This document shows, piece after piece, positions 1 through 12,928 of a stretch of DNA of 12,928 nucleotides. The stretch comes from an uncultured bacterium. GTDB taxonomy: Bacteria; Pseudomonadota; Gammaproteobacteria; Burkholderiales; Burkholderiaceae_C. The position numbers were made by a program, and so were the translations under genes. Within the stretch, counting starts at the first letter, position 1. Every line of letters begins with the position of its first letter. The notes beneath the pieces were generated by a model, which saw only the letters and a program-made list of their open reading frames with translations, searched no databases and was not told the origin of the DNA. The stretch covers positions 1-12,928 of the forward strand of contig CAIKUF010000338.1 in assembly GCA_903830565.1 (NCBI GenBank). Reading direction: 5' to 3'.

Positions 1-50
1 ACCTTGGCCTTGAAGATCGCCGAGTGATTGCGGCGGGGTCTCTTGCTCAT
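1..50 (-). CDS. Possible 5' end of a transposase OrfA (helix-turn-helix, IS3/IS66-like N-terminus); gene runs off the left edge of the window
   Basis: Minus-strand ATG at 50..48 preceded by GAAGGA (5 nt spacer). Reads MSKRPRRNHSAIFKAKV..., which matches the very common transposase OrfA opening 'M..R.RR.HS.EFKAKV'. Only 17 codons are visible. Confidence 0.3.
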   Translation of the reverse strand, partial: MSKRPRRNHSAIFKAK

Positions 51-200
51 GGTCCTTCTGCTTTCCCGGGCCTCAGGCCCGTGCTGGTGTCGCAGAGTCT
101 CCACTTATCGCAGTGTTCAGTTTTGCGCTGCCACCTCTGTAGGGTGAAGCGGACCCTCCCTGCCGGCACCTACAAGTTCTGGAACTTCGAGCGCATCGCA

Positions 201-626
201 CTAGCTGACGCCCCATGGATTTGTGAGCGTCAGGCCGCAGCCTTCGAAATCAGACACGTTGCGTGTGGCCAGGCCCAACCGGTGACTCAGGGCGATCGCG
301 GCGATCTGGCCGTCGAACTGCGAGATGGGCCTGCCCGCGCGGCGGCGGGCCGCCACGACGGCGGCATACGCACCCGCGCAGCCTGAGTCGAACGGCAGGA
401 TTCGGCCTGCGAAGTCTTCGCCGAACATCGCTTCCAGCGCCTGCTCCAACTGCTGGCGCCGCTTGCCGGCGGGGAACAGGCCAGCACCGAGCATGATCTC
501 GGCCCGCGTCACCGCGCTCACGAACAGGCCCGCCACCGGCTGCGAGGCAACCCAAGCGAGCACAGCCGGATCGGGCTGCGCGCGCAGGAGTTCCGAGAGC
601 ACATTCGTGTCGAGCAGGATGCTCAT
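201..626 (-). CDS. vapC: Type II toxin VapC (PIN-domain ribonuclease)
   Basis: 141-aa ORF MSILLDTNVLSELLR... with the PIN acidic quartet intact (D6 in LLDTNV, E in TRAEI, D in SQFDGQIAA, D in NVSDFEG). Start overlaps the upstream antitoxin stop as ATGA (623-626). Confidence 0.85.
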   Translation of the reverse strand: MSILLDTNVLSELLRAQPDPAVLAWVASQPVAGLFVSAVTRAEIMLGAGLFPAGKRRQQLEQALEAMFGEDFAGRILPFDSGCAGAYAAVVAARRRAGRPISQFDGQIAAIALSHRLGLATRNVSDFEGCGLTLTNPWGVS

Positions 627-850
627 GCGCGCCGCGGTGGTCGCGCCCTGCCCTTGGCAGGCGTGCTGCGGACGGCCTTCGGCGCTCCGTCGAAGACGGG
701 CGGGGATCGCCCCGGTTCACGCTCGGGCACGCTCAGCTTCACATCGCCCAGGCCGACGAACCGGGCCCGGATTCGAGAGGCCAAGTCCAGCGCGGCTGCA
801 GGCGCCTCGCGCAGCGCGGCGCGCAGGATCTGCCGCGCCTCTTCTTCCAT
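623..850 (-). CDS. vapB: VapB/FitA-type (ribbon-helix-helix family) antitoxin, apparently N-terminally truncated (75 aa)
   Basis: MEEEARQILRAALREAPAAALDLASRIRARF... matches the helix-2 and toxin-binding tail of FitA/VapB RHH antitoxins (canonical '...HGRSMEEEARDILR...'). No in-frame start exists upstream of ATG 850 before the iorB stop at 885. The expected N-terminal beta-strand plus helix-1 ('ITIRNL...RLRVRAA') is absent or shifted into another frame. No clear SD. Confidence 0.55.
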   Translation of the reverse strand: MEEEARQILRAALREAPAAALDLASRIRARFVGLGDVKLSVPEREPGRSPPVFDGAPKAVRSTPAKGRARPPRRA

Positions 851-884
851 CGAACGGGTGCGGCTGCGCGGCCAAGGCCGGCGC

Positions 885-1466
885 TCAACCCGCCAGCTTG
901 CGCCCGGAGTCGAATGCGCGGCCGTTGGCGTCGGCGAGCGCGGCGCTCTTGCCGAAGCGGCGCAGTACTTCGGCGCGCAACACATCGGCGGCGAAAGGCA
1001 GGCTGCCGGAGGCGGCGCCGAGCATGACGCTGTTGGCCAGGCGCACGTCGCCGAGTTCGGCCGCGACGGCGCGCGCATCGAGTTCGACCACGTCGACGCC
1101 GGCCGCGCGCATCTCCGCCGCGGGCGCCTTCGGGTAGTCGAAGTGCCCGCTGGAAACGATGGGCGGCACGGCGCGCCACGAATCGACGAACGCGCGACCC
1201 TTCGGCGCGAGGTAGTGGCTCCAGCGCAGGCCCTCGGCCGATTCGAAGGCGAGCAGCAGCGTCGCCTGCCCGACGGCGATCTCCGTCGCCTCGATGCGCT
1301 GGGCGATGCGCACGTGCGAGCAGACGACGCCGCCGCGCTGCGACATGCCGGCGACCTCGGTCTTGGTCGCTTCCAAGCCCGCCGCCAGCGCCGCGCGGGC
1401 GAGGGTCTCGGCGGCCGTCATCACGCCCTGGCCACCGATGCCGACGACGAGAATGTCGGTCTTCAT
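885..1466 (-). CDS. iorB: Indolepyruvate / 2-oxoacid:ferredoxin oxidoreductase subunit beta
   Basis: MKTDILVVGIGGQGVMTAAETLARAAL... (Rossmann-like GxGGQG of the Ior beta / PFOR gamma family). ATG at 1466..1464 overlaps the iorA stop (ATGA). The longer ORF from 1505 would overlap iorA by 43 bp. Confidence 0.85.
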   Translation of the reverse strand: MKTDILVVGIGGQGVMTAAETLARAALAAGLEATKTEVAGMSQRGGVVCSHVRIAQRIEATEIAVGQATLLLAFESAEGLRWSHYLAPKGRAFVDSWRAVPPIVSSGHFDYPKAPAAEMRAAGVDVVELDARAVAAELGDVRLANSVMLGAASGSLPFAADVLRAEVLRRFGKSAALADANGRAFDSGRKLAG

Positions 1467-3307
1467 GCAGCGACGATCGCGCCGCGCGAGCAGACCTTCG
1501 CGCACAGTTGGCAGCCCGTGCAGGCCGCGGCGTCGATGGTCGTCCAGGCGAGGTCCACAACCTTGCCGCCGGCGCGCGTTTGCTGCTCACGGCGCGTGAC
1601 CGTGACGGCAGGGCAGCCGACTTCGAGGCAGCGCGCGCAGCCGTTGCAATCCTCATCGACGACCTTGAGCGGCGCGCGACGCTCGAACTCGGGCGTGAAC
1701 ACGCACGGGCCGGTGGCGATGATCACCGACGGCTCGCGCACCTTCATCTCTTCGCGCAGCACCTTGAGGAAGGTCGGCAGCTCGTAGGGGTCCGCCATGC
1801 GGATGCGCTCGGGCTTGACGCCCAGGGCCTGGACCAGGCGCGCGAAGTCGATCCGCGGCGCGATCGTGCCATCCATTCGGTGGCCGTTGCCTGGGTTGTT
1901 CTGGCCGCCCGTCATCGCGGTCGATCGGTTGTCGAGCAGCAGCACCGTCACATTGCCGCCTTGGTAGGTGATGTTGGCCAGCGCCGGCATTCCGGAGTGC
2001 AGGAAGGTCGAGTCGCCGATCACCGCGAGCACCGCCTTCGCATTCGCGTCGCCTTCCTGCGCCTTGGCCATGCCGTGGGCGACGCCGAGCGACGCGCCCA
2101 TCGCGATGCACATGTCCATCGCGTCCCACGGCGAGCCGCAGCCCAGCGTGTAGCAGCCGATGTCGCCGCAGATGATGGTTTCCTTCAACTGCCCGAGCCA
2201 GAAGTAGACGCCGGTGTAGGAGCACCCAGCGCACAGCGTCGGCGGGCGCGGGAACACGCTCGCAGCGCGCTGCGAGGCGCGGTTGTGCGAGGCATCGTCG
2301 GCGAGGCGCGCAACCGCCTGCTCCAGCACCGTGACGGTGATCTCGCCCCCGCGCGGCAAGACGCCCTTGCCGTGGACTGTGAGGCCCGCGGCGCGCAATT
2401 CGTTCTCGACGATGGGGTCGACTTCCTCGACAACGAGCACCTTGTCCACGCTCGCGGCGAGTTGCTTCGCGAGGCCGAGCGGCAACGGGTGCGACAGGCC
2501 GAGCTTGACGATGGGCGCCTGCGGGCAGGCCTCGCGCACGACGTGGTACGCGGGCCCGGAAACGATAAAGCCGATGCGGCGGTCGGCGCCGGGCTCAAGC
2601 CGATTCCATGGCGAAGACTCGGCTTCGAGTGCCAGCGCGGCGTCGCGCTCTGCGCGCAGCTCCAGCCGCTTGGCGACGTGGTTGGGCGTCGTGATCCAGC
2701 GCGGTGCGTCCTTCACGTAGCCATGCTGCCCGGCGTCGGGCGCTTGCTGCGCCGAGGTTTGCGTCATGCGCTTGACATGCGAGACGCGCGTCGTCAGGCG
2801 CACAAGCACCGGCACCTCGAAACGCTCCGAGAGCGCGAACGCGTCGCGGGTCATCGCATAGGCCTCGTTCGCATCGGAAGGCTCGAGCACCGGCAGATGA
2901 ACGAAGCGGCCCCAGAAGCGCGAGTCCTGCTCGTTCTGCGACGAAGAGAAACCGACGTCGTCCGACACCGCGATCACGAGCCCCGCCTTGGCGCCGACCT
3001 GCCCGAGCGTCATCAGCGAATCGGAGGCAACGTTCATCCCCACGTGCTTCATCGCCGTGATCGCGCGCCGCCCTGTCATCGACGCGCCGAGCGCCACTTC
3101 GAGCGCGACCTTCTCGTTCGTCGACCACTCGGCATAGATGCCGGGAAACGTGGCGAGTGTCTCGACGATCTCGGTCGACGGCGTACCGGGGTAGGCGGCT
3201 GCGATCTCGACGCCCGCGTCGAGCGCGCCGCGGGCGACGGCCTCGTTGCCGGAGAGAAACGCGCGCGCGGTCGCGGTCGCGATGGCAGGCTGGAGCACAG
3301 CACTCAT
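1463..3307 (-). CDS. iorA: Indolepyruvate:ferredoxin oxidoreductase subunit alpha (TPP-dependent, two C-terminal 4Fe-4S motifs)
   Basis: 614 aa with N-terminus MSAVLQPAI...LSGNEAVARGALDAGVEIAAAYPGTPSTEIVE typical of IorA. TPP-binding GDSTFLHSG. C-terminal CNGCARCLEVGCP / CTGCQLCAKVC ferredoxin motifs. GGAG 8 nt upstream of the ATG. Confidence 0.9.
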   Translation of the reverse strand: MSAVLQPAIATATARAFLSGNEAVARGALDAGVEIAAAYPGTPSTEIVETLATFPGIYAEWSTNEKVALEVALGASMTGRRAITAMKHVGMNVASDSLMTLGQVGAKAGLVIAVSDDVGFSSSQNEQDSRFWGRFVHLPVLEPSDANEAYAMTRDAFALSERFEVPVLVRLTTRVSHVKRMTQTSAQQAPDAGQHGYVKDAPRWITTPNHVAKRLELRAERDAALALEAESSPWNRLEPGADRRIGFIVSGPAYHVVREACPQAPIVKLGLSHPLPLGLAKQLAASVDKVLVVEEVDPIVENELRAAGLTVHGKGVLPRGGEITVTVLEQAVARLADDASHNRASQRAASVFPRPPTLCAGCSYTGVYFWLGQLKETIICGDIGCYTLGCGSPWDAMDMCIAMGASLGVAHGMAKAQEGDANAKAVLAVIGDSTFLHSGMPALANITYQGGNVTVLLLDNRSTAMTGGQNNPGNGHRMDGTIAPRIDFARLVQALGVKPERIRMADPYELPTFLKVLREEMKVREPSVIIATGPCVFTPEFERRAPLKVVDEDCNGCARCLEVGCPAVTVTRREQQTRAGGKVVDLAWTTIDAAACTGCQLCAKVCSRGAIVAA

Positions 3308-3351
3308 GACGTCGACTCCTGTTCAGGCCACGCTCGGCCCAAAGGTCATTC

Positions 3352-3396
3352 GGCAACGCTGAACAAGTCCCTCGCGGAGATTCATTCAGTGTTGCC
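3352..3396. promoter_or_regulatory. 12-bp inverted repeat GGCAACGCTGAA-N21-TTCAGTGTTGCC in the iorA leader (candidate operator)
   Basis: 11/12 complementary arms at 3352-3363 and 3385-3396, lying 45-90 nt upstream of the iorA start codon. Confidence 0.3.
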
Positions 3397-3399
3397 CTA

Positions 3400-3438
3400 G
3401 CGAGGTTGTCTCACACCTTGCGGCGTTTGCAACCTCGC
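3400..3438 (-). terminator. Inverted repeat GCGAGGTTG-N21-CAACCTCGC 9 nt after the flotillin stop (candidate terminator or second operator)
   Basis: 9-bp perfect arms. No U-tract, so as an intrinsic terminator it is weak. Same 21-nt spacer as the neighbouring repeat, and it shares a GTTGCC/GCAACC core with it. Confidence 0.2.
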
Positions 3439-3446
3439 CATTACCC

Positions 3447-5531
3447 TCAGTTCGCGGGAGAGCCCGGGTTCGCTATCGGCGCAGCGGCGACGGAATCCGC
3501 CGCGCCGCGCGCATAGTGGTCCTTCACCAGCCCGGCCAGCAGCACATCGACGAGCGTGCCGCCGCTGCCTGCCGTCCCGCCGCCGTTGACGAGCACGTCG
3601 GGCACCAGGCGCACGCCGGCGCCGGCCAGGGCCTGCGCGACCTGCACGACGGCGTAGTTGCCGGACTCCATTGAGTCGATCTTCTGCTTGATCACTGCCG
3701 CCTCAGCCTGGCCCACCGCCAGCGTCTTGCCGGCCTCGGCCTGGCCGGTGACGCGGATCACTTCGGCGTCGGCGTTGGCGTTGATCTTCTTCGCCTGCGC
3801 GGCGCCGTCGGCGGTCTTCACCGCGGCCTGGGCCGAAAACTCGGCGATCGCGACCTTGCGCTCGGCGTCCACCACCTGCGCCTGCGTCTTGGCCAGCGCG
3901 GTCGCCTGTTCGAGCTTTTGCTTGACGCCCTGCGCTTCCATCTGCGTGCTGAAGGTGACCTTCTCTTGCTCGGCGAGCTTGCGGTCGGTCAGCGTCTTCA
4001 TCAGGTCGGCCGGCGGGTTGATGTCGCCGATCAGCGTTTCCACGGCGCCGACGTCGTAGTCCTTGAGCGCACGGCCGATCGCCTCCTTGGCCTCGGCCTG
4101 ACGCTCGGTGCGCTTCTTCAGGAAGTCGATCACGTCCGAGTTCTGCGCCGCGTTGCGAAAGTAGTTGCCTATCGTCGGCTCGAGCACCTGCGTGACCAGC
4201 GCTTCCATGCTGCCGAAGCGGGCGATGACCTTGGGCGCGTCGTTGCGCGGGATGTGGATGATCTGGCTCACGTCGAGGTTGAAGGTGAAGCCGTCGGCCG
4301 AGCGCACGGTGATCGTCGACAGGTTGGCGTCGAGCTTGTGCGCCTCGGTCTTGCCGGTGGCCCAGTTCAGCACCACGTTGGCGGTCGGCACGACGCGCAC
4401 CTTGTGGGTGTAGGTGTTGATGGCGTACTTGCCCGGGTCCAGCACATCGACCCAGACGCCTTTCTCGCCGCGACGAACCATGTTCGCGTGCTTGAACTCG
4501 GCGCCGGTCACGTCGTCACCCGGCTTGCCGACGAAGGCCACCACGACGCCCACCGAAGCGATGGGCACCTCGGTCATGTCGATGATCTCGACCGTCGCGA
4601 ACATCGGGTTGACGAAGTAGCGCCCGGCCAGCAGCACCTGCTCCTGCAGGCCCTTGGTGCCGCCGCGGTCGACGAAGGCCTGCGGGTCCTGGAACAGGTT
4701 GTGCCCCGGCACTTCGGCGCCAGCGATCTCGCCGGTCTTGAGCGACGCGCCTTCGCGCGTGGTGACGATGCCGACCTTGTTGTCCGGCACGTCGAGCACG
4801 TTCGCGAGCGTGACCTTGAACAGGCGCGGGTTGATGCGATAGCGGCCCTGCGGAACGATGCTCATCTGCGGCCCGCGTTCGCCGCCATGGGCCATGAAGG
4901 CCTGCGCGGCCTGGAACGAATCGCACGCGACCTGCTTGCCGATGATGCGGCCACCCGAAAGCGGCGCGCCGTCGCGCGCTTCCACGATGCCGATCTTGCC
5001 CGGGTCGACCTCGGTCATCGGCTCCATTTGCACCGTGAAGAGCAAGGTGTTGATGCGCCACGCACCCGGCGGGACGACAGACATCTGCACGCCGCGCTGG
5101 CCGCCGCTGGCGAGGAAGGCGCGCGCGTCCTGGAAGTTGTCGCAATCGACATGCCGCGCGATCACGCGCCCATCGGGCAGCGGCTCGCCGTCGCAGGCCT
5201 CGATGACCGCGATCTGGCCATCGGGAACGAAGGTGAACTTCACCAACTCGACGGTGTACTGCCAGGGCCAGAGAAAGAAATGCAGGCCGGGCGCCAGCGT
5301 GTCGGCCTGCAGACCGGCCTCGCCGAGCATGGCGACGATGCGGCCCGGGGGCAGCTCGCGGTGCGAGCCGAAGAGCACGAACTTCTTGGTGACGGTGCCG
5401 ATGGAATCGTCCGGCACGATGACGATGCCGAACAGGCGGAAGGTCCACTTGTACAGCAGCACGAAGGCGACGACGGCGACGAGCACGAACAGCGCCGTCG
5501 AGTGATCGAAGAGAAAGTCAGTGACGCTCAT
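3447..5531 (-). CDS. Flotillin-family / SPFH (band 7) domain membrane protein with tandem N-terminal repeats
   Basis: 694 aa with an N-terminal TM helix (ALFVLVAVVAFVLLY). Three ~73-aa repeats (PDGQIAVIEACDG... / DPGKIGIVEARDG... / PDNKVGIVTTREG...) followed by an SPFH core, then an Ala/Gln/Glu/Lys-rich coiled-coil 'flotillin' tail and a Gly-rich C-terminus. AAGG 8 nt upstream of the start. Confidence 0.85.
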   Translation of the reverse strand: MSVTDFLFDHSTALFVLVAVVAFVLLYKWTFRLFGIVIVPDDSIGTVTKKFVLFGSHRELPPGRIVAMLGEAGLQADTLAPGLHFFLWPWQYTVELVKFTFVPDGQIAVIEACDGEPLPDGRVIARHVDCDNFQDARAFLASGGQRGVQMSVVPPGAWRINTLLFTVQMEPMTEVDPGKIGIVEARDGAPLSGGRIIGKQVACDSFQAAQAFMAHGGERGPQMSIVPQGRYRINPRLFKVTLANVLDVPDNKVGIVTTREGASLKTGEIAGAEVPGHNLFQDPQAFVDRGGTKGLQEQVLLAGRYFVNPMFATVEIIDMTEVPIASVGVVVAFVGKPGDDVTGAEFKHANMVRRGEKGVWVDVLDPGKYAINTYTHKVRVVPTANVVLNWATGKTEAHKLDANLSTITVRSADGFTFNLDVSQIIHIPRNDAPKVIARFGSMEALVTQVLEPTIGNYFRNAAQNSDVIDFLKKRTERQAEAKEAIGRALKDYDVGAVETLIGDINPPADLMKTLTDRKLAEQEKVTFSTQMEAQGVKQKLEQATALAKTQAQVVDAERKVAIAEFSAQAAVKTADGAAQAKKINANADAEVIRVTGQAEAGKTLAVGQAEAAVIKQKIDSMESGNYAVVQVAQALAGAGVRLVPDVLVNGGGTAGSGGTLVDVLLAGLVKDHYARGAADSVAAAPIANPGSPAN
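4568..5228 (-). repeat. Three tandem ~220-bp direct repeats inside the flotillin CDS (coordinates approximate)
   Basis: Protein-level triplication. The same repeated peptide strings are visible in the antisense frame of ORF 4858..5505 (MKACAAWNESHATCLPMMRPPESGAPSRASTMPILPGS / RKARASWKLSQSTCRAITRPSGSGSPSQASMTAIWPSG). Confidence 0.7.
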
Positions 5532-5827
5532 GGGGAACCTTTCGGTGACCGAAACGAACTCTCAGTGTGCACTCGCTGGCATCAGCGCCGCATAAGTTTC
5601 TCTGCAGCGAGCCGCCCGATGGAGGGCAAGTCCGAGAACTTCGGTGGCCCATCGCAGTGGGGCGCACAAGCGGCGCGCGCCAACCTTCCCGCGCACGCTC
5701 GCGCCCTCTCGACGGCACAGTACAGTCGCCGACAGCAGTGCATCCCCGCCTGGCTCGCGCGCCCGCGCCAGGCGCGCCCGACGTACGTTGACGGGCTGCG
5801 CATCTGCCGCCATCGCGAAGGGACCCC

Positions 5828-7075
5828 ATGCTCGAAGTCGCCGCTGTCTGCCTCGTCATCACCGCACTGCTGTCCTACCTCAACCATCGCTACATCGGCC
5901 TGCCCTCGGCGATCGGGATGATGGCCGCCGCGCTGACGCTTTCGCTGGCCCTGGTCTGGCTGGACACCGCCGGCATCAAGCCCGGCCTGCGCCAGTACGA
6001 GGAAACACTGCTGCGCTCGATCGACTTCTCGAACGCGCTGATGCAGGGCATGTTGTCGTTCCTGCTCTTTGCCGGCGCGCTGCACGTCGACCTCAAGCAG
6101 CTCAAGATCTATCGCTGGCCGGTGGCGGCACTGGCCGTGCTGGGCACCACGCTGTCGACGCTCGCCGTCGGCTACGGGATGTGGTTCGCGCTGCCGCTGC
6201 TGGGCCTGCATCTGCCCTTGATCTACTGCCTGCTGTTCGGAGCGCTGATCTCGCCGACCGACCCGATCGCCGTGATGGGCATCCTCAAGTCGGCCCACGC
6301 ACCGAAGGAGCTCGAGCTCGTGATCGCCGGCGAATCGCTCTTCAACGACGGCGTCGGCGTGGTGATCTTCTCGCTGCTACTGGGCATGCTGGCCAGCGGC
6401 GTCGCGCCGACGACGAATCAGGCGCTGCAACTGCTGGTCCATGAAGCCGGCGGCGGCGTGCTGTTCGGCCTGCTGCTCGGCTACGTCACCTTTCGTCTGT
6501 TGAGGAGCGTCGACAACTACCAGGTCGAGGTGATGCTGACGCTGGCGGCCGTGACAGGCGGCTACATGCTCGCGACCAAGCTGCACGTGTCGGGGCCGCT
6601 CGCGATGGTCGTCGTCGGTCTGATCGTCGGCAACCAGGGCCGCGCCCTGGCGATGTCGGACACCACGCGCAAGTATCTCGACATGTTCTGGGAGTTGCTC
6701 GACCAGATCCTCAATGCCGTGCTCTTCGTGCTGATGGGCATGGAGGTTCTGCTGGTCACCTTCACGCTCAGCGAACTCGTGGCCACGGTTCTCGCGGTTG
6801 GCGTGACCTTGCTCGCGCGCGCGGCCATCGTCGGCCTGCCGGCGGCGGTGCTGCCGCGGGCATTCAACCTGCCGCGCGGATCGTGGAAGGTGCTGACCTG
6901 GGGCGGGCTGCGCGGAGGCATCTCGGTCGCGCTGGCGCTCTCGCTGCCCGCCGGTGCGGAGCGCGACACCGTGGTCGCGCTGACCTACGGTGTCGTCGTC
7001 TTCTCGATCTTCGCGCAGGGGCTGTCGATCGGCTACGTCACGCGCAAGTCGGTTGGCGGGCCTGCGCAAACGTAG
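5828..7075 (+). CDS. nhaP: NhaP-type (CPA1 family) Na+(K+)/H+ antiporter
   Basis: 415-aa polytopic protein. Family hallmarks LISPTDPIAVMGILK, ESLFNDGVGVVIFS and TWGGLRGGISVALALSLP. AGGGA 5 nt upstream of the ATG. Confidence 0.85.
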   Translation: MLEVAAVCLVITALLSYLNHRYIGLPSAIGMMAAALTLSLALVWLDTAGIKPGLRQYEETLLRSIDFSNALMQGMLSFLLFAGALHVDLKQLKIYRWPVAALAVLGTTLSTLAVGYGMWFALPLLGLHLPLIYCLLFGALISPTDPIAVMGILKSAHAPKELELVIAGESLFNDGVGVVIFSLLLGMLASGVAPTTNQALQLLVHEAGGGVLFGLLLGYVTFRLLRSVDNYQVEVMLTLAAVTGGYMLATKLHVSGPLAMVVVGLIVGNQGRALAMSDTTRKYLDMFWELLDQILNAVLFVLMGMEVLLVTFTLSELVATVLAVGVTLLARAAIVGLPAAVLPRAFNLPRGSWKVLTWGGLRGGISVALALSLPAGAERDTVVALTYGVVVFSIFAQGLSIGYVTRKSVGGPAQT

Positions 7076-7186
7076 GGCGCCGAATTAGTTGCTCTGGCGC
7101 GTAAGCGCCGACAAGGACTTAGAACTTATCCGCAAATCGCAAACTATCTGCCCGAGCCGCATTGATCGCGGCGTTGGCGTTGGGAT

Positions 7187-7738
7187 ATGCCAGCAAAGCG
7201 AGCTGATTCCTGGGTGGTGACGGATGAGTTCTGGGCGCGGGTCCAACCGCTGGTCCCAGAGGTCAAGCGCGCGACGCGCACGCAGTACGTTCGCAAGCCC
7301 CGGGCGGGTCGACCGCCCAAACCGGCCAGGCAGGTGTTTGAGGCGGCGGTGTACGTGTTGCGCACGGGATGCCAGTGCAAGGCACTGCCCAACGAGCGGT
7401 TCGGCAGTGCGAGCACCGTGCACAAGCGGTTTTTGCAATGGGAGGAGGCCGGCTTCTTTGAGGCGCTGTGGAATGCCGGCCCAGCTGGCCGAGTACGACC
7501 AGATGCAGGGCATTGCCTGGCGCTGGCAGAGCACGGACGGGGCGATGTTCAAGGCATCGATGGCACTCCAAGCCGTCGGGCCCAACCCGACGGATCGGGG
7601 GAAAAATGGGGGCAAGCGGCACCTGCTGGTGGACGGGCTCGTTCCCGGTGCTTCCCGCTTGGTCTCAAGTCGTTGATCGAGCATTCCGAGCGCATTGATG
7701 CGGTTCCAGGTTCTCAAGCGGTCCTGCGATTTGTGTAG
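7187..7738 (+). pseudogene. IS5-family (IS427/IS1031-group-like) transposase remnant, frameshifted and truncated
   Basis: Frame 2 reads VTDEFWARVQPLVP...RAGRPPKPARQVFEAAVYVLRTGCQCKALPNERFGSASTVHKRFLQWEEAGFFEALW (OrfA-like). It continues only after a +1 shift into frame 0, as LAEYDQMQGIAWRWQSTDGAMFKA...VGPNPTDRGKNGGKRHLLVDGLVPG. That matches the start of the DDE domain ('IDGS..RA..GPSPVDRG.KGSKHHL..D..GIPLA') and stops at 7676. The rest of the DDE domain is missing. A possible C-terminal tail lies in frame 2 (LKSLIEHSERID...). Confidence 0.75.
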
Positions 7739-7856
7739 CTTTCGCGGCCGGATTGCACAGGAACTACACGCACTCCAGTGATCTCGGCTAGCGCAGAGGA
7801 TCTGTGGGAATCGACGCTTGACCATCGTCTGCGCCCACCATCTTGGCAATGCAGCC

Positions 7857-10800
7857 CTATGCCGCCGCCCGCTGCCTGATCTCGTCTAGCACCTGCACCA
7901 TCCGATCAACCTTGGCGGTCGGAAACAGACCTTCCGGTCCCTGCGGGCTGATGTCGAGGAACGGCGACTCGTACAGCCGCGCGGCCTCCATCACGCCGTT
8001 GGTCGTCAGCTCGGAAACGATCAATTCGATGAACTCGATCTGGTCCGGCGTGGCCTGGGTGCCCGCGATCACGTCACTGAAAGCCTGCGCAACTGCCTCG
8101 CGTTCCATGCCGACCAAAGATCGGATGAAGATGCCCAGCCCGAACTTGTCCTCTGCCGCCTTCTGGATCAACTCCGGCGTGCCGCCGGCGTCGACCAGCA
8201 TGCGCTGCAGTTCCACCACGTCGGCGGGCGTCAGTGCCTGGCCGCGCCGCAGCCGCTGCAAGGCCAGATGGCCCAGGTGGGCCTTGAGGAACTGCCGCGC
8301 CTTGTCCTTGAACCTGGCCATGTCCAGGCCGTTAGCGACTTCGGGCAGGTCGAAGGTGGTCTCGGTGCCCAGCTCGTCGATGAAGTCGGTGTAGACCACC
8401 TTCTTCTTCGACTTCTCGATCAGCTTGACCAGCAGGCGCAGCCGCTTGCGAGCGTTCTCCAACATGCCCAGCGTCACATCGTTCCACCATTCGTCACCTG
8501 CGATAGCCTGGATCAGCACCATTTCGGCCTGGATGGCGGGCACGGCTTCCTGCTCCTCCAGTGCGCTGGCAATGGCGCGAATCTGATCCCGCAGCGCGCC
8601 AAACCCAGGCGCGGCTTGCAGGATGGCCAGTTGGGTGCGCAGCACAAGCAGGTCGAAGCGTTTGGCCTCCTCGTCAGCGTCCACCAGCTCGGTGGGCAGG
8701 CCGGCGATGTGGCTGGCCAGTTCGGCGTGGTCGTCGCCAGTCAACGCATGCCAGGCTTCAGGCCGGGTGAACTTTTCGACCGCGCGCCGCTGCGGCCGCA
8801 CCACGAAGTTCTCGACATTCATGGCCGCCACCAGCTGGTGCAGGTGGCCGGCCGTGCTGTCACGCAACTGCTGGTGGTTGGGCTGCGGCCCGTACTTGGC
8901 AGGCGACTCGTTGATCTGCTGCCCATCGACGACCTTACGGTCCAGCTCATCAATCAGGCTCAACCGCGCCTTGAACAAGCGCGTGCCCAAGGATTCGCTG
9001 GAACTGCCGTCGGTGGTGTCGGGGTTCTGGCTGAAGAATTCCAGGTTCTGGCAATAGTCGAACAGGTAGAAGAATTTCTTGTGTTCGCCCGGAGCGAACA
9101 AATCGGGGCACAGCCGCGTGCCGCGCCCCACCATCTGCCAGAACTTCGTGCGCGAGCGGACGATCTTGAAGAACACCAGGTTCACCACCTCGGGCACGTC
9201 GATGCCGGTGTCCAGCATGTCCACCGAGATGGCGATGTGCGGTGCCTTGTCCTTGGCCGAGAAGGCGTCGATCAGGCTCTGCGCGTAGACGGTCTTGTAG
9301 GTGACGACGCGCGCGAACTCGCCCTTGTAGTGTGGGTAGTTGACATTGAAACGCTCGGCGATGAACTCGGCGTGGTCGTTGTTCTTGGCGAACACGATGG
9401 TCTTGCCCAGCCTGTCGCCGCCGGCCACCTTCTGGCCCTTGGTCATCAGGTGCGCCAGCGCCTTGTCGACCGTGTCGGTGTTGAACAGCCACTGGTTCAG
9501 GGCCGCGGCCTCCACCTCGTCGGGCGGCGGGCTGCCGTCCTCACTCCACTCCAGGGCGTCCCACTGTTCCTTCTCGTCTTCGCTGAGTTGGGCGTACTTG
9601 ATGCCGTCGCGCTGAAACTTCAGCGGCACCGACACCGCCAGCGGCGGCACCAGATGGCCATCGGCCACCGCCTGGTCCAGCGGGTAGGCGTCGGTGGGCA
9701 CGCCGTCTTCGAGGTCGAACAGGCCATAGGTGTTGTGGTCGATCTCGTCCTTGGGCGTGGCCGTCAGGCCCACCAGCAGGCAGTCGAAGTACTCGAAGAT
9801 GGCGCGGTACTTCTGGTAGACCGAGCGGTGCGCCTCGTCGATCACGATCAGGTCGAAATGGCCGACGCCGAAGCGGCGCTGCCCGTCCATGGCGTCGTCG
9901 ATCAAGCCCATCATCGTCGGGTAGGTGGAGACGAACACCCGGCCCTCGGTGTGCTTGTCGGTCACCAGGTTGACCGGCGATGAGTCCGGCAGGTGGCGCT
10001 TGAAGGCATTCACCGCCTGGTTCACCAATGCCACCCGGTCGGCCAGGAACAGCACTCGCTTGGCCCAGTTGGCGCGCATCAGCACATCGGCCAGGGCGAT
10101 CACCGTGCGTGTCTTGCCGGCGCCGGTGGCCATCACCGCCAACGCCTTGCGCAGGTGGTGCTTCTCGAATGTCTCGCCGATGCGGCGCACGGTGCGCACC
10201 TGGTAGTAGCGCTCGACGATGCCGGCGTCTATCGCCGCGCTGGCCAGCGGTTTGCGGCTGCTGCGGCGCTGGATCATCAGCGCCAGCTCGGCCTTCTTGT
10301 AGAACCCCTGCACTGCACGCGGCGGGTAGAGCGCATCGTCCCAGATCCAGTGCTCATAGCCGTTGGAGCAGAAGATCACCGGCCGCTGGCCGTACTGCGC
10401 CTCCAGGCAATCGGCATACAGCTTGGCTTGCTGCTGGCCCTCCTTGGCGCCCTTCTTCGTGCGCTTGGCTTCCACCAGCGCCAGCGGCTTGCCGTCGTCA
10501 CCCCACAGCACGTAATCGACGAAGCCCTTGCCTTGCTCGTTGGGCATGCCGGCGACTTCGATCTCGAAATTCTTCTTCGGGTCGAGTTGCCAGCCGGCCT
10601 CCTTCAGCAGCAGGTCGATAAAGTAGTCGCGGGTTGCCGCTTCGGAATAGTCGTGCGTGTCGGGCGTGGCGGCGTTGGCCCGCTTGGCTGCGGTCACCTC
10701 TTCGCGCAGCCGGGCCAGCTCGGCATCCAGCGCCGCCGTGGTGCCAAGCAGCGTGGAGAGCCTTTCATCGCGCTCGGCGAGCTGCGCCTCCAGCTTCTGC

Positions 10801-11273
10801 AACTGGTCCAGGGTCTGCGGTGGCAGGGCCGGTGCTGCGGCGGCAGGCCGGGTCAGCAGCGCCGGGTTGAAGTCCAGCCCGGGGTCGGGCCGGCCGCGCT
10901 GACCATAGGTGCGCGCCAGCCAGTAGCCGATGTGGAACAGCTCGCGCGTGGCCACCATGGCATCGGCCGGCAGCACCTTGCGGGCGCTGTGCACAGCCTG
11001 GTTGCCCAGTTCCTTGATCACCTTTGCCTTGGTGAACACCGCCTGGCCCACTACCTGGGCGAAGCTGGGCTCGTGGATCAGTGCGCTCAGGTTGTCCTGG
11101 TAGGGCAGGCGCAAGCCACGGTCATGCTTGTAGAGCCAGGCCACCGCCAGTTCCAGCGTGCGCCGGGCGTAGAAGCAGGCGACCCGGGCATCGGCATGCA
11201 CCATGTCTTCGGCCTTGGTTGCCGACTCGTGCAGCAGCGGCCACTCAGCCAGCAGGAAGCTGAAGTTGCTCAT
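7857..11273 (-). CDS. hsdR: Type I restriction enzyme R subunit (HsdR): N-terminal DUF4145-like domain, PD-(D/E)xK nuclease, SF2 DEAH helicase, EcoEI_R_C-like C-terminus
   Basis: 1138 aa from MSNFSFLLAEWPLLHESATKAE. HsdR_N nuclease motifs ATRDYFIDLLLKEAGWQL and FVDYVLWGDDGKPLALVEAKRTKK. Helicase motif I MATGAGKTRT, motif II LIVIDEAHRS, motif VI QMVGRGTRL. The longest ORF starts at 11318, but the family-typical N-terminus begins at ATG 11273. Confidence 0.85.
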   Translation of the reverse strand: MSNFSFLLAEWPLLHESATKAEDMVHADARVACFYARRTLELAVAWLYKHDRGLRLPYQDNLSALIHEPSFAQVVGQAVFTKAKVIKELGNQAVHSARKVLPADAMVATRELFHIGYWLARTYGQRGRPDPGLDFNPALLTRPAAAAPALPPQTLDQLQKLEAQLAERDERLSTLLGTTAALDAELARLREEVTAAKRANAATPDTHDYSEAATRDYFIDLLLKEAGWQLDPKKNFEIEVAGMPNEQGKGFVDYVLWGDDGKPLALVEAKRTKKGAKEGQQQAKLYADCLEAQYGQRPVIFCSNGYEHWIWDDALYPPRAVQGFYKKAELALMIQRRSSRKPLASAAIDAGIVERYYQVRTVRRIGETFEKHHLRKALAVMATGAGKTRTVIALADVLMRANWAKRVLFLADRVALVNQAVNAFKRHLPDSSPVNLVTDKHTEGRVFVSTYPTMMGLIDDAMDGQRRFGVGHFDLIVIDEAHRSVYQKYRAIFEYFDCLLVGLTATPKDEIDHNTYGLFDLEDGVPTDAYPLDQAVADGHLVPPLAVSVPLKFQRDGIKYAQLSEDEKEQWDALEWSEDGSPPPDEVEAAALNQWLFNTDTVDKALAHLMTKGQKVAGGDRLGKTIVFAKNNDHAEFIAERFNVNYPHYKGEFARVVTYKTVYAQSLIDAFSAKDKAPHIAISVDMLDTGIDVPEVVNLVFFKIVRSRTKFWQMVGRGTRLCPDLFAPGEHKKFFYLFDYCQNLEFFSQNPDTTDGSSSESLGTRLFKARLSLIDELDRKVVDGQQINESPAKYGPQPNHQQLRDSTAGHLHQLVAAMNVENFVVRPQRRAVEKFTRPEAWHALTGDDHAELASHIAGLPTELVDADEEAKRFDLLVLRTQLAILQAAPGFGALRDQIRAIASALEEQEAVPAIQAEMVLIQAIAGDEWWNDVTLGMLENARKRLRLLVKLIEKSKKKVVYTDFIDELGTETTFDLPEVANGLDMARFKDKARQFLKAHLGHLALQRLRRGQALTPADVVELQRMLVDAGGTPELIQKAAEDKFGLGIFIRSLVGMEREAVAQAFSDVIAGTQATPDQIEFIELIVSELTTNGVMEAARLYESPFLDISPQGPEGLFPTAKVDRMVQVLDEIRQRAAA

Positions 11274-11291
11274 GCCTGCCCGCCCCATGGA

Positions 11292-11415
11292 TTGCAATTG
11301 GCGGCGCCGCGGTTGCAAATGCCCCAGCGTGCCAACTCATTGAAAGGCAAGGCAAATTTCGGCTGCATTGCAACTTCAGCCAGCCTCGTTTGCAACTTGC
11401 TGGCCGGGGTTGCAA
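11292..11415. repeat. Array of five palindromic TTGCAA hexamers in the hsdR leader
   Basis: TTGCAA at 11292, 11313, 11368, 11390 and 11410 (start-to-start gaps 21, 55, 22, 20 bp). The first copy is the extended palindrome ATTGCAAT. Flanks resemble each other (gTTGCAACTT twice). Confidence 0.6.
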
Positions 11416-11443
11416 TCGGCCGGCGGCGGGCCGGGATGTTTGG

Positions 11444-12031
11444 TCATGGCTTGGCAGGGGTCGCCTGAACCTGGGCTTCCACGGCCGCAGCCAGCAGCGG
11501 CGCCACACCGCGCAACCCGTCCAGCGTGAGGCGGCCGGACAAGTACATGTCGTACCAGGACTTGCGCCAGCGGATCACCCGCTCACCGTCGCGCAGCTTC
11601 AATCGCTTCAGCGTGAATTCGGCCTTTGCGCGGTAGGCGGCGGGCACAGCATCCGTGACGCGCAACTGCAACGAAGGCAGGATGATCTCGAACCAACCGG
11701 CACCGACTTCAAAAGGGTCGAGCACCGCATCGTCCGCATCACGCTTGGATGAGTTCAAGGGCCCGGAAGCGAAGCGGTAGTTGCTCCACTCATAGGCCAG
11801 ATCGCGGTGGCGCTTGAAGCTGAGAAAGTGATCCACCGTGCCGCCGGTCGGATCGTGCATGGCAGCGTAGCCGCACAGGTTGTGGAAAGCCTCGGACAAC
11901 TGCGATGTGTAGGTCGCCCACAGTGCCGGGGGCCGTGCTGCCTCTGGGTTGTTTGCCAACCATGCGTCGCCCGGGACCTTGACTTTGGCATCGAAGCCGC
12001 GAGGCTTCTTTGCCCGGGCCATAGGGATCAT
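11444..12031 (-). CDS. HNH-like nuclease of the TIGR02646 / Septu PtuB type (putative)
   Basis: 195 aa. Motif CGYAAMHDPTGGTVDHFLSFKRHRDLAYEWSNYRFASGPLNSSKRD fits the TIGR02646 HNH core (D/E-H-F-x-P/S-x-S ... LAY-x-W-x-N-L-x-x-A-x-x-x-N-x-x-K). Its start overlaps the upstream ATPase stop as ATGA (12028-12031). Confidence 0.55.
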   Translation of the reverse strand: MIPMARAKKPRGFDAKVKVPGDAWLANNPEAARPPALWATYTSQLSEAFHNLCGYAAMHDPTGGTVDHFLSFKRHRDLAYEWSNYRFASGPLNSSKRDADDAVLDPFEVGAGWFEIILPSLQLRVTDAVPAAYRAKAEFTLKRLKLRDGERVIRWRKSWYDMYLSGRLTLDGLRGVAPLLAAAVEAQVQATPAKP

Positions 12032-12928
12032 GGGGCGCCCCCGACCCGGCCTACTCCTTTGATCATCTTGGTGTCGACCAACCAGCGTGGCCAGAACTCA
12101 TCGCCGACCGACAGCAGCTTGCGCAATTGGGCGTGAATGGCCGCCTGGGAGTCCAGCCCCGCGGGCAATGGCTTGTCGCCCCGCATGAAGGCTTCGGCTG
12201 CCTCGATGGCCCGTTCGGCTTCTACTGACCGCGCTTGTTCCAGCCCGAAAGTCTCTGACACCAGCCAGCTGCTGGCGTCGCCCTGGGTGGCCCAGCCGCC
12301 TTGGTCGATAGCCACTTGGCCGTTGCGCAGCGACAGGTGGATCAGGTCATCCTTGCCCGCATCGAAATAGGGCTCCAGCGACGCCGCCACCAGCGGCGAA
12401 TGGGTGGCCACCAGCATCTGCGGCGCACGGCCTGCCTTGCCGCGCAGAGTGTCGATGGCCTTCAGCACGCTGGGCAGTACGACGCGCTGCCAGCGCGGGT
12501 GCAGATGCGTCTCGGGCTCGTCGAACAGCACCACGAAGCGGTCTTCCGGCTTCTTGCCGAGCAGTTGAGCCGCGGCCCGGTGCTCGTGCCAGGCCCACAC
12601 CAGAAAGTAGGCCAGCGCCAGCACCCGCCGCACGCCGGCCGAGGCCAGCGACACCGGCACCGTCTGGTTGCCCACCAGCAGCGTGGGCCGGTCGCGGCCC
12701 TCGCCCAGGAATACCCGCTGCGGCTGCCCCACCCGTAGCGGCTCCGACGGCGGCGACAGCACACGCAGCACTTCTTCCAGCACCTGGAACTGCGGCTCGC
12801 GGCCTTCCAGCCAGTTGACCCAGTCCCGTTCCAGGCCCTCACACACACGCTGGCCCTTGATGTCCAGGCCGTCCCACACCTGCGGTGCCTGAAAGTGATA
12901 AGCCGCGGGCCGGCCGGGGTCGGTGCGC
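12028..12928 (-). CDS. ABC/SMC-like AAA ATPase (AAA_15/AAA_21 type, PtuA-like), 5'-truncated by the window end
   Basis: The reading frame stays open to the window edge (no stop upstream of the GTG at 12879). ABC-signature-like SLASAGVRRVLALAYFL, Walker B RFVVLFDEPETHLHP, H-loop QMLVATHSP, then a ~140-aa C-terminal extension. Translationally coupled to the HNH gene. Confidence 0.6.
   Translation of the reverse strand, partial: RTDPGRPAAYHFQAPQVWDGLDIKGQRVCEGLERDWVNWLEGREPQFQVLEEVLRVLSPPSEPLRVGQPQRVFLGEGRDRPTLLVGNQTVPVSLASAGVRRVLALAYFLVWAWHEHRAAAQLLGKKPEDRFVVLFDEPETHLHPRWQRVVLPSVLKAIDTLRGKAGRAPQMLVATHSPLVAASLEPYFDAGKDDLIHLSLRNGQVAIDQGGWATQGDASSWLVSETFGLEQARSVEAERAIEAAEAFMRGDKPLPAGLDSQAAIHAQLRKLLSVGDEFWPRWLVDTKMIKGVGRVGGAP

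Follow-up and report, generated by a model that had tools for sequence, protein, structure and literature searches.

A conserved array of TTGCAA palindromes upstream of a type I restriction gene and its association with a Schlafen-like gene

The window, i.e., the whole stretch of 12,928 nucleotides that was analyzed, ends with three genes encoded on the minus strand. The gene hsdR (7857..11273) encodes a type I restriction subunit of 1138 amino acids, which carries an N-terminal DUF4145 domain as well as HSDR_N, ResIII, helicase and EcoEI_R_C domains. Upstream of it lie two genes of the Septu defense system: ptuB (11444..12031), encoding an HNH nuclease of 195 amino acids (PADLOC PDLC00348, E 3.5e-68), and ptuA (12028..12928), encoding an AAA ATPase (PADLOC match, E 4e-106) that is cut by the end of the window and comprises 422 amino acids on the full contig. 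No Pfam family was matched by the ptuB reading frame (12031-11444). The source contig opens within hsdS, which gives the operon order hsdS-ptuA-ptuB-array-hsdR, the array being the group of short palindromes described below. The start codon of hsdR is the ATG at 11273-11271 and not a TTG at 11318: the product opens with MSNFSFL as in its homologues, and an independent gene call on the source contig returned the identical start and the same 1138 amino acids. The stop codon of ptuB is the TGA at 11446-11444. With this start codon of hsdR, the spacer between both genes (11274..11443) measures 170 bp and not 125 bp as described in an earlier note on this sequence, which had correctly placed an HNH gene, now identified as ptuB, ahead of hsdR.

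This spacer contains no TA dinucleotide and accommodates the whole array. Five copies of the hexamer TTGCAA, at 11292, 11313, 11368, 11390 and 11410, are located in it, exactly where the earlier note had reported them. On the minus strand, the site most distant from hsdR is S1, GATTGCAACC (11408..11417, core 11410-11415), which in relatives falls within the 3′ tail of a Schlafen-like gene. It is followed by S2, AGTTGCAAAC (11388..11397, core 11390-11395), the weakest site, which reads TTTCAA in the related loci L005 and L022, and by S3, AGTTGCAATG (11366..11375, core 11368-11373). S4, TTTGCAACC (11311..11320, core 11313-11318), usually takes the form ATTGCAAC in relatives. S5, AATTGCAATC (11290..11299, core 11292-11297), starts 24 nt ahead of the hsdR ATG and reads TTGCAAT without variation in all intact arrays examined. 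Relative to this ATG, the sense-strand starts of the sites are at –142 (S1), –122 (S2), –100 (S3), –45 (S4) and –24 (S5), so that the array ends 18 nt ahead of the start codon. Between S3 and S4, a conserved TTTCAA box (11340..11345, minus strand; TTGAAA on the plus strand) is found 28 bp past S3 and 27 bp ahead of S4. The earlier note had suspected a degenerate copy of the hexamer at this position. The sequence is indeed present and conserved, but with distances of 27-28 bp to the neighboring sites it represents a separate element and not an in-phase degenerate copy.

Each unit consists of a short palindrome with an asymmetric flank (GTTGCAAW), by which its orientation is set. S4 (ATTGCAAC) and S5 (GTTGCAAT) form an inverted pair at a distance of 21 bp, and S1, S2 and S3 follow each other at 20 and 22 bp. 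In many loci, S1 and S5 as well as S4 and S5 are reverse complements over 8-12 nt, with 9-12 nt for S1 and S5. At 10.5 bp per turn, S5 and S4 are located at 0 degrees and S3, S2 and S1 at 86-120 degrees, which results in two in-phase groups. The gaps of 21, 22 and 20 bp described earlier were confirmed, whereas the location of all sites on a single DNA face was not, since the two groups are offset from each other by about 90-120 degrees.

The clustering of these hexamers is non-random. The window contains eight copies of TTGCAA against 2.3 expected, and the three copies outside the array (1644, 3427 and 7433) represent background, with a density of 0.24/kb compared to 0.285/kb in 968 kb of related loci. 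When the 170-bp spacer was shuffled 20,000 times while keeping its dinucleotide composition, 0.37 copies were obtained on average, and five or more in 0/20,000 shuffles. The TTGCAAC in the iorA leader, which had been linked to the array, is a single copy at chance level inside an unrelated hairpin, and this connection was dropped.

To place the array in context, hsdR relatives were sought in one genome per species, resulting in 80 loci (designated by L numbers). L005, L007 (Ramlibacter monticola) and L014 (Rubrivivax sp. A210) carry the same array at unchanged offsets, and it is recognizable in L022, L061 and two Nitrospira loci (L048 and L053), the HsdR proteins of these two loci being only 66% identical. 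No array was found in the closer hsdR relatives L003, L004 and L009 (88-91% identical), which have a different upstream gene. An association with hsdR alone was rejected, as most hsdR relatives lack the array. When metagenome contigs were scanned for a pattern of three spaced copies, most matches were chance occurrences in AT-rich DNA, unrelated satellites and coding repeats; at least five true arrays (L124, L141, L170, L202 and L209) are among the matches listed. Contigs encoding homologous proteins added L228, L231, L234, L235, L240, L241, L247 and L248. In total, the range of the array includes Burkholderiales, Nitrospira, a contig attributed to Myxococcales and other metagenomic lineages.

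The gene downstream of the array is not always hsdR. In L170 and L202, it is a DUF1156-type gene, called from its N-terminal sequence, and in L209 a Fic gene, called from its HPFLDGNGR motif, is followed by hsdR. A short 5′ remnant of hsdR, inserted cargo and then hsdR follow the array in L022, L228, L231 and L247. The occurrence of the array ahead of genes other than hsdR had escaped the earlier note, as had the ancestral tie to the 3′ end of a Schlafen-like gene and the replacement of that gene by Septu in the window.

Conservation is concentrated in the hexamers. In an alignment of six diverged loci, which like our other alignments was anchored on the motifs themselves and evaluated, as in all our statistics, without regard to phylogeny, pairwise identity amounts to 88% at the 30 core positions, to 94% in the TTTCAA box and to 50% in the remainder of the spacer. 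When five hexamer blocks were chosen at random in this six-locus alignment, the core identity was reached by 0/5000 sets. Between the window and L235b, the second array of locus L235, 29/30 core positions are identical but only 57/134 of the others (Fisher p = 1.6e-8). The last 99 nt ahead of hsdR show no indels among eight diverged loci. In 15 arrays, with L014 excluded as nearly redundant with the window, we counted 43 intervals between adjacent exact copies: 21 bp is the most common value (12/43), and 20 of the 43 measure 20-23 bp. Further intervals in these arrays are 11, 32 and 40-43 bp, L141 and L170 having extra copies 11 bp apart.

The array is linked to the gene on its other side. It is located directly 3′ of a gene for a ~550-amino acid protein with SLFN_AlbA_2 and HATPase_c_4 domains in L005, L007, L022, L048, L053, L061 and L124 and likewise in L141, L170, L202, L209, L228, L231 and L234. 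Among the 80 hsdR loci, an array is found in 6/7 loci with this Schlafen-like gene and in 2/73 loci without it (Fisher p = 6e-7); of the latter two, one is L014 and the other an unrelated direct repeat in L023. One locus, L036, contains the Schlafen-like gene and no array. The true arrays among the metagenome matches, at least five, are all located just 3′ of a homologue of this gene, and in two cases a DUF1156-type gene follows in place of hsdR. The distance from hsdS to the start of the Schlafen-like gene is 10 nt in L007, and the latter gene is therefore probably co-transcribed with the methylase genes.

In these loci, S1 is part of the last codons of the Schlafen-like gene, usually 29 nt past codons for R-W-Y/F-P-G, and apart from this R-W-Y/F-P-G the peptide tail is variable. 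Among the tails of the closest 120 homologues, 46 read the S1 motif as D-C-N, 26 as L-Q-P and 3 as I-A-T. All three frames were confirmed on the DNA, by L005, L048, L202 and others for the first, L061 and L228 for the second and L234 for the third. Since the motif is read in all three frames, selection acts on the nucleotides and not on the protein. Taken together, these results demonstrate that the TTGCAA array is a real, non-random and phased element, with conservation at the nucleotide level and an association with the Schlafen-like gene.

The product of this gene combines a Schlafen/AlbA_2 domain with an ATPase domain of the GHKL type and two predicted winged-helix-like domains, and its NCBI name is “putative DNA binding domain-containing protein.” In the structure model, the last 150 residues fold into two helix-helix-helix-strand-strand units (H-H-H-E-E) at moderate confidence (pLDDT 70-91), within a poor whole model of mean pLDDT 54. 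A Foldseek comparison of these units with winged-helix domains gave weak local matches, and Pfam winged-helix matches were below threshold; owing to the low overall confidence of the structure model, the winged-helix units are weakly supported. According to a recent study (PMC13462974, 2026), Schlafen-ATPases that carry DNA-binding domains occur in tight association with R-M systems, the Schlafen domains of prokaryotes are RNases, and the function and activation mechanism of the Schlafen-ATPases are still undefined. The “cluster 7” Schlafen-ATPases of PMC13462974 share the domain composition and the R-M association of the array-adjacent gene, and no cis-element for them was found in the searched passages of that study or in the other literature searched. 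As the sole gene consistently linked to the array, the Schlafen-like gene is the leading candidate for encoding its binder.

The window itself carries a remnant of this gene. A stretch of 62 nt (11376..11437, minus strand) aligns to the 3′ tail of the Schlafen/AlbA_2-ATPase gene in L007 (5836-5899), including the position of its TGA stop codon (11378-11376), and the gene is absent from the 14-kb source contig. A ptuA-ptuB cassette has replaced the Schlafen-like gene here, up to about 25 nt ahead of S1, and has thereby parted the array from its presumed partner. L241/L244, L247 and L248-250 share this Septu-type layout and have five intact copies each; L014 has four. Across the five Septu-type lineages, 1/30 core columns and 0/6 box columns are variable, compared to 37/120 (31%) of the other columns (p = 7e-4 and 1.5e-4). 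This pattern indicates that the sites of Septu-type loci are still under constraint without an adjacent Schlafen-like gene. The binder in the window, where the sites are intact and constrained in the absence of the partner gene, would therefore have to be supplied from elsewhere in the genome or be a different one. That the window, L014, L241, L247 and L248 keep constrained sites without a Schlafen-like gene nearby weakens the assignment of the Schlafen-like protein as the binder.

A different outcome is seen in L240, which shares the gene order of the window and an alignable spacer, has no Schlafen-like gene nearby and contains an intact hsdR. All of its sites are mutated (TTGCAT, GATCAG, TTTCAA, TTGCAG and ATGCCA), and identity to the window is 21/30 in the core and 84/134 at other positions (p = 0.53), corresponding to site loss at the neutral rate. 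Both arrangements are found in L235, where a degenerate array and remnants of genes come after the Schlafen-like gene and an intact array lies between a Septu cassette and hsdR. An association with the Septu genes themselves was rejected, as the stand-alone Septu loci L237 and L239, and also L238, lack the array.

We then compared the spacer with known types of elements. A σ54 promoter was rejected, in agreement with the earlier note: a σ54 promoter has its GG and GC elements exactly 10 nt apart, but the GC that follows the minus-strand TGGCAC upstream of S4 (plus strand 11328-11333) is one base too close and thus out of register, the nearest TTGCA is located 10 nt and not 5 nt from it, and TGGCAC is not kept in L005, L007 and L014. 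A σ70 promoter, i.e., –35 and –10 hexamers at 16-18 nt with A at –11 and T at –7, was not detected by a consensus scan of 11150-11600. No Rfam family was matched by the spacer, and no intrinsic terminator was found on the sense strand, the lone terminator-like match being on the opposite strand. For the potential hairpins S1:S3, S4:S5, S1:S5 and S2:S4 in RNA or single-stranded DNA, no covariation was observed, and their energies are unremarkable. A mobile repeat of the MITE or REP type and the spread of a regulon were also discarded: a scan of viral contigs gave only chance two-copy matches, a plasmid BLAST matched nothing, and among the metagenome matches listed every true array is located at the same gene junction. 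Plasmid-type iterons, i.e., direct repeats of 17-22 bp that are conserved throughout and lie beside a rep gene, do not fit either: conservation is limited to the hexamer, units of either orientation are present, and the array belongs to a chromosomal R-M operon without a rep gene. A small Xre-type HTH controller gene was found neither among the open reading frames of the window (Pfam, NCBIfam and PADLOC) nor beside the arrays of relatives. This absence and the different motif, layout and position of the sites set the array apart from the C-box family. Literature searches on TTGCAA operators, hsdR transcriptional control, COG2865 and AlbA_2/HATPase_c_4 returned no description of the array.

Based on these observations, we propose that the five TTGCAA sites and the TTTCAA box form a conserved operator-type array for protein binding 5′ of the hsdR unit, with the Schlafen-like protein as the likeliest binder, a proposal to which we give an even chance. 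We infer that a protein binds, which protein this is and that its binding affects hsdR transcription. The invariant palindromes, oriented flanks, two-turn spacing and absence of a reading-frame constraint would be expected for a symmetric, cooperative binder. Such a protein, probably an oligomer, would occupy neighboring sites on one DNA face; both the inverted pair S4/S5 at 21 bp and the trio S1-S2-S3 at 20 and 22 bp could be bound cooperatively in this way. The idea of palindromic units for a cooperative, dimeric binder had already been put forward in the earlier note and is in line with the palindromes, their spacing of about 21 bp and their place directly 5′ of hsdR. In the ancestral layout, the Schlafen-like gene appears to be co-transcribed with hsdM-hsdS, and the array overlaps its last codons. 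Its product would gate expression of what lies downstream, i.e., hsdR or other defense genes of the nuclease or methylase type. A position 5′ of hsdR and 3′ of genes co-expressed with the methylase would suit control of the restriction subunit. The lack of a recognizable σ70 promoter and of any TA in the spacer puts the target of such an operator in doubt, unless hsdR is transcribed from an activator-dependent promoter or by read-through from further upstream. More tentatively, and with a chance that we put clearly below even, the Schlafen/AlbA_2-GHKL-ATPase-winged-helix proteins of R-M loci in general could be sequence-specific binders. Each would assemble on a phased TTGCAA array where its own gene ends, and would thereby gate expression of the downstream nuclease (hsdR or DUF1156-type).

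Other explanations have to be weighed against a protein-bound operator. The hexamers could act in the RNA, where UUGCAA copies would pair (S1:S3 and S4:S5) or bind an RNA-binding protein such as a Schlafen-type RNase domain and thereby set processing, stability or translation of the hsdR portion of a polycistronic mRNA. The S1:S3 and S4:S5 hairpins do appear in minimum-free-energy folds, the reverse complementarity of S1/S5 and S4/S5 over 8-12 nt is widespread, some mismatches are G-U-compatible on the sense strand alone, and without a visible promoter the spacer is probably transcribed; in addition, prokaryotic Schlafen domains are described as RNases in PMC13462974. However, the fold z-scores are only –1.4 and –0.9 relative to shuffles, the covariation term of RNAalifold is unfavorable (+1.67), the covariation score of S1:S3/S4:S5 is 0.080 compared to 0.093 after shuffling, and the loss of S1 in L007 and of S4 in L014 is uncompensated. 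What is invariant is the sequence rather than the pairing, the spacing of 21 ± 1 corresponds to the helical repeat of DNA, and Rfam gave no match. We consider action at the RNA level unlikely. It is distinctly unlikely that the hexamers are promoter elements, with TTGCAA as a –35-like element, TGCAAT 16-17 nt downstream as a non-canonical –10 element and tandem promoters at S2/S3 and S4/S5. The conserved offset of 21-23 bp between S4 and S5 has the geometry of a –35/–10 pair, a motif kept across phyla would fit a universal machinery, and the sites are constrained even where there is no Schlafen-like gene. But TGCAAT lacks the nearly essential A at –11, the consensus scan returned no promoter, and one hexamer would need to play both the –35 and the –10 role. 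In addition, S1 is located inside the upstream coding tail, about 140 nt from the gene, L141 and L170 have their extra copies 11 bp apart, and the hsdR of L240 is intact with every site lost.

This last locus also bears on the view that the array in the window is a recent, functionless relic of the neighborhood of the lost Schlafen-like gene: the L240 sites are fully decayed with hsdR unharmed, and in the window the partner gene is gone from the 14-kb contig with its 62-nt tail remnant surviving. Against such a relic speaks the comparison of five independent Septu-type loci, with 1/30 variable core columns versus 37/120 others (p = 7e-4), and we regard it as quite improbable. TTGCAA as the target of a DNA methyltransferase, the cluster being an epigenetic switch for hsdR, is very improbable. 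No such methyltransferase gene is present in the window or in the loci of relatives, the target of the type I enzyme itself would be bipartite and differ with hsdS, asymmetric flanks and a fixed orientation would not be expected of sites that are methylated, and the array is kept in very different hosts; this has to be set against the 6-bp palindromic unit, as in type II targets, and against methylation-sensitive control of R-M promoters, which is reportedly known, e.g., from a preprint on CfrBI. The least probable explanation, to which we give hardly any credence, reads the hexamers as Cys-Asn and Phe-Asn codons of a translationally coupled leader peptide of 32 residues, starting with an ATG in S3 (11368) and ending with a TGA over the hsdR start (11270). 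This frame is open and equal in length in eight diverged loci, and a comparison of the window with L235b shows synonymous differences at several of its Leu, Pro and Phe codons. Nevertheless, its pN/pS of 0.82 compares to 0.92-0.95 in the other two frames, and variable columns are spread evenly over the codon positions (25, 22 and 22 of 25). The start codon is absent in L005 and L235b, and the frame is closed or shifted in L048, L022 and the loci with 20-, 22- and 23-bp spacing. S1-S3 lie in other frames, and the codon ahead of TGC always ends in T, which indicates a constraint at the nucleotide level.

The proposed operator array can be compared with known regulatory systems. Like the C-protein operators of type II R-M systems (C.PvuII, C.AhdI and C.Esp1396I), the array consists of palindromic units just 5′ of a restriction gene, and cooperative occupancy of adjacent sites, known from these operators, is proposed for the array. 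By analogy, a regulator gene co-expressed with the methylase side could allow restriction to be delayed after transfer. In contrast to the C systems, there is no small Xre-type C gene of about 80-100 amino acids here, and the candidate regulator is a Schlafen-ATPase of 550 amino acids in a type I system. The array comprises five hexamers over 125 bp, whereas C-boxes are two adjacent palindromes of about 11 bp, and it is located 3′ of, and overlapping the end of, the gene of the candidate regulator, whereas C-boxes are found 5′ of the C gene. The BrxR/CapW-type WYL or wHTH regulators of BREX, CBASS and similar systems in defense islands are small dedicated repressors that use one inverted repeat 5′ of their own gene. 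They share with our proposal a DNA-binding protein encoded in the defense locus and inverted-repeat sites at the boundary of an effector gene, but the candidate here has nuclease-like Schlafen and ATPase domains, and its sites are phased and present in multiple copies. Phased operators bound cooperatively on one DNA face are also known from λ CI (OR/OL), the met-boxes of MetJ and the loops formed by GalR, DeoR and CytR. As in these operators, short sites are spaced at whole helical turns, and the two groups, about 55 bp apart, could be bridged. The motif is different and no homology is implied, so the resemblance concerns the possible mode of action only.

For type I restriction enzymes, the main known mode of regulation is proteolysis of HsdR and not the action of transcription factors. 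A conserved, phased array directly 5′ of hsdR suggests a controller-like layer that would serve type I systems as well as at least one other defense system. If our proposal is correct, it would add a transcriptional controller for a class of restriction enzymes thought to be controlled after translation, and the widespread R-M-linked Schlafen-like defense proteins would gain a defined DNA ligand. The array also marks a fixed edge of the slot between hsdS and hsdR, in which defense cargo such as Septu, toxin-antitoxin pairs, Fic and others is exchanged.

The window carries a Septu defence system, comprising ptuB and a ptuA gene truncated by the window end (11444-12928, minus strand), within its type I restriction-modification operon, between hsdS and hsdR. 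This is the position taken in relatives by the Schlafen-like gene, which encodes a Schlafen/AlbA_2-ATPase-winged-helix protein. Comparison of the related loci indicates that the hsdS-hsdR interval behaves as a cargo slot: among the relatives it holds Septu, MNT/HEPN and PIN toxin-antitoxin pairs, Fic, AAA_14/DUF4143 or NTP_transf_8 genes, or IS66. The cargo-slot stretches lie at 3290-3800 in locus L022, 2480-2830 in L228, 5770-5830 in L231, 5790-5960 in L235 and 3250-3390 in L247. In the slot of relatives, scars consisting of short hsdR 5′ remnants and hsdS 3′ remnants are found, which suggests that cargo was swapped by recombination inside the conserved gene ends. In one metagenomic variant (L242), whose locus is otherwise identical, DNA with an IS66-family transposase starts at ∼3240, 6 nt past S5, the last of the five TTGCAA copies (S1-S5) of the array, and thereby parts the array from hsdR.

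Among loci with the Schlafen-like gene, a single exception to the association with the array was found. In a Limnohabitans locus (L036, 5808-6000), a 70% identical Schlafen-like gene is located immediately upstream of hsdR, but the spacer is different and AT-rich, and TTGCAA is absent from it. The array adjoining the Schlafen-like gene in L235 (5660-5790) consists of the one-mismatch variants ATGCAAT, ATTGCAT and ATTGCC with the 21-bp spacing retained; these sites could represent either decay or a shifted specificity.

Two further sequence features are present in the array region of the window. A TTTCAA box (sense strand, 11340-11345) is as strongly conserved as the TTGCAA copies and is out of phase with them, at a distance of 27-28 bp to S3 and S4; at some loci, it falls within TTG-N5-CAA (TTGTTTTTCAA). 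The second is a 32-codon open frame on the minus strand (11270-11368), which runs from an ATG inside S3 to a TGA that shares bases with the hsdR start codon (ATGA). Its length is identical across eight diverged loci, and neither codon position nor pN/pS revealed a coding signal.

The lone TTGCAA to which the earlier note pointed in the iorA leader sits within a 9-bp inverted repeat, GCGAGGTTG ... CAACCTCGC, upstream of iorA (3400-3438, minus strand). This repeat starts 9 nt past the stop codon of the SPFH/Band-7 gene and resembles a stem-loop that lacks a T-run. Two other kinds of repeats are unrelated to the array: a direct repeat in a Collimonas locus (L023, 175-390) with two copies of cgcgtccatctTTGCAAt ∼80 nt apart, and the TTGCAAC-based tandem satellites and coding repeats with periods of ∼10-13 nt, which a pattern scan detected in the metagenome contigs L128, L152, L158, L165 and L200.

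Directly downstream of hsdR, a 254-aa ORF is present on the minus strand (7085-7849). It has no Pfam, NCBIfam or PADLOC match, and the gene caller of the source placed only a 67-aa gene here, on the opposite strand.

Follow-up and report, generated by a model that had tools for sequence, protein, structure and literature searches.

A probable stand-alone Septu pair, ptuA-ptuB, in the hsdS-hsdR gap of a type I restriction-modification operon from an uncultured Burkholderiales-like bacterium

The ptuA-ptuB pair and its type I restriction-modification setting

The window, which is the whole stretch of 12,928 nucleotides that was analysed, ends within a ptuA gene on the minus strand that is followed in the same orientation by ptuB and hsdR (Table 1). 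About 123 N-terminal codons of ptuA, the Walker A motif among them, lie off the window, and the complete gene, encoding 422 amino acids, is found at positions 712-1980 of a metagenome contig (L001) that is 99.9% identical to the window. The ATGA overlap between the two minus-strand genes described in an earlier note on this DNA is present as described, and an identical 4-nt ptuA/ptuB overlap occurs in a homologous pair on plasmid NC_019739.1.

The HsdR protein matches the Pfam families ResIII (1e-34), EcoEI_R_C (7.7e-24), HSDR_N, Helicase_C and DUF4145, and carries an intact PD-(D/E)xK-like motif (FVDYVL...LALVEAKR) together with intact helicase motifs (MATGAGKT and VIDEAHR). We placed the start of the gene at the ATG at 11273, which matches the MSNFSF/MASNFSF starts of homologous HsdR proteins, and because these starts map there and not to the mechanically assigned TTG at 11318, the gap between ptuB and hsdR is 170 nt. 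A co-oriented hsdR after the pair had been reported correctly in the earlier note, but the gap had been given as 125 nt. On the other side of the pair, hsdS (Methylase_S, 5e-13; positions 2-673 of L001, just off the window) ends 38 nt upstream of ptuA, which bears out the proposal that the pair occupies a slot inside a type I locus. Contig L001 and a second contig (L002) end inside hsdS, and the order of hsdM was read from related loci. HsdM precedes hsdS in 12 of these, including the closest genome (L003; N6_Mtase at 2.4e-55 for the L012 protein), and Rubrivivax sp. A210 has the complete order hsdM-hsdS-ptuA-ptuB-hsdR with no reverse transcriptase nearby. An open reading frame of 254 codons directly after hsdR (7085-7849, minus strand) was considered as an operon member and rejected. 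It has no family match and no homologue in related loci, and its GC content by codon position (0.61/0.57/0.69, compared with 0.67/0.40/0.89 for hsdR) lacks a coding GC3 pattern; we treated it as non-coding.

Table 1. Features of the ptuA-ptuB-hsdR region in window coordinates
Feature	Position	Strand	Description
hsdR	7857..11273	minus	1138 aa from ATG 11273; N-terminal DUF4145
ptuB-hsdR intergenic region	11274..11443	minus	170 nt; five TTGCAA palindromes at 11292, 11313, 11368, 11390 and 11410
ptuB, HNH nuclease subunit	11444..12031	minus	195 codons and stop; assigned by PADLOC, AF2 and Foldseek
PtuB C-terminal domain	11447..11722	minus	Two beta strands and helices 131-143, 150-164 and 170-190 (AF2)
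PtuB HNH core	11741..11878	minus	LCGYAAM...TVDHF...YEWSNYRF...LNSSKR; C53...D67-H68...N84...N93-K96
ptuA stop/ptuB start overlap ATGA	12028..12031	minus	TCAT on the plus strand; suggests translational coupling
ptuA, 3' part	12028..12928	minus	C-terminal 299 codons and stop; PADLOC PtuA, Pfam AAA_15/AAA_21
PtuA C-terminal extension	12031..12393	minus	~121 aa past the H-loop; putative PtuB docking site
PtuA H-loop VATHSP	12394..12411	minus	H299 in full-length numbering
PtuA Walker B/D-loop FVVLFDEPETHLHP	12496..12537	minus	D259/E260 in full-length numbering; invariant in 27 homologues
PtuA ABC signature-like LASAGVRR	12625..12648	minus	Direct reading; invariant in homologues

Sequence and structural features of PtuA and PtuB

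The PtuA fragment matched PADLOC model PDLC00307 at 3e-111, over profile positions 132-418 of 424, and PDLC00270 at 1.6e-78, and PtuB matched PDLC00348 at 3.5e-68 over positions 1-194 of 198. Given the values for PDLC00307 and PDLC00348, the ptuA/ptuB pair is not a chance one, and the Septu identity put forward in the earlier note is upheld both by these scores and by the structural matches of the two proteins. The signature, Walker B and H-loop that had been taken to mark an ABC-fold ATPase can all be read in the fragment, which also passes the thresholds of Pfam AAA_15 and AAA_21. Walker A (GDNGLGKS) falls off the window and is intact on L001 only; with this motif taken from L001, all of the ATPase motifs of PtuA are intact as judged from the sequence. 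When aligned by eye, the signature has a valine at the position of the glutamine in the retron PtuA motif LSDGQR, where stand-alone E. coli Septu has a leucine (PMC12819146), so that on this alignment the window protein resembles stand-alone E. coli PtuA in having no glutamine there. For the structure search, we used the AF2 model of a full-length PtuA homologue, 91% identical, and Foldseek returned PtuA chains of 8eea and 8sux as the best matches, with E. coli Septu PtuA 8eea_B (1.8e-14) ahead of Rad50; Rad50 and SMC heads were also among the matches.

A C-terminal domain of ~140 amino acids after the H-loop had been described as unexplained. This region is ~121 residues long and falls within the span of the PADLOC PtuA models, and several further PtuA models as well as NF041760 align ~70 residues beyond the H-loop. 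In the monomer AF2 model of the PtuA homologue the extension is predicted at low confidence (pLDDT <57 at residues 340-422). In solved complexes, one PtuB is sandwiched by two PtuA C-terminal extensions in a nine-helix bundle (PMC12819146; PMC12065111), and by analogy the C terminus of PtuA would be the known PtuB-binding extension, with a PtuA-PtuB interface of the same kind.

The fold comparison with PtuB suggested in the earlier note, like the other checks proposed there, favoured Septu. The AF2 model of the window protein has a pLDDT of 97.4, and its 11 best matches in a Foldseek search of the PDB are all PtuB chains (TM 0.50-0.63), with Cas9 HNH domains coming next. The matched chains include E. 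coli Septu 8eea_G and the PtuB proteins of retrons Ec78 and Ec83; the closest solved structure is the retron chain 9u9y_H (E 2.5e-5, TM 0.63), and the alignments with PtuB chains span 184-248 columns, i.e. the whole of PtuB. A profile of the PtuB family likewise matched solved PtuB/TIGR02646 chains at 2.3e-4. When the single window sequence was used, there was no match to solved PtuB chains, and the sole PDB match was L-DOPA dioxygenase (E 0.011), which we regard as spurious; the family profile was needed.

Conservation of the HNH core, whose motifs are intact in the window protein, was assessed in 64 diverse PtuB homologues. For each of C53, D67, H68, W82, N84, R86, N93 and K96, at least 60 homologues have the same residue, and for H68, N84 and N93 the figure is 63. 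His-68 and Asn-84 are candidate catalytic residues, with a spacing of 16 that is the same as that of His-75 and Asn-91 in EcB88, a Septu system that cannot do without either of them (PMC13096335). Of the zinc-finger cysteines in the classical HNH/TIGR02646 motif, C53 alone is left, the other three being missing family-wide, and with three of the four zinc-site cysteines absent, the substrate and regulation of PtuB may differ. The HNH core had been described as the only conserved block of the protein, which does not hold: the C-terminal half has further motifs with little or no variation, namely LDP, GWFEI, LPSLQ and RWRxxWY. The C-terminal domain would, from the role reported for it in PMC12819146, bind the C-terminal extensions of PtuA.

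The assignment of this HNH core to the TIGR02646 kind stands for the family and falls short for the window protein. In a relaxed scan, window PtuB scored 15 bits against TIGR02646 (E 0.019, cut-off 52.15) and 12.7 bits against NF041761 (E 0.087, cut-off 150), and no Pfam or NCBIfam model matched it at E 0.01 or better. Among its 64 relatives, however, 43 match TIGR02646 (best 2e-8) and 36 match NF041761 PtuB. At the level of these profile scores, homology to TIGR02646 is real for the family, and the window PtuB is no member by the curated definition.

Set beside type I Septu (8EE4/8EE7/8EEA/8SUX; EcB88), the pair has the same co-oriented, overlapping arrangement of a ~420-residue ABC ATPase with a C-terminal extension and a ~200-residue HNH protein, as well as the helical C-terminal domain of PtuB, and type I Septu also gives the top PADLOC hit and, for PtuA, the top structural hit. 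It differs in its low identity to the solved chains (13-17% for PtuB and 11-18% for PtuA, from structural alignments) and in having no PtuB zinc-finger cysteine save C53.

Relatives of the pair and the ptuB-hsdR spacer

We compared 43 genome loci of this PtuAB subfamily, with genes called by a codon-position GC score, as longest-ORF picking gives antisense shadow ORFs in DNA of 65-70% GC. Wherever the contig reaches both genes, ptuA and ptuB are paired and adjacent. Sixteen of the loci lie inside type I restriction-modification operons, 15 of these upstream of hsdR, and they fill a proteobacterial clade; the resulting embedding rate of 37% is our own count over the 43 loci and applies to this subfamily only. 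The association is high for merely opportunistic insertion. Two families of HsdR accompany the pair, the EcoEI_R_C type and, in L006, a HindI-like protein, and at other loci a Fic gene, AbiEi/AbiEii or a nucleotidyltransferase pair stands between ptuB and hsdR. Type I genes are absent at the remaining 27 loci, where HMMs built from HsdM, HsdS and HsdR found no extra ones. There the pair stands alone or in other defence islands; examples are Pseudomonas loci with housekeeping neighbours, Myxococcota, an island with Wadjet, WYL and Fic genes, and a cyanobacterial conjugative plasmid. The large neighbour genes in L020 and L021 are Wadjet JetABCD. Because the non-R-M loci are of this kind, ptuAB appears to be an autonomous mobile module. 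One of these loci (L005), with a PtuA 94% identical, has no restriction-modification genes, yet retains a ~45-nt relic of the 3' end of hsdS.

The spacer between ptuB and hsdR is probably the hsdR promoter/operator region. TTGCAA occurs eight times in the whole window, where 2.3 are expected, and five of these sites fall inside the spacer; the array is retained in two related loci (L003 and L004), and two more (L034 and L038) carry the variant GGATTGCAACC/GGTTGCAATCC. The predicted RNA fold of the spacer was not significant (MFE z = -1.4; 20 of 200 shuffles fold equally well or better), and a scan of its coding strand found no sigma-70 consensus promoter and no intrinsic terminator. A sigma-54-like TGGCAC...TTGCA noticed by eye in the spacer was dropped, the spacing being wrong.

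Interpretation of the embedded pair

Taken together, these data make it very probable that the locus is a stand-alone (type I) Septu ptuA-ptuB pair. It lies between the hsdS and hsdR genes of a type I restriction-modification operon, in the orientation of that operon, and the host is an uncultured Burkholderiales-like bacterium. The earlier note had left room for a retron context, in which the pair would be the effector of a type I-A retron (Septu type II) with a reverse transcriptase and msr/msd just off the window. The ATPase-HNH pair of these retrons (Ec78/Eco7 and Ec83 PtuAB; TIGR02646, NF041760/NF041761) is indeed homologous, the top structural matches of PtuB are retron PtuB chains, and there are weak matches to PADLOC ATPase_I-A (2.6e-11 for PtuA) and HNH_I-A (0.0018 for PtuB). 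The curated retron models are, however, unmet, PtuA reaching 36 bits (E 3.6e-9) against the cut-off of 500 of NF041760, the equivalog model for retron Ec78 PtuA, and the stand-alone PADLOC models score >300 bits above the retron model. With 422 residues, PtuA is ~130 shorter than the ~550-residue retron protein and, judged by length alone, is probably missing the N-terminal extension and helical flap that are specific to the retron protein (PMC12819146). On L001 the gene directly preceding ptuA is hsdS, none of the genes in the 10 kb upstream of the pair in L003, the closest isolate genome, all of them annotated, is a reverse transcriptase, and no Rfam family matches in the window. A retron context is thus exceedingly improbable, and the reading is effectively refuted.

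The same can be said of the highly unlikely reading in which the ATPase belongs to another ABC-ATPase/nuclease system (PARIS AriAB, Gabija or OLD/RloA-RloB), or is a housekeeping ATPase of the SMC/RecF/RecN type beside an unrelated small protein. The Pfam matches are generic enough to allow it, the structure search with PtuA also returned Rad50 and SMC heads, and PtuA matches TIGR04435, a restriction-system-associated AAA ATPase, at 3.5e-9. The next PADLOC families after PtuA, AriA (1e-12) and GajA (8e-11), are weak matches that score far lower, the PtuA models being ahead by >300 bits, and the partner has the PtuB HNH fold and is neither a Toprim nor a DUF4435 protein. A housekeeping family such as RecF/RecN, which the earlier note had considered, does not fit: neighbours vary from locus to locus outside the pair and the restriction-modification genes, with no conserved synteny, housekeeping or other. 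The PADLOC scores and the PtuB and PtuA structural matches together dispose of this reading.

We also considered whether the pair acts as a PrrC-like guard, silenced by the type I complex and firing when anti-restriction proteins of phages (Ocr, ArdA or Stp-like) disable restriction. Like PrrC of EcoprrI and the 'restriction-linked' Rlo genes, ptuAB would encode an ABC-ATPase-controlled nuclease within a type I operon and in its orientation, and the hsdS-hsdR slot and orientation are shared with both PrrC and embedded DarTG2. Some Septu systems have been published as targeting tRNA, which recalls the anticodon nuclease activity of PrrC, and the guard is further favoured by the 16 of 43 embedded loci filling a proteobacterial clade and by the occurrence of the pair with two HsdR families. 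PrrC differs in that it consists of one polypeptide chain, belongs to another family and is kept latent by the restriction-modification enzyme, and in the part of the literature drawn on here it is almost exclusively embedded, unlike PtuAB, the same subfamily being found without restriction-modification genes in L005, in Pseudomonas and Myxococcota and on a plasmid. Characterised Septu systems work alone (PMC13096335), and the PtuA and PtuB sequences give no sign of an HsdR- or HsdM-binding element; we consider a guard of this kind unlikely.

A further parallel in layout is the RptR-controlled type I island, in which a second defence system lies precisely in the hsdS-hsdR gap and regulation is exerted via arrays of the 6-bp palindrome TAGCTA (PMC12255303); here, five 6-bp TTGCAA palindromes precede hsdR. 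The cargo of that island is a toxin-antitoxin pair, in contrast to the ATPase-nuclease pair found here, and the RptR sites are closely spaced 9-bp repeats upstream of the island's first gene and not before hsdR. No RptR-like gene was found; in L003, the region upstream of hsdM, which is off the window's contig, holds tRNA-Phe. It is conceivable, if doubtful, that in the proteobacterial lineage Septu has become a back-up integrated with the type I enzyme that would fire upon phage anti-restriction, with the TTGCAA array as the operator of an RptR-like coordinating regulator.

For the stand-alone Septu reading, a mechanism can be proposed by analogy with characterised Septu and retron-PtuAB systems (PMC12819146, PMC13096335, PMC12065111). 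PtuA ABC-ATPase dimers would assemble into a higher oligomer, and the C-terminal extensions of a dimer would grip one PtuB by its helical C-terminal domain and hold the HNH nuclease of that PtuB inactive for as long as ATP stays bound. PtuB would then be released or activated by a phage cue combined with a drop in ATP, leading to arrest of phage replication in a manner resembling abortive infection. As to the position of the pair, the most likely reason, judging from the layout, is that the hsdS-hsdR gap serves as a hotspot for defence cargo. With only 38 nt between hsdS and ptuA and no terminator, ptuAB is probably co-transcribed with hsdMS, and hsdR has probably kept a regulated promoter of its own, located in the 170-nt spacer.

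Both Septu and its embedding in type I restriction-modification systems have been described before, and the find is correct but ordinary. Defence systems embedded in type I loci are already published (Payne et al. 2024, 10.1101/2024.01.29.577857; PMC12255303). In the sections of the Payne et al. preprint drawn on here, 96.7% of embedded genes run in the same direction as the system that hosts them (RM type I, BREX, DISARM or Hma) and Septu is the classic cargo of Hma; those sections make no separate mention of Septu in RM type I. Nothing here would surprise a specialist, and the relevance is mainly one of annotation: the PtuB subfamily is large (764 clusters when grouped at 90% identity, 983 when grouped at 50%), yet it is invisible to Pfam and below the NCBIfam cut-offs, and the subfamily appears in public records as 'hypothetical protein' or 'ATP-binding protein'. 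Studies of Septu nucleases could find a useful comparison in the zinc-less HNH variant, and the relic of hsdS beside one stand-alone copy makes movement of the module traceable. The locus adds a clear case to the published view of the hsdS-hsdR gap as a hotspot of defence cargo, occupied in relatives by Septu alone or with Fic, AbiE or nucleotidyltransferase modules.

Identity of the ATPase-HNH gene pair

Three consecutive genes fill positions 7857-12928 of the window, namely an ATPase fragment, a 195-codon ORF and hsdR, all on the minus strand (see table). The ATG of the second gene and the stop codon of the first share an ATGA overlap (TCAT on the plus strand, 12028-12031), in agreement with the earlier note, which had placed hsdR after a further 125 bp. 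The ORF list opens hsdR at TTG 11318, which is probably wrong; an alternative ATG lies at 11288, and homologues all begin with MSNFSF or MASNFSF, corresponding to the ATG at 11273. As homologue starts correspond to this ATG, the spacer is 170 nt rather than 125. The resulting HsdR of 1138 residues has the same length as the gene call on two metagenome contigs, L001 and L002, which were retrieved by an exact-sequence look-up of PtuB.

Coordinates of the window genes and of genes found between ptuB and hsdR in related loci
Feature	Sequence	Position	Strand	Details
ptuA, 3' part	window	12928 (open at window edge) to stop 12028-12030	minus	299 codons
ptuB	window	12031-11444	minus	195 codons
hsdR	window	7857 to ATG 11273	minus	Pfam ResIII, HSDR_N, Helicase_C, EcoEI_R_C, N-terminal DUF4145
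Fic/SoFic-like protein	L017	10680-11813		between ptuB and hsdR
AbiEi (DUF6088) and AbiEii	L009	2041-3701		between ptuB and hsdR
AbiEi (DUF6088) and AbiEii	L010	1337-3109		between ptuB and hsdR
Nucleotidyltransferase and small partner	L026	10716-11742		between ptuB and hsdR

The ATPase fragment contains a signature-like motif (LASAGVRR), a Walker B motif (FVVLFDEPETHLHP) and an H-loop (VATHSP), and it clears the Pfam thresholds for AAA_15 and AAA_21. Searching with the PADLOC HMMs gave a match to the Septu ATPase model PtuA PDLC00307 (3e-111, profile positions 132-418 of 424), with the AriA, GajA and retron ATPase models more than 300 bits behind; because the alignment begins at profile position 132, some 130 N-terminal residues must lie beyond the window. 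A structure predicted from a 91%-identical full-length homologue (mean pLDDT 74.8, residues 340-422 being of low confidence) had as its best PDB matches E. coli Septu PtuA (8eea_B, 1.8e-14; 8sux, 8ee4) and retron PtuA, with Rad50 behind. The protein previously read as an ABC-fold ATPase is thus PtuA. The C-terminal domain that had been called unexplained is present, and published Septu and retron-PtuAB work can account for it, as the roughly 121 residues after the H-loop would form a PtuB-docking extension.

The 195-residue protein gave no Pfam or NCBIfam match at E 0.01 or better and matched PADLOC PtuB PDLC00348 at 3.5e-68 (profile positions 1-194 of 198). A search with the single sequence found no solved relative; a profile built from 64 homologues of 33-87% identity matched solved chains described as TIGR02646 family protein, PtuB (22bv_F, 2.3e-4), retron Ec78 PtuB, E. 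coli Septu PtuB (8ee7_C, 0.02) and Cas9 HNH domains, all aligned through a C-x-Y...(D/E)H...W-x-N core. The 11 best Foldseek PDB matches of an AlphaFold2 model (pLDDT 97.4, pTM 0.90) are PtuB chains aligned over nearly the whole protein, followed by Cas9 HNH domains; the PtuB chains include 9u9y_H (2.5e-5, TM 0.63) and 8eea_G (3.1e-4). These data bear out the assignment as PtuB. An HNH core of the TIGR02646 kind, as proposed from the sequence, holds as homology, since 43 of the 64 relatives match this family (best 2e-8; 36 match NF041761 PtuB), but not as formal membership, the window protein itself scoring 15 bits (E 0.019) against a curated cut-off of 52. Residues C53, D67, H68, W82, N84, R86, N93 and K96 are each retained in at least 60 of the 64 (H68, N84 and N93 in 63), and the remaining three zinc-site cysteines of classical HNH proteins are absent from the subfamily. 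H68 and N84 lie 16 positions apart, as do H75 and N91 of Septu EcB88, both of which are essential in that system (PMC13096335).

Upstream sequence and distribution of related loci

Contig L001 matches the window at 99.88% identity across 11.5 kb and reaches 1.25 kb further, encoding a complete 422-residue PtuA with the Walker A motif GDNGLGKS. A gene encoding a Methylase_S domain and a typical HsdS C-terminus ends 38 nt before the start of ptuA, so the gene order is hsdS-ptuA-ptuB-hsdR. This space is too small for a retron, Rfam and tRNA scans of the window gave no match, and the island of Rubrivivax sp. A210 (L003), the closest isolate genome, contains no reverse transcriptase. The upstream extension proposed in the earlier note therefore yields hsdS and no retron. 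Of the 14 nucleotide differences between the window and L001, twelve cluster within 132 nt of ptuA (window 12678-12809). This stretch belongs to the insert that separates Walker A from the signature motif, and four amino acids change as a result; either recombination between ptuA alleles or an assembly artefact of strain mixing could have produced the patch.

We scanned one genome per species and annotated neighbours by clustering and Pfam. The scan returned 43 loci, with ptuA and ptuB adjacent wherever the contig spans both. Sixteen (37%) lie in type I R-M loci, and in 15 of these ptuAB is upstream of an EcoEI_R_C-type hsdR, preceded by hsdM and hsdS wherever the contig is long enough; in the other, from Methyloversatilis (L006), a HindI-like hsdR immediately precedes ptuAB. 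Between hsdS and ptuA, the six loci measured have a constant 36-38 nt. No R-M genes accompany the remaining 27 loci. Pseudomonas loci have Lnb_N/DUF7840, GreA/GreB-like, ABC-F and GGDEF-EAL genes as neighbours, two loci (L020 and L021) lie beside Wadjet JetABCD, a WYL regulator and Fic, and a conjugative cyanobacterial plasmid carries a 63%-identical pair, likewise with a 4-nt overlap, annotated as 'ATP-binding protein' and 'hypothetical protein'. A neighbour-joining tree built from PtuA and PtuB together places the R-M-embedded copies in a single proteobacterial clade that also has stand-alone copies scattered through it, and those of Myxococcota and Thermoanaerobaculia branch outside it. One stand-alone copy (L005, 94% PtuA identity, no R-M) retains about 45 nt of an hsdS 3' end and a 38-nt spacer before ptuA (8690-8740). 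Because relic and spacer are kept, at least this copy left an R-M operon, and the relic reads as the footprint of excision.

The Rubrivivax island has the order rsmB, DUF4390, histidine kinase, response regulator, tRNA-Phe, hsdM, hsdS, ptuA, ptuB, hsdR, small ORF and hipBA. With tRNA-Phe(GAA) directly upstream of hsdM (5621-5696) and the hipBA toxin-antitoxin pair after hsdR, the block of R-M and Septu genes resembles a genomic island associated with a tRNA; a scan of 13 other loci gave no tRNA gene.

The ptuB-hsdR spacer and the flanking DNA

Several related loci carry further genes between ptuB and hsdR (see table), and this gap acts as a defence hotspot that takes several kinds of cargo. 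In EPEC, DarTG2 sits between hsdS and hsdR, a site termed a likely hotspot (PMC12255303). In L028 (11313-16203) hsdR is in two pieces (residues 2-665 and 663-1138) about 1.4 kb apart, probably through an insertion that disrupts restriction and leaves ptuAB intact.

In the window the spacer contains five TTGCAA palindromes within 124 nt (11292-11415; start-to-start spacings 21, 55, 22 and 20 nt). Across the whole window there are 8, compared with 2.3 expected, and no shuffle reaches 8. L003 and L004 share the array, which takes the variant form GGATTGCAACC/GGTTGCAATCC in the Xanthomonadales-type L034 and L038, and folding of the spacer RNA gave no significant structure (z = -1.4). The array suggests operators for a candidate hsdR regulator, resembling in its 6-bp palindromes the TAGCTA arrays of RptR, the regulator of a DarTG2-bearing R-M island; we found no RptR-like regulator, the space upstream of hsdM in L003 holding tRNA-Phe. 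Upstream of two further hsdR genes of this family, in L011 (8890-9000) and L013 (10560-10650), are two different 16-bp palindromes, TGACCCCATGAGGTCA and TGACCCTATGGGGTCA, about 40 nt apart. Since these differ at an equivalent position, the hsdR promoter region seems to have diversified its operators.

Beyond hsdR, about 780 nt of lower GC (0.63) separate the convergent ends of hsdR and a Na+/H+ exchanger gene (7076-7856). Long ORFs there (254, 183 and 150 codons) have no coding GC3 pattern, family match or homologue in related loci, and because homology to L003 ends at the hsdR stop, this stretch is probably an island boundary or decayed DNA. The flanks (739-3307, minus; 5828-7075, plus) encode an indolepyruvate ferredoxin oxidoreductase alpha subunit (TIGR03336, 8.5e-183, just below cut-off), a POR-family beta subunit and the CPA1-type exchanger; as these look like housekeeping genes, the defence block ends at hsdR. 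A 694-residue protein (3447-5531, minus) has an SPFH/Band 7 domain (residues 357-543), N-terminal internal repeats (31-35% identity self-matches by tblastn) and no PADLOC match.

Probable mode of action and relation to restriction

The identities of PtuA and PtuB, their intact motifs, the gene order and the occurrence with and without R-M are directly supported. By analogy with published systems (PMC12819146, PMC12065111), PtuA would form a hexamer, as in stand-alone Septu, and two PtuA C-terminal extensions would sandwich a single PtuB by its helical C-terminal domain in a nine-helix bundle; the conserved C-terminal half of the window PtuB may be the partner of the PtuA extension in this way. 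Activation would come, as that work proposes, when phage proteins and falling ATP free PtuB. [quoted passage not shown]

We wondered whether PtuAB might instead be coupled functionally to type I restriction, as a guard in the manner of PrrC. The position of the pair and its 37% association with type I R-M fit such a role, yet close copies stand alone and the characterized Septu systems are autonomous, and we regard the coupling as improbable. Embedding in a host system is itself published: defence systems have been described inside RM type I, BREX, DISARM and Hma, the embedded genes pointing the same way as their host in 96.7% of cases, with Septu as the classic Hma cargo (10.1101/2024.01.29.577857). 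The Septu module first noticed within a type I R-M locus is thus upheld with minor corrections, and its interpretation is supported. Given that such embedding has been described and that PADLOC already has HMMs specific for this PtuA/PtuB subfamily, the pair is a further member of Septu rather than something new in kind.
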